From Rhodothermales bacterium (GTDB taxonomy: Bacteria > Bacteroidota > Rhodothermia > Rhodothermales > BA12): DNA of 64,000 bases. Under the pieces are notes generated by a model that worked only from the letters and a program-made list of their open reading frames with translations, had not been told where the DNA came from and searched no databases. This document shows positions 1 to 64,000 of the stretch, in pieces. A program made the position numbers and the translations under genes. How positions within the stretch are numbered: the first letter of the stretch is position 1; every line of letters begins with the position of its first letter. The stretch is from assembly GCA_963841855.1 (NCBI GenBank), contig CAWJEJ010000005.1, positions 284,873 through 348,872 of the forward strand, read 5' to 3'.

Positions 1-63
1 TTCGGGTTCTGAGTGCATGGGCTGGAGCTATCGCGCCGATGCTACATCCCACCACCCCGGCAA

Positions 64-1470
64 TTATCCTCGGGCCACGCCTTCGGCTCGCGCGGCGGCT
101 TCGACTGCCTTGACGACGCTCTTGACTACGCGAGAGTCGAACACGCTCGGGATGATGAACTCGGCTGTCAGCGTATCGTCCGAGATGGCCTGAGCGATGG
201 CGTGGGCTGCGGCGAGCTTCATCCCTTCCGTAATGTCGTTCGCGCGGCAGGCGAGTGCGCCCTTGAAGATGCCTGGGAAGCAGAGCACGTTGTTGATCTG
301 GTTCGGATAATCGCTCCGCCCGGTTGCCATGACCGCTACGTGCTCGAACGCCAACTCGGGCGCGATCTCGGGATCGGGATTCGACATGGCGAACACAATA
401 GGGTTGGGCGCCATCGCCTTCAAATCATCGACCGTAATGAGGTTGGGGCCACTCAACCCGATGAACACGTCGGCGCCGCGAATGACCTCGCTGATGGTAC
501 CGGCTTCCAATAGCGGATTGGAGATCGCAGCGAAGGCCTGCTTGTCCGCCGACAAGTCGCTGCGGCCGCGCACCAGTGCACCGTTGCGATCGACTCCGAT
601 CAGGTTGGTGACGCCCAGGTCGAGAATCATCTTGCCGACCGCTGTCCCTGCCGCGCCCACACCCATGATGACAACTTTAATGTCCGCGGGCCGCTTTCCT
701 ACCACCCGCAACGCATTGATCAGAGCAGCCGTCGTCACGACAGCCGTGCCGTGCTGATCGTCGTGGAAGACGGGAATGTCCAGTTCGGCCTTCAGCCGCC
801 GCTCAATCTCGAAGCAGCGCGGAGCCGAAATGTCCTCCAGGTTGATACCCCCGAATCCGGGTGCGATCCGCTTGACGGTGTCGATGATCGCTTCGGTATC
901 GGTCGTATCCAAGCAGATCGGGAACGCGTTGACGCCCGCGAATTCCTTGAACAGCTGCGCCTTGCCCTCCATGACAGGCAGCGCGGCTTCGGGCCCAATG
1001 TCGCCCAGTCCCAAGACAGCCGTTCCATCGGTCACGACGGCGACCATGTTGCCCTTGCTCGTCAACTCGTACGCCTGCTCGGGATGCTCGTGGATCGCCG
1101 TGCAGACGCGCGCGACGCCAGGCGTGTACGCCATCGACAACTGCTCCCTGCTGCGAATGGGCACTTTGCTGTCGACCGAGATCTTGCCGCCTCGATGCAT
1201 CAGGAACGTGCGGTCGGATACGTTGACGAGGCGAATCCCCTCTAGCGCTTTGATCGTGACGATCAGCTCTTCCAGTTGCCCACCGAGCGAGTAGACGGTC
1301 ACATCGCGCGTGAGAACGGGACCGTCCGACTGGATGATCTCGATGTCGCCGATGTTGGCGCTGTGCTGTCCGATGGCGCTCGTCAGGCGGGCGAGCACGC
1401 CGGGCTGGTTGGCGAGTTCGACGCGGAGCGTGACCGAGTTGCTGGCCTGGGGAATAAAGAAACGGTTCAT
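64..1470 (-). CDS. NAD(P)-dependent malic enzyme with N-terminal ACT domain
   Basis: 468-aa ORF. ACT-like N-terminus (VTLRVELANQPGVLARLTSAIG), then malic-enzyme core motifs (SMAYTPGVARVC, VAVVTDGTAVLGLGDIGPEAALPVMEGKA, Rossmann loop IMGVGAAGTA). Confidence 0.85.
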   Translation of the reverse strand: MNRFFIPQASNSVTLRVELANQPGVLARLTSAIGQHSANIGDIEIIQSDGPVLTRDVTVYSLGGQLEELIVTIKALEGIRLVNVSDRTFLMHRGGKISVDSKVPIRSREQLSMAYTPGVARVCTAIHEHPEQAYELTSKGNMVAVVTDGTAVLGLGDIGPEAALPVMEGKAQLFKEFAGVNAFPICLDTTDTEAIIDTVKRIAPGFGGINLEDISAPRCFEIERRLKAELDIPVFHDDQHGTAVVTTAALINALRVVGKRPADIKVVIMGVGAAGTAVGKMILDLGVTNLIGVDRNGALVRGRSDLSADKQAFAAISNPLLEAGTISEVIRGADVFIGLSGPNLITVDDLKAMAPNPIVFAMSNPDPEIAPELAFEHVAVMATGRSDYPNQINNVLCFPGIFKGALACRANDITEGMKLAAAHAIAQAISDDTLTAEFIIPSVFDSRVVKSVVKAVEAAARAEGVARG

Positions 1471-1568
1471 CGGCGAGAGTTGGGAGAGAGCGACAGCAAC
1501 GCCGTACGACGCTGAGCGGACGCGCTTGGTTTTGAAGACCTGACCGGTTTAGTCGCGGCATCGCTCAC

Positions 1569-1610
1569 AAAAAAAAGCGGAGCCGATCGGATCACTCCAG
1601 TCGGCTCCGC
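1569..1610 (-). terminator. Intrinsic terminator downstream of rpsA
   Basis: On the minus strand, a perfect 10-bp stem GCGGAGCCGA / UCGGCUCCGC with a 14-nt loop, followed by a U8 run. It lies about 36 nt after the rpsA stop. Confidence 0.8.
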
Positions 1611-1646
1611 CAGGGGATTACGTCTGAGACGCTGAGTCAGAGAGAA

Positions 1647-4238
1647 TTAGCCCTCGTCCTCGTCTCCGTCGTCCGCATCGTCGTCGTTGAAGTCGTCGTC
1701 GGTGTTGACCGAGCCTTTGCCGGCTTTGGCCATCGCGTCGATTTCGTTGACGTTAGCTTTCGACGAGGTCGAGGTGACGGGTTTTCCCCCACCTCCTTCG
1801 GCCTTGTCCGCGACGGATGCGTCGGCGGCTTCAGCGGCCTCGTTCGCTTCGGCTTCTTCGAACTGCGCTTTGAGCGCGGCCAGTCCGGACAGTTCGCCGA
1901 GCGTTGCCGGGCCACTGCCCTGCTGCGACGACGCGTACGTCTGGATGTCCTGCCGCTCGCGCTGCTGACCTTCGCGGCGTTCGCGCTGCTCGGCGTAGCG
2001 CGCCGTGCGTGCGGCTTCGCGCTCCTGAGCGACTTCGGACAAGATGATGTCTTTGTTCTGCCCGTCGAAGCGGATGACACTGACGCCTTCGAGCACCTGG
2101 CCTTCCTTGTAGCTGTCGGCCGGATGTCCCTTGCGCTCCAGCTCACCAGCCGGAATGAAGCCTTCGACTTCGAGCGGAAGATCGACCGTGAGTCCTGCTT
2201 CGGCGACGCGTGTGACCGTGACCGGGTGCTGCGTGCCTTCGGCGTAGACGTTCTCGAACTGCTTCCACGGGTTCGTCTCGACCTGCTTGTGGCCCAGCGA
2301 AATGCGGCGGTTGCGCTCGTCGATTCCGAGCACCTGCACCTGAAGCTCCTCGCCCTTGCGGACGACTTCTCCAGGATGGCGCACCTTCTTGGTCCAGCTC
2401 AGGTCCGAGATGTGAACCAACCCGTCGATGCCTTCTTCGATCTCGACGAAGACGCCGAACGCCGTAATGTTGCGCACCTTGCCCGACAGCGTCGAGCCGA
2501 CCGGATGACGCGCTGCGATGCCGTCCCATGGGTCGGCCTGCATCTGCTTCATGCCCAGGCTGATCTTCTTCGACTCGTCGTCGATGTTGAGGATCTTGAC
2601 CTGGGTGATCTGGCCCAGGTTGACGACCTGGCTCGGGTGCTTGACGTGCTCGGTCCAGCTCATCTCGGAGATGTGAACCAGTCCTTCGATGCCACGGTCC
2701 AGCTCGACGAACGCGCCATAGTCGGTGATCGAGACGACCTTGCCTTCGACGACCTGGTCTTCCTTGAACGTCTCGTGGATGGTCTCCCACGGGTGCGGCA
2801 TCAGCTGCTTGTAGCCCAGCGAGATGCGCTGACGCTCGCGGTCGTAGTCCAAGACGACGACGTTAATCTGGTCTTCGATGTTGAGCACTTCGGACGGATG
2901 CGACACCCTACCCCAGCTGAGGTCCGTGATGTGCAGCAGCCCGTCGACGCCGCCCAAGTCGACGAAGACGCCGAAGTCGGTGATGTTCTTGACGGTGCCT
3001 TCGAGGATCTGGCCGGGCTCCATCGTCGAAAGGATTGTCTCACGCTGGGCGAGCAGGTCTTTTTCGACCAGGGCTTTGTGCGAGATGACGATGTTCTCGT
3101 TGGCCGGGTTGAGCTTGACGACCTTGAATTCCATCCGGCGCTCGAGATACGCGTCGAAGTCGCGCACGGGGCGCACGTCGATCTGCGATCCGGGCAGGAA
3201 CGCCTCCATGTCGCCCAGGTCCAGCTGCGCGATCATACCGCCCTTGATGCGGCGGATGATGACGCCTTCGATGACCTCTTCGGTCTCGAATGCTTTCTCC
3301 ACACGACGCCAGCGCTGCACGCTGTCGGCCTTGGTCTTGGAGATGATCGGCTCGCCCTTGTAGTTCTCCTTGCGCTCCAGGAAGACCTCGACGGTGTCGC
3401 CGGGCTTCAGGTCCTGCGAGAACTCGTTCTTGGCGACAACGCCGTCGCTCTTGAAGCCGAAGTCGATCAGGACGTCCTTGGGACCGACGCTGACGACCCT
3501 GCCCGTGACGATGTCCTGCTCGGAGATCTGCGTGATCGTGCCTTCGACGAGCGCTTCGTAGGCGGCACGGCGGCGGCGCTCTTCGACTTCGTCTTCCTGG
3601 TTTTCCAGGTCGGCAAGCGTGACGACGTCGCCCAGGATCTCGCCGGTGTATCCGATCTGGCCTTTGCTCTGGTTCTTGTTGAGGTCGGCGACCGTCATGG
3701 CCGCTTCGTCCTCTACGCGTTCGATGTCGTCGCCCGACACGATCTCTTGGATCGTCTCGACGGCGTCTTCGATGAGATGGCTACCGGCTTCGATAGCGCG
3801 CTCGAGAAAGCTTTTGTGCTCGCCTTCGGCGTCTTGCTTGGCAGACTGCTCGGCGGCTTCGGCCTCGGCCTGCTCAGCGGGCGTGAGCGCTTCGACCACG
3901 TCTTCGACCTTCTCGGCGACGGCTTTTGCAACGTCTCCTGCCTTGTCCGCAACCGTTTCGGCTTTGTCGACGACGATCTCGGCCGTGTCCGCGACGGCTT
4001 CGGCGGCATCGCTGACGGCTTCTTTGGCGGTCTCGACGGCTCCGGAAACGGCGTCGGCAGCGCGCTCGAGGAGGCTTTCCTTTTCTTCGGTAGGCGCGTC
4101 GTCGCTGACCGGCGTGGTCAGTGCGGCTTCGGGCTCGACCGAGGTGGGAGCAGTGTTTTTGGCGTTCGCCGCGTCTGCGGCAACTTCGGCGACCTGCTCT
4201 TCGGCGATCTCTTTGTCTTTTTGCTGGTTATCAGCCAT
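1647..4238 (-). CDS. rpsA: 30S ribosomal protein S1 with long acidic N- and C-terminal extensions
   Basis: Six S1/OB repeats are visible (e.g. ILEGTVKNITDFGVFVDLGGVDGLLHITDLSW, VVEGKVVSITDYGAFVELDRGIEGLVHISEMSW). Lies directly downstream of cmk, the classical order. Start set at ATG 4238 (MADNQQKD) because the longer ORF to 4496 overlaps cmk and is Arg-rich junk. Confidence 0.9.
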   Translation of the reverse strand: MADNQQKDKEIAEEQVAEVAADAANAKNTAPTSVEPEAALTTPVSDDAPTEEKESLLERAADAVSGAVETAKEAVSDAAEAVADTAEIVVDKAETVADKAGDVAKAVAEKVEDVVEALTPAEQAEAEAAEQSAKQDAEGEHKSFLERAIEAGSHLIEDAVETIQEIVSGDDIERVEDEAAMTVADLNKNQSKGQIGYTGEILGDVVTLADLENQEDEVEERRRRAAYEALVEGTITQISEQDIVTGRVVSVGPKDVLIDFGFKSDGVVAKNEFSQDLKPGDTVEVFLERKENYKGEPIISKTKADSVQRWRRVEKAFETEEVIEGVIIRRIKGGMIAQLDLGDMEAFLPGSQIDVRPVRDFDAYLERRMEFKVVKLNPANENIVISHKALVEKDLLAQRETILSTMEPGQILEGTVKNITDFGVFVDLGGVDGLLHITDLSWGRVSHPSEVLNIEDQINVVVLDYDRERQRISLGYKQLMPHPWETIHETFKEDQVVEGKVVSITDYGAFVELDRGIEGLVHISEMSWTEHVKHPSQVVNLGQITQVKILNIDDESKKISLGMKQMQADPWDGIAARHPVGSTLSGKVRNITAFGVFVEIEEGIDGLVHISDLSWTKKVRHPGEVVRKGEELQVQVLGIDERNRRISLGHKQVETNPWKQFENVYAEGTQHPVTVTRVAEAGLTVDLPLEVEGFIPAGELERKGHPADSYKEGQVLEGVSVIRFDGQNKDIILSEVAQEREAARTARYAEQRERREGQQRERQDIQTYASSQQGSGPATLGELSGLAALKAQFEEAEANEAAEAADASVADKAEGGGGKPVTSTSSKANVNEIDAMAKAGKGSVNTDDDFNDDDADDGDEDEG

Positions 4239-4393
4239 GTAAATACGGTGAGGCGATTGCCCCGGGCGTCCGTCGGCGTCGTCTTCCTCGCACGCGGGCG
4301 CGTGTTGCGTTGGGAGGTCTCGGCGCGAGGAGAAGACGAGCGCACGTGCGCGGCCCTCGCAGAGAGCCCGACAACATACGGAAAGCGGGCGGG

Positions 4394-5071
4394 TTAGTCC
4401 CCCGCTTTCTTTTGCTCGACGAGCCGCACGACCAAATCCACCTGATCTTCCATCGACAGCACACCGGTGTCGACGCGGACCGCATCGTGCGCGCATTTCA
4501 GCGGAGCCACGTCTCGGTTGGCGTCGCGATGGTCACGCTCGGCCAGATCGTCGCGGATCTGATCGAATGTCACGTCGTGCCCTCTCGCGACGGCTTCTAC
4601 GAATCTGCGCTCGGCACGCACGTCGAGGTCGGCATCCAAAAACAGCTTCAACTCGGCATCGGGGAAGACGACCGTCCCGATGTCGCGCCCGTCGAGGATG
4701 ACGCCTCCCCCCCTGCGCGTCCAGCTGGCCGCAATCTCGCGCTGTTTGCCCAGTAGCGCGTGACGCACCCAGGGGAGCGCGGCGACTTTGCTCGCTGCTG
4801 CTGTGACGGCGGGTTCGCGGATGCGCTCGGTTACGTCCGATCCGTTGAGGTCGAGCGTGAGCAGGCCGTCCCGGTCGTGGCCGAGTGTCAACTCGAACGG
4901 CTGAGGCAGCGCGTGGAGCGTCCGGTTGGGCCACCCCGCGTCGATCAGCGCGAGCGTGACCGTCCTATACATCGCGCCCGTGTCGAGGTAGAGAAAACCC
5001 AGTGCATTGGCCGCCGCTTTCGCCGTCGAGCTTTTGCCCGAGCCCGCCGGTCCGTCGATCGCAACGATCAC
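4394..5071 (-). CDS. cmk: Cytidylate kinase
   Basis: MIVAIDGPAGSGKSSTAKAAANALGFLYLDTGAMYR P-loop N-terminus; 225 aa; upstream of rpsA. Confidence 0.9.
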   Translation of the reverse strand: MIVAIDGPAGSGKSSTAKAAANALGFLYLDTGAMYRTVTLALIDAGWPNRTLHALPQPFELTLGHDRDGLLTLDLNGSDVTERIREPAVTAAASKVAALPWVRHALLGKQREIAASWTRRGGGVILDGRDIGTVVFPDAELKLFLDADLDVRAERRFVEAVARGHDVTFDQIRDDLAERDHRDANRDVAPLKCAHDAVRVDTGVLSMEDQVDLVVRLVEQKKAGD

Positions 5072-5688
5072 TGGTTCGACCCGCCCACCGACGTGCTGAC
5101 GATTGTGATCGGGTTCGGGTAACGGATCGGGCCGATGGGCGTCTGGATCGTCGGCGTAGCGACGAGGCGGATCGCGCTGGCTCCGGGCGTTTCTTGCCCG
5201 GCCAATGCCGTCGCGATGTTGAGCAGTTCGCCGACGTTGTTGCCGAAGAACGGCACTAGGTCGAGCTGGATGCTGATCGGCACGACCGAGCGCTGTCCGG
5301 CCGGAAGCGTGACGCTGCGGTTGAACACGCCCGACACGGTCTCGCGGTCTTGCAAGAAGAGGGTCCAGTCGAGTTCGAGCATTTGTGCCGTGCCGTTGGC
5401 CTGCGGGTTGTCGGCGCCCAGCATCAGGTCGAACGAGAGCGGAAGCGAGCCGCTGCTGGCAGCCTGCCCAAGTCGAAGCAGGTCCATCGGACGCACGTCA
5501 CTGGAAGTACGAATGCTGCTCAGGTTGACGCCCGCGAGGTTGGCTTGCTGCACGCCGTCGATGGCAAAGTCGACGTTGCGAAGCGCCTGAAACTGGTTGA
5601 GTTGGGTGCAACTGCTCAGGGCGAGCAGGCAAGCGGAGGCGAGAACGAGGCGGCGCGTCATGGCAGATGGGGCTTTTGGTGTCGTCAA
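5068..5688 (-). CDS. Lipoprotein, LEA type-2 (WHy/Hin1-like) family candidate
   Basis: Signal peptide with lipobox (LLALSSC). The remainder resembles the LEA_2 beta-sandwich pattern (VDFAIDGV..., LELDWTLFLQDRETVSG...VTLPAGQRSVVPISIQL). Has a 4-nt overlap with the cmk start. Confidence 0.5.
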   Translation of the reverse strand: MTTPKAPSAMTRRLVLASACLLALSSCTQLNQFQALRNVDFAIDGVQQANLAGVNLSSIRTSSDVRPMDLLRLGQAASSGSLPLSFDLMLGADNPQANGTAQMLELDWTLFLQDRETVSGVFNRSVTLPAGQRSVVPISIQLDLVPFFGNNVGELLNIATALAGQETPGASAIRLVATPTIQTPIGPIRYPNPITIVSTSVGGSNQ

Positions 5689-5981
5689 ACTACGCGCTAG
5701 CCGAGGTCTCGGCGAAGGCTCAGTTTGCCGATCAGTGTCAGATCTCTGGAATACTCTAGCACTGCAACTGCGTCAGAGTGACGGGTCGACTCGCTGCTCC
5801 TCTCGATCCTCGCGAGCAGCGCGCGATGCACTCGGCCCCTCGACCACTGGAAATCACCACTCTGGGCTCGCGGTGACCAAGTGGGGGGCTTCGGTGCAGC
5901 CTGTCAGAGTCAGCAGGTCGCAGTGCTAGGGCCGCTCGCACCGCTGCATAAAATCGCACAGTCCGGCGATCTCGCGCGGCG

Positions 5982-7955
5982 TCACACCGCCGGGACGCTC
6001 GCGTCCTCCTCGAAGATCGGTACGGGCTGGGCGACGTAGCGCGAGACGAGGAACAGGATCAGTATTCCGACCGGCATCGAGATCCACCACGGCGCGTTGA
6101 AACCCGTCGGCAGCGTACCGATCAGGATCGAGACGGCGCCGACGGTCAGCGCGTAGGGAAGCTGCGTGCGGACGTGGGCAATGTGGTCGCAGCCCGACGC
6201 CATCGACGAAAGAATGGTCGTGTCCGAGATCGGTGAGCAGTGATCGCCCCAGACGGCTCCGGCGAGGACGGCCGAGACGGTCGAGTAGACGATGTGCATG
6301 TACTCGGCGTCGGTGTGCAATCCGTCGGCGGCGAGGACGCCCCAGGCCAGCGGGACGACAATCGGCATCAGAATCCCCATCGTGCCCCAACTCGTGCCGG
6401 TCGAGAACGCGGTCGCGGCAGCGAGCAGGAAGACCAGCGTCGGCACGATGCCGGGGACCAGAGCGCCCGAGAGGACGGACGTGAGAAACTGCGCCGTGCC
6501 CAACGCTTCGGTGACCGACGAGAGCGCCCAGGCCATGACGAGGATGACCATAGCGAGCAGCATCGACTTCATGCCGCTGTACCACGCGTCGATGGTCTGG
6601 TCGATGGTCAAGATCCGCTGCCCCATTGAGAGGACCGCTGCGACGAGCACGCTCGCCAGCGACGCCCACATGAGCGAGCGGTAGCTGTCGGCCTCGCCGA
6701 TGATTTCGCGTAGTTGGTTGCCGATATCGCCTAGCCCAAAGCCCAAAGCGAACGCGCCTGAGCCAAACTGCTGCACGCCGGTATAGTACAGCCCGGCCAG
6801 CACGCCGAACACGAGCACGAAGACCGGAATCAGCGCGTTGAACGCCCGCTGCGGCTTGCCCTCGACCGGCATCAACTCTTCGCTGTCCGCCGACGCGTCG
6901 ACGATGGCGTCGGCGCCCAAGACGGCGCCGGTTTCGCGCGCGCGCATCTCGGCTTTGCGCATCGGTCCGAAATCGCGCCCACTGCTCGCGATGAACAGCA
7001 GAAACGCGATGCTGAAGATCGGGTAGAAGCTGTAGGGAATCGAGTTGAGGAAAATGCTGTACGCGCCCTCGTTGAGACCCGCGATCTTGTCGGTCGCCGT
7101 GCCGATCAAGCCGACTTCGTAGCCGATCCACGTCGTCACCAAGGCGAGGCAGGCGATGGGCGCGGCGGTCGAATCGACCAGATAGGCCAGCTTTTCGCGC
7201 GAGATGCGCAGCCGGTCCGTCACGGGCCGCATCGTGTTGCCGACGACGAGCGTGTTGGCGTAGTCGTCGAAAAAGATCACCATGCCCAGCATCGACGTGG
7301 CGACCTGCCCCCGGCGGCTCGTCGACGCGAACTTGACCAGGTGCCGGACGATGCCGAACGTGCCGCCGTTGCGACTGATGATGCCGACCATCCCGCCGAT
7401 CATGAGCGAAAACAGGACGATTGCGGCGTGATCCGTGTCGGCGAGGGCGTTGAGGATGAAGATCTGGAACGCGTCGAGCATGCCCCAGAAGAAACCGGCG
7501 ACCAGAGTTCCATGCACGATCCAGGCGCCGACCCAGATGCCCAAGAACAAGGCCGGAATCACGCGCTTGAACAGCAGCGCGACGCCGATCGCGATGATCG
7601 GCGGCAGTATCGACCACCAGCCCGGAATGGCGCGCGCGGGCGTCTGCCCAATCGTCTGCCCGTTCGACACCACGACGACATCGCCCGAAGCATCCGCGTG
7701 AAGTTTGGCGCGATGCACGTCGCCGTCTGCGTCGTAGGCCAGGCGGACCTCCTGATCGCCCAGCCTCGCCGTCCCACCCGGATGCATCGGTAGCCCGTAG
7801 ACCTCGACCGACACCTCGCCGCCCTGGAGCACGAGTGGCGGCACGACGATGCGAACCGGCTCGGCCTGGACCGCTTCGGCTTCAAACGGCGAGACGTCCT
7901 GCGCGTGGGCGGCAGGCGTCAGGATCAGCAGGAAAAGCAGCAGCGCAGCGCGCAT
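5982..7955 (-). CDS. Na+/H+ antiporter NhaC-family membrane protein with N-terminal periplasmic extension
   Basis: 657 aa. Signal peptide MRAALLLFLLILTPAAHAQ, a soluble region of about 100 aa, then a polytopic core typical of the NhaC family (IPGWWSILPPIIAIGVALLFKRVIPALFLGIWVGAW...). Confidence 0.7.
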   Translation of the reverse strand: MRAALLLFLLILTPAAHAQDVSPFEAEAVQAEPVRIVVPPLVLQGGEVSVEVYGLPMHPGGTARLGDQEVRLAYDADGDVHRAKLHADASGDVVVVSNGQTIGQTPARAIPGWWSILPPIIAIGVALLFKRVIPALFLGIWVGAWIVHGTLVAGFFWGMLDAFQIFILNALADTDHAAIVLFSLMIGGMVGIISRNGGTFGIVRHLVKFASTSRRGQVATSMLGMVIFFDDYANTLVVGNTMRPVTDRLRISREKLAYLVDSTAAPIACLALVTTWIGYEVGLIGTATDKIAGLNEGAYSIFLNSIPYSFYPIFSIAFLLFIASSGRDFGPMRKAEMRARETGAVLGADAIVDASADSEELMPVEGKPQRAFNALIPVFVLVFGVLAGLYYTGVQQFGSGAFALGFGLGDIGNQLREIIGEADSYRSLMWASLASVLVAAVLSMGQRILTIDQTIDAWYSGMKSMLLAMVILVMAWALSSVTEALGTAQFLTSVLSGALVPGIVPTLVFLLAAATAFSTGTSWGTMGILMPIVVPLAWGVLAADGLHTDAEYMHIVYSTVSAVLAGAVWGDHCSPISDTTILSSMASGCDHIAHVRTQLPYALTVGAVSILIGTLPTGFNAPWWISMPVGILILFLVSRYVAQPVPIFEEDASVPAV

Positions 7956-7998
7956 CGGCGAGAGGTGAACGTGGTAATAAAGTGCGACGCTGAAAGTG

Positions 7999-8643
7999 CT
8001 AGCGCGTGCCGTAGAGCCGGTCGCCCGCGTCGCCGAGGCCGGGGCGGATGTAGGCGTTGGCGTCCAGTTCGCGGTCGAGCGCGGCCGTCACGATGGGCAC
8101 GTCGGGATGGGCTTCGGCGAGGGCGCGGACGCCTTCGGGCGCGGCGACGAGGCAGACGAACGACAGGTGCCGCGCGCCCAACTCGCGCAAGCGGGCGACG
8201 GCGGCGATGGCGCTTCCACCCGTGGCCAGCATGGGGTCGAGCACGAACGTGGCGGCATCGGGAAGGCCCGGCGGCAGGCGCTCGTAGTATCCGCGTGGCA
8301 GGTGCGAGTCGTGATCGCGCTGCACGCCGACGTGACCGACGCGCGCGTCGGGCAGCAGCGACAGGAAGCCGTCCATCAGGCCCAAACCGGCGCGCAGGAC
8401 AGGCACCAGGACGACTTCGCGCTCGAACGCGTGGCCGATGGTCGGCTCGAGCGGCGTCACGACTTCGACTTCGCGCATCGGCACCTGGCGCAATGCGTGA
8501 GCGGCGAGCAGCGACGACGCCCGGATGAGCGACGCCCGAAACGTGCCGTGATCGGTCGTCACGTCGCGTAGGATCGTCATCTCGCGCCGCAGGAGGGCGT
8601 GATCGACGACGTCGAGCGAGTCGGGAAGGTTCGGGTCGGCCAT
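7999..8643 (-). CDS. upp: Uracil phosphoribosyltransferase
   Basis: PRPP-binding motif FVLDPMLATGGSA and C-terminal YIRPGLGDAGDRLYGT. Start moved to ATG 8643 so it does not overlap the upstream transporter gene. Confidence 0.9.
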   Translation of the reverse strand: MADPNLPDSLDVVDHALLRREMTILRDVTTDHGTFRASLIRASSLLAAHALRQVPMREVEVVTPLEPTIGHAFEREVVLVPVLRAGLGLMDGFLSLLPDARVGHVGVQRDHDSHLPRGYYERLPPGLPDAATFVLDPMLATGGSAIAAVARLRELGARHLSFVCLVAAPEGVRALAEAHPDVPIVTAALDRELDANAYIRPGLGDAGDRLYGTR

Positions 8644-8647
8644 CGGG

Positions 8648-10468
8648 TTAGACGCGCGGCGGGTTGCCAGCGCCCGGTCCTTTCGGTCCACCTTTCTTCA
8701 GATCCTTCTGCGCCTTCTTCTCGGCGACGACGCGCTGATGCACGACAGCATTCTCCTCCCACGGACGGCGCTCGAAATAGCTCTTCGTGAGCGTGGCGAG
8801 TACGCCCGAGAGCAGCAGCAGCGCGATCACGTTGGGCAGCGTCACGAGCGAGAGCGCCACGTCGCCCAGGTCCCAGATCGTCGTTACGGCCAGCGTCGCG
8901 CCGACGAAGTGCATGATCACGAACACGAACTTGAACGGCAAGATCGCTCCGGCGCCGAAGATGTAGTTGGCGCAGCGGTCGCCATAGTAGCTCCACGAGA
9001 TCGACGTCGAGACGGCGAACAGAACGACCGAGATCAAGACGATATAGCGCCCCAGCCAGCCCAGATTGATCTCGTCCAGACCCTTCTCGAATGCCAGCGT
9101 CGTCAGCGGAGCCGAGTTGCGATAACCTGCGCCGTAGAGCGCGTCGGTGCGCAATCCGTCGGCGGCTTCGGCTTCGTTTGCGCGCGGAAAGAGCGTGCCG
9201 GTGAACGGAATGGTCCGCGCCTCGTCGACGTAGAGCGGCTGGTCGAGACCGATCTGCAAGTAGCCCATACCGACGCTTCCGACGGGGCGACCGTCGACGT
9301 ACTGAATCGTTTCGGGCCGGTCCGCGGCGACGAACGTGCCGTCCGCCGATTCACGCGCGAACGTGCCCGCATCGTCTTGGACGAGGTAGCTGACGTTGTT
9401 GTCCGACAGGCGGAAGGTGGTGTCGACCTGCTCGCTGAACACGCCGGTCGAGATGATGACCAGGGCCGTAATCGTACAGATAATGATCGTGTCGATGAAC
9501 GGCTCCAAGAGCGCCACGACGCCTTCGCTGACGGGTTCGTCGGTTTTGGCCGCCGAGTGCGCGATGGGCGCGCTGCCCTGCCCAGCTTCGTTCGAAAAGA
9601 GGCCGCGCTGCACGCCGTAGGTGAGCGTGAGCAGGAAGAGACCGGCGCCCGTTCCGGCGATGCCCGACGTCGGGTTGAACGCTTCGGTGAAGATCAGAGC
9701 GAACGACGACGGGACGGCTTCGATGTTGAGGCCCAGAATGACCAAAGCGCCTGCGACGTACACCGCCGCCATGACCGGCGCGACGATGCTCGTCACCTTA
9801 CCGATCCTAGCGATGCCGCCCAAGATCACGATGCCGACGACGATAGCTGTCGTCAAGCCCGTCATCCACGGCGCGATGCCGAACGTGTCGGCGACCTGAG
9901 TCGCAATCGTGTTGGCCTGGACTGCGTTGCCCGTCATGAACGAGGTCAGCATCAGCGCGGCGGCGAAAAAGATGGCGACACCCTTGAAGACGCCTTTGAG
10001 TCCGACGCCGAAGCGTTCGGTAAGCCCTTTCTCGATGTAGTACATCGGCCCACCCGACACGCTGCCCTCCCACGCCTTGGCGTCGAGGTCGGGCTTGACG
10101 ACCTCGCGGTACTGCTGCGCGAGCGTGACTTCGGAGTATTTGGTCGCCATGCCCAAGAGCGCCGTCACCCACATCCAAAAGACCGCGCCCGGTCCGCCCA
10201 GGTGGACGGCCATCGCGACTCCGGCGATGTTACCGACGCCGACTGTCGCCGAGAGCGCCGTCGTCAGAGCCTGGAAGTGCGACACGTCGCCCGGCTCGTC
10301 GGGGTCGTCGTATTTGCCCGTTGTAACAGCGACGCCGTGAGCGAATCGGCGAAACTGGACGAAGCCCAGTCGGAGCGTCAAGAAGAGACCTGTTCCGAGC
10401 AGGCCGATGATGAGCGGCCATTTGAGGATGTCGTTGACGCTGTCAATGACGGTGCTGAACAGATCCAT
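8648..10468 (-). CDS. Alanine/glycine:cation symporter (AGCS) family transporter
   Basis: N-terminal AGCS signature (GDVSHFQALTTALSATVGVGNIAGVAMAVHLGGPGAVFWMW). 606 aa, with a hydrophilic insert of about 100 aa at roughly aa 345-445. Confidence 0.85.
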   Translation of the reverse strand: MDLFSTVIDSVNDILKWPLIIGLLGTGLFLTLRLGFVQFRRFAHGVAVTTGKYDDPDEPGDVSHFQALTTALSATVGVGNIAGVAMAVHLGGPGAVFWMWVTALLGMATKYSEVTLAQQYREVVKPDLDAKAWEGSVSGGPMYYIEKGLTERFGVGLKGVFKGVAIFFAAALMLTSFMTGNAVQANTIATQVADTFGIAPWMTGLTTAIVVGIVILGGIARIGKVTSIVAPVMAAVYVAGALVILGLNIEAVPSSFALIFTEAFNPTSGIAGTGAGLFLLTLTYGVQRGLFSNEAGQGSAPIAHSAAKTDEPVSEGVVALLEPFIDTIIICTITALVIISTGVFSEQVDTTFRLSDNNVSYLVQDDAGTFARESADGTFVAADRPETIQYVDGRPVGSVGMGYLQIGLDQPLYVDEARTIPFTGTLFPRANEAEAADGLRTDALYGAGYRNSAPLTTLAFEKGLDEINLGWLGRYIVLISVVLFAVSTSISWSYYGDRCANYIFGAGAILPFKFVFVIMHFVGATLAVTTIWDLGDVALSLVTLPNVIALLLLSGVLATLTKSYFERRPWEENAVVHQRVVAEKKAQKDLKKGGPKGPGAGNPPRV

Positions 10469-10597
10469 TCGAGCGAGTCGGGAGGTGGGGAGGGGAAGGC
10501 GAGCGTGCGTCAGGGCGAGGGCACTGCCGCGCGGACGGTGGGCAAAGATAGACGCCGTCGCCGTTCGTTCACAAACGGGTGCCCCGCCGATTGTACG

Positions 10598-11872
10598 CTA
10601 TCTCGCGCTCGGAACGATGTGAGGCAACGCGGCCCAGACAGCGACCGTCGCGCCCAGCGGTGCTAGCGCCAGCACCCACAGCGCAGCCGAGTATCCGCCC
10701 AGCAGTCCGGCGATGAGCGGCAGCAGTGGTGGCCCGATCGCGGTCGCGGCGACGAATAGGGTGTGCGTGAATCCCTTGATCGCGCCGATGTGATCGCGTC
10801 CGAAATAGTAAGCAAACGCGCTGCCGCCGACGTTGCTCTGGATCCCCTGCACGACTCCAAAGACGACCCCGTAGACCACTACGGCCGCGCTCGTCTGCGC
10901 CAGCGGCAGGCCAACGGTCAGCAGCGTAAACAGCGCCAGCCCCATAGCTAGCACCTTGCGCGGTCCCCACCGGTCGACGCCTAGACCTGCGCCCAGGTTG
11001 GCGATCCAGTTGACGAGTCCGTACGCCACGAACATGACCGCGGCGGCTTCGCGCGTGACGCCGCCGCTCGTCATCAGATCGACGTGGTGAAACAGGTACG
11101 CCGTCCCCAGACAGTTCAACACGCAGATGCTGCCGACGAGCGTCCAAAAGTGCGACGTGCGGCGCGCCTCGACCAGCGTCGACGAGAGTTCGACGGTCGG
11201 CAACTCATCCGGCCGGATGGGTCCATCGGGCAGCAGTCCGTAGCGCTCGGGACGGTGGCGAAAGAACAGCCCGGCGATGGGCAGCACCACGACCAGCACG
11301 CACGCGCCGATGACGGCGTACGTCGCTCGCCAGCCCAGCGCGTCGATGCCCTGCTGCATCGCAATCGGGACGACGGCGACGGCCAGCGCCATGCCCACGC
11401 CCATCAGCCCAATCGCTAGCCCGCGCCGCCGAACGAACCACAGGTTGACGACGTGGATCGCCGAGAGCGCCAGAGCGCCCTGCCCCAACGCCCGCAGCAG
11501 GAAGAAGCCGCCGATCAGCGTCACCAATCCCCTCACCTGCCCCATCGCCACGCACGAAACGGCCAGCAGCATCGCAGCAGCGAGCGCTCCGCGGCGCGGC
11601 TCCCAGCGGTCGAGCGCGCGTCCGGTCAGGGGCAGCACCAGCGCGGCGGCGATCGTCGCGCCCGAGTAGGCCAGAGAGACGGTCTGACGCGACAGGCTCA
11701 GATCGCCGATGAATGCGTCGATGAAGAGCGCCACGCCCGCCGTCTGGCCGACAATCGTCGCGCCCATGACGAGGGCTGCGGCGGCTGTCACGTTCCAGCC
11801 GAAGAAATGCGGCGAGCGCTCGACGACGCGGCTGCGGATGGGGTCGGGCGTCACTGCGGGTCGACGCGGCAT
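10598..11872 (-). CDS. MFS transporter
   Basis: 424 aa, about 12 hydrophobic segments. Shows the MFS-type loop motif (PLTGRALDRWEPRRG). Confidence 0.7.
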   Translation of the reverse strand: MPRRPAVTPDPIRSRVVERSPHFFGWNVTAAAALVMGATIVGQTAGVALFIDAFIGDLSLSRQTVSLAYSGATIAAALVLPLTGRALDRWEPRRGALAAAMLLAVSCVAMGQVRGLVTLIGGFFLLRALGQGALALSAIHVVNLWFVRRRGLAIGLMGVGMALAVAVVPIAMQQGIDALGWRATYAVIGACVLVVVLPIAGLFFRHRPERYGLLPDGPIRPDELPTVELSSTLVEARRTSHFWTLVGSICVLNCLGTAYLFHHVDLMTSGGVTREAAAVMFVAYGLVNWIANLGAGLGVDRWGPRKVLAMGLALFTLLTVGLPLAQTSAAVVVYGVVFGVVQGIQSNVGGSAFAYYFGRDHIGAIKGFTHTLFVAATAIGPPLLPLIAGLLGGYSAALWVLALAPLGATVAVWAALPHIVPSAR

Positions 11873-11966
11873 GCCGCGCCGCTACGGTTTGGACGCGGAT
11901 TACCGATGCTGTCTGTACCGACTAGGCATGCCCCGTCGCCGCCTGCCGTCCGCCGCCTTTTTCCAT

Positions 11967-12650
11967 TCACAGCGTGTGCGGGTCGACTTCGACGAACTGG
12001 CCGCTCAGGTAGCCCATCGTGCGCGTCGGATATTTCTGGACCAGGCGGTAGTCGTGCGTCGCCATGACGAGCGTCATGCCTTGCTCGTGCAGACTCAGAA
12101 GCAGTTTCATGATTTCGTCAGACACAGCCGGGTCGAGGTTGCCCGTCGGCTCGTCGGCCAAGAGCACCCACGGCTCGCCGACGATGGCCCTAGCGACGGC
12201 GACGCGCTGCTGCTCTCCGCCCGAGAGTTCGTGCGGCATCCGCTGCCACTTGTGGCTCAGGCCGACGCGCGCCAACGCGTGGAGCACGCGTGTCTTGATC
12301 CGCTTGCCGCTCTTGCCCGTCACGTGCAGCACGAACGCGACGTTTTCGTAGACGTTGCGGTCCGGGAGCAGCTGAAAATCTTGGAAGATGACGCCGACGC
12401 TGCGCCGCAGGAACGGCACTTCGCGCGGCCGGATCGTGTCGCTCTTATAGTCGCCGATCTGGATCGTGCCGCTCTGAGGAATCACGTCGAGGTAGAGCAG
12501 GCGCAGCAGCGTGCTCTTGCCGCAGCCCGTCGGGCCGACGAGGTTGACGCGCTCGCCGCGCTGAACGGACAGCGAGAGGTCGCTCAGCACGTCGCGCTTG
12601 CCGCCGCCGGGGACGGGGTATGAGACGGTGACGTTGCGCAAATCGATCAT
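11967..12650 (-). CDS. ftsE: Cell division ATP-binding protein FtsE
   Basis: Walker A GPTGCGKST, ABC signature LSGGEQQRVAVARA, Walker B LLADEPTGNLD. Its 227-aa size and overall pattern are typical of FtsE. No ftsX is adjacent. Confidence 0.8.
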   Translation of the reverse strand: MIDLRNVTVSYPVPGGGKRDVLSDLSLSVQRGERVNLVGPTGCGKSTLLRLLYLDVIPQSGTIQIGDYKSDTIRPREVPFLRRSVGVIFQDFQLLPDRNVYENVAFVLHVTGKSGKRIKTRVLHALARVGLSHKWQRMPHELSGGEQQRVAVARAIVGEPWVLLADEPTGNLDPAVSDEIMKLLLSLHEQGMTLVMATHDYRLVQKYPTRTMGYLSGQFVEVDPHTL

Positions 12651-12659
12651 GGACGCAAG

Positions 12660-13430
12660 CTACGCAGAACCGTCGATGCGGCGCACAACCAGGTGGACGC
12701 GTTCACTGGCGCCGCTCGCCTCGGCGTCCGAAAACCCGTCGTAGGCAGCGACTTCTTCCAGCCCCGGAGGCAGCAGCGCGCGAACTTCTTCGAGCGTGTA
12801 GGCGCGCTGGACGTGCGTCTCGTGGAACGTCTGCCCCAGGATCGACAGCTCGAAATTGGTCGTGTGCAGCTGGGCGTCGCTGTCGTAGCGGCTGGTGCGA
12901 ACGTACGAAAACCCTTCGGCTTCGCCCTCGTCCTGGAAATCGGCCTCGTTGTTGGCGCTGTTTGCCGGCGTCGACACGTCGAACACGAAGATGCCCTGGG
13001 GCTTGAGCGCGCGCGCTGCCGACGCGAAGAAACTGCGCACGTCCGCCTCGTCGACGAGGTAGTTGAGGCCGTCGTACACCAGCACGAGGGCGTCAGCCTG
13101 AGCGTCGGTGTGGAACGAGGTGAAGTCGGCGACGGCGAATGCTACGTTCGCGCCGTGCAACTCGGCTTTGCGCTCAGCTACGCGCACCATCGCAGCCGAC
13201 CCATCCGTAGCCATGTAGCGGTACGATCCCAGCGGCTGAAGCTCGATCGCCAGCGATCCCGTTCCGCAGCCCAGTTCGAGTACGTCCAGCGCGCCGGGTT
13301 GATGGCGCTGGATCAGGTCGTGGACGTAGTCGGCCCAAAACTCGTAGTCGACGTGCTCCATCACCACGTCGTAACCGGCGGCGAGGGCGTCATAGGGCGT
13401 GGCCTCGTGAGGCGTTTCGGGGGTGGACAT
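12660..13430 (-). CDS. Class I SAM-dependent methyltransferase
   Basis: Motif I VLELGCGTGSLA. Start set at ATG 13430 (MSTPETPHE). Confidence 0.7.
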   Translation of the reverse strand: MSTPETPHEATPYDALAAGYDVVMEHVDYEFWADYVHDLIQRHQPGALDVLELGCGTGSLAIELQPLGSYRYMATDGSAAMVRVAERKAELHGANVAFAVADFTSFHTDAQADALVLVYDGLNYLVDEADVRSFFASAARALKPQGIFVFDVSTPANSANNEADFQDEGEAEGFSYVRTSRYDSDAQLHTTNFELSILGQTFHETHVQRAYTLEEVRALLPPGLEEVAAYDGFSDAEASGASERVHLVVRRIDGSA

Positions 13431-13599
13431 CGGAAAGGCGTCGAGCGGAGCAGCAAAGAAACGAAGCGCGCGCGGGAGGCCGGATGAATCAGTACACCCG
13501 GGCATTCATGTCCGTGATCGACCTTAGGAGTGAAGGAGGAGGCTTCATTCAGATTCTTCAAAAGCTGTCGCCGGGATTACGCAGGCGTTAACCCCCCCC

Positions 13600-13662
13600 T
13601 TGACAGACTGCAATCGAGATGAATAAGATTATTGTGTTCACAGTCTCTGCGTTTTAGAGACT
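13600..13662 (+). promoter_or_regulatory. Candidate sigma70-like promoter plus 7-bp inverted repeat upstream of the 13685 lipoprotein gene
   Basis: TTGACA at 13600-13605, then an 18-nt spacer and TAAGAT at 13624-13629. Perfect inverted repeat AGTCTCT-N7-AGAGACT at 13642-13662. A C8 homopolymer lies at 13592-13599 directly upstream. Confidence 0.3.
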
Positions 13663-13684
13663 ATCCATTTCACTCTTCACCAAC

Positions 13685-14365
13685 ATGCACATGAAGAGGA
13701 TCCTCAGTACGGTAGCACTTGCTGCCCTCACACTCGCTTCCGCCTGCTCCGAGGCTCCTGCCGTTGCCCAGTCTCCGCCGGTCGTCATCGCCTCCAACGT
13801 GGTAGCCGATGTGGGATTCGTGCCCACCCGGCTCTATGGTGACGAACTCGATCAGTGGAAAGCCCTGGATGGTTCGCAGCGCGCGGATCTGCTGACGCGG
13901 TATGCACAGGCGTCTCAGCCGCTCTCCGACACACTACGTGACAACCCGACGCCCGAAAACATCGCGCCTCTCGCTCGCGCGATGGAGGCTGACCTCGACG
14001 GTACGCCGTACGCGACGGTTGCTCGGCAGACAGCCAGCGACTTTCTGCTTCGTTCTCACCTGCTCCAGGCCGACCCCGATGTCGATCAAGTGGCCCGCCA
14101 TGCAGACGTTCTGCTGTCGACTCGTCATCCCGACGCGCGCGTCCTCGCTGAGGCGATAGCTGTGCTGGAAGGATCGTGGAGCGCCGAGCGGTTGGCCGAA
14201 GCACGGCAGATCGTTCGTGACGCCGCACGTGTCCCTTCGCTCGGAAAGGCATGCGACGAGGGCTGCTCAGTCGAGCAACTCGCCCGCCAGATGGCCGACG
14301 GCCAGTCGCTCACCGCTCTCGAACGCTTCGAGATCAATCAAGCGTTGGCATTGGCGCGACTCTGA
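13685..14365 (+). CDS. Hypothetical lipoprotein
   Basis: Signal peptide with lipobox (ALAALTLASAC). 226 aa; no motif recognised. Third-position GC looks somewhat lower than in neighbouring genes. Confidence 0.6.
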   Translation: MHMKRILSTVALAALTLASACSEAPAVAQSPPVVIASNVVADVGFVPTRLYGDELDQWKALDGSQRADLLTRYAQASQPLSDTLRDNPTPENIAPLARAMEADLDGTPYATVARQTASDFLLRSHLLQADPDVDQVARHADVLLSTRHPDARVLAEAIAVLEGSWSAERLAEARQIVRDAARVPSLGKACDEGCSVEQLARQMADGQSLTALERFEINQALALARL

Positions 14366-14386
14366 CGCTTTTCGCCCAACCTGAAG

Positions 14387-14431
14387 CGACCGGCTCGGTG
14401 ACACACGTCTCATCGGGCCGGTTCGCGTTTT
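14387..14431 (+). terminator. Candidate intrinsic terminator
   Basis: Stem GCGACCGGC / GCCGGTTCGC with one bulge, followed by GTTTTA. Lies 22 nt after the stop of the 13685 gene. Confidence 0.4.
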
Positions 14432-14508
14432 ACACGACTCGCTACGATAAGAGTCAACCGGGCATCGCCTCCATCGGCAACCCACCCGCAGCGAGACCCA
14501 GACACTGG

Positions 14509-15027
14509 CTACACCTGAAATCCCATCGGCCCACGCGTCGGCTCTGGGGCGGGCGCCTCCAACTCGACGGCATAGGTCACGCTGATGGGCTCGATTTGCT
14601 GCCCCTGCCAGACCGCGTGCGACCCCGAGTTGGCTGCCAGCACGTCGAACCGGACGCGGCTCAGCCCCTTGCCACGCGCCCACCCGGTCGCCTCGTGCAT
14701 CAACCGGCCCGCGAGACCGGCCCGCCTGTGCGCTGGAGCAACGTACAGCTCGGTCAACTGCGCCTCTACACTTCCCGCGTAGACCGGCGACGGAGCTGAC
14801 GTGTGCCCGGCCACGAACCCGACTGGCTTTCCGTTTGCTTCGGCGACGAGCACGACGGCAGACGGCGATCCGATAGCGTCGCGGAGCGTCGTGCGTCCGC
14901 GCTCGTTGGCGTCCCTGGAAGGCGTCGCGCGGGCGTCGATGTCGGCCTGCTCACGCATGAAGGCCGACCACATCTGCGCCAACGTGTCGAGGTCGGCTGG
15001 GCGAGCGGGGCGGATCGTGTAGGGCAT
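14509..15027 (-). CDS. GNAT family N-acetyltransferase
   Basis: 172 aa. Acetyl-CoA binding-type segment (LYVAPAHRRAGLAGRLMHEA). Lies 10 nt downstream of asd. Confidence 0.7.
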   Translation of the reverse strand: MPYTIRPARPADLDTLAQMWSAFMREQADIDARATPSRDANERGRTTLRDAIGSPSAVVLVAEANGKPVGFVAGHTSAPSPVYAGSVEAQLTELYVAPAHRRAGLAGRLMHEATGWARGKGLSRVRFDVLAANSGSHAVWQGQQIEPISVTYAVELEAPAPEPTRGPMGFQV

Positions 15028-15037
15028 AGAACGTGCG

Positions 15038-16117
15038 TCAGGAGGTGCGAGAAACGTAGCGGGTGCCCAAGTTCCCGCGCGAGGCGAGCAGTTCGGCGTT
15101 GAGGATCGCGCCGCCCGCTGCCCCCCTGATCGTGTTGTGGACCAGCGCCACGAACTTGACGCCGAAGTTGGGGCACGGCTGGATGCGCCCGACGGTCGTC
15201 GTCATGCCGCCGCCACTGTATACGTGGAGACGAGGTTGCGGGTGCGCGGGATCGTCCACCACCTCGACGAACTTAGCCGGAGCTGTCGGCAAACCCAGGC
15301 CTCGAAGCGGGTTGGGGGCGTTGCGGAGCGCGTCGGCAACGTCGGCGGCGGACGGATCGCCTGCCAGCCGGACGCTGACGCAGAGCGTGTGTCCCTCCAC
15401 TACGGGCACGCGGTTGCACTGTGCCGACACGACGATCGCTGCGTTTTCGATGCCGGCCTCGCCCACCGATCCCAGCAGTTTGAGCGGCTCGGTCGCCAGT
15501 TTGTCCTCCTCGCCGCCGATGTGAGGGACGACGTTACCCAGCGCGTCCAGCGAGGCGACGCCGGGATAGCCCGCGCCTGAGAGCGCCTGCAACGTCGTCA
15601 CCTGCACGGCCTCTACGCCCCACGCGCGGTGCAGCGGCGCCAGCGCGCTCACCAGTCCGACCGTCGAGCAGTTGGGATTGGTCACGATGAAGCCGCCGCC
15701 CCAAGTCTGGCGCTTGATCAGGCTCAGGTGATCCGGATTGACTTCGGGAATCAGCAGCGGCACGTCGGCCGACATCCGGTGGTTGCGCGCGTTCGAGACG
15801 ACCGCGTAGCCCGCCGATGCGAATGCCGCTTCGGCCTCTCCGGCAACCGAAGCGTCCAGGCCCGAAAAGACCAGATCGCAATCGAGATTGGGCTCGGTCG
15901 GTTGCACGATGAGGTCGGCGACGGCGCTGGGAATCGGCTCGCTGTGGAGCCAGTGCGCGGCTTCGCAGTACCGTTTGCCTGCCGATCGAGGCGACGCGGA
16001 CACGGCGGTGATGGTGAACCACGGATGATCGCCGAGCAGACGCACGAACTGCTGCCCGACAGCGCCGGTAGCGCCCAGTATGCCGACGCGGATGGGAAGT
16101 GATGGAGGTGTTGACAT
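15038..16117 (-). CDS. asd: Aspartate-semialdehyde dehydrogenase
   Basis: N-terminal NAD(P) loop VGILGATGAVGQ and catalytic Cys context VTNPNCSTVG. 359 aa. Confidence 0.9.
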   Translation of the reverse strand: MSTPPSLPIRVGILGATGAVGQQFVRLLGDHPWFTITAVSASPRSAGKRYCEAAHWLHSEPIPSAVADLIVQPTEPNLDCDLVFSGLDASVAGEAEAAFASAGYAVVSNARNHRMSADVPLLIPEVNPDHLSLIKRQTWGGGFIVTNPNCSTVGLVSALAPLHRAWGVEAVQVTTLQALSGAGYPGVASLDALGNVVPHIGGEEDKLATEPLKLLGSVGEAGIENAAIVVSAQCNRVPVVEGHTLCVSVRLAGDPSAADVADALRNAPNPLRGLGLPTAPAKFVEVVDDPAHPQPRLHVYSGGGMTTTVGRIQPCPNFGVKFVALVHNTIRGAAGGAILNAELLASRGNLGTRYVSRTS

Positions 16118-16169
16118 AGTTTGGAAAACGGAAGGTCAGAGTCAAGGCTCGCCGCCCCACTTCTCGCGT

Positions 16170-16250
16170 GGTCATCCTGAGCCTGTCGAAGGGTCTCCGG
16201 ATGCCGAGTTTGCCGCCAGGCTGGGGCCGACTTCGCCCGGGGTTACGACG
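16170..16250. repeat. Palindromic repeat, family 1 (GTCATCCTGAGC...GTCGAAGG type)
   Basis: GGTCATCCTGAGCCTGTCGAAGGGTCTCCGGATGCCGAG matches the reverse complement of 37449-37490 over about 45 nt. A degenerate inverted partner (CCGACTTCGCCCGGGGTTACGACG) lies at 16225-16250. Located in the asd-metX intercistronic gap. Confidence 0.7.
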
Positions 16251-16259
16251 TGGCAAACG

Positions 16260-17288
16260 TCAGATGCCGCGCTCGGACATCCAGCGCGTGAGATGGTGAG
16301 TGAGTTGGTCGTATTCGATCAGAAAGGCGTCGTGGCCGTGCGGCGATGTGAGCGTGGCGAGCGTGGCGCTGGGCAATCCGCTCGCCAGTTCGCGCTGCTC
16401 GGCGGGTGGGTATAAGCCGTCGCTGTCGATGGCGACGACCAGTGCAGGCTGGCGAATCGAGGCGAGCACGTCGGCCATCAAGCCTCGGTCGCGGCTCAGG
16501 TCGTGCGAATCCATCTGCTGCGTCATGCGAACGTAGCACAGCGGATCCATCCGATCGACGAATTTGGCACCCTGGTAGCGCAGGTAACTGACGACCGAGA
16601 ACTGGTCCGACGCGGGCATCCGGTCACGACCGTGGCGCTGGTCGAATCCTGCCGGAGCGCGGTACGACAGCATCGCCGCCATGCGCGCAGCGGCGAGACC
16701 CGACGTAGGCCGCGCGTCGGAGCGGTAGTCGCCGCCGTTCCAGTCGGCGTCGGCATAGATCGCCTGCCGCTCGACCTCGCCCCACCCGATCGCCCAGGCC
16801 CGCTGAGACGCGCCGACAGCGATGGGCGCGATCGCCTGAACGCGCTCGTCCAGCACCGCCCATTCGAGCGCTTGCATCCCTCCCATCGATCCGCCGATAA
16901 CCAAATCGACGCGCTCGATTCCTAACTCGTCCAACACGCGCCGGTGCAGCCGGACGGTGTCGCGAATCGTGGCGACCGGAAACGCAGAGCCGTAGGAACG
17001 CGCCGTTTCAGGCGACATGGTGAGGGGCGAGAGCGATCCATAAGGCGAAGCGATCGCGTTACAGCAGACGATGAACCGATCGGCCGGGTCGAGCGCCTTG
17101 CCCGGCCCCACTAGTCCGGGCCACCAGTCCGCCGCATCGGCGCCGCCGGTGAGAGCGTGGCACACGAGCGTGCACGTCGCCGACGGCTCGCCCCACGTCT
17201 GAAAGGCGATGGGCGCGTTGCAAAACCTCGTCCCCTCTTCGAGAGCGAACGAGTCGACGACGAGCGTTTGCGGGCCGGATGCAGTCAT
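16260..17288 (-). CDS. metX: Homoserine O-acetyltransferase
   Basis: Alpha/beta hydrolase with nucleophile elbow GGSMGGMQALEW. The N-terminus is typical of MetX (FALEEG..., IAFQTWGEP). Confidence 0.85.
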   Translation of the reverse strand: MTASGPQTLVVDSFALEEGTRFCNAPIAFQTWGEPSATCTLVCHALTGGADAADWWPGLVGPGKALDPADRFIVCCNAIASPYGSLSPLTMSPETARSYGSAFPVATIRDTVRLHRRVLDELGIERVDLVIGGSMGGMQALEWAVLDERVQAIAPIAVGASQRAWAIGWGEVERQAIYADADWNGGDYRSDARPTSGLAAARMAAMLSYRAPAGFDQRHGRDRMPASDQFSVVSYLRYQGAKFVDRMDPLCYVRMTQQMDSHDLSRDRGLMADVLASIRQPALVVAIDSDGLYPPAEQRELASGLPSATLATLTSPHGHDAFLIEYDQLTHHLTRWMSERGI

Positions 17289-17351
17289 TCAGGTGGAAAG
17301 CGTGGCGAGAAACCGAGGATCCCGGCGGCACGGCCCGACCCTCCACCTCGC

Positions 17352-17474
17352 CATCGTGAGGGGCAGCGCGACGCGGCGATCTCCATGCTATCGGCTAGCT
17401 TCGGTGATCGCCACGCTTCGCTCGCGATGACAGTCCGAAAGGACTGTGCTGATCGCTGCGCTCCTCGCGATGGC
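17352..17474. repeat. Palindromic repeat cluster, family 2 (CATCGCGAGC...GCGTGGCGATC type)
   Basis: Arm 17352-17384 (CATCGTGAGGGGCAGCGCGACGCGGCGATCTCC) faces inverted arm 17406-17431 (GATCGCCACGCTTCGCTCGCGATGAC). A third arm lies at 17451-17474 and a small hairpin CAGTCC-GAAA-GGACTG at 17431-17446. Homologous to 55642-55723 and 63810-63873. Confidence 0.75.
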
Positions 17475-17517
17475 AGAGTTCGGGCACTGGCGCGGTGCAG
17501 TCCGTGCGATCAGCCGG

Positions 17518-18897
<1,380 letters not shown>

Positions 18898-18930
18898 CTA
18901 TGTGGAGTGCGCTGCGCCGGCAGAGGTGCC

Positions 18931-18970
18931 GAAACGCAAAAAGCCTCTCCCGCAGAAATGCAGAAGAAGC
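18931..18970 (-). terminator. Riboswitch expression-platform terminator
   Basis: On the minus strand: AGCUUCUUCUGC-AUUUCU-GCGGGAGAGGCU, a 12-bp stem including G-U pairs, followed by UUUUUGCGUUU. Lies between the SAM-I aptamer and the metY start. Confidence 0.75.
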
Positions 18971-19007
18971 TATCGAAAGCGGCCTGAGCCGAGGGCGATG
19001 GGTCTTC

Positions 19008-19123
19008 CGCTCATCTGCCCCCGGCGGCTGCCGAGGTTGGAGTTAGCACCTTCCCTTGCGCCGGAGCGGTCGGTGGTTGCCAGAGGATCGTAGGGCCAAA
19101 GTCCCTCCCCTCTTCTGGATGAG
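19008..19123 (-). promoter_or_regulatory. SAM-I (S-box) riboswitch aptamer
   Basis: Minus strand reads GCUCAUCCAGAAGAGGGGAGGGACUUUGGCCCUACGAUCCUCUGGCAACC...GGUGCUAACUCCAAC...GCAGAUGAGC. The P1 pairing GCUCAUC/GAUGAGC and the conserved GAGGGA, GGCCC, GCAACC and GGUGCUAA-UCC blocks are all present. Lies upstream of metY. Confidence 0.9.
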
Positions 19124-19314
19124 CACGCGAAAGGGATCGGCCTTTCGGGTAAGTGATGGCGCCAAACCGGCCGTCTCGCCAGACGGTTCCGAGAAGGCTG
19201 GATGAATCGAATGCGCGGATTGAGTTCGCCGTTTGCTCCAAGCGCGGCATTGCGAATCCGTTTCGGCTGGCTGGCGTCGCATCGGTTACCTTTTGCCTCT
19301 TCATCTCCCGACCT

Positions 19315-20190
19315 ATGTCCGCCCGCCTGATCGACGGAACCGCCATCGCCGCCGACGTGCGCGCCGACGTTGCAGCGGGCGTTGCCGTTCACACGTCCGA
19401 TGGGCGACGCGCTCCTTACCTCGCAGTCTTGCTCATCGGCGAGCACCCGGCGTCGGCCTCGTACGTGCGCGCCAAGACCAAGGCGGCCAGAGAAGCGGGC
19501 ATCGAGAGCCATACGATTCGCCACGCGGACACAATCTCACAGGCCGAGTTGCTCGCCGAGATCAAACGCCTAAACCAAGACGACTCGGTTGATGGGATCC
19601 TGGTCCAGCTTCCGCTTCCTGATCAGATCGACGAACAATCCGTCATCGAAGCGATCGCGCCCGGCAAAGACGTCGACGGCTTCCACCCGGTCAGCATCGG
19701 ACGCTTGCAGATCGGATCGGACGCATTCGCCCCGGCAACGCCCGCTGGTATCATCGAACTGCTCAGGCGCAGCGGCATCGAAACGAGTGGAGCGCACGCC
19801 GTCGTCGTGGGGCGCAGCAACATCGTCGGCAGGCCGATGGCCGGATTACTCCTGGCACGCGGCGTCGACGCGACGGTGACGGTGTGCCACAGCCGAACGC
19901 GCGATCTAGCCGCGATCACGCGGCAGGCCGACATCTTGATCGCCGCCATCGGGCGGGCTAACTTCGTCACGGCCGACATGGTCAAACCCGGCGCGGCCGT
20001 CATCGACGTGGGCATCAACCGCGTCGACGACGACACGCGCGAGCGCGGTTACCGGCTCGTTGGAGACGTCGACTTCGAGGCGGTGCGCCAAGTGGCGGGT
20101 GCGATCACGCCCGTTCCCGGCGGCGTCGGCCCGATGACGATCGCTCTCCTGCTGCGCAACACGTTGGAAGCAGCCAGACGATCGGCCTAG
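19315..20190 (+). CDS. folD: Bifunctional methylenetetrahydrofolate dehydrogenase/cyclohydrolase
   Basis: MSARLIDGTAIAADVRADV N-terminus, plus VVVGRSNIVGRPMAGLL and TPVPGGVGPMT motifs. Start set at ATG 19315. Confidence 0.9.
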   Translation: MSARLIDGTAIAADVRADVAAGVAVHTSDGRRAPYLAVLLIGEHPASASYVRAKTKAAREAGIESHTIRHADTISQAELLAEIKRLNQDDSVDGILVQLPLPDQIDEQSVIEAIAPGKDVDGFHPVSIGRLQIGSDAFAPATPAGIIELLRRSGIETSGAHAVVVGRSNIVGRPMAGLLLARGVDATVTVCHSRTRDLAAITRQADILIAAIGRANFVTADMVKPGAAVIDVGINRVDDDTRERGYRLVGDVDFEAVRQVAGAITPVPGGVGPMTIALLLRNTLEAARRSA

Positions 20191-20289
20191 AGAATCTTTC
20201 CCACTGCGTCGCCAAGCGGCGGCCTCGACTCACTTTATCCTCGGCCGACACACTGCCGAGCCCCTCTCCCACTGACGTTTCCGATTTCC

Positions 20290-21336
20290 ATGCAAGTTTC
20301 GATGCTTACGCCAGACGGTGAACCTGCCGTCGCCGACACGACGAGTTCTATCGGCGATCTCAGCGAACAGATCGGGCAGGCCGCAGGAGCTATCTCGCGC
20401 GGCGACGTGTCTGGATTCTGGCTCCAGACCCGCGAGGCAGGCATTGCTCTGGCGGCTGGGTTCATTCCGAAGCTGCTGCAAGCGTTCGTCGTCTTCCTGC
20501 TGCTCTACGTCGTGTACCGTGTCATTCGGGGTCTGCTGACGCGGGTGATGCACAAGAGCAAACATATTGACGCGGGCGTCGAATCGCTGGTCAACAAGTC
20601 GTTCCGCATCCTCGGGCTGACGATTATCAGCGTCATGGTGCTCGACCAACTGGGCGCCGACATCACGACGCTGCTGGCCGGTCTGTCGATCGTCGGCATC
20701 GCGGTCGGTTTTGCGTCCCAAGACACGGTTCAGAACTTCATTTCGGGCGTCACGATTCTGCTCGACCGGCCCTTCTCGGTCGGCGACCAGGTCGAGGTCG
20801 ACGGGACGTATGGGACGGTGATGGAGATCAGCCTTCGCTCGACGCGTCTGCGCACGCTCAACGACACGGTCATGGTGATGCCCAACGTGACGATGGTCAA
20901 CCAGAAGCTGATCAACCATGCGATGCTGCACCACGTCCGCGTCCAGGTGCCGTTCGGCATCGCGTACAAAGAGAATATGCAGGACGCCCGGGCTGCCGTT
21001 CTGGCCTCGCTCGAAGGCGACGACCGCATCGCGACGACGCCCGAACCCAAAGTCGTCGTGACCGAACTGGGCGACAGCAGCGTCAACATGGAGCTGCGCT
21101 TTTTCCTCGCAGACTCGAAGACCGAAATCCCGATGCGCTTCGAGTACGTCGAGAAGGTCAAGAATGCCTTGGATGCCGTCGACATCGAGATTCCGTTCCC
21201 TCACATGCAGCTGTTCATCGACGAGGCCAAAGGCTTCGAGAAGTCGTCGCTCTTTCGGGGCGGCGACGGTGCGAGCGGACAGGGCGGAGCAGGCGGCATC
21301 GGCAACGCGCCTCCTCCCACCATCACGGGTACCTGA
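20290..21336 (+). CDS. Mechanosensitive ion channel (MscS) family protein
   Basis: TM region followed by the MscS beta-domain pattern (LLDRPFSVGDQVEVDGTYGTVMEISLRSTRLRTLNDTVMVMPN). Confidence 0.8.
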   Translation: MQVSMLTPDGEPAVADTTSSIGDLSEQIGQAAGAISRGDVSGFWLQTREAGIALAAGFIPKLLQAFVVFLLLYVVYRVIRGLLTRVMHKSKHIDAGVESLVNKSFRILGLTIISVMVLDQLGADITTLLAGLSIVGIAVGFASQDTVQNFISGVTILLDRPFSVGDQVEVDGTYGTVMEISLRSTRLRTLNDTVMVMPNVTMVNQKLINHAMLHHVRVQVPFGIAYKENMQDARAAVLASLEGDDRIATTPEPKVVVTELGDSSVNMELRFFLADSKTEIPMRFEYVEKVKNALDAVDIEIPFPHMQLFIDEAKGFEKSSLFRGGDGASGQGGAGGIGNAPPPTITGT

Positions 21337-22763
21337 TGCCGCATTTGCGTTTCGCCTCGCCGATGCCCATTGGATCGGACGCCCTGTTCGAGTGGCACGC
21401 ACGCCCCGGCGCGTTTCAGCGTTTGGCTCCGCCGTGGACCGACATCCGCGTCAGCCGCATGGACGGAATACGCGACGGCGACGTGGCCGAGTTCAGCATC
21501 CACCCCGCTCCCGTCGGCCCCGGCATCCGCTGGAAAGCTGTCCACCAGGACTACTCGCCCGGCAAGGGCTTCACCGACGTGCAGGCGCGCGGCCCGTTCG
21601 CTTCATGGTCGCACCGCCACACGATGGAAGCCGCAGAAGGTGGCACCTCGCTGCTCGTCGACGCCATCGACTTCGACTTGCCCGCTGGCTCGCTGGGCAA
21701 CTTAGCTGCCGGTTGGGCCATTCGCTCCGAACTCGGGCGCCAGTTCGCCTACCGACACCGCACGACACACGCCGACTTGACTATGCACCAGACCTACGAC
21801 CTCTCGCCCATGCGCATCGCTATAACCGGAGCTTCGGGCCTGATCGGCACGGCTCTGACAGCGATGCTTCAAGGTGGAGGCCACACCGTCCTGCCGGTCA
21901 CGCGGAACGAGTCGCACAAGGATCCGGACGCCATCTTCTGGCAGCCGCGCCAGGGCGTAATCGAGGCCGAAAAGCTCGAAGGTCTGGACGCCGTGATCCA
22001 CCTGGCAGGCGAAAACATCTTCGCGCTCCGATGGACGGACGAGAAGAAGGAGCGCATCTTGCAGAGCCGTTTGCAGGGCACCGAACTGCTCGCCCGGACG
22101 CTCGCCAACCTCCAATCTCCGCCCAAGACGCTGCTCTCGGCGTCGGCTATCGGTATCTACGGCGACGCCGGCAACCGCATCCTGACCGAGGAGTCGCCGA
22201 TCTCCGAAACGGGTTTCCTGAGCCTCGTCACGCGTCAGTGGGAGCGCGCGACGCAGGCCGCCGAGGACGCCGGAATCCGCGTCGTGCATCTGCGGACGGG
22301 TATTGTGCTCTCGCCCAAAGCTGGAGCGCTCGAACTGATGCTGCCCGCGTTCAAGATGGGCGTCGGTGGGCGGCTGGGATCTCCGCACCAGTGGTTTTCG
22401 TGGATCGGACTGGACGACGCGGCAGGCGGCTACATTCACGCGCTGGCAACCGACGAACTGAGCGGCGCGGTCAACCTCGTGTCTCCCAACCCAGTCACGA
22501 TGGAAGAACTGGCCGCGACGCTCGGAGGCGTGCTCAAGCGCCCGACGTTTTTCAACGTCCCCGGCAGTGTCGCGCGCGCGCTGATGGGCGAGGTCGCCGA
22601 CGAAGCCCTCCTCCAGAGCGTCCGCGTGATGCCCGAGCAGCTAGTCGCAACCGACTACGCGTTTCGCGAGCCGCGTCTGGCCGGTCTGCTCCGCCACGTG
22701 CTAGGCAAGCAGAAGGCGCCGTTCGACGGATCGACCGAGAAGGCCGAGGCGACAGCGTCGTGA
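21336..22763 (+). CDS. SRPBCC domain fused to TIGR01777/YfcH-type NAD-dependent epimerase-like protein (DUF1731 C-terminus)
   Basis: The N-terminal ~150 aa are cyclase/dehydrase-like. They are followed by a Rossmann motif IAITGASGLIGTAL and the YfcH-like pattern (LSASAIGIYGD...). Confidence 0.65.
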   Translation: MPHLRFASPMPIGSDALFEWHARPGAFQRLAPPWTDIRVSRMDGIRDGDVAEFSIHPAPVGPGIRWKAVHQDYSPGKGFTDVQARGPFASWSHRHTMEAAEGGTSLLVDAIDFDLPAGSLGNLAAGWAIRSELGRQFAYRHRTTHADLTMHQTYDLSPMRIAITGASGLIGTALTAMLQGGGHTVLPVTRNESHKDPDAIFWQPRQGVIEAEKLEGLDAVIHLAGENIFALRWTDEKKERILQSRLQGTELLARTLANLQSPPKTLLSASAIGIYGDAGNRILTEESPISETGFLSLVTRQWERATQAAEDAGIRVVHLRTGIVLSPKAGALELMLPAFKMGVGGRLGSPHQWFSWIGLDDAAGGYIHALATDELSGAVNLVSPNPVTMEELAATLGGVLKRPTFFNVPGSVARALMGEVADEALLQSVRVMPEQLVATDYAFREPRLAGLLRHVLGKQKAPFDGSTEKAEATAS

Positions 22764-22784
22764 GCGTAGGTTTCCCGTTATTTC

Positions 22785-22817
22785 AAAGCTGTCAGATTTC
22801 GAAAACCTGACAGCTTT
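22785..22817. terminator. Bidirectional hairpin between convergent genes
   Basis: Perfect inverted repeat AAAGCTGTCAG-N11-CTGACAGCTTT, flanked by T/A-rich sequence. Lies between the convergent genes ending at 22763 and 22860. Confidence 0.6.
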
Positions 22818-22859
22818 CTATTCTGCATTCTTGCCACTCGGTCGCCCTCTGACGCGGCG

Positions 22860-24011
22860 TTAAAACGCGATCTGAACCTGGGCGCGAAAGGCGAACAGCG
22901 GATCGACGTCTTCTGCGGCAGGGAAAAACACGTCAGCGTTGAGCGCTAGCCGCGTGTTGCCGTCGGCGTACAGGTTGAGGCCAGGCGTGAGCAGGAATCC
23001 TTCGTCCTGACCTAGCGGACCGTCGGCGTCGGCGATGCTGAAGCGGATCAGGGGTTCGACGGCACTCAGCGGACCGGCGGCGACCCGGGAGCGGAACGCA
23101 GCCCATGCTTGAAACGCGCGGAAGTCGTGACCGAGGTACGGATCGAGCACGCCCAGCGCGGCTTCGGCCACCACGTGCACACCCGGCTCCCCGTACGCTC
23201 CGATCTGCACGTCCAGAGCAAAGCCCGACGCCCGTTTGGACTCGCCGGACGGATTGGCGCCCCGCGCATCGCTGCCCTCGACGCCAGGCGGATCGTCCCT
23301 GCTGTAGGCGCGGTTGCTGGCCGCCACGCCGATGAGCACTTTGTCCGCAAACTCGTATTGGACCCGGGCGGCCACTTGGCGGATGTCGGCGTCGGCGCCT
23401 TCCTCGCCCGTCGCGCCCGAGAAGTAGCCGCCTGCGTAGACGAACGATCCGGCCTCTCCGAGCACCTGCACGCCGACCGAACGCCCGGCGTAGGCGAGCG
23501 CTTCGAGCGTGCGGTAGAGTTCGACGGTTTCGGCGCCACGGAAGCGAGCGCCGCGTTCGATCGGCACCAGATTGGCCGCAGCCGTTGCGTCGATGATGCC
23601 GAACGGCCGTCCGCCTTTGCCCACGAGAATGCCGAACGCGGGCGTAAACTGGGCCAGCGCGTAGGCCTCGTTGAGTTCGGCGGATCCCCCCTCAGCCGCG
23701 TTGGCGAGTTCGGCCTGGATGCGTCCGCTAATAATGGGCGATATGCGCTCGCTCGCTCCTAGACGCACTCTGCGCAGCAGCAGTTCGGTAGCGTCGGCGC
23801 CCGCCCGGTTGGACGTGTTGAACTGCGTCTGCACGAGTCCGCTCATCTCGACGGTCGGCCCTTGGCCCAGATCAGGTTTTTCCGCGACCTCCGGGAGGAA
23901 ACGGGAGCGTTGGCGGCGAACATAAAACGCTGGCACTGGATATTGCCCGCCGCTCGTCGGCGGCGCAAGCTCCCTTTCCGACTCTTCACCAAGTCGGAGT
24001 AACCGCGCCAC
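22860..24011 (-). CDS. Porin O/P-like outer-membrane beta-barrel candidate (no signal peptide detected)
   Basis: Alternating beta-strand pattern with C-terminal ...FRAQVQIAF and an LLLRRVRLG segment typical of phosphate-selective porin O/P. The N-terminus after the GTG start is hydrophilic. Confidence 0.5.
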   Translation of the reverse strand: MARLLRLGEESERELAPPTSGGQYPVPAFYVRRQRSRFLPEVAEKPDLGQGPTVEMSGLVQTQFNTSNRAGADATELLLRRVRLGASERISPIISGRIQAELANAAEGGSAELNEAYALAQFTPAFGILVGKGGRPFGIIDATAAANLVPIERGARFRGAETVELYRTLEALAYAGRSVGVQVLGEAGSFVYAGGYFSGATGEEGADADIRQVAARVQYEFADKVLIGVAASNRAYSRDDPPGVEGSDARGANPSGESKRASGFALDVQIGAYGEPGVHVVAEAALGVLDPYLGHDFRAFQAWAAFRSRVAAGPLSAVEPLIRFSIADADGPLGQDEGFLLTPGLNLYADGNTRLALNADVFFPAAEDVDPLFAFRAQVQIAF

Positions 24012-24088
24012 GTGCCCGCCGTTGAGTTAGAAATGGGCGCTCCATATAGGCGCTCCGCTCTGCCCGTTTCCCCGCTCACTCTTCTTTC

Positions 24089-25378
24089 ATGCCCGACTTG
24101 GCCGCCGCGCCCACTGCTTCCCCCGTCGTCATCATCGGCGCCGGAGTCAGCGGGCTTGCCGCCGCGCGCACGCTCGACGCGGCAGGCGTTCCCACGCTGG
24201 TGGTCGATGCGGCCGACGCCGTCGGTGGGCGCATTCGGACAGATGAGGTGGGTGGATTCCGCATGGACCGCGGTTTTCAGGTCTACCTCGACGCTTATCC
24301 CGAACCGCCGCGCTTCGTCGACCTGTCGCGCCTCGACCTGCACGCTTTTGACGCCGGGGCGCTCGTCAGATTGAAAGACGGATTCTCTCGAATCGCCGAC
24401 CCGTTCCGCAACCCTCTGGGCGCTATCCCGACAGCGTTCAGTCCTGTCGGATCGTTGGCAGACAAGCTCAGAGTAGCCGTCTTACGCCGCACCGTCAAGC
24501 GGCTCAAGCTAAGCGACGTGTTCGCACGCGAAGAGATTACGACCGCCCAGGCGCTGCGCACGCGCTGGGGCTTCTCGCCTGCCATGATCGACCGCTTCTT
24601 CCGCCCGTTCTTGGGAGGCATCACCCTGGACCCCGACCTCAACGCGTCGAGCCGCATGTTCGAGTTCGTCTTCAAGATGTTCAGTGAGGGTCGCGCCACG
24701 CTTCCCAAAGGTGGCATGCAGGCGTTGCCCCACCTGATCGCCGCTCCTCTACCGGCAGGCACCATCCGGCTCAACGCGTCCGTTTCGGGTCTGGAAGAGA
24801 GCAGCGTCGTGCTCGCGAGCGGCGAGCGCCTCGACGCTTCCGCCATCGTCGTGGCTACCCACGCGCCCGCTGCCGAGCGGCTGGGTGTTATCCGAGACGC
24901 GCCCGCAACGCCGACCGGGGGGTTGGGCGAGGTCTGCTTTTACTACGCCGCTCCCACCTCGCCGACGCGAGGGCCGACGCTGGTGCTCAACGGAACCGGT
25001 GACGGTCCAATTACCAACCTGAGCGTACCCTCGGACGTGGCGCCCGGCTATGCGCCCGCTGGCGAGTCGCTCATCTGCGTGGTCGTCGTCGGCCTGCCGG
25101 ACGAGTCGGACGAAGTGTTGCAGCAGCGCGTGCGCGCTCAACTCGGCCGCTGGTATGGACCGGTCACCGCCGAGTGGCGCATGATGCGCAGCTACCGCAT
25201 CGTCTACGGTCTCCCCGATCAGTCGCCGCCGTTTCTTAGCCCGCGCGACAGCGACGTGCGCGTGCGCCCTGGCCTCTACCGCTGCGGCGACTGGGCCGCG
25301 ACCGCTTCGATCAACGGCGCCATGCGCAGCGGACGCCGAGCAGCCGAAGCCCTGCTAGCGGACCGAGCGGCAGCGTGA
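24089..25378 (+). CDS. NAD(P)/FAD-dependent oxidoreductase (amine-oxidase/phytoene-desaturase-like)
   Basis: Dinucleotide-binding N-terminus VVIIGAGVSGLAAARTL...VVDAADAVGGR. 429 aa. Confidence 0.75.
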   Translation: MPDLAAAPTASPVVIIGAGVSGLAAARTLDAAGVPTLVVDAADAVGGRIRTDEVGGFRMDRGFQVYLDAYPEPPRFVDLSRLDLHAFDAGALVRLKDGFSRIADPFRNPLGAIPTAFSPVGSLADKLRVAVLRRTVKRLKLSDVFAREEITTAQALRTRWGFSPAMIDRFFRPFLGGITLDPDLNASSRMFEFVFKMFSEGRATLPKGGMQALPHLIAAPLPAGTIRLNASVSGLEESSVVLASGERLDASAIVVATHAPAAERLGVIRDAPATPTGGLGEVCFYYAAPTSPTRGPTLVLNGTGDGPITNLSVPSDVAPGYAPAGESLICVVVVGLPDESDEVLQQRVRAQLGRWYGPVTAEWRMMRSYRIVYGLPDQSPPFLSPRDSDVRVRPGLYRCGDWAATASINGAMRSGRRAAEALLADRAAA

Positions 25379-25815
25379 AGGCGCTCATTCTTGCCCATGC
25401 CGCTTCGACGCTCGCGATGGTCGGCGTGATTCTCGTCATCCAACTCGTTCACTATCCTCTGTTCGCGGGAGTTGGGGCGAGCGGATTCGCCGCGTACGAA
25501 GCCGATCATGCACGCCGCATCTCCTGGATCGTGGTGCCTCTGATGCTGATCGAGTTGGCGACTGCAGTCGCACTCGTCGCCTACCGGCCCGACGCGTGGC
25601 CTGCCTGGGTTGCGTGGCTCGGCTTGATACTCGTCGGCGTGATCTGGGCATCGACAGCGCTGGCCTCCATTCCTGCACACAATGCTCTGTCCGGCGGCTG
25701 GGACGCTGCGTCCCACGCCAAATTGGTGTCGACCAACTGGATCCGAACCCTAGCCTGGATCGCCAGAGGCGCTCTCGTCGTGTGGACGCTGGCTCGGAGC
25801 ATGAGCGATACCTGA
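25375..25815 (+). CDS. Small 4-TM membrane protein (DUF1772-like candidate)
   Basis: 146 aa with four hydrophobic segments. Has a 4-nt overlap with the upstream oxidoreductase gene. Confidence 0.45.
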   Translation: MKALILAHAASTLAMVGVILVIQLVHYPLFAGVGASGFAAYEADHARRISWIVVPLMLIELATAVALVAYRPDAWPAWVAWLGLILVGVIWASTALASIPAHNALSGGWDAASHAKLVSTNWIRTLAWIARGALVVWTLARSMSDT

Positions 25816-25923
25816 AATCGGGCAATCCCTTTCGTATTACGCCGCACGCTGCCTGCTGCACCAGATCCGAACTCTTTTGCAGCACAGTCGTGCTCTCTCA
25901 CTCACTTAACCGCATTCGCATCC

Positions 25924-26220
25924 ATGATCGAAGCTACTTGGAACGGCGCCACGGTTGCTCAAAGCGACGCCACCGTCGTCATCGAAGGCAATCATTACTT
26001 CCCCGCTGACAGCCTGAATTGGGACGTACTCGATCCGACCGATTATCACACGACGTGTCCGTGGAAGGGCAAGGCGTCGTACTATTCGATCACGACGGGC
26101 GGGCAGACCAATGCCAATGCGGCATGGACCTATCCCGAACCCAAAGAAGCCGCCAGCGGGATCAAGGGTTACGTCGCGTTCTGGAAGGGCGTCGACGTGA
26201 GGGAGACGGCCGATGCCTGA
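25924..26220 (+). CDS. DUF427 domain protein
   Basis: 98 aa. Pattern ATWNGATVAQSD...IEGNHYFP...TTCPWKGKASYY...AAWTYPEP is typical of DUF427. Confidence 0.75.
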   Translation: MIEATWNGATVAQSDATVVIEGNHYFPADSLNWDVLDPTDYHTTCPWKGKASYYSITTGGQTNANAAWTYPEPKEAASGIKGYVAFWKGVDVRETADA

Positions 26221-26689
26221 CCTGATGACGCGCGCCGACCGATACGCCGAAACGCGGACGAGGATCGACGCGCTGCTCGAAGGCGAGACCGATTGGATCG
26301 CCGCGATGGCAACCGTCGCCTGCGAACTGCACCACGCGTTCGATCATTACGATTGGACTGGCTTCTACCGCCGCACCGCCCCGGCAATGCTGACGATCGG
26401 ACCCTACCAGGGCGGCCACGGCTGCCTGCGGATTCCCTACGCACGCGGCGTCTGCGGAGCCGCCGCTCGGACGCGAACGACCCACCTCGTGCCCGACGTA
26501 GACGCGTTTCCAGGCCACATCGCTTGCGCCAGTTCGACGCGCAGCGAGATCGTCGTGCCTGTCGTCACGCCGTCGGGCGATCTGCTTGCCGTCCTCGACG
26601 TGGACTCCAGCACGCCCGACGCCTTCGACGCCGATGATCGAACCGCGCTTGAAGACCTGTGTGCGATGCTCGGACGACGCTTCGGCTGA
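26213..26689 (+). CDS. GAF domain protein (free methionine-R-sulfoxide reductase MsrC/YebR-like)
   Basis: 158 aa. Pattern WTGFYR...LTIGPYQG...GCLRIPYARGVCG...VPDVDAFPGHIACASSTRSEIVVPV matches the YebR/MsrC GAF family. Confidence 0.7.
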   Translation: MPDLMTRADRYAETRTRIDALLEGETDWIAAMATVACELHHAFDHYDWTGFYRRTAPAMLTIGPYQGGHGCLRIPYARGVCGAAARTRTTHLVPDVDAFPGHIACASSTRSEIVVPVVTPSGDLLAVLDVDSSTPDAFDADDRTALEDLCAMLGRRFG

Positions 26690-26796
26690 GAACGACGCGC
26701 TGAACTCGGCCCTTCCAAAGTTGCCTAGTCTCAACGAAAGACTTTGGCTTAGCGGCCGCGTCGAAGAGTTGGCAACTTTTTCCTGCGCGCTTGCGC

Positions 26797-27120
26797 TTAT
26801 GCTCGCTGCATCAACTGCTCGCGACACGTCCACTCGGCAGCAGCCAGCCCGCCGACGAAGCACCCCTCGCCGATCAAGTGGATCAGTCCGAAAGCGATCG
26901 CGGATTCAAAGTGCGCCATGGCCAAGCCGAAGCAAACCGGCGTCCGAACCGCGTTGGCGACGCCCGTAAGCACCAGCACCCCACGCGGCACACCGTGCCA
27001 CTCGCTCAGCCAACCGCTCAGAACCAGCACAACCACGCCGACGACTCCACCCGCGATGCAGTCGACCCACAACAGCTTCGAAGCCACGGCGGTCCGACTG
27101 TCAACGGGTCGAAGAATCAC
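26797..27120 (-). CDS. Small hypothetical membrane protein
   Basis: 107 aa with about 3 hydrophobic segments. Starts 6 nt after the stop of the phosphohexomutase gene, on the same strand. Confidence 0.4.
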   Translation of the reverse strand: MILRPVDSRTAVASKLLWVDCIAGGVVGVVVLVLSGWLSEWHGVPRGVLVLTGVANAVRTPVCFGLAMAHFESAIAFGLIHLIGEGCFVGGLAAAEWTCREQLMQRA

Positions 27121-27126
27121 GTCTCG

Positions 27127-28539
27127 CTAGGCGTCCAGATCCAACTGCGCCATCGCGTCGGCGACGACGGCGCGTGCTTCGGCTTCAGTCGGCGCTTCGG
27201 CGTAGACGCGCAGGACCGGCTCGGTCCCGGATGGACGAACGAGCAGCCAGCGGTCGCCCATGAGGTATTTGAAACCGTCGAGCGTCTGCACCTCAGACAC
27301 GACGTGCCCACCGACGCTGGACAACCCGCCGGACGACAGGCGCTCCAACACGGCTGCCTTGCGTTCGTGCGTCGTGTGCACGTCGACGCGGATGCTGCGG
27401 TGGTTGCCGAACTCGTCGAACAGCTCTTGCACCAACTCGGACAGCTTCTTGCCTCTGCGGACCATCATCTCGACGATCAGCAGGCCGATGTAGATGCCGT
27501 CGCGCTCGGGAATGTGACCTTTGACTGCCATGCCGCCGCTCTCCTCACCGCCCACGATCACGTCACCGTCGACGATCATCTTGCCGATGTACTTGAAGCC
27601 GATCTGCGTCGTCTCGACCGGCAATCCGTAGCGCTCGCCCATCTTGTCGAGCATCTGCGTCGTCGAGAACGTTTTGACGATGGAGCCGGAAAGCCCTCGC
27701 TCCTGGTGGAGGTATTTGACGAGCAGCGCCAGCAATTGGTGCGAGTCGACGAAGGCGCCGGTTTCGTCGTACATGCCGATGCGGTCGGCGTCACCGTCGT
27801 TGGCTAGACCAGCAGCGCAGCCTTCGCGGACGATCGTTGCGCTGAGTTCGCCCAGGTTGCGCTCGATAGGCTCGGGCGCCTGCCCCATCATGCCCGGGTT
27901 GAACGTGTCGTGCATCGAAACGACGTTCTCGGCACCGATCAGGTCGGCGACCAGTCCACGTCCCGCTCCGTACATCGCGTCGTGGGCGATCTTGAGTCCG
28001 CTAGAGGCGATGGCGTCCACGTCCAACCGCTCGCGGAGTACGTCGAGGTAATCGCCGGTCACGTCGCGCTCCTCGATTAGCCCGGCGTTCATCAGGTCGG
28101 CCAGTGATTTCAACTCGTAGCTGTCCGCGCCGTCGTAGTCGTAGCGCTCTTCGACGGCCGCGATCTGCTCGGGCGAGGCCGGTCCGCCGAACGAGGCTTT
28201 GATTTTGAAACCCGAGTAGCTGGGCGGGTTGTGACTCGCCGTGATCACGATGCCCGCGCTCAGTCCATAACCCAACGCGCCCCACGAGATGGCCGGAGTC
28301 GGAGCGACGCGCGATGCGAGGATGACACGGACGCCGAGCGAGGCGAAGACGCGGGCCGAATACTCGCTGAATGCGCGCCCCTGAAACCGCGTGTCGTGGC
28401 CCAGCACGACTGCCGGATCGTCGCCCGCCGTATCGAGCAACCACTGAGCGGTCGCTCGGCTGACGATTTCGAGGTTGACGTAGGTAAAGTCGTCGCCGAT
28501 GACGGCGCGCCAGCCGTCGGTACCGAATTTGATAGACAT
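27127..28539 (-). CDS. Phosphoglucomutase/phosphomannomutase family protein
   Basis: MSIKFGTDGWR N-terminus and phosphoserine loop ITASHNPPSYSGFK. Start set at ATG 28539. Confidence 0.85.
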   Translation of the reverse strand: MSIKFGTDGWRAVIGDDFTYVNLEIVSRATAQWLLDTAGDDPAVVLGHDTRFQGRAFSEYSARVFASLGVRVILASRVAPTPAISWGALGYGLSAGIVITASHNPPSYSGFKIKASFGGPASPEQIAAVEERYDYDGADSYELKSLADLMNAGLIEERDVTGDYLDVLRERLDVDAIASSGLKIAHDAMYGAGRGLVADLIGAENVVSMHDTFNPGMMGQAPEPIERNLGELSATIVREGCAAGLANDGDADRIGMYDETGAFVDSHQLLALLVKYLHQERGLSGSIVKTFSTTQMLDKMGERYGLPVETTQIGFKYIGKMIVDGDVIVGGEESGGMAVKGHIPERDGIYIGLLIVEMMVRRGKKLSELVQELFDEFGNHRSIRVDVHTTHERKAAVLERLSSGGLSSVGGHVVSEVQTLDGFKYLMGDRWLLVRPSGTEPVLRVYAEAPTEAEARAVVADAMAQLDLDA

Positions 28540-28659
28540 GCGAGAGGTCGAAGTTGGGTGAGCGGGCAACCTACGGCGATCGCAGGCGCCGCATCAATAC
28601 GGAGCGCCAGCGCCGCTCGCGTATTGCCCAACCGTTCCAGGCGGCAGAAGAAAACGGAA

Positions 28660-29484
28660 TCAGCGCAGCACCAGGCTACGCGTAATTCTGCCCTGAGGCG
28701 TATCGGCGACGAGCACGTACCATCCCGCCTCCATCGCGCCGCGATGCAGCGTCGCCGAGCCGCTGACGAGCGGCGCACTCACCCGCATTCGTCCCAGAGC
28801 GTCGTAGAGTGCGAGCGTGCCGCCCGTCGCGCCTTCGATCCGCGCGAGAACGGCCGAACCGATCGGATGCTCGCCTTGAACGATCAGCGTCAGACCCGCC
28901 GCTCGGTTGACGCCTTCGATGGGCGTTCCCTGCCCCTGGGCCACCGCTCGGCTGGTTGAGTAGACCCGGTCGCCACCCGACGATCCATCACCGTTGGCGG
29001 CGTTGCCGGTGGCGTAGAACGTTACGTCACCCGCTTGGTCGGCTGCGGGGAGCCAGCGCACGCGCCATTCGCCCGACTCGCGCGGCGCGTTATGCCCGAC
29101 GTAGCGCTGCCCAAACGTCGTGCTGCTCGAAAACTTCGTGCCCTCGTCGGAGAGTTCGAATGAACCCGCAGGATCGCCGTTGACGTCGCGAGCGGCGATT
29201 TGAAAACCATAGGTCGCTGCGTCCGACTGAGATACCCGAACCGTCAGGTCGAGGCTGGCGCCCAGCGAGTAGCTGTCGGCCGACGAAACGACGACTGAAC
29301 CACTTCCGCTGTTCAAGCCGAACGACGAATGACAACCGGACGAAGCGCACGTGCTCTCGCCAGGGACTCCGGCGTTGCGCGAAGCGGCTCCCCCACTGTT
29401 GGAATGTGCAGGGCGCGTCGGCACGAAGACGAGCGCACCCAGGCCGACAGTCAGAAAGGCGGCGATAATCAGAGAGCGGAGCAT
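28660..29484 (-). CDS. Secreted protein with T9SS C-terminal sorting domain
   Basis: Signal peptide MLRSLIIAAFLTVGLGALVF. The C-terminal ~75 aa match the T9SS CTD pattern (...TLALYDALGRMRVSAPL...LHRGAMEAGWYVLVADTPQGRITRSLVLR). The N-terminal domain has a GCHSS motif and I do not recognise it with confidence. Confidence 0.6.
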   Translation of the reverse strand: MLRSLIIAAFLTVGLGALVFVPTRPAHSNSGGAASRNAGVPGESTCASSGCHSSFGLNSGSGSVVVSSADSYSLGASLDLTVRVSQSDAATYGFQIAARDVNGDPAGSFELSDEGTKFSSSTTFGQRYVGHNAPRESGEWRVRWLPAADQAGDVTFYATGNAANGDGSSGGDRVYSTSRAVAQGQGTPIEGVNRAAGLTLIVQGEHPIGSAVLARIEGATGGTLALYDALGRMRVSAPLVSGSATLHRGAMEAGWYVLVADTPQGRITRSLVLR

Positions 29485-29682
29485 GGCGTGAGGGGCGAGC
29501 AGACTCGGCCAATATCCCCTGCGGCGCGAGCTTCGGCAAGACTGCGTCTCACCGGAGTCAGCGCAAACTCGACGGCAGTAGGCAACGGCGCAAATGGGCT
29601 CGGTCGGCGCAGCAGCAGAAGCCCATCGAAGCCGGTAGAATCGTTCTACTCCTTCTGGATTACCCCAATGGACGAGCCACTA

Positions 29683-30192
29683 TCACCTGTCGCTGGGTTG
29701 GCGCACGACGAAGGGGTACTCCTTGCCGTTGACGAGCAAAGTGTAGTCCCCAGGCGTGAACGTACCGTCGAGCAGCAGATAGTAGCGAAACGGACGCACG
29801 ACGGTCGCGCACATCTGTCCCTGCGGCCTGCGCATCTCAATCGTCACGTCGATAAGACGCATCGCACGCTCCTGCGCAGCCGTGTGGAGGGCCGAACATG
29901 CGTCGGGAAATGCTCCGGTTACGAGCGCCTCGACTCGCGTGCCCTCCAGCCCCAGCACGCCTGGCTCGAACGGTTCGATGCGCAGCGTTACGCCGTTCAG
30001 AACAGCGGGCGTAATATAGAAGGCTTCGTCCTCGTCCGGCTGAGTGATCTCCAACCTCTCGAACGTGGAATCGTCGGGCGGACGCGTGCCAAACTGCTGC
30101 CCTGGTGGTGGCGCTTCGTCACGACTCGCCGCGCATCCGCTGCAGAAAAGAGCGCCGAGCACGACAACCGAGAGCGCGACCACGCGTGTCAC
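29683..30192 (-). CDS. Hypothetical lipoprotein
   Basis: GTG start at 30192 overlaps the rsfS stop (GTGA). Lipobox LGALFCSGC. 169 aa. Confidence 0.5.
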   Translation of the reverse strand: MTRVVALSVVVLGALFCSGCAASRDEAPPPGQQFGTRPPDDSTFERLEITQPDEDEAFYITPAVLNGVTLRIEPFEPGVLGLEGTRVEALVTGAFPDACSALHTAAQERAMRLIDVTIEMRRPQGQMCATVVRPFRYYLLLDGTFTPGDYTLLVNGKEYPFVVRQPSDR

Positions 30193-30677
30193 GAAGACGC
30201 CGGATGCAGCATCGCGATGGCCGCTGACGAATCGGCGTCCGGGTCGATGTCTTCGTATGGCGCGTCGCCCCACAAGCGCTCAAGACCGTAAAAGCTGCGC
30301 CGCTCGGGTTGGAACAGATGGACGACCAAGTCGACGTAATCGAGCACGACCCACTGATTCAGTTCGGTCCCTTCGCTGCGCCACGGCTTCTCGCTGTGAT
30401 TCTCCTTGACCTGTTGCCGCACCGACTCCGCAAGCGCTCGCACCTGCACGTCAGTGGCTCCCGTAGCCAGCACCAGCAAATCCGAAACGCCGCCCTTGCC
30501 CCGCAGATCAATCACGCGGATCTCGTGCGCTTTCCGATCGAGCAGGGCATCGACGGCAGAAGCGGCTAGCGAGGTGACGGGAACCTGGGAGTCACGCCGC
30601 GTCGGCGACACATCGGAAATGGTCGGTTCGGGCGTGGCGTCGGAGAGAGGCGAAGTGTCGAGGGCGGGGTCGGCCAT
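30189..30677 (-). CDS. rsfS: Ribosome silencing factor RsfS (iojap)
   Basis: Pattern DLLVLATGATDVQVRALAESV...WVVLDYVDLVVHLFQPERRSFYGLERLWGDAP. Confidence 0.85.
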   Translation of the reverse strand: MADPALDTSPLSDATPEPTISDVSPTRRDSQVPVTSLAASAVDALLDRKAHEIRVIDLRGKGGVSDLLVLATGATDVQVRALAESVRQQVKENHSEKPWRSEGTELNQWVVLDYVDLVVHLFQPERRSFYGLERLWGDAPYEDIDPDADSSAAIAMLHPASS

Positions 30678-30708
30678 AGAATGGAAGTCGGTTGATCAGG
30701 CGGAATAA

Positions 30709-31191
30709 CTAGCGGTCGGTCGGCTCGTTCGCCAGACCGGTGAGCGTTGCGTAATCGGCACCCAGCACGACCGTCGCGTCGAGGTACAAATCAGGGCGGA
30801 TGTCTTCTCTGATGCGCACGGCATCGACGCCCAGCGCGTCAGCGACGCGCCTCGCTGCTTCGGGATTGCCGACGCGGTCGATCACGAACGAAGAGTCCAC
30901 GTCAGTTCGCTCGTAGTTGTCGGCTTCGAGCACGTCGAAGCCTTTGCTGCGCAGCACGTTGCGTGTCCGCTTGGCCAGACCGGCAACGTCGGTCCCGTTG
31001 CGCACGCCAACCTGCACGATGTCGCCTACGACCTGGTCGGTGGGTTCGGGTGGCAGATCGTCGGATCCGCCACGACCCAGGCGCGTCACGAAGCCGTAGC
31101 CGAGCACGAGCAGGACCAAACCGAGGACGACGCCGCCCAGCGTTCCGAATGGGCCTCCGCCCGAACCTCGTCGCTCGTCCGCTTCGGCCAT
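30709..31191 (-). CDS. LytR C-terminal (LytR_C) domain membrane protein
   Basis: Start set at ATG 31191 (MAEADERRG). One TM segment, then the LytR_C pattern (VQVGVRNGTDVAGLAKRTRNVLRSKGFDV...VVLGADY). Confidence 0.6.
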   Translation of the reverse strand: MAEADERRGSGGGPFGTLGGVVLGLVLLVLGYGFVTRLGRGGSDDLPPEPTDQVVGDIVQVGVRNGTDVAGLAKRTRNVLRSKGFDVLEADNYERTDVDSSFVIDRVGNPEAARRVADALGVDAVRIREDIRPDLYLDATVVLGADYATLTGLANEPTDR

Positions 31192-31198
31192 GCGTCGA

Positions 31199-31756
31199 TC
31201 AGTTGGTCGATGCGCGCCAGAAGAGGCGTTCGCCCGAAGCGGCCCCGAAGCCATAGTCGCGCGCGCCGTAGCTATTTCTGCCGTACGCCGATCCGTAAGG
31301 GCTGCCGTAGCCGCCAAACGGGCTCTGACGGTACGAGAAATTGAGCTGGATCGAGTCGCTTGGGCGATAGGCGATTTCAGCATTGCGCACGAACAGTTTG
31401 AACGGCTGATTGGGATCGTTACCCAGGCCGAGCACGTCGCTTCCGCCAAACGGGCTGTGCGCCATCGCCACGTCTACGCGAGCGGCGAGCTGGTTCGAAA
31501 ACTGCCATTGCATGCTGTTGGTGTACATCCCAAGCGAGTAGCCGGTGCCGCCGAACGATCCCGCTGTCATCTCATAGCTATGCGACATGCGAAAGACGCT
31601 GGGCGAGAAGAGCGTTGACAGCTTGAATCCGCTGTCCATCAGCCGCACGCTTTCGCCCTGGTTGAGCTCCGACGCGTCGGAGCGCAGCTGTGCCTGTGAG
31701 GGAACGGCGACGGCTAAGGTCGCGGCAAAAACGAACAGGACGAGCGAGCGGCGCAT
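31199..31756 (-). CDS. Hypothetical secreted protein
   Basis: Signal peptide MRRSLVLFVFAATLAVAVPSQAQ. Body is Gly/Ser/Tyr-rich. 185 aa. Confidence 0.5.
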   Translation of the reverse strand: MRRSLVLFVFAATLAVAVPSQAQLRSDASELNQGESVRLMDSGFKLSTLFSPSVFRMSHSYEMTAGSFGGTGYSLGMYTNSMQWQFSNQLAARVDVAMAHSPFGGSDVLGLGNDPNQPFKLFVRNAEIAYRPSDSIQLNFSYRQSPFGGYGSPYGSAYGRNSYGARDYGFGAASGERLFWRASTN

Positions 31757-31906
31757 GGAGTCGGAGTGGTGCAGAAGGACGGGGACCGGACAGAAGGCAG
31801 AACCCCGAAAGGCTCGGGCTTGTTCTGCCCACGCGATCGGAATCGTTCGGACCTTGTGGTCGTGCCAGTCAACCTACGGCTCAACGCCTACCCCCTCCTC
31901 TTCCGT

Positions 31907-32923
31907 ATGCCCGAACTTCTGCTGCTGGCCATCGAAACGTCGTGCGACGACACGGCCGCCGCGGTCATGCGCGGCGACGAGTTGTTGGCGTCGGTCGTGG
32001 CGTCGCAGGTGGAGCACGCGCGCTGGGGCGGCGTCGTCCCCGAAGTGGCGTCGAGAGCGCACCAGCGGCTGATCGTGCCGACGGTTGCGGCGGCGCTGGC
32101 TCAAGCAGGCGTCGATCAAGGCGATCTGGATGGCGTCGCGGTGACGTACGGACCGGGCCTGGCGGGCGCGCTGCTAGTCGGGCTCAGTTTCGCCAAAGCC
32201 TACGCGTTGGCACTGGGCGCCGGGTTGATCGGCGTCAACCATCTCGAAGGCCACCTCTACTCGCCATTTCTAAGCGGCCAGCAGCCCGCTCTTCCCTACC
32301 TGTGCTTGGTCGTGTCGGGCGGGCACTCGCAGCTCGTTCTGGTCGAAGACGGCTTTCGTCACACGACGCTGGGCCGCACGCGCGACGATGCGGCAGGCGA
32401 AGCGTTCGACAAGGTGGGCAAGATGCTGGGACTGGAATATCCAGGCGGCCCTCACGTCGACCGACTAGCCCAACAGGGTGACCCGACGTTTCTCGACTTG
32501 CCCCGCACGTACCTGGACGACGGCGCCTATTCGTTCTCGGGCATCAAGACGGCCGTTCTCTACGCTCTGCGCGATCAGCCCGACACAGACGCATTTTTGA
32601 ACGAGCACCTAGCCGATGTCTGCGCCTCGTTTCAAGCCGCCGTCATCGACATGCTGATGCGTCCGTTTGAGGCAGCGATACAGTCGACGGGCGTGCGCGA
32701 CATTGCCATCGTCGGCGGCGTGTCGGCGAACCGGGGTTTGCGAGCGCGCGCACGTGGACTTGCCGAGCGCCGTAGTTTGCGGTTACACGTGCCCGAGCCG
32801 CGCTTTTGCACCGACAACGCGGCCATGATCGCCGTCGCCGGTTTGCACAGGCTGCGATCGGGATACGACAGTCCGCTCACGCTCGCCGCCGCTCCTTCTC
32901 TATCGCTCGATGGTGCCTCCTGA
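31907..32923 (+). CDS. tsaD: tRNA N6-adenosine threonylcarbamoyltransferase
   Basis: LLLAIETSCDDTAAAV N-terminus and the HLEGH motif. Start set at ATG 31907. Confidence 0.9.
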   Translation: MPELLLLAIETSCDDTAAAVMRGDELLASVVASQVEHARWGGVVPEVASRAHQRLIVPTVAAALAQAGVDQGDLDGVAVTYGPGLAGALLVGLSFAKAYALALGAGLIGVNHLEGHLYSPFLSGQQPALPYLCLVVSGGHSQLVLVEDGFRHTTLGRTRDDAAGEAFDKVGKMLGLEYPGGPHVDRLAQQGDPTFLDLPRTYLDDGAYSFSGIKTAVLYALRDQPDTDAFLNEHLADVCASFQAAVIDMLMRPFEAAIQSTGVRDIAIVGGVSANRGLRARARGLAERRSLRLHVPEPRFCTDNAAMIAVAGLHRLRSGYDSPLTLAAAPSLSLDGAS

Positions 32924-33296
32924 CCTGCCCGCGCCGCTGCCGCCGTTCGACCTGGGCGCCGCGCGACGGGCCGTTCCCGCCGAGCCGCAACCGTCCGACC
33001 TGGGGCCGTGGCGCGTCCGCATCGACCAGATCGACAGGGAAGTCGTGCGCCTACTCAACGAGCGGCTGGCGTGCGCCCACGAGATCGGTGCGATCAAGAA
33101 GCGGCTCGACATGCCCGTCTACGTGCCGACGCGTGAGCAGGACGTGCTGGACAACGTGATCGGCGCCAACCGCGGCCCGCTCGCCGACGCCTCGGTCCGC
33201 CGCCTATTCGAGCGCGTGATCGACGAGACGCGGTCGAGCGAGCGGCACCAGTACGACCAGGGCGCGCCCGACCAGACCGGCGACTCTGCTCGCTGA
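32910..33296 (+). CDS. Chorismate mutase (AroQ class)
   Basis: Pattern RVRIDQIDREVVRLLNERLACAHEIGAIKK...REQDVLDNV...RRLFERVIDETR. Confidence 0.75.
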   Translation: MVPPDLPAPLPPFDLGAARRAVPAEPQPSDLGPWRVRIDQIDREVVRLLNERLACAHEIGAIKKRLDMPVYVPTREQDVLDNVIGANRGPLADASVRRLFERVIDETRSSERHQYDQGAPDQTGDSAR

Positions 33297-33542
33297 CGAT
33301 TCAGACTTCTGTTCCTTTTCCAACCGTCACCCCTGCGAAGGCAAGGATCCACAACCGCTTCCCAAGCCGCAACCTGCCTTGAGCCCGTTGCGAGACGGCA
33401 GCTTGCAGAGCGACTCTCACTCACTTTGTTTTGAGTCAAACAGGAAAGCTCGTTCGAGCTCCTGGGTCCTGGATCAAGTCGAGGACGACGGGTTAAGCAG
33501 ACGAGAGAAATGCCCCACCTCTCTCTTTCACACATCTCCCTA

Positions 33543-34547
33543 ATGCGCCGCATTCTACTCGTCTTGTTCGTGCTCGCCCTACTCGCAGGAGGCGTGGGCG
33601 CGTGGATCATCTGGGGTCCGAACGCACTGCCCGGAGAGCGCGGCGTCTACCTGACCGAGCGCGGCGACGTAGACGCGACCATCGACTCACTCGAATCGGC
33701 GGGTGTGCTGGCGAGCGCCGCTTCGTTTCGCGCATTTGCCGCCGCGACCGGATGGGGCGATCAGATCAAGCCCGGCTACTACGAGTTCGAAACCGGCGGC
33801 AGCAACTTCGACCTGCTGGGCCGCTTGCGGCGAGGCGAGCAGACCGCGCTGCGTGTCACGATCCCGCCTGGAACGACGATCGGCCGACTGGCGCGCGTGA
33901 TCTCCGAGCCGTTCGCGTTCGACTCGACCGATTTTCGGCAAGCGATGCGCGATCCCGAGTTGCTCCAGGAACTGGGCGTGACCGAAGAGCAGGCCATCGG
34001 CTTCTTGCTTCCCGAAACGTACTTCGCGTTCTGGCTAAGCTCGCCCCAGACGATCATCCGCAAAGCGCACGACGCGTTCACAGACATCGTAGGCGAGGGG
34101 ACGGATACCCTGTCGCCGATTCAGGTGGCAGCCGTCGCGTCGATCGTCGAGTGGGAAAGCCAGCACAAACCCGAGCGCGGACACATCGCGGGCGTCTACC
34201 TCAACCGGCTGCGCATCGGGATGCGGTTGCAGGCCGACCCGACGGTTCAGTACGGACTGCTGGAAACCGAGGGCAAGCGCCGCCGCCTGCTCTTCGTCGA
34301 CTACGAACTCGATCATCCGTACAACACGTACCGCATCGACGGCGTACCGCCCGGACCGCTGACCAATCCGTCGCCCTCGTCGCTGCGATCGGTCCTCAAC
34401 CCGGACGCGACGGACGATCTGTATTTCGTGGCATCGCCCGCGCTCGACGGCACGCACGAGTTTTCCCGTACGTTGTCCGAGCACAACCGCAAAGCCGACC
34501 GCTACCGAGCAGCTTTGCGCGCCTACCTCGCCCGCCGCGACGGCTGA
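33543..34547 (+). CDS. mltG: Endolytic murein transglycosylase MltG (YceG family)
   Basis: N-terminal TM segment followed by YceG motifs (IPPGTT..., ASIVEWES..., VYLNRLRIGMRLQADPTVQY, YNTYRIDGVPPGPLTNP). Confidence 0.85.
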   Translation: MRRILLVLFVLALLAGGVGAWIIWGPNALPGERGVYLTERGDVDATIDSLESAGVLASAASFRAFAAATGWGDQIKPGYYEFETGGSNFDLLGRLRRGEQTALRVTIPPGTTIGRLARVISEPFAFDSTDFRQAMRDPELLQELGVTEEQAIGFLLPETYFAFWLSSPQTIIRKAHDAFTDIVGEGTDTLSPIQVAAVASIVEWESQHKPERGHIAGVYLNRLRIGMRLQADPTVQYGLLETEGKRRRLLFVDYELDHPYNTYRIDGVPPGPLTNPSPSSLRSVLNPDATDDLYFVASPALDGTHEFSRTLSEHNRKADRYRAALRAYLARRDG

Positions 34548-34565
34548 ACCCACTCTCTCTGCCCC

Positions 34566-35198
34566 ATGGAAGAACTCTTTCCGCTTCTCGTCGCCGCCGG
34601 CTGGTTTCTGCTGCGCGCGATGAGCAACCGTGCCAAAAAGGCCCAGCAGGAACAGCGCCGCAAGCAGCAGGCCGAGCCGCCCTCGCTTCCCGAACGGTAC
34701 GAGCGCGAGCATCCACTCGGCCAAGTCGATCCGTCGCAGCAGACGCGGCTTGAACGCAGGACGCCCGACGAGCAGGCCCCCGAGTCGCTAGGCGACGCGC
34801 TCAAACGCATTTCGGAGGTGCTGCAAGCCGACTTCGAGCCGGAGCCAATATCCGAGCCCGCTCCCCTGCCCCACCAGGCGCGCCTTCCACAACCGCCGCC
34901 GATTCCCTCCGGATCGGGAAGAACTTCTCAGACTCGTCCTATTCCCCAGGGACGCGATCTGTCCAAAAAGGCGATCTCACGCGCCCGGCTGGAATCGTCG
35001 ACTCAGACGAAGTCGGCAGAAGATCGCTTTGAGGAGACCGGAGAGGTCTTCCGCCAGGTCTCTTCGCGGCCGACCAAGCATGCGCACGATCTGCGTAAGG
35101 CTCCGTCCCGCGTCCGCTTTCTACGCGACAAGAAGCGGCTGCGCGAGGCCATCGTCGCTTCTGAGATCCTCGGACCGCCCAAGAGCAAGCGGCGGTAA
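34566..35198 (+). CDS. Hypothetical Pro/Gln-rich protein with one N-terminal TM segment
   Basis: 210 aa, low complexity. Conserved-looking C-terminal tail LREAIVASEILGPPKSKRR. Confidence 0.45.
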   Translation: MEELFPLLVAAGWFLLRAMSNRAKKAQQEQRRKQQAEPPSLPERYEREHPLGQVDPSQQTRLERRTPDEQAPESLGDALKRISEVLQADFEPEPISEPAPLPHQARLPQPPPIPSGSGRTSQTRPIPQGRDLSKKAISRARLESSTQTKSAEDRFEETGEVFRQVSSRPTKHAHDLRKAPSRVRFLRDKKRLREAIVASEILGPPKSKRR

Positions 35199-35201
35199 AC
35201 G

Positions 35202-35237
35202 AAAAAAGCCTGCCAGGTCGGGATGACCTGGCAGGCT
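35202..35237 (-). terminator. Intrinsic terminator of the 35261-35788 gene
   Basis: Perfect 12-bp stem AGCCTGCCAGGT / ACCTGGCAGGCT with a 7-nt loop. On the minus strand it is followed by UUUUUUCGUUU. Confidence 0.75.
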
Positions 35238-35260
35238 GTGCGAACTGCGCGAGACGCGAA

Positions 35261-35788
35261 TCAGATCGTGTCGTCGGCCAGCATCGGGTCGCCGCCTTTC
35301 TTGAACATCGCCGCGCCGATGGCCCCGCCGATCGCGCCCAAGATCGCGCCCACTACGACGGCGATGGCGATGGCAATCGGGCCCTGGCTCATTCCGGCGA
35401 ACTGCCCGACCTGCTCGATTTGCTCTTCGCTCATGCCCTGGTCGCGCATCAACTCCATCTGCATCTGCATCATCTCGTCCGCCGAAGGCATCACGCCGAC
35501 AGTTTGCAGCAAGAGCCCGATCAGGTAAGCGACGAGCGCTCCGGCGACGGCTGCCAGCGCGCCCAGTCCTGCGCCCGACCCTGGACTGATCGTCAGGCCG
35601 TGCGTGTTGGTATAGTGGTAGACGGCGACGACGCCCGCTATGGCATAGGCGAGGCAGGCCAGGCAGCCCATCACTCCGCTCAGCACTTGGTTACCCATCG
35701 CTGGGCCTGTAGTGACGAACTGGGTGACGACTCCGATAATGACAGCGACGGCTGCGCCGACGACGATTGAGGGTACCTTTGAGGGCAT
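35261..35788 (-). CDS. 4-TM membrane protein (DUF4199-like), paralog 1
   Basis: 175 aa. Has a Met-rich amphipathic linker (ADEMMQMQMELMRDQGMSEEQIEQV) and a C-terminal Gly-zipper TM segment (VVGAILGAIGGAIGAAMF). Confidence 0.55.
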   Translation of the reverse strand: MPSKVPSIVVGAAVAVIIGVVTQFVTTGPAMGNQVLSGVMGCLACLAYAIAGVVAVYHYTNTHGLTISPGSGAGLGALAAVAGALVAYLIGLLLQTVGVMPSADEMMQMQMELMRDQGMSEEQIEQVGQFAGMSQGPIAIAIAVVVGAILGAIGGAIGAAMFKKGGDPMLADDTI

Positions 35789-35835
35789 GGGTGTGAGGTG
35801 GGTGGAGTGAGAAGGGAGAGATCGTTAACCTACGG

Positions 35836-36360
35836 TCAGAGTTCGTCGTCGGATACAGTGCGGCCGAAAATGCCCGTTCCCAGCGCGCCGCCAATCACGC
35901 CGCCCAGCGACAGCAGTCCCGCCGTCAGCGCCGCCGACAAGATGCCGAACAGCGGCGAGCGCATCGTGGCTTCCATCTCGGCGACCGGATCTTGACCCTC
36001 GGGAGCCGACGCGACGATGAGGTCGATCAGGCCCGAGTTGCCGCCTTGCATCTGCTCGATCATCGGCGCCATCAGGTCGGGGCGACCGGCGATCAGCCAC
36101 GCGACGACGCTCGTCAGGATCAGCAGCGCGAAACTGAGCAGCCCCGACTGCGCGCCCAGCCGAACGCCATCCATCGTGGCGAGCCGACCGTCGGCGGCTT
36201 TGGAGTAGTGCCAGACCGTCGCCAGTCCGGGCGAGAGGAAGCCGATGCATAGCACGCACGCGCCAATGGCGGGCAGGCCCGAAAACGCGAACAGCGCCAG
36301 GCTGACGCACGCCCCGAGGACGATGGAACGGGTAGGAGACGGCATGGGCTGATCGGACAT
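35836..36360 (-). CDS. 4-TM membrane protein (DUF4199-like), paralog 2
   Basis: 174 aa from ATG 36360 (MSDQPMP). Same architecture as the 35261 gene (linker DLMAPMIEQMQGG..., C-terminal LSLGGVIGGALGTGIFG). The longer ORF to 36867 is an Arg-rich shadow overlapping the DUF2085 gene. Confidence 0.55.
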   Translation of the reverse strand: MSDQPMPSPTRSIVLGACVSLALFAFSGLPAIGACVLCIGFLSPGLATVWHYSKAADGRLATMDGVRLGAQSGLLSFALLILTSVVAWLIAGRPDLMAPMIEQMQGGNSGLIDLIVASAPEGQDPVAEMEATMRSPLFGILSAALTAGLLSLGGVIGGALGTGIFGRTVSDDEL

Positions 36361-36368
36361 CCAGAAAG

Positions 36369-36914
36369 CTACGTCACCTGCGGCGGATGAGGCGATACGT
36401 CTCGGTCGAACGCTGCTTCGTCGATCTGTGGCCTGCCTCGAAACGCTACGGCCAGCGCACGCGCAAACAGGTAGCCCGCAACCGCGCCCAGCCCCCCTCC
36501 CGTCGCCATGCGCGAGAGCCACGTGTTGTCCCAGTAGCCGACGACCGGTCCGGCCCAGTCGAGGCCCGTCAGCACGAGCGCGCCGAGCAGCAGCCATTTG
36601 GCGTTTCGGTTGATCCACACATCGCCCCGTCCGACGAGGGGCAAGAGCAGTGCACCGATCACGAGTCCAGCATAGATGCCAAGGCAGCGCCAGCACACGG
36701 CCAGTTGGACGCCGTCGACGTGCGGCGAGCGGTCGGAGAGTTGGTGGCAGAAGGCGTGGAAAACCGTCATCGGCAGCATCCGCCAGCCGATTGGGAGGAA
36801 TGCGGGCGATAGGGCGCCGACGAGCAGCAGTCCGCACAGCGCGCCCGCCACTCCGGTCCCCATCCAACGGAAGCGGGTCAGCGAGCGAGCATGCGGGAGT
36901 GCGGCAGTGTTCAT
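36369..36914 (-). CDS. DUF2085 family membrane protein
   Basis: Pattern FHAFCHQLSDRSPHVDGVQLAVCWRCLGIYAG is typical of DUF2085. Confidence 0.65.
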   Translation of the reverse strand: MNTAALPHARSLTRFRWMGTGVAGALCGLLLVGALSPAFLPIGWRMLPMTVFHAFCHQLSDRSPHVDGVQLAVCWRCLGIYAGLVIGALLLPLVGRGDVWINRNAKWLLLGALVLTGLDWAGPVVGYWDNTWLSRMATGGGLGAVAGYLFARALAVAFRGRPQIDEAAFDRDVSPHPPQVT

Positions 36915-36985
36915 CGAATCCTAACGGCGAAAGGGGGCCGTACGGGGCTTTCTAGTGGAACAGGCGAGCGGGTCGCTCGGTAGAT

Positions 36986-37012
36986 TTAGCACTCTCACCC
37001 CGAGAGTGCCAA
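36986..37012 (+). promoter_or_regulatory. CIRCE operator (HrcA binding site)
   Basis: TTAGCACTC-N9-GAGTGCCAA, one mismatch to the consensus TTAGCACTC-N9-GAGTGCTAA. Lies 33 nt upstream of the groES ATG. Confidence 0.85.
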
Positions 37013-37044
37013 CAAGGCTACCTCTCACAAACTAACCATTCCAG

Positions 37045-37332
37045 ATGGCAAGCATTACCCCCCTCGGCGACCGCGTCGTCGTTCAGCCCGAAGCCGCCGA
37101 AGAGAAAACCCAGAGCGGCCTCTACATCCCCGACACGGCCAAAGAGAAGCCCCAGCGCGGCACGGTCCTCGCCGTTGGCGCAGGCAAGGTCGAGAACGGC
37201 ACCAAGATCGACATGACGGTCAAGAAGGGCGACACGGTTCTCTACGGCAAGTACGCCGGAACGGAAGTGCAGCTCGACGGCGAAGACGTCATGATCATGC
37301 GCGAATCCGACATCCTCGGCGTGATCGGCTAA
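37045..37332 (+). CDS. groES: Co-chaperonin GroES
   Basis: 95 aa. [42 protein letters not shown]. Confidence 0.95.
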
Positions 37333-37381
37333 GGTCGCACTGCGACTCCCCTCTTGGTGACGATTAGACGCCCTGCCCGAT

Positions 37382-37490
37382 CGTCATCCTGAGCGAAGTC
37401 GAAAGCCTGCCCTGAGCGTAGTCGAACGGGGAATTCTGAACGCCCAGTTTGCTCGGCGCACGGAGATCCTTCGACAGGCTCGGGATGACG
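37382..37490. repeat. Palindromic repeat, family 1, inserted in the groES-groEL spacer
   Basis: Terminal inverted repeats CGTCATCCTGAGC (37382-37394) and GCTCGGGATGACG (37478-37490). Internal direct half-repeats CCTGAGCGAAGTCGAAAG (37388-37405) and CCTGAGCGTAGTCGAACG (37410-37427). The spacer is 221 bp. Confidence 0.75.
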
Positions 37491-37544
37491 AGAGCGAAGA
37501 AAGCGCCGCTCGCCCCCAACATCACCCTACCCAACTACAACTAA

Positions 37545-39197
<1,653 letters not shown>

Positions 39198-39224
39198 GCC
39201 ACCCCGCTCGCACTCAGCGATACG

Positions 39225-39266
39225 AGCCGAGGTCTGCCGAATGGTGGACCTCGGCTTTCTGCGTTT
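39225..39266 (+). terminator. groEL intrinsic terminator
   Basis: 10-bp stem AGCCGAGGTC / GACCTCGGCT with a 12-nt loop, followed by TTCTGCGTTT. Confidence 0.75.
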
Positions 39267-39419
39267 AAAGGGTGTATTAGCCAGATTTGTCGATTGCTCC
39301 AGTGCATTTCTGGGAGCAGGTGCCTAGGTTTTAAGCGCTTGCATACAGCGAGACGCCGGGCCGCTTTTGGCCCGGTATATTCCCTCATCGAGCGTACTAC
39401 GCTCCCATCTCATAACAAC

Positions 39420-40316
39420 GTGAGAAAACTCAATCCACGCTTTGGTCTGATCGCCATCGCACTCATTACCGTCGGCCTCTCCGCGTGCGACTCATCGCTC
39501 CCGGCCGAAGCAGTATCTCATGTTAATCCACACAATGCTGCAATAAATGCGGTAGTTTCGACGATCATCGAGAATCAATCGTCGATTAACGGATCAGTCA
39601 CAGATATAGATCAAGTCATCGGACTCCTTGATACCGAGGCTTTGCAAGCAATCGAAGTCTCGAACTCAGCCTTCAAATACTTCGGGAAAACCGAATTGCT
39701 ACCTTCAAATGATCTCATTGAATACGTTTCATTGTGTGGACCACTTGGATCCGACGAATTCAAAATGTGCCTAGAGCGCATAGAACTAGAAACAATGACC
39801 GTAGATCCCATAAACGATATTGATCTGTATTTCATCAGTATGACAAAAGGCGTCAATACCTTAGTCAAGAACGGGATTGTTGTTGACGATTTTCATGACA
39901 CAACGGCCGAATCCGCAATAAAGATCGAGCCATTAAGCATTGATCATTTTGATGATGATGACGGACCAGTTTCATATACTGATCTGTGGACAGCTGGGGG
40001 ATACATGGGATCTCTTTTCGGAGGAATGGGTCTAGGGGCTACGTTTGGGGCCGGAGCTGGATCAGTGGTTCCCAGCCTGGGTACGGGAGCGGGAGGCTTG
40101 GTTGGAGGGATACTTGGTGGTGTAGGCGGTCACTATGGATATTCAGCAGCCGTCTATCACGAATGGAAGATGAAAGCTGGATCTTGGTGCTCTAAGCAAT
40201 ACTCCAAATTTGAGCAGGATCAAGACGAAATGTATGTGAGCCTATGCGCAGGTCCGCGCGCTATACTCGAGCGCTGGGAGCAGCATGGATTAGTAAGAGA
40301 TGCAAACCCCGCTTAA
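39420..40316 (+). CDS. Hypothetical lipoprotein with C-terminal glycine-zipper (YMG-type) membrane segment
   Basis: GTG start gives VRKLNPRFGLIAIALITVGLSAC (lipobox). Next comes an acidic region of about 190 aa with no motif I recognise. Then GGYMGSLFGGMGLGATFGAGAGSVVPSLGTGAGGLVGGILGGVGGHYG, then a 55-aa tail with 2 Cys. Composition is AT-rich relative to the flanks. Confidence 0.6.
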   Translation: MRKLNPRFGLIAIALITVGLSACDSSLPAEAVSHVNPHNAAINAVVSTIIENQSSINGSVTDIDQVIGLLDTEALQAIEVSNSAFKYFGKTELLPSNDLIEYVSLCGPLGSDEFKMCLERIELETMTVDPINDIDLYFISMTKGVNTLVKNGIVVDDFHDTTAESAIKIEPLSIDHFDDDDGPVSYTDLWTAGGYMGSLFGGMGLGATFGAGAGSVVPSLGTGAGGLVGGILGGVGGHYGYSAAVYHEWKMKAGSWCSKQYSKFEQDQDEMYVSLCAGPRAILERWEQHGLVRDANPA

Positions 40317-40354
40317 TCACACGTAAAACGAAACAGACAGTTCGATTTCAAGGC

Positions 40355-40657
40355 ATGAACAATTCTGAATCCTCACATCAAACTCGACCACCTGTCATTC
40401 TTGACGCAGCGAGTTTCCTTCTACTCTGCTGGTCTTTGCTTCTTAGCTGGGCTTTTAGCGAATATATAATACCGGGCAAACTTCACGTTTTTACTGTGAT
40501 GTTTGTTGGTGGTAGTATATCTGTATCATTACAACTTAGCACAATAGGATATAGACTAGGTTTATCGAAGAGGAAGATCGAGGTGTCAAGTGTTTTCATA
40601 GGGTTTGTCTCTTTGATTTCTCCCATTTTGATCGGAATGTATCTGAATAGCCTTTGA
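40355..40657 (+). CDS. Small hypothetical 3-TM membrane protein
   Basis: 100 aa from ATG 40355 (MNNSESSHQ...) with three hydrophobic segments. AT-rich, same strand as the preceding lipoprotein gene and 38 nt after it. Confidence 0.5.
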   Translation: MNNSESSHQTRPPVILDAASFLLLCWSLLLSWAFSEYIIPGKLHVFTVMFVGGSISVSLQLSTIGYRLGLSKRKIEVSSVFIGFVSLISPILIGMYLNSL

Positions 40658-40759
40658 CATAAACATTTCCTGACCAGGAGATCGTTTTATGCTGATTTTA
40701 TTCGAATATGCCAGATGCGGGAAGTCACTCTCGTCGTACCATTCGCTCTGCGTAAACAC

Positions 40760-40793
40760 GAGCCGAGGCCTACCACGTGATGGGCCTCGGCTC
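40760..40793. terminator. Hairpin at the right edge of the AT-rich islet / downstream of the acylase gene
   Basis: Perfect 11-bp stem GAGCCGAGGCC / GGCCTCGGCTC followed by TTTGCTAGATTT. It is a diverged copy of the groEL terminator. The acylase stop is at 40809 on the opposite strand. Confidence 0.6.
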
Positions 40794-40808
40794 TTTGCTA
40801 GATTTGAG

Positions 40809-43226
40809 TCACTCCGCCGAAGTCAGTCGCGGATCGTCCGGCTCGGTCGTCAGGTGTAGGTCGTAGTACTCGAACGCGGTGAACGCGGGCAGATGCAAGT
40901 CGTAGAGCGACGAGAACGGATTGCCGCTTTGTCCGCCGGGGTAGATGCCCCAAGCTTGGGGAGTGCCCGATCCAAAGTCAACGACGACGCGCCACGAAGC
41001 GCTGTGGGTCGTGCGCAGGCCGCGCGCCGGAGAGAGCGTCGAGGCGAAGCCGGGATACTCGACGGGGCCGCGCCAGAACGGGCGAAGTGCGTCGCTTTCG
41101 GTGATGTGGCGGAAGACGACGGCGTGGTGATCGCCCCAGCGCCAGGCGGTCGTGTCGGCTCCGTAGCGCGCGTCCAGGCTGTCGGCGGCGCGGTTCAGGG
41201 TCAGCGCGAGAATGGCGGGTGCGTCTTCGCGCTCGGGCGTGGATTCGTTGTCGAACCAGGGACTGTCTGGGCTTTCGGCGTAGAGCCAGGGGAAAATGCC
41301 TTCGCTCGGAGTGCGTTTGAGCTCGGGCTCGTCCCACGTCAGATCATCGAGCATCCGAGTGAACACGTAGTAGGCCAGCGGCGCAGATCGGTCGTTGTCG
41401 GCGTCTCCGTTCCACGCAAGAAGCATCTGGCGCAGGTCGAGCGCGCGTGGCGACAGCGTCTGGGCGTCGAGATCGGCCATGAGCGGTGAGAGCAGATCGT
41501 GCTCGACGACGTGCACGTCGCTCTGGTAGCGTTTGAAGTCGTCGGCCGAGTGCGTCGGCTGGGCGCGCAGCAGGCTGTCTATCCTCAGGGGCCGCATCTC
41601 GGATTGCCAGTTTTGGCCCAGATAGTAGGGATAGTTGGCTCCGGCGAGCATCTGATTGGTCGACTGCAAGAAGCCATCGGTGGCGGCATCGCGGAACGGC
41701 AGATCGTCAAACGGAATGCGCCCGATCCACGCCGAGTCGGCCGTCGTTCCGTCCTGCACGCCCCACGCGACGCCAACGGATCGGATCGGCACGTGGCCGG
41801 TCGAGCGGATGCGGACGGTGCCGTCGACGCTCGCATAGGCGATGTTTTGCATCGGCGTGTCCCACAGCCTCGTGGCGTCGTCGAACTCGGCGCTCGTTCT
41901 GGCCGTGTTCATGCCCCACAGCGCGGCCATCGTGCGGTTGCGCTCGTGAGCGGTCCACTTCATCGCCAGCGCCTCGCCGTCGCGCATCGTGACCGGCCCC
42001 AGATGGCTGAGGCGCAGCGTGTCAGCCACTGCGTCGCCACCATTGACGTTGATGTCGGCGACCTCCATTACTAGGTCGCACCACTTCTCGCCGCAGCGGT
42101 ACTGCTGCTCGTCGTCCGAGAGTTCGAGGCGAAACCAGTCGACTTGGTCGGCGGGCGCGTTGGTGAAGGCCCAGGCATGATGGGGCGTGAACGCTTCGAC
42201 GGGCAGCGGCGCCCCGGGCACGGCGACGCCGTAGGTGTTGAGGTTGGGCGAGAGCATCCGCGCCTCGTACCAGATCGCGGGCAGCGTGAGCGAGAGGTGC
42301 ATGTCGCCCGCCAGCAGCGCGCCGCCCGAGGCCGAGTGCGACGGCGCGACGGCCCAGTTGTTCGAGCCTTTGCCCATTCGCAAGCCCTCCCACATCGTCC
42401 CAGCCGTCATCTCGTGGACGCGTTGCAGGTACGCGCTCAGCCTGGGCGCGCGTGCGCCGGCAGGAATCGACGCGGACACCTGGTCCTGTCCCCACGACGG
42501 GTCGACGGGCGGACCCAGGCGGGCGTAGCGCGGAAAGAGCGTGTCGTAGTCGGCGGCAAGATCGTCGGCCATGTCTGCATAGCCGGGCCAGTCGCTGCCC
42601 GACGAGAGGTCGAAAGCCATGTACTGCATCATGCGCAGGGTGTGAATCGGCGTCCACGGCTCGGGCGCGTAGCCGAGCAGTCGCATCTCGGCGGGATAGC
42701 CGGACGGGCTGAGGGCTGAGACGTAGGCGTTGACGCCCTGGGCGAACCACGTCAGCATCTCCAGTTCGAGGCCTCCCTCCTGCTGGATCGCCGCCCAGTT
42801 GCGCTGCGCGCCCCACTCCATGCCCGTACCGCGCAGGTAGCGGTCCGTGCCGATGGCCGACGAGCCGACTGCCTCGCTGAGCCTGCCCGCCGCGACGCGC
42901 GCGACGAAGTCCATCTGAAACAGGCGGTCTTGAGCCGTCGCCCAGCCCAGCGCGCGCACGGCATCGGCGTCCGTCTCGGCAAAGATGTGCGGCACGCCCC
43001 GTGCGTCGCGCACGATGGTGACGGCGGCATCCATCTCGTCCACATCGGGTTGGGCGCGCTCGGCATCCGCCATGCGCGCCGTGTGATACAGGCCGTCTGC
43101 CGGGTCGAGCATGAGGCCCAGTGGCGGGATCAAACCGACGCCCACCAATCCAATCCAGACCAACGCGATCAGCGCAGCCAGCGAGGTGATGAGGAGAATC
43201 AGAGAGCGCGTGCGAGAGGTCATCAC
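40809..43226 (-). CDS. Penicillin acylase family (Ntn-hydrolase) protein, N-terminally membrane-anchored
   Basis: 805 aa. Has an N-terminal TM/signal segment and the autoprocessing/nucleophile context MGKGSNNWAVAPSHSASGGALLAGDMHL. Confidence 0.85.
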   Translation of the reverse strand: MMTSRTRSLILLITSLAALIALVWIGLVGVGLIPPLGLMLDPADGLYHTARMADAERAQPDVDEMDAAVTIVRDARGVPHIFAETDADAVRALGWATAQDRLFQMDFVARVAAGRLSEAVGSSAIGTDRYLRGTGMEWGAQRNWAAIQQEGGLELEMLTWFAQGVNAYVSALSPSGYPAEMRLLGYAPEPWTPIHTLRMMQYMAFDLSSGSDWPGYADMADDLAADYDTLFPRYARLGPPVDPSWGQDQVSASIPAGARAPRLSAYLQRVHEMTAGTMWEGLRMGKGSNNWAVAPSHSASGGALLAGDMHLSLTLPAIWYEARMLSPNLNTYGVAVPGAPLPVEAFTPHHAWAFTNAPADQVDWFRLELSDDEQQYRCGEKWCDLVMEVADINVNGGDAVADTLRLSHLGPVTMRDGEALAMKWTAHERNRTMAALWGMNTARTSAEFDDATRLWDTPMQNIAYASVDGTVRIRSTGHVPIRSVGVAWGVQDGTTADSAWIGRIPFDDLPFRDAATDGFLQSTNQMLAGANYPYYLGQNWQSEMRPLRIDSLLRAQPTHSADDFKRYQSDVHVVEHDLLSPLMADLDAQTLSPRALDLRQMLLAWNGDADNDRSAPLAYYVFTRMLDDLTWDEPELKRTPSEGIFPWLYAESPDSPWFDNESTPEREDAPAILALTLNRAADSLDARYGADTTAWRWGDHHAVVFRHITESDALRPFWRGPVEYPGFASTLSPARGLRTTHSASWRVVVDFGSGTPQAWGIYPGGQSGNPFSSLYDLHLPAFTAFEYYDLHLTTEPDDPRLTSAE

Positions 43227-44086
43227 AGGATAGAGTCGGCGTAGGTAGGCGGATCCGTCGTCGGCACGTCGCCCGACTTGAGGCGAGCGTGGAGTTCGGC
43301 CGACCGCCCGCGTACGTCGGTGTGCAAGCCGCCCTTTCGAATGATGTGCAGGATTTCGTCGGCGGCGTTGGCATAGTTGCGCGGCCCGCGCGCCGTCGGC
43401 GAGCCGTCGAACGCCGTCTTGCCGACGCCGTGCTGACGCGACAGCTCGGTAGAGGTGCGGATCATCGACTTGAGCACGCAGGGTCCATAATGCTCTTTGA
43501 CGAGCGTGCGGTAGGCGTTGTGCGTCCCCTTACGCGCGTCGACCTGGGTGAACAGGAACATCGGATCGGTCAGCTGCGGATTGAGCTTGTGTTGGACAGT
43601 CCGGATCGTCTGGAACGTCTGCTCGGCGCCCAGCACGGGTTGATGCTCGGGCGTGACCGGGATGACGACGAAGCGCGACGCCACCAGCGCGTTGAGGCTA
43701 TAGACCGTAACGGCGGCGGCGGTGTCGAACAGGACGACGTCGTACTCGGGCGCGTTCTTGAGTGCCTCCTTGGCGTAGAGCACGTCGGTCGGCTTGGTCA
43801 GCTGGCGCATCGCGTGCGTCATTTTGCTCGACGACGGCAGCAGGTCGAAGCCGCTCGCCCGGACGATGGGCACCGTGGAGAGGTCGAAGTTGGGATCGAA
43901 GAGCGTGAGCGACGACGCCGTCACGTCAGGCTCGTCGATGTCGAGCAGACGCGTCAGGAAGCCTTGCGGGTCGAGGTCGACGACGAGGGTGCGCAGTCCG
44001 CTCAGGCCGAGAGCGGCGGCGAGGTGAGCGGCAGTCGTCGTCTTCCCCGTCCCTCCCTTGTGGTTACAGATGGATAGAACGATCAT
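43223..44086 (-). CDS. ParA/MinD-like P-loop ATPase
   Basis: Deviant Walker A in the N-terminus MIVLSICNHKGGTGKTTTAAHLAAAL, followed by VVDLDPQG. Its stop overlaps the acylase start (GTGA). Confidence 0.8.
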   Translation of the reverse strand: MIVLSICNHKGGTGKTTTAAHLAAALGLSGLRTLVVDLDPQGFLTRLLDIDEPDVTASSLTLFDPNFDLSTVPIVRASGFDLLPSSSKMTHAMRQLTKPTDVLYAKEALKNAPEYDVVLFDTAAAVTVYSLNALVASRFVVIPVTPEHQPVLGAEQTFQTIRTVQHKLNPQLTDPMFLFTQVDARKGTHNAYRTLVKEHYGPCVLKSMIRTSTELSRQHGVGKTAFDGSPTARGPRNYANAADEILHIIRKGGLHTDVRGRSAELHARLKSGDVPTTDPPTYADSIL

Positions 44087-44161
44087 TCAGCGGTGGGCGT
44101 GCAAAGCTCGCAAACTACGCCCTCGGGGCCGTACCCTGAACACGCTCGCCATTTCCGCCCC

Positions 44162-44755
44162 ATGCCGCTTTCCGTTCCGCTCGTTCTGGCGTCCGCGTCG
44201 CCGCGCAGGCGCGCGCTGCTGCCGCTACTCGGCTACGACTTCACCGTCCACGCGGCCCAGGTCGACGAGACGCCTCCAGTCGGCATCGAGCCCAGCGCTC
44301 TGGTGCTGCACTTGGCAATGGAAAAAGCCGCCGCCGTCGCGCACGAACGTCCCGACGCGCTCGTCGTGGGGTCGGATACCATCGTCGTGCTCGACGGCGA
44401 GATCCTGGGCAAGCCGTCCGGCGCCGCCAATGCGCGTGCCATGCTGCGCCGCCTTTCGGGCCAGCGCCACACCGTGCTGACTGGACTGGCATTGGTCCAC
44501 TCAGGGTCGGGCAGGCGCGAGACGGCCCACGAAGCCGTCGACGTCTATTTCGGCGATCTGACAGACGATGCCATCTCGGCTTACGTCGACAGCGGATCTC
44601 CGATGGACAAGGCCGGAGCCTATGGCATCCAGGACGACCGAGGTGCCCTGTTCGTCCGCCGCATCGAAGGCGACTACTACGCCGTCGTCGGCCTGCCGGT
44701 CTACCGCCTCAACCGCATGATCGAACGCCACTTCTCCGACCTGATCCGCCCGTGA
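44162..44755 (+). CDS. maf: Maf-like nucleoside triphosphate pyrophosphatase
   Basis: LVLASASPRRRALL N-terminus, plus KAGAYGIQD and YYAVVGLP motifs. Start set at ATG 44162. Confidence 0.85.
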   Translation: MPLSVPLVLASASPRRRALLPLLGYDFTVHAAQVDETPPVGIEPSALVLHLAMEKAAAVAHERPDALVVGSDTIVVLDGEILGKPSGAANARAMLRRLSGQRHTVLTGLALVHSGSGRRETAHEAVDVYFGDLTDDAISAYVDSGSPMDKAGAYGIQDDRGALFVRRIEGDYYAVVGLPVYRLNRMIERHFSDLIRP

Positions 44756-45498
44756 GCCACACTCTAGATCCTGCCCTCTCGAACGTCCGCGTGACGCTGC
44801 TCCAGGCGCGCGCCGAGCCCTACATCCAGCAGCAGGAAGTCGACTGCTTCGCCGAGCGATCGGGCATCTCGGGCGATCAGATCACGACCGTCAGCGTGCT
44901 CACCGACGACCTGACCGTCGCATTGCTGGACGACTGCGACGCGCTCATGATCGGCGGGGCGGGCGCGTTCGACGCGTGGCGCGATTACGACTGGATGCCG
45001 GACCTGCTCGCCCTGGCGCAGTCGGCGGTGCAGCGCAAACTGCCGACGTTCGGAAGCTGCTGGGGTCACCAGGTGCTGGCGCGCGCGCTGGGCGGCGAAG
45101 TCCGGCACGACGGCGCCAAAGCCGAGATGGGCACGTGCTACGTCGACCTGACCGATGCCGGAGCCGCCGATCCGCTGCTGGGTACGCTTCCGCGCCGCTT
45201 CCTCGCCAACCAGGGCCACCACGACCGCGTCACCGCTCTGCCGCCCAGCGTCATTGAACTGGCGATTTCGGACACGCAGCCGCACCAGTCGTTTCGCCTG
45301 CCCGACGCTCCGGTCTTCGGCACCCAGTTTCACCCCGAACTGGACGCCGCACGCGAGCGCGAGCGCCTGATTTTCTACCGCGATCACTATCCCGAAGGCG
45401 GAGACGACGCCGCATTTGCCGCTACCCTCGCCGCTCTCCACGACACGACCCACGCCGACGATCTGCTGCGAACGTTTCTGCGGTTGTACGCTGCGTGA
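44752..45498 (+). CDS. Class I glutamine amidotransferase-like protein
   Basis: Nucleophile elbow FGSCWGHQVLARALGG and the downstream FGTQFHPE motif. Confidence 0.75.
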   Translation: MSHTLDPALSNVRVTLLQARAEPYIQQQEVDCFAERSGISGDQITTVSVLTDDLTVALLDDCDALMIGGAGAFDAWRDYDWMPDLLALAQSAVQRKLPTFGSCWGHQVLARALGGEVRHDGAKAEMGTCYVDLTDAGAADPLLGTLPRRFLANQGHHDRVTALPPSVIELAISDTQPHQSFRLPDAPVFGTQFHPELDAARERERLIFYRDHYPEGGDDAAFAATLAALHDTTHADDLLRTFLRLYAA

Positions 45499-45512
45499 CG
45501 GGCAGGGCAGAA

Positions 45513-46193
45513 TCAGAGCCGTAGGCGCAGGCTGAAAACTGGCACCTCGACTCCCAGTCCGTCCGGCAGCAGCACGTGGACAATCGCCGCCGTCGTGAAG
45601 CCGACGGCAGCGCCCGCGAGCACGTCTGAGGGATAGTGGACACCCTGACGCACCCTCGCCCACGCTATCGAGGTGGCCCATGCGTAGGCGGGAATCGTGA
45701 CGTACCACAGGTCGATGCTCAGCGCGAGCGACGTGGCGGCCGTGAAGGCCAGCGTGGCGTGGCCGCTGGGGAAGCTGCCGTTGTCGCGCGTGAGCACCAG
45801 GCTGTCGAGGATCGACCCGCGCCGATCGACCAGGCCTGAGCGAAAGGGACGCGGGCGCGCCTGAGAGCGCTTGAGCACCCACACCAGTCCCGTCGAGGCG
45901 ACCTGAGAAATCGCCACCCGAACGGCCGGACGCAGATCGCCGTTGCTGGCGGCGCCATAGACGCTCAAGCCGAATGGAATCGCCACAAACGTCGCGTAGG
46001 ACAGATCGTCGACTTTGCCCAGCGCGAGACTACCGTACGGATTGCCATACGCCCACATCAAGAGGTCGATGTCGCGCTGGAGCGCGTCGGGGTCGCAGGC
46101 CAGGCGGCCGCATGAAGGCAGATTCAGCGTGTCGGGCGCCTGAGCCGCTAGCGGTGCGGCCAGCACGAGCAGCCCCATCCATGCCGTATACAT
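45513..46193 (-). CDS. PAP2 family phosphatase
   Basis: PAP2 motifs KRSQARPRP, PSGHA and ARVRQGVHYPSDVLAGA. Start set at ATG 46193 (signal-like MYTAWMGLLVLAAPLAAQA). Confidence 0.8.
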   Translation of the reverse strand: MYTAWMGLLVLAAPLAAQAPDTLNLPSCGRLACDPDALQRDIDLLMWAYGNPYGSLALGKVDDLSYATFVAIPFGLSVYGAASNGDLRPAVRVAISQVASTGLVWVLKRSQARPRPFRSGLVDRRGSILDSLVLTRDNGSFPSGHATLAFTAATSLALSIDLWYVTIPAYAWATSIAWARVRQGVHYPSDVLAGAAVGFTTAAIVHVLLPDGLGVEVPVFSLRLRL

Positions 46194-46203
46194 CAACCGC
46201 ACG

Positions 46204-46731
46204 TCACTTGGCGAGTACGGTGACGCGGTCCTGGACGAGTAGCGCTTGGGGGAAGCGCGCGCGTAGGGTGCGGAGAGCGGTGTTGGCGGCCTCGCGCGTG
46301 CCGTAATTGCCAACACGCACCCGGTAGTAGGGAGCGCGGAAAACGGTGTAGACTTCGGGCGTGCCCTGATGGCGGCTGTTCCACCACGCGACGGCCTCGG
46401 TGACCCGCGCGTCGGCGTCGGCCTTGTCAGTCGACTGGTAAACCTGGACCCGGTAGCCCTGAACCGTTTGACGCGTGCCCGGCTCGATCTGAGGTGTCGC
46501 GTAGGTGCCGTCGAGTAGACGCTCGGGTACGTCGTGCCGAGGACCTTGGTCGGTCGTCGCTGCTGCCTGTCCCTCGCGGTACGGACGTTCGTCGAAGGTC
46601 TCGTAGGCCGAGTGGTCGATCTGCTGAGGGAGGGGCAGCGCGTTCTCGTCGCGGCGGTCGTCGGCGGCCTCGCGCGTGGACGAGCACGCCGTGACGGTCA
46701 GCAGGAGGAGAAGCGGGGCGATCAGGCGCAT
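46204..46731 (-). CDS. SPOR domain lipoprotein
   Basis: Start at ATG 46731 gives MRLIAPLLLLLTVTACSS (lipobox). C-terminal SPOR pattern: YRVQVYQSTDKADADARV...YRVRVGNYGTREAANTALRTL. Confidence 0.7.
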   Translation of the reverse strand: MRLIAPLLLLLTVTACSSTREAADDRRDENALPLPQQIDHSAYETFDERPYREGQAAATTDQGPRHDVPERLLDGTYATPQIEPGTRQTVQGYRVQVYQSTDKADADARVTEAVAWWNSRHQGTPEVYTVFRAPYYRVRVGNYGTREAANTALRTLRARFPQALLVQDRVTVLAK

Positions 46732-46777
46732 GGCGATGGGCAGAGCAGGAGAACAGGGGGAAAGGGTGCGACCGGGC

Positions 46778-47647
46778 TCAATAGTCCGAAGTGGACGTGA
46801 GGCCGCTGACGATGGCGACGCTGGCGCTGGCGCCGATGCGCGACGCGCCGCTGGCGACCATCGCCTCGACGTCGCCTGCCGAGCGGACGCCGCCCGACGC
46901 CTTGACGCCCATCCGGTCACCGACGACGCGCCGCATCAGCGCGACGTCGTTCTGAGTTGCACCGCCCTTGTTGAAACCGGTCGACGTTTTAACGAAGTCG
47001 GCTCCGGCGTTCTGAGCGAGCACGCACGCAATCACTTTTTCTTCGTCGGTGAGCAGTACGGTTTCCAGGATCACCTTGACCAATGCCGGGCGCGCCGCAC
47101 GCGGCCCTTTGGCGGCCTCGACGACGGCTCGAATGTCGCGCTCGACGGCGTCGGTGTCGCCGCTCTTGAGCAGGCCGATGGCCAGCACCATGTCGATCTC
47201 AGTCGCCCCATCGCGGATGGCGCCTTCGGTCTCGGCGGCCTTGATCTGGCTCGTCGTCGCCCCCAGTGGGAAGCCAACAACCGTACAGATGGCGACGGGG
47301 CTGCCCGAGAGCAGCCGGGCCGAACGTGCAACGTGGACCGGATTGACGCAGACCGAGGCGAAGCAGTGCGTTCTGGCTTCGGCGCACAGCGTTTCGATCT
47401 GATCGACGGTCGTCTCGGCTTTGAGCGCCGTGTGGTCGATCATGCGTGCCATCGGAGGCGCCAGCGCGCACGCGTCGGCAAACTGCTGATCCGACTCGCG
47501 CCGGACGCCCATCCGCGCGGCACCGGCAGCCACCATCCGCTCGACGGCGTCGTGAAGCGATCGGTCTGCAGCGGGAAGCGAATCCGAGGCACGGCCGTAG
47601 CGGGCTTCGAGGCGTTGTGCGAGGGCGTCGCGTTGCGAGGGCTGCAT
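46778..47647 (-). CDS. deoC: Deoxyribose-phosphate aldolase (with ~65-aa N-terminal extension if the full ORF is used)
   Basis: [11 protein letters not shown]...FASVCVNP...VKTSTGF (Schiff-base Lys context). The start is uncertain; alternatives are Met66 and Met69. Confidence 0.8.
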
Positions 47648-47680
47648 GGCGCGGAGAGAGGAATGACGGATAAATCAGCC

Positions 47681-48183
47681 CTAAAAGTACGCCGTCGGCC
47701 CGAGCGCGCGTGTGCAGAATGCCGGAGTTGACAGCGTTTGCCGGGTCCGTTTCGGTTCTCGCCACGTAGTCGCATAGATCCACCAGTCGGGAGCAACCTG
47801 GGTCAGCGCTACGGATTCTCGCTTCGGCCACTTGCTCTCATAGTGGGGAGACGGGCCAGCGGAGACGTACAGCGGGCTTGAATAGCTGCCTGGGAAGGCT
47901 TCGAATGCAAAAGCAACGCGTCTCTCCTGCCGCTCTAGATGTACGACGCCGACATCGATCATGCGCTCGCGCACGTCTTTGTAAGCCGCAACCGAAACAC
48001 CGGCCGGGTCCAACGCGGCAGTAAGCGCGATCGCCCTGTCAAGATTGCGACCCAGTGCTCGACTTGGGGAGCGAGGTCGCGCAGAGCAGTCTCTCGCCGT
48101 GCGAAGTAGAGACGATCTCCGGCTGTGCTGAGCGAACTCGTCGTCCATTGCGGGAAACCGCCAAACGAAGACGGATAGTGCAC
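47681..48183 (-). pseudogene. Hypothetical gene, possibly frameshifted
   Basis: Two overlapping minus-strand ORFs (47959-48183 and 47681-48148) could be joined by a 1-nt shift near 48040-48060 (..VEHWVAI / LDRAIALTAAL..). Third-position GC is visibly lower than in neighbouring genes. No family recognised. Confidence 0.3.
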
Positions 48184-48253
48184 CTAGCGTCGGCCGATCG
48201 CGAAGACGCCGCGCCGCCAGTCTCCGCGGGATCAGCCGACGGCTGCGCGCCTA

Positions 48254-49141
48254 TCAGTTGACGAGAGCGCCGTAGACCGATGAGCGGGTCGGGTCTAGCG
48301 TCAGCAGTAGCGCGTAGGCCTGACTAGACTGCGCCGAGCGGCTCAGCATGCCCACGATGGCGCTCGATTTGGTGTCGAAGAAAATGTCGAGCACGTAGGG
48401 ATTGGCCACCTGGTCCGAGACGCCTTCGAACGATTGGAGCGCCGCCAGGACAGACGCCCGGGCGACTTCCGGATCCTCGATGAACGTGTCTATTCCCAGG
48501 CGGTGGACGGCGTAGTAGGCCTGGCGCACGGGCAGGTAGCGCGGATCGGTCATCTCCTGGGCAATCTGCGAGCGCGTCCGATCCGCTCCGAACGAGGTCC
48601 ACCCGCTGACGGCTTCGCCCTGAGCACGCGTCACGATGTCGAAGGCGCGCTCGAAAAAGGGCGTGCCTCCCAGCGGTGCGAACGAATCGTAGTCGTAGCC
48701 CAGAATCAGGTAGGCGTAGTAGTCGAGCAGCGCCGTGAGGCGGTCGACGCGGTTGGGATCGCGCGTCAGGCTCTGCCCCTGCACGTACTCGAACTCCCAT
48801 CCCTCGTCGGCCACCTTGAGCATCGACGTCGTCTGCCGGGTGCCATAGATGGGCCGCTGCGACGTGACGACGAGGCGGGCGCGGTACGAGGTCTGCGTCG
48901 GACTATCGGTGAAAGCGATCTGCATGGCGCAGTCGATGCGCTCTATGTCTTCGACACGGTCATTCGTCCACCGCTGGTTGTTGAGGTACTCTTGCACCTC
49001 AATGGCGAACTGGTCGAGGAAATTGACATCCGAGCGTTCCAGTTGGGCATAGTCGACGTTGACCCGGCAGAGCAGTTCTTGCGCGCCGACCGAGGGCGCG
49101 GCGGCCAGAGCGAGCAGGCAGGCGAGGGAGAGAAAACGCAT
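48254..49141 (-). CDS. DUF4835 family protein (T9SS PorD-type)
   Basis: Start at ATG 49141 gives the signal peptide MRFLSLACLLALAAAPSVGAQ. The pattern LLCRVNVDYAQL...FLDQF...YLNNQRWT...LLDYYAYLILGYDYDSF is typical of DUF4835. Confidence 0.65.
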   Translation of the reverse strand: MRFLSLACLLALAAAPSVGAQELLCRVNVDYAQLERSDVNFLDQFAIEVQEYLNNQRWTNDRVEDIERIDCAMQIAFTDSPTQTSYRARLVVTSQRPIYGTRQTTSMLKVADEGWEFEYVQGQSLTRDPNRVDRLTALLDYYAYLILGYDYDSFAPLGGTPFFERAFDIVTRAQGEAVSGWTSFGADRTRSQIAQEMTDPRYLPVRQAYYAVHRLGIDTFIEDPEVARASVLAALQSFEGVSDQVANPYVLDIFFDTKSSAIVGMLSRSAQSSQAYALLLTLDPTRSSVYGALVN

Positions 49142-49254
49142 CAGGAGGGCGAGATTGGCGGTGGCGAAAGCTACGTCGCCGAGGCAGAGTGGTGCGGGCG
49201 TGGACAAAGCAGCGCGGCGGCTCTATTCTAGCAACGAATCAATTCGCCCGATCC

Positions 49255-50088
49255 GTGCGCACACTGCTCGCCCTGCTCCTCCTGGCTCTCACGCTCCCCG
49301 CCCAGGCGCAACCCGAACTCCAACAGGTCGGCGTGCAGATTCCGCTCGGACAAGGCGCGCGTGCGGCCGGACTGGGCGGCGCCGGACTGGCACTACAGGG
49401 CGACGGCTGGACGCGCGTCGGGGCGATGATGCAGTGGACGCAGCCGGGTCTCACGCTCGGCGCAGAGCAGCGCTTCGGCCTGTCGGAACTACGCGAAGGA
49501 TCGGCTCAGGTGGTTGCGCGGCGCGGCTATACGACGCTGGGAATTCAGGCGGCCAGTTTCGGCAGCGAGGCGTTTCGCAGCTCGCAGTTCGGACTCATCG
49601 CCGCGCGCCGCCTCTTTCCTTCGCAGCCGCGCGCGCTGTCGATCGCACTCCGAGCCGACGCCGTCTCGATCTCGGCGGGAGGCGACTATGGCAACGGCAT
49701 CGGATGGGGACTGAGTCCCAGCGTTTGGGCCGAAGTCACCTACGCGCTCTCGGTCGCTGTCGAAGCGCGCAACGTGATCTCGGGCGACGTGGCCGGCCGC
49801 GAGCCGCTGCCCGCCGACTTGCGCGCCGGAATCGCCTATCTCGCCTCCGATCGCCTGCGCCTGGTCGCCGATCTGGTCCACGACCCGGCTTTCGGACCGG
49901 CTGGGCACGTCGGAGCCGAAGTCCAGATCGTCGATGTGCTCGTGGTGCGCGCAGGCGTCGGCACGGATCCGCAGCAGGTCGGGCTCGGCGCCGGACTGCG
50001 CATCGGTAACCTGCGCGCCGATCTGGCCGCGACGCGTCACCTGCTGCTGGGATGGTCGCCCTCGGTCGAAGTTGGCTGGTCGTGGTAG
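49255..50088 (+). CDS. Outer-membrane beta-barrel, PorQ/PorV-family candidate
   Basis: GTG start gives the signal VRTLLALLLLALTLPAQAQ, followed by GARAAGLGGAGLAL. Shows an alternating strand pattern and an aromatic C-terminus (VEVGWSW). Divergent from the DUF4835 gene. Confidence 0.5.
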   Translation: MRTLLALLLLALTLPAQAQPELQQVGVQIPLGQGARAAGLGGAGLALQGDGWTRVGAMMQWTQPGLTLGAEQRFGLSELREGSAQVVARRGYTTLGIQAASFGSEAFRSSQFGLIAARRLFPSQPRALSIALRADAVSISAGGDYGNGIGWGLSPSVWAEVTYALSVAVEARNVISGDVAGREPLPADLRAGIAYLASDRLRLVADLVHDPAFGPAGHVGAEVQIVDVLVVRAGVGTDPQQVGLGAGLRIGNLRADLAATRHLLLGWSPSVEVGWSW

Positions 50089-50285
50089 AGTCAGCACCTA
50101 CCGCTGGCCTCATCGCGACGCCCCTCCCTCCTGCCGTTTTCCTGCCAAGGCGCGAATTCACTGCCGCCCAAGCTGGAAAACGACGCGGATCTAGTCCCGA
50201 CGAGAACGCACTGGAGCGATCATGAGGGCGGGTGAACCACATTTCGCCCACAATCTTCGACTGAGACTTGCGCGCGGCACGCTTC

Positions 50286-50301
50286 TACTATATTATTAGT
50301 A
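50286..50301. promoter_or_regulatory. Candidate BlaI-family operator
   Basis: AT-rich palindrome TACTA-TATTAT-TAGTA, 21 nt upstream of the repressor ATG, in otherwise GC-rich DNA. Confidence 0.35.
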
Positions 50302-50321
50302 CGAACGCAATAGGAGCCGTC

Positions 50322-50741
50322 ATGTCGAAACGCCGTAAAGCCTCACTCGTCGGACTGGGCGAGACCGAACTCGAAATCTTGCAGCACGTCTGGCATCTGG
50401 GCGATGCGGTCGTGACCGAGGTCCACGCGCGCATTCAGCAGAGCCGCCCGGTCGCGTACACGACCGTCATGACAGTCATGAAAAACCTCGCCGACAAAGG
50501 CTACCTCTCGGGCGAGCGCGACGGCACGCGCATCCGCTACCGTCCCGCTCGGAGCGCGACCAACGTGCGCGGATCCGTCGCCCGGACGCTGGTCGACAAG
50601 GTGTTCGGCGGCTCACCGGTCGAGTTGGTGCAGGCATTGGCGCAGCACGAATCGCTTTCGGACGACGAGATCGCCCACCTGCGCGCGTTCATCGCCACGC
50701 TGGATTCACCGTCACCTAACCCGGACGGCAATGCTGCGTGA
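50322..50741 (+). CDS. BlaI/MecI/CopY family transcriptional repressor
   Basis: Winged-helix N-terminus LGETELEILQHVWHLGDAVVTEVHARIQQSRPVAYTTVMTVMKNLADKGYL. Start set at ATG 50322. Confidence 0.85.
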   Translation: MSKRRKASLVGLGETELEILQHVWHLGDAVVTEVHARIQQSRPVAYTTVMTVMKNLADKGYLSGERDGTRIRYRPARSATNVRGSVARTLVDKVFGGSPVELVQALAQHESLSDDEIAHLRAFIATLDSPSPNPDGNAA

Positions 50742-53370
50742 TGCGACTTTCTGGCTCGCCGACCTGGGCCAATCCGCGCTCTGGTCAATCTGGGTTCCTC
50801 TGCTAGTCTGGAGCCTTGCAGCTGGCACGGCGCTGCTACTCGACCACCGGCTAGCGCTCAGGCGCCCCGATCTGCGGCACCGGTTGCTGGTCGTGCTTCT
50901 CGTCTCGCTTCCGATTGGAATCGGCCTTCGGTCGTGGGCCCCGATCGCGGTGCCGCTCCCCACGCCTGCTCCGACTCACGTCTACGCCGAGCTTCCAGCG
51001 CCGACGAGTACGCCCGCGCTACGGCTCCCCGATGCAAACCGCACGACTGCACAGCCTTCCCAGCGGCAGACTGCACAGCCTTCCCAACTTCAACAGACCG
51101 CCCCGACGTTCTCGCCTCCGCAGCCTGCACCTCCGCTGCTTTGGGCCGGGCTGGGCGCGCTGACGCTGGCGCTGATCGGCTCTTCAGCGTTCGGGCTGGC
51201 ACGATGGACGGTGCGCCAGGTGCGCGTGCGCAGGTGGATCGGTCGGCTCCGTGCCTGCCTGCCCTCACAGGCACGCGACGCGCTGCAAACCACAGCTCGC
51301 CTTGGCGTCGACGCCCCGGTCGCATTCGTCCGCGACGACGTGACGCCGTTCTCGCATGGCCTCTTGCGCCCGCGCATCGTACTGCCGATCTCGCTCGCTG
51401 GTGATCCCGACGCGCTCCGCCTCGCGCTCACCCACGAAGCTGCGCACGTCCGCTCGCACGATCCAGCGTGGGATGCGGCGGCTCGGCTGGCCTGCGCGCT
51501 CACACCCTGGCATCCCGCTTCCCAGGCCCTCGTCACTCGTGCTGCGCTTCGCCGCGAGCAAGCCGCCGATGCCTGCGTGCTGTCGGTCCGCCCCTCGGAG
51601 CGCTCGCTCTACGCCCACCTGCTGCTGCGCTACGCCATCGCTCCGGTCCCCGTCGCCCTCGCCGCCCCTCGCAACCACCTCACGCCCCGCGTCCACGCCA
51701 TGTCGCTCCGCCTCACCTCGTCGCCCAGCAGCCTTCCCATCGCGCTGCTCGTCTTACTGATGCTCAGTCTCAGCCTGTCGGTTCGGGCTCAGGAAGCGCC
51801 TTCGTCGGACGTTTCGCCTGCCGACCAGGCAAAAATGGACAGCATTCTGGCCGAAGCGCAGACGTTCCGGATTCCTCCTGCCGCACCGCCCGCCGCTACG
51901 GATCGCGTGTTCGATGAGTGGGACCGGCAGGCGCTGCGCATCGGCCCCGATGGGCAGCATTTCATGTATTCCGAACCCGACCTCATTACCGATGAGGCGC
52001 GCGCACTGGGCGTCGAAGGCGACGTGCTCGTCCGGTTCGTCGTCACCAAACAGGGGACGGTGCGCGACGCCGAGGTGCGCCGCGGCTTGGGCGCCGGACT
52101 CGACGAAGCAGCGCTCGACCAGGTGTCGCGCTACCTCTACCGCCCTGCCGAGCGTGGTGGTGAATCGGTAAACGTGCGCCTGCTCCAGCTCGTCCGCTTC
52201 CGCCTCGACTCGTCGTACGTGCGGCTGGACGACGGCAAACTGCGCCTCACCGACCTCGACCGCACCGACCTCGGCCTGACCGGAGCGGTCGTGGACGCGA
52301 ACGGCGAGGTGGTGCCGGGCGCCACGATCGTGATGCCCGATGCCTACACGTCAGCCGTCACGGGCGGTGATGGGCGCTTCACACTCATCGTCGACGGCCA
52401 CGAACTGTTGAGCGGCGTTCGCCTATCGGCTTCAGGTTACCCTGCGCGAATCGTCCTTCTGCCCGCGCGAGAGGAGTTGATCTCTCCGCGTTGGGAGGAT
52501 GCAGACGGGTACGAGCTAGGCATGAAGTCGCTTCGCATCGTCGGCTCGACGCAAACCAGCCGCGGCTTCGTAGGGCAGGTGCTGGACTCCGACAGCGGCG
52601 AGCCGCTCGTGGGCGCGAGCGTGCGAGTAGGATCGACGCAGGTCGAGTCGGTATCAGACGATGAGGGGCGCTTCTTCCTCGCGCTCACCGACCTTCCGCC
52701 CGACGGCACGATCATCGTCTCGGCGCCCGGCTACGACGGCTACGTGGTCCTCGACATCAACGGCCTGATCTACGCGGGGCGCGAAATGGGGCTACTGATT
52801 CCGATGCAAAGCCCGCAAGCCGTCAGCGATGCGCTGGACGAGGAGTGGCGCGCCCGGTTCAACCCGATGGTGTCGCTGCGCATGACCTTCTCGCAAAAGC
52901 ACTATCCGGTCGGCATAGAGCGCGTCGAGTCGGACTGCCCCGAGTTGGACGCCGTAGCGCTGGCAACGGCGCAGTCGATGCGGCTGAGTCTCAAGCCCGG
53001 CGAGGCTGAGAGCGGCGAACACGCCTACCTGATGCTCGGCTGCAACAGTCTGCGCGGCGAGCCCATCGGCGCATCCGCCCGTCCGCTGTTCGACATTGCA
53101 CTGTGGGTCGCGCATGCCATGCAAAACTCCCTGGAGCAGAGCGCAGAGTGGCCGCACGTCCTCTTCAGAGCCGACCTCTCGCCGATGCGCCGGTACACCT
53201 CTCCCACCGTCATGCGCTCGGACTGCCCCACTCGCAACGACGCCGCGCTACGCTTCGTGACGGAGCGGATGAGTCTGATGCCGAGTTCGATGGAGCGCTG
53301 GATGGACTACCGCGAAAACCTCCCCGAATCGGTCATCGGTTTCGTCCCGTGTTCGTACGCGGCAGACTGA
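50731..53370 (+). CDS. BlaR1-like M56 peptidase sensor fused to TonB_C and CarboxypepD_reg-like domains
   Basis: HEXXH motif in LTHEAAHVRSHD. TonB C-terminal-like segment GVEGDVLVRFVVTKQGTVRDAEVRRGLGAGLDEAALDQVSRYLYRPA. Two Ig-like segments (GAVVDANGEVVPGATIVM..., GQVLDSDSGEPLVGASVRV...). Overlaps the repressor gene by 11 nt. Confidence 0.75.
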   Translation: MLRDATFWLADLGQSALWSIWVPLLVWSLAAGTALLLDHRLALRRPDLRHRLLVVLLVSLPIGIGLRSWAPIAVPLPTPAPTHVYAELPAPTSTPALRLPDANRTTAQPSQRQTAQPSQLQQTAPTFSPPQPAPPLLWAGLGALTLALIGSSAFGLARWTVRQVRVRRWIGRLRACLPSQARDALQTTARLGVDAPVAFVRDDVTPFSHGLLRPRIVLPISLAGDPDALRLALTHEAAHVRSHDPAWDAAARLACALTPWHPASQALVTRAALRREQAADACVLSVRPSERSLYAHLLLRYAIAPVPVALAAPRNHLTPRVHAMSLRLTSSPSSLPIALLVLLMLSLSLSVRAQEAPSSDVSPADQAKMDSILAEAQTFRIPPAAPPAATDRVFDEWDRQALRIGPDGQHFMYSEPDLITDEARALGVEGDVLVRFVVTKQGTVRDAEVRRGLGAGLDEAALDQVSRYLYRPAERGGESVNVRLLQLVRFRLDSSYVRLDDGKLRLTDLDRTDLGLTGAVVDANGEVVPGATIVMPDAYTSAVTGGDGRFTLIVDGHELLSGVRLSASGYPARIVLLPAREELISPRWEDADGYELGMKSLRIVGSTQTSRGFVGQVLDSDSGEPLVGASVRVGSTQVESVSDDEGRFFLALTDLPPDGTIIVSAPGYDGYVVLDINGLIYAGREMGLLIPMQSPQAVSDALDEEWRARFNPMVSLRMTFSQKHYPVGIERVESDCPELDAVALATAQSMRLSLKPGEAESGEHAYLMLGCNSLRGEPIGASARPLFDIALWVAHAMQNSLEQSAEWPHVLFRADLSPMRRYTSPTVMRSDCPTRNDAALRFVTERMSLMPSSMERWMDYRENLPESVIGFVPCSYAAD

Positions 53371-53541
53371 GCCGGAGCCGTGCGGCATTCCCGCTGGTCA
53401 CTGTGCGCCGCATCTCAAAGCTGTCCACTTTTGCAATGTCGACGGCTTTCCACTCTCGACCCATCTCTCGGATTGCGGCTGTGCAGCACCTCAAGGGCCG
53501 AGGCGGCAGTGTAGATTGCGGCTCGCCCTTCCGTCCCGCCG

Positions 53542-55596
53542 ATGCCCTTCCGATGGCTCTTCGCCTTACTCTTACTCCTGGCCGCGCCGACGCTGCACGC
53601 TCAGGAGCGCGACTCGACTGAAGCCTACGGCGATCTGGATGATCTGCTAGAGTCCGCCGCCATCGACGGCGACGAAGAAGCGCTGGCGGCTCGGCTCGAA
53701 GATTTGGCCGCGCGCCCGCTCGACCTCAACAGCGCATCAGCCGACGAAATCGCCGTCCTGCCGGGCATCTCGCCGCTGCTTGCATCGGCCATCGTGCGGT
53801 TCCGCGAGAGCCGGGCCACGCCGCTTCGCGCTCTCGAACAACTGCTGGCCATCGACGGCATCACGTCGGACGAGATCAGTCTGATGCGTCCGTTCGTGAC
53901 GTTTCGCGAGCCGTCGCAGCTTCGCGAGAGTCTGCGCGAGGCGCTGAGCGACATCCGCGTGCTGGGCGTCCACCGCGTGGGTACGCGCTTGGAACGGTCG
54001 CGCGGCTTTAGCGAAGGCCGCTACCCCGGGCCGCGCGCTGGCCTGCTGACGCGGACTCGCGTGCTGATCGGCGACAGGTTACAGGCCAACCTCACGCTCG
54101 AAAACGATGCGGGCGAGCGCATAGGCTTCGGCGACGGGCGCGAAGGTCCGGCCGACTTCACGAGCGCGCACCTCGCCCTCCGCGACCTCGGCCCGGTCCG
54201 CGAACTGGTCGTCGGAGACTTCACGACGGCGTTCGGCGAGGGCTTGGTCGTCGGGCGGGCCGGAGCGATCGGCAAATCGCGCGAGGCGACGAGCGGCGTC
54301 GGGCGCGCGGGCAGTGGCATCCGACCGTACGGCGGATCGGCCGAGACGCTGTTTCTGCGCGGTGTGGGCGCTCAGGTGGCGCTGCCGTGGGGCGCATCGG
54401 CGTCGGCGTGGGGGTCGGTGCGCGACGTCGACGCCAGTCTGGACTCGGTCGGAGGAGCGCCGGTGATCTTGTCGATCTCGGAGTCCGGACTGCACCGGAC
54501 CGACAGCGAGTTGGCGCGGCGAGGCGCGGTCGAGGCGCGCGAGTTTGGCGGAGCGCTCCAGTTCGAGCGCGAGCGGTTCGGCGTGGGCATCGTCGCTGCT
54601 CAGCGCAGTTATCCGTTTCCCGTCGCGACCACGAACGGACGATTCCGCCGCGACCCCATTCAGCGCACGCATTATGCAGGTTTTGGGCTGTTCGGAAACG
54701 TGACGGTCGGTGAGGCCAGACTGTTCGGCGAGCTCGGCCTAGACGGCAGTGGCCATCGCAGCGCAGTCGGCGGCGTGGCGGCGCGCGTCGGTCGCGGATC
54801 GACGGTCCTGATGCACGTGCGTTTGGCTCAGGCAGATTTCGATCCGGTGCAGAACGGCGCGTTTGCCGAGCAGTCGGCCGGATTGGCCGGCGAGGAAGGC
54901 GTCTATCTCGGCCTGACGAGCCGCCTGACGCGCACGCTCCGCCTCAACCTCTACGCCGACGCCTACCGCCTGACGGCCCCGTCGCGCTTCCGCTCTCGCC
55001 CCACGCCCGGACTCGATCTGCTGGCCGATGTGGGCTGGTCGCCGCGCCGCTGGGCTCGCCTCGACGTGACACTCCGCACCGAGAAGCGCGATGACGCGGT
55101 TTCGACATTCACGCCGTTCGGGTCGGAGTTCGCGAGCGTCGGATCCGAGTACCGCACGTCGGCGCGCGTCCAGGGCACCTACGTCTACAACGACGACGTG
55201 CGCCTGCGCCTGCGCGCCGATCTGGTCCGCGCCCAAACGCCTGACGACAATCGCCCCACCGCGTACGGCACGTTCGCCGCCGCCGACGCGCGCTGGCGCG
55301 TGTGGCCGCGCCTGTCGCTCGACGCCCGCATGGCAGTCTTCGACGTGGACGCGTTCGAGGCGCGCGTCTACGCCTACGAATCCGACCTGCGCTTCCGGTT
55401 CAGCGTTCCCGCGTTCGGCGGACGCGGCGTGCGGCAGTACCTCGTCGCCCGGTGGGACGCGCTGCCCGGCATCCGCGTCGAGGCGCGCTACGCGCAGACG
55501 GTGCGGCAGGACGTGGCCAATCTGAGCAGCGGCCTGGACGCCATCGACGGCAACCGCGCGCGCGACGTGCAACTGCAAGTGCTCGTCAACCTGTGA
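53542..55596 (+). CDS. Helix-hairpin-helix (ComEA-like) domain protein with large beta-rich C-terminal region
   Basis: Signal peptide MPFRWLFALLLLLAAPTLHAQ. Tandem HhH motifs (LNSASADEIAVLPGISPLLASAIVRFR, LLAIDGITSDEISLMRPFV). The remaining ~550 aa show an alternating beta pattern. Confidence 0.65.
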   Translation: MPFRWLFALLLLLAAPTLHAQERDSTEAYGDLDDLLESAAIDGDEEALAARLEDLAARPLDLNSASADEIAVLPGISPLLASAIVRFRESRATPLRALEQLLAIDGITSDEISLMRPFVTFREPSQLRESLREALSDIRVLGVHRVGTRLERSRGFSEGRYPGPRAGLLTRTRVLIGDRLQANLTLENDAGERIGFGDGREGPADFTSAHLALRDLGPVRELVVGDFTTAFGEGLVVGRAGAIGKSREATSGVGRAGSGIRPYGGSAETLFLRGVGAQVALPWGASASAWGSVRDVDASLDSVGGAPVILSISESGLHRTDSELARRGAVEAREFGGALQFERERFGVGIVAAQRSYPFPVATTNGRFRRDPIQRTHYAGFGLFGNVTVGEARLFGELGLDGSGHRSAVGGVAARVGRGSTVLMHVRLAQADFDPVQNGAFAEQSAGLAGEEGVYLGLTSRLTRTLRLNLYADAYRLTAPSRFRSRPTPGLDLLADVGWSPRRWARLDVTLRTEKRDDAVSTFTPFGSEFASVGSEYRTSARVQGTYVYNDDVRLRLRADLVRAQTPDDNRPTAYGTFAAADARWRVWPRLSLDARMAVFDVDAFEARVYAYESDLRFRFSVPAFGGRGVRQYLVARWDALPGIRVEARYAQTVRQDVANLSSGLDAIDGNRARDVQLQVLVNL

Positions 55597-55641
55597 GCGT
55601 CAGTGCGGGGCGGAGGACCAACGCGCTGAACCCCGCTGCTC

Positions 55642-55723
55642 GTCATCGCGAGGAGCGGAGCGACGTGGCGATCTCCGTAGTATCGGCAGGCGCTGGAGAT
55701 CGCCACGCTGCGCTCGCGATGAC
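55642..55723. repeat. Palindromic repeat, family 2
   Basis: Arm GTCATCGCGAGGAGCGGAGCGACGTGGCGATCTCC (55642-55676) and inverted arm GGAGATCGCCACGCTGCGCTCGCGATGAC (55695-55723), with central TATCGGC. Collinear with 17352-17431. Confidence 0.8.
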
Positions 55724-55805
55724 ACAGGGTGGGCGGTGGCGGCAGTCGCCTAGGCGCGGTGCGGTTGGCGCCGAGTGTTGGAGCGTGAGCGCGCTGGGCC
55801 AAACG

Positions 55806-55840
55806 CAAAAACGTCCGAGCCGCTGGTGCAGCCCGGACGC
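55806..55840 (-). terminator. Candidate terminator downstream of tRNA-Ser
   Basis: On the minus strand, stem CGUCCG...CGGACG followed by UUUUUGCGUUU. It starts immediately after the tRNA 3' end. Confidence 0.5.
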
Positions 55841-55845
55841 TTGGG

Positions 55846-55930
55846 AGGAGAGAGAGGGATTCGAACCCTCGGTACCTTGCGGTACACCGCATTTCGAATG
55901 CGGACCGTTCGACCACTCCGGCATCTCTCC
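55846..55930 (-). tRNA. tRNA-Ser (anticodon CGA)
   Basis: Minus strand reads GGAGAGAUGCCGGAGUGGUCGAACGGUCCGCAUUCGAAAUGCGGUGUACCGCAAGGUACCGAGGGUUCGAAUCCCUCUCUCUCC. Acceptor GGAGAGA/UCUCUCC, anticodon stem CCGCA/UGCGG with loop UUCGAAA, long variable arm, and T-arm GAGGG-UUCGAAU-CCCUC. No CCA is encoded. Confidence 0.9.
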
Positions 55931-56009
55931 TTAGTCGGGCGACCAAACTACCACCGGCCGCTGCTCTTTTCCATCCTCGGCGTGTAAAAAAGCGTTAAAG
56001 CCGAGTGGA

Positions 56010-57047
56010 TCAGCGAGGGATTTCGACCTGCCGCAAGATGTCGGCGACGACTTCGTCGGGTGCGCGGCCTTCCATTTCGAGTTCGGGCGCGAGTTGGATG
56101 CGGTGGCGCAGCACATGTGGCGCGACGGCCTGAATGTCGTCGGGGAGCACGTAGTCGCGCCCGGCGAGGACGGCGTAGGCGCGTCCGCTCGAAAGCAAAC
56201 TCAGCGACGCGCGCGGCGAGGCTCCGAGCATCAGCGACGCATTGCCCCTCGTGGCGAGCGTGATACCGGCGATGTAGCGCACGACCGGCGGCTCGACGCG
56301 CACCTGCGACACGATGCTGCGCGCCTGGGCCAACTCGGCTTTCGACAAGACGGCGCCAATCGTCTCGACGACGGCGGACGGCGCTTTGGTGAGCGCGCGC
56401 GTTAGGATTTCGACCTCTTCATCGGCGGTCGGATAGTCCAGGGCGAGCTTGAACAGGAAGCGGTCTAGCTGGGCTTCGGGCAGGCGGTAGGTGCCTTCGT
56501 GTTCAAGCGGGTTCTGCGTCGCGAGCACCATAAACGGCTCGGACATCGGATAGGTCGTGCCATCGACCGTCACCTGGCGCTCCTCCATCACTTCGAACAG
56601 CGCCGACTGCGTCTTGGCAGGCGCTCGGTTGATCTCGTCGATCAGCACGAAGTTGGAGAAGATCGGCCCGGCGCGAAACGAGAACTCGGCGCTCTTGGGG
56701 TTGAAGACGGCTGTCCCCACCACGTCGGACGGCATCAGGTCGGGCGTGAACTGGATGCGGCGATAGTCGGCATCGACCGTACGGGCGAGCAGCCTGGCCG
56801 TCAGGGTTTTGGCGATGCCCGGAACGCCTTCGAGCAGCACGTGGCCACCCGAGAGCAGAGCGGTCAGCAGCAGCGTCACGCGCTCTTCCTGGCCGACGAG
56901 CGCCCGCCCCACCTCGGCGCGGACACGAGCGGCGGCATCGGCGACCGAAGCCAGATCGATGCGAGGCGCGTCGGGATCGAAGGCAGGGGCGGCGCTGGAA
57001 TCGGTGGGAGGCAGCGCGGGTGGCGAGGAATCGGTGGGGTCGAGCAT
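56010..57047 (-). CDS. MoxR family AAA+ ATPase
   Basis: Walker A context HVLLEGVPGIAKT, followed by RIQFTPDLMPSDVVGT and Walker B VLIDEINRAPAKTQSALFEVMEE. Confidence 0.9.
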   Translation of the reverse strand: MLDPTDSSPPALPPTDSSAAPAFDPDAPRIDLASVADAAARVRAEVGRALVGQEERVTLLLTALLSGGHVLLEGVPGIAKTLTARLLARTVDADYRRIQFTPDLMPSDVVGTAVFNPKSAEFSFRAGPIFSNFVLIDEINRAPAKTQSALFEVMEERQVTVDGTTYPMSEPFMVLATQNPLEHEGTYRLPEAQLDRFLFKLALDYPTADEEVEILTRALTKAPSAVVETIGAVLSKAELAQARSIVSQVRVEPPVVRYIAGITLATRGNASLMLGASPRASLSLLSSGRAYAVLAGRDYVLPDDIQAVAPHVLRHRIQLAPELEMEGRAPDEVVADILRQVEIPR

Positions 57048-57051
57048 CGGG

Positions 57052-58410
57052 TCAGGCTGGAAGGGGAAGTCGGGAGGTGCGCGGTGCGCGGTCGAAGAAC
57101 GGAGCGAGTAGATCCGCGAACTCCTCGACCTCGGATCCGGTCGTGAGCTGGCCCGCTTCGGCGCGGTCGACCCACCGAATCAGGTTTTCGGCGTCGGCGA
57201 GCGGCATGCTGGCGCGCTCGGAGACGATCTCGGCGGTCTGCTGGCGGCGCGAGAGGCCGAACGCGTCGTAGGCGGTGTGGCGAAAGCGCGTGGCCATCTT
57301 GCGCGTCAGATTGGCGTGGTCGCCCCGGTTGCGGTAGAGCTGGGCGACGGTTTGGACGAACGCGGCGGTCTCGTTGCGCATCGCCGTGCGCGGCGGAGTC
57401 GGCCGTTGCCTGCGGCGCGCGTAGGCGACGACAGCCAGCAGCCCCAGCCCAAGCAGAGTGTACCACGACCACAGCAGCGACGGATAGCGCGTCAGCACGT
57501 AGAGCGGCGAGGCGGGGCGGCCACTTGCAAACGTGTCGACTCTGCGCACGACCGGACCATCGGGTAGTACACGTGCTACGGCCGCGGCGAAGGGCAACGC
57601 CTGAGCATCCAAGAGGGCGATGTTGGTCAGCATCCGCGCGCCCGTCGTCACGACGACGCTTCCCTGGCCAACGGGCACACGCACGAGAATGGGAGACTCC
57701 TCTCCGTCCGCGCACGAGCCGGTGCATACTGTTGCCAGCACCTCGGGCGCGCCGACGCCCTCCATGAGCCGGGGTTCGTCCTCTCCCCCTCCGTCCAGCG
57801 TGTCGTAGGCGAGGTAGAGGTCCGAGTCCTCGTAGCCATCGGCCCTGCCCAAACCGAGCGCGTTGGAAACGTAGACGGTCTGCAACGTAAACTCCTCTTG
57901 GGTGTCGGTCAGGCGAACGGTATGTCGCAGCGTGTCGTCGAGCGGAGTCAGAAAGCCGATGTACTGATCTGTCTCCCAGGGTCCATAATCGACATAGAGC
58001 CCAAACGGTTCGAGGTCGACCGAGACGTAATCGCCGGCGATGAACACCGTCCCGCCGCCCGTGAGAAAATCCACCACGCTCTGATAGTCCACCGAGTCGG
58101 CGGCACTGGAATACTCCCCGATCGTCACCGTGAGGGCTTCGTTTCCGATCAGAGCGACGGTCGACGGTGCCGCGCCCAAACGGCTGGACTGGACCAGTTG
58201 GGACGCGGCTCGCGTGCTGTCGCTCAGCGGTTTGCCGGGCGCCAGGTTGGGCCAGATGGTGTAGAGGGCGCGCAGATCGTAAGGCTCGTCGCCGCCGGAT
58301 TCGAGCGTCACGCGCCAGTCGATCGGTTGGGGGCGGAGCGCCTGAAACACGCCGAAGACGAGCAGCAGCAGAGCCAGCCCGTACCAGTACACATTGTCAC
58401 GCCGCATCAT
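57052..58410 (-). CDS. DUF4350 domain protein
   Basis: Start at ATG 58410 (MMRRDNVYWYGLALLLLVF...PIDWRVTLESGGDEPYDLRALY) matches the DUF4350 N-terminal pattern. Has a C-terminal TM segment. The longer ORF to 58818 is an Arg-rich shadow. Confidence 0.65.
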   Translation of the reverse strand: MMRRDNVYWYGLALLLLVFGVFQALRPQPIDWRVTLESGGDEPYDLRALYTIWPNLAPGKPLSDSTRAASQLVQSSRLGAAPSTVALIGNEALTVTIGEYSSAADSVDYQSVVDFLTGGGTVFIAGDYVSVDLEPFGLYVDYGPWETDQYIGFLTPLDDTLRHTVRLTDTQEEFTLQTVYVSNALGLGRADGYEDSDLYLAYDTLDGGGEDEPRLMEGVGAPEVLATVCTGSCADGEESPILVRVPVGQGSVVVTTGARMLTNIALLDAQALPFAAAVARVLPDGPVVRRVDTFASGRPASPLYVLTRYPSLLWSWYTLLGLGLLAVVAYARRRQRPTPPRTAMRNETAAFVQTVAQLYRNRGDHANLTRKMATRFRHTAYDAFGLSRRQQTAEIVSERASMPLADAENLIRWVDRAEAGQLTTGSEVEEFADLLAPFFDRAPRTSRLPLPA

Positions 58411-59126
58411 GCCGGTTGGGGTTTCAGGGCGCCGACGAGTCCGAGCGCGGCTTCGCGAACGGCCGGATAACGGGCTTCGTCGATGGCGTATCCGCCATAC
58501 CACACGCGCTCGAACGGCCGAGCGACGGCGAAGAACGGCGCTCGGTCGTCCGCCGGCAAATCGGCCGCGTAGGCCTCGTGCGTCTTGTCCGGGCGATAGC
58601 CAGACCGGCCGGTCGCGTCGAGGCGCTGGAGGACGTGGAGAAAGCGGTAGCGCAGCGCCTCGCGCAACTCGCCCCGCTCCTCGGCAGACTGCGCGAGCCG
58701 GGCGTAATCCTCGCGCGTGATGTCGTCGGGCAAGACGCTGCCACCCGACGCGCGCGCCGACGTGGTACCGCGCCTGAGCACGCGCACGTCCGAGCGCGCG
58801 ACGAGCACGATGGCCCACACGAGCAGCAGTCCCATCATGCTATACAGGACGGGCCGAGTGAAATAGCCCGCGTTGCCATCGAATATCCGTCCGAGGATCC
58901 GTTCTATGCCTCTCCAAAACCTGCTCCAGAGCGAATCGGAAGATTCGGGGTCGACCTCGTAGCGCAGAGCCGGGTCTGACCGCAGGCTGTCCAGCGTCGC
59001 CTCGGCAGATGCGTAGGGACCAGACGCGCGCGCTTGGGCGACAGAATCCGCCGCCTGCGCACTCGCCGAGTTGGGGGGAGCGAATGCCCAAGCGGCAATC
59101 AGCAGCAAGACAGAAATCCGGCTCAC
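58407..59126 (-). CDS. DUF4129 domain protein
   Basis: GTG start at 59126 overlaps the upstream stop (GTGA). Signal-like segment ISVLLLIAAWAFA. C-terminal DUF4129 pattern: YRPDKTHEAYAADL...FERVWYGGYAIDEARY. Confidence 0.65.
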   Translation of the reverse strand: MSRISVLLLIAAWAFAPPNSASAQAADSVAQARASGPYASAEATLDSLRSDPALRYEVDPESSDSLWSRFWRGIERILGRIFDGNAGYFTRPVLYSMMGLLLVWAIVLVARSDVRVLRRGTTSARASGGSVLPDDITREDYARLAQSAEERGELREALRYRFLHVLQRLDATGRSGYRPDKTHEAYAADLPADDRAPFFAVARPFERVWYGGYAIDEARYPAVREAALGLVGALKPQPA

Positions 59127-60076
59127 GCTTGGCCTCCCGGCGCGCCCACCAGGCCCAGTTCGGCCCGCCGCTCGTCGAGGTCGCGCCACAACGTCGTGTG
59201 CTGCGTGCGCTCGCTGAGCTGCGCGTACTGCACGCCCGAAGCGATGACGGGAACGATGTAAGACAGCAGCGACACGCACAGCACTAGGCCGAAAAACATG
59301 CCCAGCAGGACGCTGACCAGCATGCTGCTGGATTCGAAGTCAACGCCGCTGAACGCGACGCCCAGCACGCCCAAGATGGACGGCCCGAACACGAACCCGG
59401 CGACGAGCAGGTTGGAGATCAGGCTGGCCAGGAACAGGACACCTAGCGTCGACCAGAACGCGCCGTTGGTAATCGAGAGCCGGTTGCTCAGGCTGAACGC
59501 CTGCATCACGGGCACGCGGTCGACGCCGATGGCTCCCGGTGCCATGCCCAGGCGGCCGAGCAGCCATCCCATCCCGGCATACTGAATCAGAACGCCCAGG
59601 CACGGAATCAGGCCAAACAGAGCGAGAGCAACGTACGCGACGCTCGACAGCAGAGAAAAGGCTACCAGAGGCCAAAAGCGCACCTTCGCTGCTGCGCGCA
59701 GTTGCTCCTGAGTCACGCCGTCGAACGAGCCAAAGCGGTCGTAAGCCTTCATGCAGGCGAACGTGAACGCGCAGAAATAGGCCAGCACGCCTGCGTAGAG
59801 AAACAACCCGAAGAAGGCGATCACTCCCAGCAGCGAGTATCCCACCACGTCCAGATCTCCGCCCGTCGAGAACTGCGACGCCTCGGCAAAAACGCTCCCC
59901 AAAATCGTCCCGAAGCCGCCGCCAACCGCAATCGACGCGACGAGGGCCAGGGGCAGGATGACGCGCAGCAGCGTCGGCTTCATGACCGGAAGCGCCAGCC
60001 GGAGAAAGCGAAACGTGTCGTTGAACACTTCGCCGAACGAGCGCGGGCGGCGCAGTACAAAGGCCTCTTCTTGCAT
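59123..60076 (-). CDS. Hypothetical polytopic membrane protein
   Basis: 317 aa with about 6-7 hydrophobic segments. Sits between the SpoIIM-like and DUF4129 genes. Confidence 0.55.
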   Translation of the reverse strand: MQEEAFVLRRPRSFGEVFNDTFRFLRLALPVMKPTLLRVILPLALVASIAVGGGFGTILGSVFAEASQFSTGGDLDVVGYSLLGVIAFFGLFLYAGVLAYFCAFTFACMKAYDRFGSFDGVTQEQLRAAAKVRFWPLVAFSLLSSVAYVALALFGLIPCLGVLIQYAGMGWLLGRLGMAPGAIGVDRVPVMQAFSLSNRLSITNGAFWSTLGVLFLASLISNLLVAGFVFGPSILGVLGVAFSGVDFESSSMLVSVLLGMFFGLVLCVSLLSYIVPVIASGVQYAQLSERTQHTTLWRDLDERRAELGLVGAPGGQA

Positions 60077-60079
60077 AGA

Positions 60080-61108
60080 TCAGTCGGTCGAAAGGAGGGC
60101 GAGCGCACCCGAACGGTCGCGCGGCGCCGACGAAGCCGAAGGGGTGAGCCGCGTTTTACCCGCAGCCCGCGCCCGCACGAGCGGCAGGACGAAGAAGTAG
60201 CCGATCAGAAACGCCAGCGACGCGCCGATGATGAGCAGTTTGACCACCAGCGGCATCATCGTATGGCGCGTCACGAAACCTTCGAGCAGCCCGGCGACCA
60301 GGAAGACTGGAAGCAAGCCGACGATGATGGTAACACTCGACCGCGCGCTCTTGGCGAACGCCGTCAGGCGCGGCATCGTGCCCGGTGCGATCCAGCCCCA
60401 GCCCAGTTGGAAGCCCGCACCGCCCGCGATCACGATCGCCGCGATTTCGAGCGTGCCATGAACCCAGACAATGCCCAGCGCGGTGCCAAAGACGCCCTGC
60501 TGCGCCAGAAACGCGAAGAAGCAGCCCAGCATCAGCATGTTGCGCATCAGGATGAAGAGCGGGATCAGCGGCGTCAGGACCCCGACCGAGTAGACCAGCA
60601 GCGAGACGCGGACGTTGTTGAACGTGATGGCGGCGAACGAGTCGACGGCGGCTCCTCGTCTATAGACGGCCATCGGATCGCCCGACTCGATGTTGGCCAG
60701 CGTCATGTCGACGTAGTAGTCGCCCATCACGTAGCGGACGAAGTCGGGGTCGAGCACCTGGCTAGCGACGCCGACGGCCGTGCACACGAGAGCGACGATG
60801 AACGCGACGCCCATCAGCCAGCGCGCGCTCCAGACGGCTAGGGGCACTTCGTGCGTCCAAAACGTGCGGAAGCGGTGCGACTCAGTGGTCTTGTTCTTGT
60901 AGAGCGTGCGGTAGAGCCGCCCGAGCAGATCGTTCAGGTAGGCGACGCTCTTGCTCTTGGGATAAAACGTGCGTGCGTACGAGAGGTCATCCGACGCTTC
61001 GACGAAGAGCGACGCCAGTTCGTCGGGATCGGCCTTGCGGTCGTCGGCCAGTCCTTCGAGGCGGCGCCACTTGTCGGCGTTGTGCTGGAGAAACGTGGCC
61101 TCGCGCAC
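60080..61108 (-). CDS. Stage II sporulation protein M-like (SpoIIM family) membrane protein
   Basis: GTG start at 61108 gives VREATFLQHNADKWRRLE...DDLSYARTFYPKSKSVAYLNDL...FRTFWTHEVP, the typical N-terminal pattern of this family. Confidence 0.65.
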   Translation of the reverse strand: MREATFLQHNADKWRRLEGLADDRKADPDELASLFVEASDDLSYARTFYPKSKSVAYLNDLLGRLYRTLYKNKTTESHRFRTFWTHEVPLAVWSARWLMGVAFIVALVCTAVGVASQVLDPDFVRYVMGDYYVDMTLANIESGDPMAVYRRGAAVDSFAAITFNNVRVSLLVYSVGVLTPLIPLFILMRNMLMLGCFFAFLAQQGVFGTALGIVWVHGTLEIAAIVIAGGAGFQLGWGWIAPGTMPRLTAFAKSARSSVTIIVGLLPVFLVAGLLEGFVTRHTMMPLVVKLLIIGASLAFLIGYFFVLPLVRARAAGKTRLTPSASSAPRDRSGALALLSTD

Positions 61109-61202
61109 GGGCGGTGGGTGGTAGCGTGAAAGAGATGGAGTGTCAAAATAGCAACGCGGATGCCGTCCTACTATCTTCTGTTTACGGTACTTCTCGCCCT
61201 CC

Positions 61203-61946
61203 ATGATTCACGTCCAGACCGCCCACAACGTCACGCTTGCGCTCGAACCGGCGGGCGTCGGCGACCGGCTGCTCGCTTACCTCATCGACCTGGGCATTCT
61301 CGTCGCCTATACGGTTCTGCTGTCGCTGCTCTTCTACGTGGTCGAGGTGGGCTCGGCCGCTCTTCAGGTGGCGTTTTTCAGCCTGCCCTGGCTGCTCTAC
61401 TTCCCCGTCTTCGAGATCGCGATGGACGGACAGACGCCGGGCAAGAAGGTGCGCAAGATCCGCGTCGTCCGCCTCGACGGAGAGCCGCCGTCGATCGGCG
61501 ACTATCTGCTGCGCTGGCTGCTGGGCTTCGTCGACTTCACGATCTCGACCGGCGCCGTCGCCGTCACGTCGATCGCGCTGACCAAGGACTCGCAGCGCCT
61601 GGGCGATCTGGCCGCCGGGACGACCGTCGTCAGTTCCAAGGACCGCGCCCGCTTGAGCGACACCCTCTTCGAACGCGTAGCGTCGGACGAGCCGGTCACC
61701 TATCCCGACGCCGCGCGCCTGAGCGACGCCGACATCGCCCTGGTCCGCGACGCCATCCGGGTGATCCGCCTCGAAGGCGTGACGGCGCAGTCCAAGAAGA
61801 TCGCCTTGTCGGTCGTAGAAGTCATCGAGGCGGCGTACGGCATCACGCCGGGCGAGCAGCGCCTGTACTTTTTCCTTCGTACGCTGCTGCAAGACTACAC
61901 GACACTGGCTGGCAGGACTGACGCCGCGTTTGAGTCCATGACGTGA
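61203..61946 (+). CDS. RDD family membrane protein
   Basis: Pattern GVGDRLLAYLIDLGILVAY...QTPGKKVRKIRVVRLDG...LLRWLLGFVDF. Divergent from the SpoIIM-like gene. Confidence 0.7.
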   Translation: MIHVQTAHNVTLALEPAGVGDRLLAYLIDLGILVAYTVLLSLLFYVVEVGSAALQVAFFSLPWLLYFPVFEIAMDGQTPGKKVRKIRVVRLDGEPPSIGDYLLRWLLGFVDFTISTGAVAVTSIALTKDSQRLGDLAAGTTVVSSKDRARLSDTLFERVASDEPVTYPDAARLSDADIALVRDAIRVIRLEGVTAQSKKIALSVVEVIEAAYGITPGEQRLYFFLRTLLQDYTTLAGRTDAAFESMT

Positions 61947-61958
61947 GACGCGCCTTCT

Positions 61959-63671
61959 CTATGCCGCCTCCAGTTCGCTGTCCTCGACATCCTCCGCCTC
62001 TGCCACGTCGAAGCGCAGCGCCGCCTCGACGCGTGCCATCAGATCGTCCACTAATCCGCCCGACTCGTGCAGCACGTGGCGCGCGCTCTCGCGGTGAACG
62101 TAGAGCCAGTGAGCCAGCACGCGCACCTCGTCGATCTCGCGTTTGAGGTAGCGCTCGGGGCGCGGCGGGTCGTTCGCAAAGTGGCGATCGAGAAAGCCGC
62201 GAATGCGCTGAGCATCGCCGCCGGATGCGTCCGCTCCCAGCGTCAGCGTTTCGACGTGGCGGCCGTAGCGGATGGCGAACACCTGCCGCCCGATCTGCCC
62301 CGCCGCCGGTTGCACGACGACGGCGTGGTGATCCATCACCGACTGGGCGACCGACCGGCGCTTCTGTGTCATATTGTGGAGCGATTGCAGCCAGTCGCGG
62401 TACTGTCCGGCCAGTTCGTATTCGCGGTTGGCAGCGGCCTCCTTCATCGCCAACGTCAGCCGGTCGAGAACCGACGTGTCGCGCCCGGTCACAAACGCTC
62501 GGACGCGGTCGACTTCTGCTGCGTACTCGGCCTCCATATCGCCTTCGCAGGGTCCCAGGCAGCGGCCGACTTCGTGGTAAAAGCAGCGCTGTCCGCGTGC
62601 CAGAGTGGCGTCGTCGCAAGGTCGGAGTTGAAACAGGCGCTCGACGACCTGGATGATCGCCTCGGCTTGGCGGCGTCCACCTAGCGGACCGTAGTATTCG
62701 GCGCCATCGTCGAGAATATAGGGCGTCGCCTCTACGCGCGGGACGCGGTGGCTGGCATCCAGTCGCAGGAATGGGCGGTTGCGGTAGCGCAGCGAGGCGC
62801 GGTTGAACTTGGGCTGGATCTCCTTGATCAGCTTGGACTCGAGCAGCAGCGCCGATAGCTCGCTCCCCGTCTCCTCGTGCGAGATGCTGCGAACCGTCTC
62901 GACGAGCCTGCGCAGGCGCGGTGGGTGCGCTTCGATGGCGTTGAAATACGACCGGACCCGGCTGCGGAGGTTGAGCGCCTTGCCGACGTAGACGACGGCC
63001 TTGTTCGAATCGCGCATGAAGTAGACGCCGGGCCGCTCGGGTAGCGCCGCCGCCGCCTCGCGCACCTTTTGCAGGTAGCGCGGCGCCTCACCCCCTTTGG
63101 AGTAGCGCCGGTTTTGAAAGGCGAGCACGTCGTCGACCGAGCGCAGGTCCTGATAGTCGAGATGCTTGAGGAAGTGGAGCAGCACCTGAGCCGTTGCATC
63201 GGCGTCGCCCATGGCGCGGTGGCGACCGTTGATCGGGATGCCGAAGTGGTTGGCGACCGAGCCTAGCCCTTTGCTCCGCAGCCCGGTCAGGATGCGCCGA
63301 GCCAGACGCAGCGTGCACAGTTTGGGGTTGGGCGGCGCGGGCAGGCCCAGGCGAGCGGCTTCGGCGGCGACGAAGCGCGCGTCGAACGGCACATTGTGCG
63401 CCACGAAGATCCCGTCGCCCAAAAAGGCGAGGTACTCGGGCAGCACGCGGTCGATCGTCGGCGCGTCGATCACGGCGGCGTTCGAGATGCCCGTCAGCTG
63501 CGTGATCCGCCTCGGCACGATCACGCCCGGGTTGACGAGCGACTGGTAGCGGTCGACGATCTTGCCGCCTCGGACCTTGACCGCGCCGACTTCGAGAATC
63601 CGCGACTTGTCCGCCGACACGCCGGTAGTCTCCAGGTCGGTGACGACGAATGTGGCGGACGAGGTGAGCAT
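61959..63671 (-). CDS. DEDD (DnaQ-like) 3'-5' exonuclease fused to GIY-YIG / UvrC-like nuclease
   Basis: Exo motifs FVVTDLETTG, VAHNVPFDARF and HRAMGDADAT. These are followed by the GIY-YIG segment PGVYFMRDSNKAVVYVGKALNLRSRVRSYF and a UvrC-like Cys-containing region. Confidence 0.8.
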   Translation of the reverse strand: MLTSSATFVVTDLETTGVSADKSRILEVGAVKVRGGKIVDRYQSLVNPGVIVPRRITQLTGISNAAVIDAPTIDRVLPEYLAFLGDGIFVAHNVPFDARFVAAEAARLGLPAPPNPKLCTLRLARRILTGLRSKGLGSVANHFGIPINGRHRAMGDADATAQVLLHFLKHLDYQDLRSVDDVLAFQNRRYSKGGEAPRYLQKVREAAAALPERPGVYFMRDSNKAVVYVGKALNLRSRVRSYFNAIEAHPPRLRRLVETVRSISHEETGSELSALLLESKLIKEIQPKFNRASLRYRNRPFLRLDASHRVPRVEATPYILDDGAEYYGPLGGRRQAEAIIQVVERLFQLRPCDDATLARGQRCFYHEVGRCLGPCEGDMEAEYAAEVDRVRAFVTGRDTSVLDRLTLAMKEAAANREYELAGQYRDWLQSLHNMTQKRRSVAQSVMDHHAVVVQPAAGQIGRQVFAIRYGRHVETLTLGADASGGDAQRIRGFLDRHFANDPPRPERYLKREIDEVRVLAHWLYVHRESARHVLHESGGLVDDLMARVEAALRFDVAEAEDVEDSELEAA

Positions 63672-63809
63672 GGGGCGAGGAAAACTCGGAGTGTACGGCG
63701 CCCGCAGTGACGACGTGGTGTCACTGCGGTGGATCAGGGAACAAGGCCCACTCGTAAACGCTCCGCCCCCTACGGCGCGAGACGAGCCGCACTTGTGGGG
63801 TCCGATCCT

Positions 63810-63873
63810 GTCATTGCGAGCGCAGCGTGGCAGTTTGGGAGTACAGCGCTAGCCTCGCCACGCTCGCGATGGC
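63810..63873. repeat. Palindromic repeat, family 2
   Basis: Arm GTCATTGCGAGCGCAGCGTGGCA (63810-63832) faces inverted arm TCGCCACGCTCGCGATGGC (63855-63873). Confidence 0.7.
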
Positions 63874-63891
63874 AAGCCGAAGGAGCGCCGA

Positions 63892-64000
63892 TCACCCGCC
63901 CCACTCGGCCAGTGCGTCCGGGTCGTAGAGGCCGGCGAGTTGGCCTTCACGCGCGTTCTTGCCTCCTAACTTGACAGCGGCGACCATACCCTTCCGCATC
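63892..64000 (-). CDS. 3' end of an unidentified CDS running off the window
   Basis: Open minus-strand frame from the window edge to TGA at 63892-63894 (...VAAVKLGGKNAREGQLAGLYDPDALAEWGG*) with high third-position GC. Too short to identify. Confidence 0.35.
   Translation of the reverse strand, partial: MRKGMVAAVKLGGKNAREGQLAGLYDPDALAEWGG

Follow-up and report, generated by a model that had tools for sequence, protein, structure and literature searches.

What is an AT-rich islet of some 1.5 kb, coding for a lipoprotein and a small membrane protein, doing between groEL and an acylase gene in the GC-rich DNA of a member of the Rhodothermales, and what might its two proteins do? The islet lies within a 64-kb stretch of DNA (the window), all of which was analyzed, and is best read as an allele of a two-gene, hypervariable locus found just downstream of groEL within a Rhodothermales clade.

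The islet and its flanks

Between two hairpins that bound it (39263-40757), the islet has a GC content of 0.460, as against 0.652 elsewhere in the window. Of all 1500-nt segments in the 64 kb, the one lowest in GC begins at 39257, and the next-lowest outside this region stands at 0.604: the islet is the sole low-GC spot in the window. A first-pass annotation of this DNA had described an AT-rich islet between groEL and the acylase gene. Its G+C counts are exact (25/60 for 39541-39600 and 23/60 for 40441-40500; 42/60 for 41041-41100), and the sliding GC profile bears the islet out.

The left-hand anchor, conserved and outside the cassette, is groEL (37554-39197, + strand; an ORF of 547 aa). Its protein is 97.8-98.4% identical in amino acid sequence to groEL of two related loci, L003 and L001, and the 3'-terminal 600 nt of the gene are 86-91% identical at the DNA level among the window, L001-L003, L053 and L055. 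The conserved right-hand neighbor, convergent with the cassette and likewise only its context, encodes a penicillin-amidase-family acylase (40809-43226, - strand; PF01804, E 7e-170) that is 86-90% identical in L001-L003. A leader 5' of the first cassette gene (39263-39419, + strand) is conserved with the cassette of L003 and recognizable in L053 and L055 (alignment A2); blastn aligns positions 38900-39454 of the window with L003 12415-11840 at 82% identity. The leader carries a small stem-loop, CCGGGCC-GCTTTT-GGCCCGG (39356-39375). A consensus scan finds no σ70-type promoter in the leader, and an Rfam search of the islet returns no match.

The terminator repeat

Hairpins had been placed at both edges of the islet, and they are found there, at 39225-39256 and 40761-40792. 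The first is the stem-loop of the groEL terminator (hairpin 1; 39222-39262, + strand); the second (hairpin 2; 40758-40798, assigned to neither strand) lies 10 nt from the stop codon of the acylase gene. What the first-pass annotation did not remark is that the two are copies, 78% identical, of one 41-nt sequence in direct repeat. The pattern AGCCGAGG-N-CCTCGGCT occurs at only two sites in the window, which are the two hairpins (0 expected by chance). Their folding energies of -31.8 and -28.9 kcal/mol correspond to z ~ -5, with 0 of 200 shuffled sequences folding as well. As RNA, hairpin 1 is the more stable on the + strand (-31.8 vs. -22.4 kcal/mol on the - strand), and hairpin 2 folds equally on both (-28.9 on +, -29.0 on -), so that it probably terminates transcription in both directions, for the second cassette gene and for the convergent acylase gene. 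Among nine copies of the hairpin, stem pairing is retained in 94.7% of cells, and four pairs have changed on both sides. Hairpin 2 of the window has a 3' tail signature, GGCTCTTTGC, in common with hairpin 2 of L003, and its CACGTG loop in common with hairpin 1 of L055.

Other identities for the repeat were considered and rejected. Integron attC sites measure 57-141 nt and have a GTTRRRY core, whereas these repeats are only 32-41 nt long, lack that core and constitute the groEL terminator; the adjacent ORFs include no integrase, and there is a single cassette and no array. The repeat is also not the target duplication of an IS or transposon, or a REP element: it is the groEL terminator, is present in only two copies in the 64 kb, and carries G-U pairs that favor RNA pairing on the sense strand. 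A metagenome scan with the hairpin pattern gave 0 matches. Controls for terminator repetition were metagenome loci matched through the groEL 3' end, from other taxa and at most 76% identical (that scan yielded no new clade member among the matches listed), and one statistic was applied alike to cases and controls. The sole control with a repeated terminator, L060, has a generic terminator around housekeeping genes of host GC content and is not analogous.

The lipoprotein

ORF A (39420-40316, + strand) specifies a lipoprotein of 298 aa, and everything first noted about it is present in the sequence: the GTG start, the lipobox, an acidic domain, a Gly-rich stretch and a 55-aa tail with two Cys. 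The signal peptide and lipobox (39420-39488, + strand) end in MRKLNPRFGLIAIALITVGLSA followed by the Cys and then by Asp at +2; the lipobox reads LITVGLSA up to that Cys, and this segment is the last to be conserved with the unrelated L003 allele. The N-domain (aa 23-188) is helical and acidic (30 D/E vs. 7 K/R in 166 aa) and contains a Cys pair. The glycine-zipper segment LWTAGGYMGSLFGGMGLGATFGAGAGSVVPSLGTGAGGLVGGILGGVGGHYGYSA (aa 189-243; 39984-40148, + strand), presumed to be the membrane-inserting element, comprises two zipper helices flanking a Pro turn, with 21 Gly in 55 aa, repeated G/A-xxx-G spacing and not one charged residue. The C-terminal tail (aa 244-298; 40149-40313, + strand) bears the motif W..(x)..WC..Q....Y..LC.G, whose two Cys presumably form a disulfide. 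(A longer ORF A, starting from TTG at 39294, was discarded: in L003 a stop codon lies upstream in frame, and the canonical signal peptide begins at the GTG.) AlphaFold2 models of ORF A have pLDDT values of 37 (alone) and 40.7 (with a five-sequence family alignment), too low to serve as evidence of fold.

The first-pass annotation recognized no family for this protein, but a protein search and alignments reveal a tiny, unnamed and very rare one: ORF A belongs to a family of five members among ~15 billion proteins, the others being full-length remote homologs (P0002, P0003/P0050, P0036 and P0006) at 24-28% identity. The members have in common the lipobox with Asp+2, the Cys pair, the glycine zipper and the W..WC..Q..Y..LC.G tail, all in the same domain order. 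Cys23 and Asp24 (invariant in alignment A4), several Gly, and Trp256, Cys257 and Cys276 of the tail (invariant in A1 and A4) are retained; invariant Cys, Gly and Trp positions in the face of so little overall identity imply that the proteins are real and under constraint. Word-indexed protein searches with ORF A, with the full family profile and with a zipper-less profile yield no further members.

Outside the family, the zipper, which amounts to ~60-90 low-complexity residues, is the sole part of ORF A with significant similarity to anything else. Residues 179-270 match the zipper segments of phage tape-measure, tail-lysin and endolysin families in PHROG (E 3.6e-7 to 5e-3), and ~40 protein-search matches, several of them carrying PF13488, cover the zipper only. 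ORF A has no match in Pfam, NCBIfam, PADLOC or PDB, a PDB profile search finds nothing below E 0.09, and neither cassette protein matches known toxin, immunity or defence families by sequence or profile.

The downstream membrane protein

ORF B (40355-40657, + strand) starts 38 nt after ORF A and is, as had been noted, a 100-aa protein with three hydrophobic segments; it has no Pfam family, and is the candidate cognate partner or immunity protein of ORF A. A small ORF with 3-4 TM segments lies directly downstream of the lipoprotein gene, on the same strand, in all six cassettes examined, these being the cassettes of the five family members (the window, L053, L055, L054 and L051) and L003 with its unrelated allele. 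The partners are 85-111 aa long with 3 TM segments, or 169 aa with ~4 in the case of L051. They follow the lipoprotein gene at 14 nt in L053, 12 nt in L003 and 107 nt in L051, and overlap it by 4 nt in L055 and L054. Between ORF B and the L053 partner there is weak similarity (27% over 66 aa, E 0.004). The two-gene module proposed at the outset, with its co-occurring genes, is thus upheld at 6/6 loci, a small sample on which statistics are thin.

Variation at the groEL site

Three loci from related Rhodothermales (L003, L053 and L055) have a cassette at this site behind groEL, and in each of them two terminator copies enclose it. L001, whose homology with the window ends at 39264, has a single hairpin with no cassette, and L002 lacks the cassette as well. 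An independent sample has the same islet as the window, with 1 SNP in 1970 nt. The lipoproteins at the groEL site of L053 and L055 (P0002, P0050) are only 25-28% identical to ORF A, and that of L003 is unrelated beyond the conserved leader and signal peptide: when the family profile A1 is compared with it by hhalign, only GLIAIALITVGLSACDSSLP aligns. The alleles lie below their hosts in GC content (0.46 vs. 0.65 for the window, 0.52-0.60 vs. 0.73 for L054, 0.53 vs. 0.63-0.69 for L053). In the L053 and L055 alleles a C9 tract just after the start codon puts the start out of frame. The cassettes sit among accessory genes; that of L055 adjoins a ParE-like toxin-antitoxin pair, and L053 has a different downstream gene.

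Comparison of the groEL-acylase junction across relatives had been set beforehand as a test of the proposal that the islet is a horizontally acquired module, and the islet proves to be neither conserved at this junction nor host-like in composition. The proposal stands insofar as the islet is accessory and variable (absent from L001 and L002, replaced in L003), but not as to a free-standing 1.5-kb insert. The frame of the locus (hairpin 1, leader, signal peptide and hairpin 2) is common to the relatives and probably ancestral; comparison of the alleles suggests that the gene bodies, rather than the whole 1.5 kb, are what is exchanged.

Possible functions of the cassette

The account of the cassette that we favor, tentatively and at somewhat less than an even chance, is that it encodes a polymorphic, membrane-permeabilizing lipoprotein toxin together with a cognate inner-membrane immunity protein, and that alleles are swapped by recombination between conserved flanks. 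ORF A would leave the cytoplasm through the Sec/lipoprotein pathway and be tethered to lipid at Cys23; its double glycine zipper, which carries no charge, would enter the membrane, oligomerize and cause leakage, while the disulfide-bonded N-domain and the C-terminal tail remained on the periplasmic or external side. The co-transcribed ORF B would be a small three-helix inner-membrane protein that neutralizes its own ORF A specifically, and cells with another allele, or without the cassette, would be sensitive. Other cells might be reached through surface exposure, vesicles or contact; alternatively, the pair may act within its producer as an addiction or abortive-infection module. Exchange between relatives would proceed by homologous recombination, with groEL, terminator 1, the leader and the signal peptide as left flank and the duplicated terminator 2 as right flank, and recombination between the two terminator copies could loop the cassette out.

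Several observations argue for a toxin and its immunity protein. A partner is linked to the lipoprotein in every cassette. Polymorphism is extreme at a fixed site, next to groEL DNA that is 86-91% identical. All alleles have lower GC content than their hosts, and their neighbors are accessory genes. Zippers of this type occur in phage tape-measure and tail-lysin proteins, with parallels in Tde1 and in CdzC/CdzD and CdzI, and the invariant Cys, Asp, Gly and Trp positions point to real proteins under constraint. On the other side, homology among the partner proteins is weak (as noted, E 0.004), the genes adjoining the cassette include none for secretion or delivery, and hypervariability and phase variation can also arise, under pressure from phages or predators, in surface lipoproteins that are not toxins.

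A bolder proposal, which we consider rather unlikely, is that this is a hitherto undescribed kind of contingency locus: a set of lipid-anchored, zipper-bearing, pore-forming bacteriocins of Rhodothermota and Bacteroidota, with interchangeable alleles and 3-TM immunity genes, held in a terminator-bracketed, recombinase-free frame on groEL. A poly-C tract in the signal-peptide codons would then turn some alleles on and off, and groEL and the duplicated terminator would provide the homology arms for spread between diverged relatives and for loop-out.

It is possible, though rather unlikely, that the cassette is instead a non-toxic, variable envelope module. ORF A would in that case be a surface or outer-membrane lipoprotein (a SlyB/YfgH-like stabilizer, an adhesin or a decoy) and ORF B its inner-membrane assembly or signaling partner, with phage, predator or kin-recognition pressure driving diversity. 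SlyB and YfgH are built to the same plan, a lipobox at the N terminus and then a two-helix glycine zipper (bioRxiv 10.64898/2025.12.22.696046). The paired Cys indicate an extracytoplasmic, folded protein, the C9 tracts of L053 and L055 are typical of phase-variable surface proteins, and a place after the heat-shock gene groEL could permit stress-linked read-through, but a strong terminator separates groEL from ORF A. Membership of ORF A in the SlyB/Pcp group, an option that the first-pass annotation had offered, is not supported by profile searches: PF05433 (Rick_17kDa_Anti), PF13488 (Gly-zipper_Omp) and PF13441 find no match in ORF A or its four homologs even at E<=1. ORF A differs from SlyB, Pcp and YfgH in its 166-aa acidic domain before the zipper and its Cys-containing tail after it. 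Moreover, SlyB-type genes are conserved and single, whereas ORF A is of low GC content, missing from close relatives or replaced in them, and invariably paired with a small, co-varying TM partner. A partner that changes together with its lipoprotein is the signature of a specific neutralizing pair, and the comparative evidence as a whole leans towards toxin and immunity protein over a non-toxic envelope protein.

A membrane module that acts on its own producer, either as an addiction (toxin-antitoxin-like) or as an abortive-infection or exclusion pair, must be judged improbable. The lipoprotein would reside on the producer's inner membrane and be restrained by ORF B until some trigger (phage, or loss of the locus) freed the pore and caused depolarization. 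In E. coli lipoproteins, Asp at +2 specifies inner-membrane retention. The Asp+2 of ORF A, invariant in all alleles, would accordingly be easier to reconcile with a module acting on its own producer than with a bacteriocin that is exported, although the E. coli sorting rule may not hold for Rhodothermota. Also consistent with such a module are the lack of a delivery system nearby, the appearance of an accessory-gene hotspot (with the ParE-like pair beside the L055 cassette), the resemblance of the zipper to phage membrane-inserting segments, the low GC content and the variation in presence and absence. Against it, PADLOC finds no match, tblastn of the cassette against phages (50,697 records) and plasmids detects no homolog, and neither a sensor nor a regulatory domain is recognizable.

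A remnant of a phage lysis cassette, in which ORF B would be a 3-TM holin resembling class I and ORF A a protein resembling unimolecular spanins (N-terminal lipoprotein, C-terminal membrane segment), is very improbable. ORF B has the size of a holin (~100 aa), ORF A combines a lipobox with a membrane-active C-terminal region, and some PHROG matches, over the zipper only, are to tail-lysin and endolysin families; but there is no endolysin or other phage gene in the window or at any of the six loci, the phage records again provide no match, the lipoprotein comes first in the gene order, and an acidic domain of 190 aa with a 55-aa post-TM tail is unlike known spanins. That the ORFs are chance readings in non-functional, AT-rich foreign DNA is equally hard to credit: the gene caller behind the Logan contig L052 left ORF B uncalled and no known domain is present, but at 24-28% identity the homologs still agree in domain order and in their Cys, Gly and Trp positions, the small TM ORF recurs on the same strand at 6/6 loci, and the islet is found, all but unchanged, in the independent sample.

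Significance

To our knowledge, interbacterial weapons are almost undescribed in the Rhodothermales, which are halophilic, marine and soil bacteria, and ORF A, if it is a toxin, would define in this order a hitherto undescribed family of antibacterial proteins that act on membranes. Irrespective of what the two proteins do, the locus illustrates cleanly how alleles are replaced in nature between flanks that stay conserved (groEL, a housekeeping gene, with its terminator on one side, a copy of the terminator on the other); the empty site and chimeric repeats are visible in relatives. It could explain how small accessory cassettes come to gather beside highly conserved genes. With six loci compared, the claim is modest in scope.

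Comparison with known systems

Pore-forming colicins are neutralized by inner-membrane immunity proteins with three or four TM segments (E1-type and A-type; cited in PMC5380434). The sizes and topologies of the cassette partners (3 TM in the shorter proteins, ~4 in that of L051) mirror these two classes, and toxin and immunity genes are likewise adjacent. On the other hand, the cassette is chromosomal rather than plasmid-borne, has no SOS or lysis gene, and has its candidate immunity gene co-directional with ORF A, in which Pfam and PDB sequence searches detect no C-terminal colicin pore-forming helical domain.

The SitA toxins of myxobacteria are polymorphic lipoproteins encoded with an immunity gene, sitI, and horizontally acquired (PMC5562445, PMC8546572). 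The cassette resembles them, in architecture only, in having a lipobox protein followed by a candidate immunity gene and in its high polymorphism. SitA proteins, however, fall into families conserved at the N terminus and carry variable C-terminal nuclease domains with a cytoplasmic site of action, and SitI proteins are soluble (e.g., SUKH); here no nuclease or other Pfam domain is found in ORF A, homologs diverge along their whole length, the entire mature protein varies (the L003 allele has only the signal peptide in common), a membrane is the likely target, and the partner is a TM protein. Delivery of SitA requires TraAB outer-membrane exchange, and TraAB is known only from Myxococcales (PMC5562445).

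The zipper itself is of the same class as those of phage tape-measure proteins (PHROG E values down to 3.6e-7) and of the T6SS effector Tde1, whose glycine zipper makes membranes more permeable and is required for passage across the target inner membrane (PMC10240207). The cassette differs in context, being associated with no phage tail or nuclease, and the ORFs flanking the six cassettes include no T6SS component (Hcp, VgrG, PAAR or adaptor).

CdzC and CdzD of Caulobacter crescentus are glycine-zipper bacteriocins against which immunity is conferred by CdzI, a small protein with 3 TM segments in the inner membrane (PMC5380434). The Cdz proteins are small, form aggregates and leave the cell through a type I system of their own, CdzAB. 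ORF A is, in contrast, a Sec/lipobox lipoprotein whose 298 aa include a large acidic N-domain and a Cys-containing tail; no sequence relationship between them is demonstrated, and type I secretion genes and an RTX-like signal are absent from the cassette, whose neighbors are groEL and the acylase gene. The likeness lies in an envelope-associated protein with an extended glycine zipper, presumed to form pores in the target inner membrane, and in a small 3-TM protein specified directly downstream in the same operon, a resemblance of architecture only in the case of ORF B. If ORF A is indeed a toxin, the glycine-zipper toxins, so far associated with T1SS (Cdz), T6SS (Tse4, Ssp6, Tde1) and T7SS, would gain a member routed by the Sec/lipoprotein pathway.

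Composition and coding content of the islet

The AT-rich islet lies between groEL (37554-39197), its left neighbor, and an acylase gene of the penicillin-amidase family (40809-43226, on the strand opposite to the cassette; PF01804, E 7e-170). GC is 0.460 between the bracketing hairpins (39263-40757) versus 0.652 in the remaining window, and the 1500-nt GC minimum of the entire 64 kb begins at 39257 (the next lowest elsewhere is 0.604). The hand counts of G+C in the first-pass annotation (25/60, 23/60 and 42/60) are all exact on recount, and the features it described for both ORFs are borne out on checking the sequence, although the cassette is more structured than could be seen at that stage. 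Two neighboring genes, both of host GC, appear unrelated to it: that of a ParA/MinD-like P-loop ATPase directly upstream of the acylase gene and on the same strand (43223-44086, minus strand; PF13614, E 2.8e-31), and that of a DUF2085 membrane protein upstream of groES (36369-36914, minus strand).

ORF A (39420-40316) is a lipoprotein gene. Its product begins with MRKLNPRFGLIAIALITVGLSA, followed by the lipobox Cys, and continues with an acidic N-domain (30 D/E versus 7 K/R in 166 residues), a glycine zipper (21 Gly in 55 residues, with zero charged residues) and a 55-residue tail containing two Cys. Structure prediction yielded no usable model of ORF A (pLDDT 37 and 41). The leader is conserved, and a stem-loop in it (39356-39375, CCGGGCC-GCTTTT-GGCCCGG), ~45 nt 5' of the ORF A start, may act as an attenuator or form a 5' structure of the transcript; it is kept only in part (GAGCC...GGCCC) in L003, a relative's groEL-acylase locus. 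No σ70-type promoter was detected in the cassette leader. The small 3-TM protein, ORF B, is encoded at 40355-40657.

A rare lipoprotein family and its membrane partners

A word-indexed protein search with ORF A returned ORF A itself and nothing else. HMMER, run exhaustively against 1.84 billion cluster representatives, recovered P0002 (E 1.4e-13) and P0036 as full-length relatives, P0003 (P0050 is its fuller form) as a relative in the N-domain, and P0006; ~40 more matches are restricted to the zipper. Thus, ORF A, for which no family had been recognized on first inspection, belongs to a group of five. Its members share (family alignments A1 and A4) a lipobox Cys-Asp, an N..P(Y) motif and a helical N-domain with a Cys pair, then a Pro- or acid-rich linker, a double glycine zipper and a W...WC..Q.....Y..LC.G tail. 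Searching with the family profile, whether or not the zipper was included, added no members, and Pfam, NCBIfam, PADLOC and PDB sequences gave no match for any of them. This is a new and very rare protein family. The SlyB/Pcp-type identity that had been considered for ORF A fails on both Pfam matching and conservation. The ORF A zipper (residues 179-270) does match glycine-zipper segments of PHROG tape-measure, tail-lysin and endolysin families (E 3.6e-7 to 5e-3).

Six cassette loci are known, mostly on short metagenomic contigs. In each of them a small multi-TM ORF accompanies the lipoprotein gene on its strand, and four lie directly 3' of groEL, between duplicated terminators. L053 and L055 both follow a groEL C-terminus: in L053, P0002 has a 106-residue, 3-TM partner starting 14 nt after it, and in L055, P0050 has a 97-residue, 3-TM partner with a 4-nt overlap. 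L054 is at another site, with an AraC-type gene upstream and a host GC of 0.73; it lacks a terminator repeat and encodes P0036 with a 111-residue, 3-TM partner (2161-2496) that overlaps the P0036 stop codon by 4 nt. L051, on a contig of GC 0.35, also lacks the repeat; its P0006 is paired with a 169-residue protein of ~4 TM. The partner proteins are weakly similar (27% over 66 residues, E 0.004) but alike in size and topology. An independent sample (L052) carries the window cassette in the same position, with ORF A (1 residue different), ORF B and both hairpins; a single SNP in 1970 nt separates it from the window islet. Small partner genes like ORF B are easily overlooked in annotation: the source's gene caller missed the L054 partner ORF, and in L052 ORF B was left uncalled, an opposite-strand 47-residue ORF being called in its place.

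The start of the lipoprotein gene also varies. In L053 (391-399) and L055 (946-954), a run of nine C directly follows a canonical ATG-Arg start and puts the ATG out of frame with signal peptide and body (in-frame lengths would be 7 or 10 C in L053, and 8 or 11 C in L055). These tracts could be slipped-strand phase-variation switches or homopolymer assembly errors. Neither the window allele nor that of L003 has a poly-C tract, and both start with GTG.

The groEL-acylase junction in relatives

A search with the acylase led to Rhodothermales MAGs, including three loci (L001, L002 and L003; 86-90% acylase identity) in which groEL is convergent to the acylase gene. The intervening DNA is wholly different among these and the window. 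The window has 1.6 kb, made up of the cassette and nothing more. L001 has about 1.8 kb, where a single hairpin is followed by genes of host GC for an OM barrel and an FkbM-type methyltransferase. L002 has about 5.6 kb, no hairpin, and genes for a methyl-accepting chemotaxis protein (MCP) and a porin-like protein together with the barrel and methyltransferase of L001. L003 has about 3.7 kb, with an AT-rich cassette adjoining groEL and three host-GC genes for exported or OM-like proteins that are absent from the window. The terminator-to-acylase space itself is plastic among relatives (L001 8443-10142, L002 3809-9317, L003 8448-10818). Conservation of the islet at this locus with host-like composition, which the first-pass annotation had named as evidence against its reading of a horizontally acquired module, is not what is found (L001 and L002 lack the cassette, and GC is 0.460 against 0.652).

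Window-L001 homology ends at 39264, immediately past hairpin 1. L003 presents, in window orientation, the groEL stop, hairpin 1, leader and signal peptide (MRNFNTRLGLIAFAVLALALPA, then CDSS), an AT-rich lipoprotein body, an 85-residue 3-TM ORF 12 nt past the lipoprotein gene, and hairpin 2. Identity of 82% with the window runs through leader and signal peptide to window position 39454 (leader alignment A2). Only the signal peptide of the L003 lipoprotein aligns with the ORF A family profile; tblastn gives a hint of slightly more similarity (28% over 95 residues, E 2e-5). L003 thus shares the frame and not the body, which implies that the variable unit starts inside the signal-peptide codons and stops at hairpin 2.

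Duplicated terminators

The two hairpins bracketing the cassette are copies of the groEL terminator. They form a 41-nt direct repeat (39222-39262 and 40758-40798; 78% identical), and the pattern AGCCGAGG-N(8-24)-CCTCGGCT occurs at just these two sites in 64 kb (chance expectation, none). Folding energies are -31.8 and -28.9 kcal/mol for hairpins 1 and 2, respectively (z about -5 for both). Hairpin 1 is strand-biased (-31.8 on the groEL strand versus -22.4). Hairpin 2 folds equally on either strand, and the acylase stop codon is 10 nt away, so that this hairpin could end both ORF B and convergent acylase transcripts. In nine copies drawn from five genomes, pairing is kept in 94.7% of stem cells, 4 of 15 pairs are changed on both sides, and several are G-U on the sense strand; this pattern is more in keeping with an RNA terminator than with a DNA recombination site. 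U-tracts follow the L053 and L055 versions. The repeats at those loci are 34 nt (97% identical, 1515 nt apart) and 32 nt (100% identical, 1574 nt apart), respectively. The accessory genes just past hairpin 2 differ: L055 has a 75-residue ORF and a ParE-like toxin gene (2366-2862; a putative TA pair), and L053 has an unrelated ORF (1749-2003), truncated by the contig end.

To score duplication, the first 100 nt past the groEL stop were compared with all sequence >300 nt downstream, and the best ungapped match over 34 nt was taken. Scores are 27, 32, 33 and 33 for the four cassette loci, 24 for L001 and 20 for L002; the median of 66 unrelated metagenomic groEL junctions is 21, and one of the 66 reaches at least 27. 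That one (L060, terminator AAGGCCCGGTCGCAAGACCGGGCCTTTTTCGT at 28-61 and ~3416-3450 after the groEL stop) was rejected as an analogous locus: it is a generic terminator that recurs around ordinary genes of host GC in an unrelated taxon, probably serving throughout that genome as a terminator or REP-type repeat. No ORF A family members were found in 120 control groEL junctions.

History of the frame

The groEL 3' DNA is 86-91% identical among these genomes versus at most 28% amino acid identity, or none, for the lipoproteins, and every cassette allele is lower in GC than its host. Lineages have signatures in the 3' tail of hairpin 2 in common: the window shares GGCTCTTTGC with L003, and L053 shares GGCGTTTTGCGTTG with L055 (hairpin alignment A6, nine hairpins). 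This points to an old hairpin-cassette-hairpin arrangement. Hairpin stems are lineage-specific, yet matched inside each genome. Hairpin 2 of L055 (2266-2314) is a chimera: its left arm is of the L055 type and its right half of the window/L003 type. Hairpin 2 of the window (40758-40798) carries the CACGTG loop seen in hairpin 1 of L055. These mosaics suggest that recombination has taken place inside terminator copies of different lineages, or between such copies. Alleles would be replaced through recombination in the conserved flanks, and the two terminator copies would swap sequence with one another. Recombination between the copies would leave one hairpin, as in L001, where the single-hairpin state is either a deletion or the original state. 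The cassette after groEL can be thought of as a terminator-bracketed, allele-swapping unit.

Possible functions

Our preferred reading, put forward tentatively and at somewhat less than even probability, is that the cassette specifies a membrane-active toxin with its cognate immunity protein. It fits two proteins that co-vary, one of them exported and carrying a glycine zipper free of charged residues, the other small and in the inner membrane, and it fits a cassette that is hypervariable, patchy among close relatives and low in GC. A non-toxic, variable envelope lipoprotein is a less probable assignment. In every one of the six cassettes, the unrelated L003 allele among them, the lipid-modified Cys is followed by an invariant Asp at +2 (CDSS in three, CDSI, CDNQ and CDFL; window codons 39486-39491), which may be a sorting signal. 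This invariance, together with a cassette devoid of any delivery system, favors a self-acting addiction or abortive-infection module, which we nonetheless regard as unlikely. A remnant of a lysis cassette is very improbable, and so is junk DNA.

A toxin-immunity pair would have several known counterparts. The lipoprotein toxins SitA of myxobacteria are encoded with a downstream immunity gene, SitI (PMC5562445). The T6SS effector Tde1 permeabilizes membranes and has a zipper of this class, which is common to tape-measure proteins (PMC10240207). The glycine-zipper bacteriocins CdzC/D are neutralized by CdzI, a small 3-TM inner-membrane protein (PMC5380434). None of the three is a family match to the cassette, and some defining features fail; CdzC/D with CdzI is the nearest worked example for the ORF A/ORF B pair.
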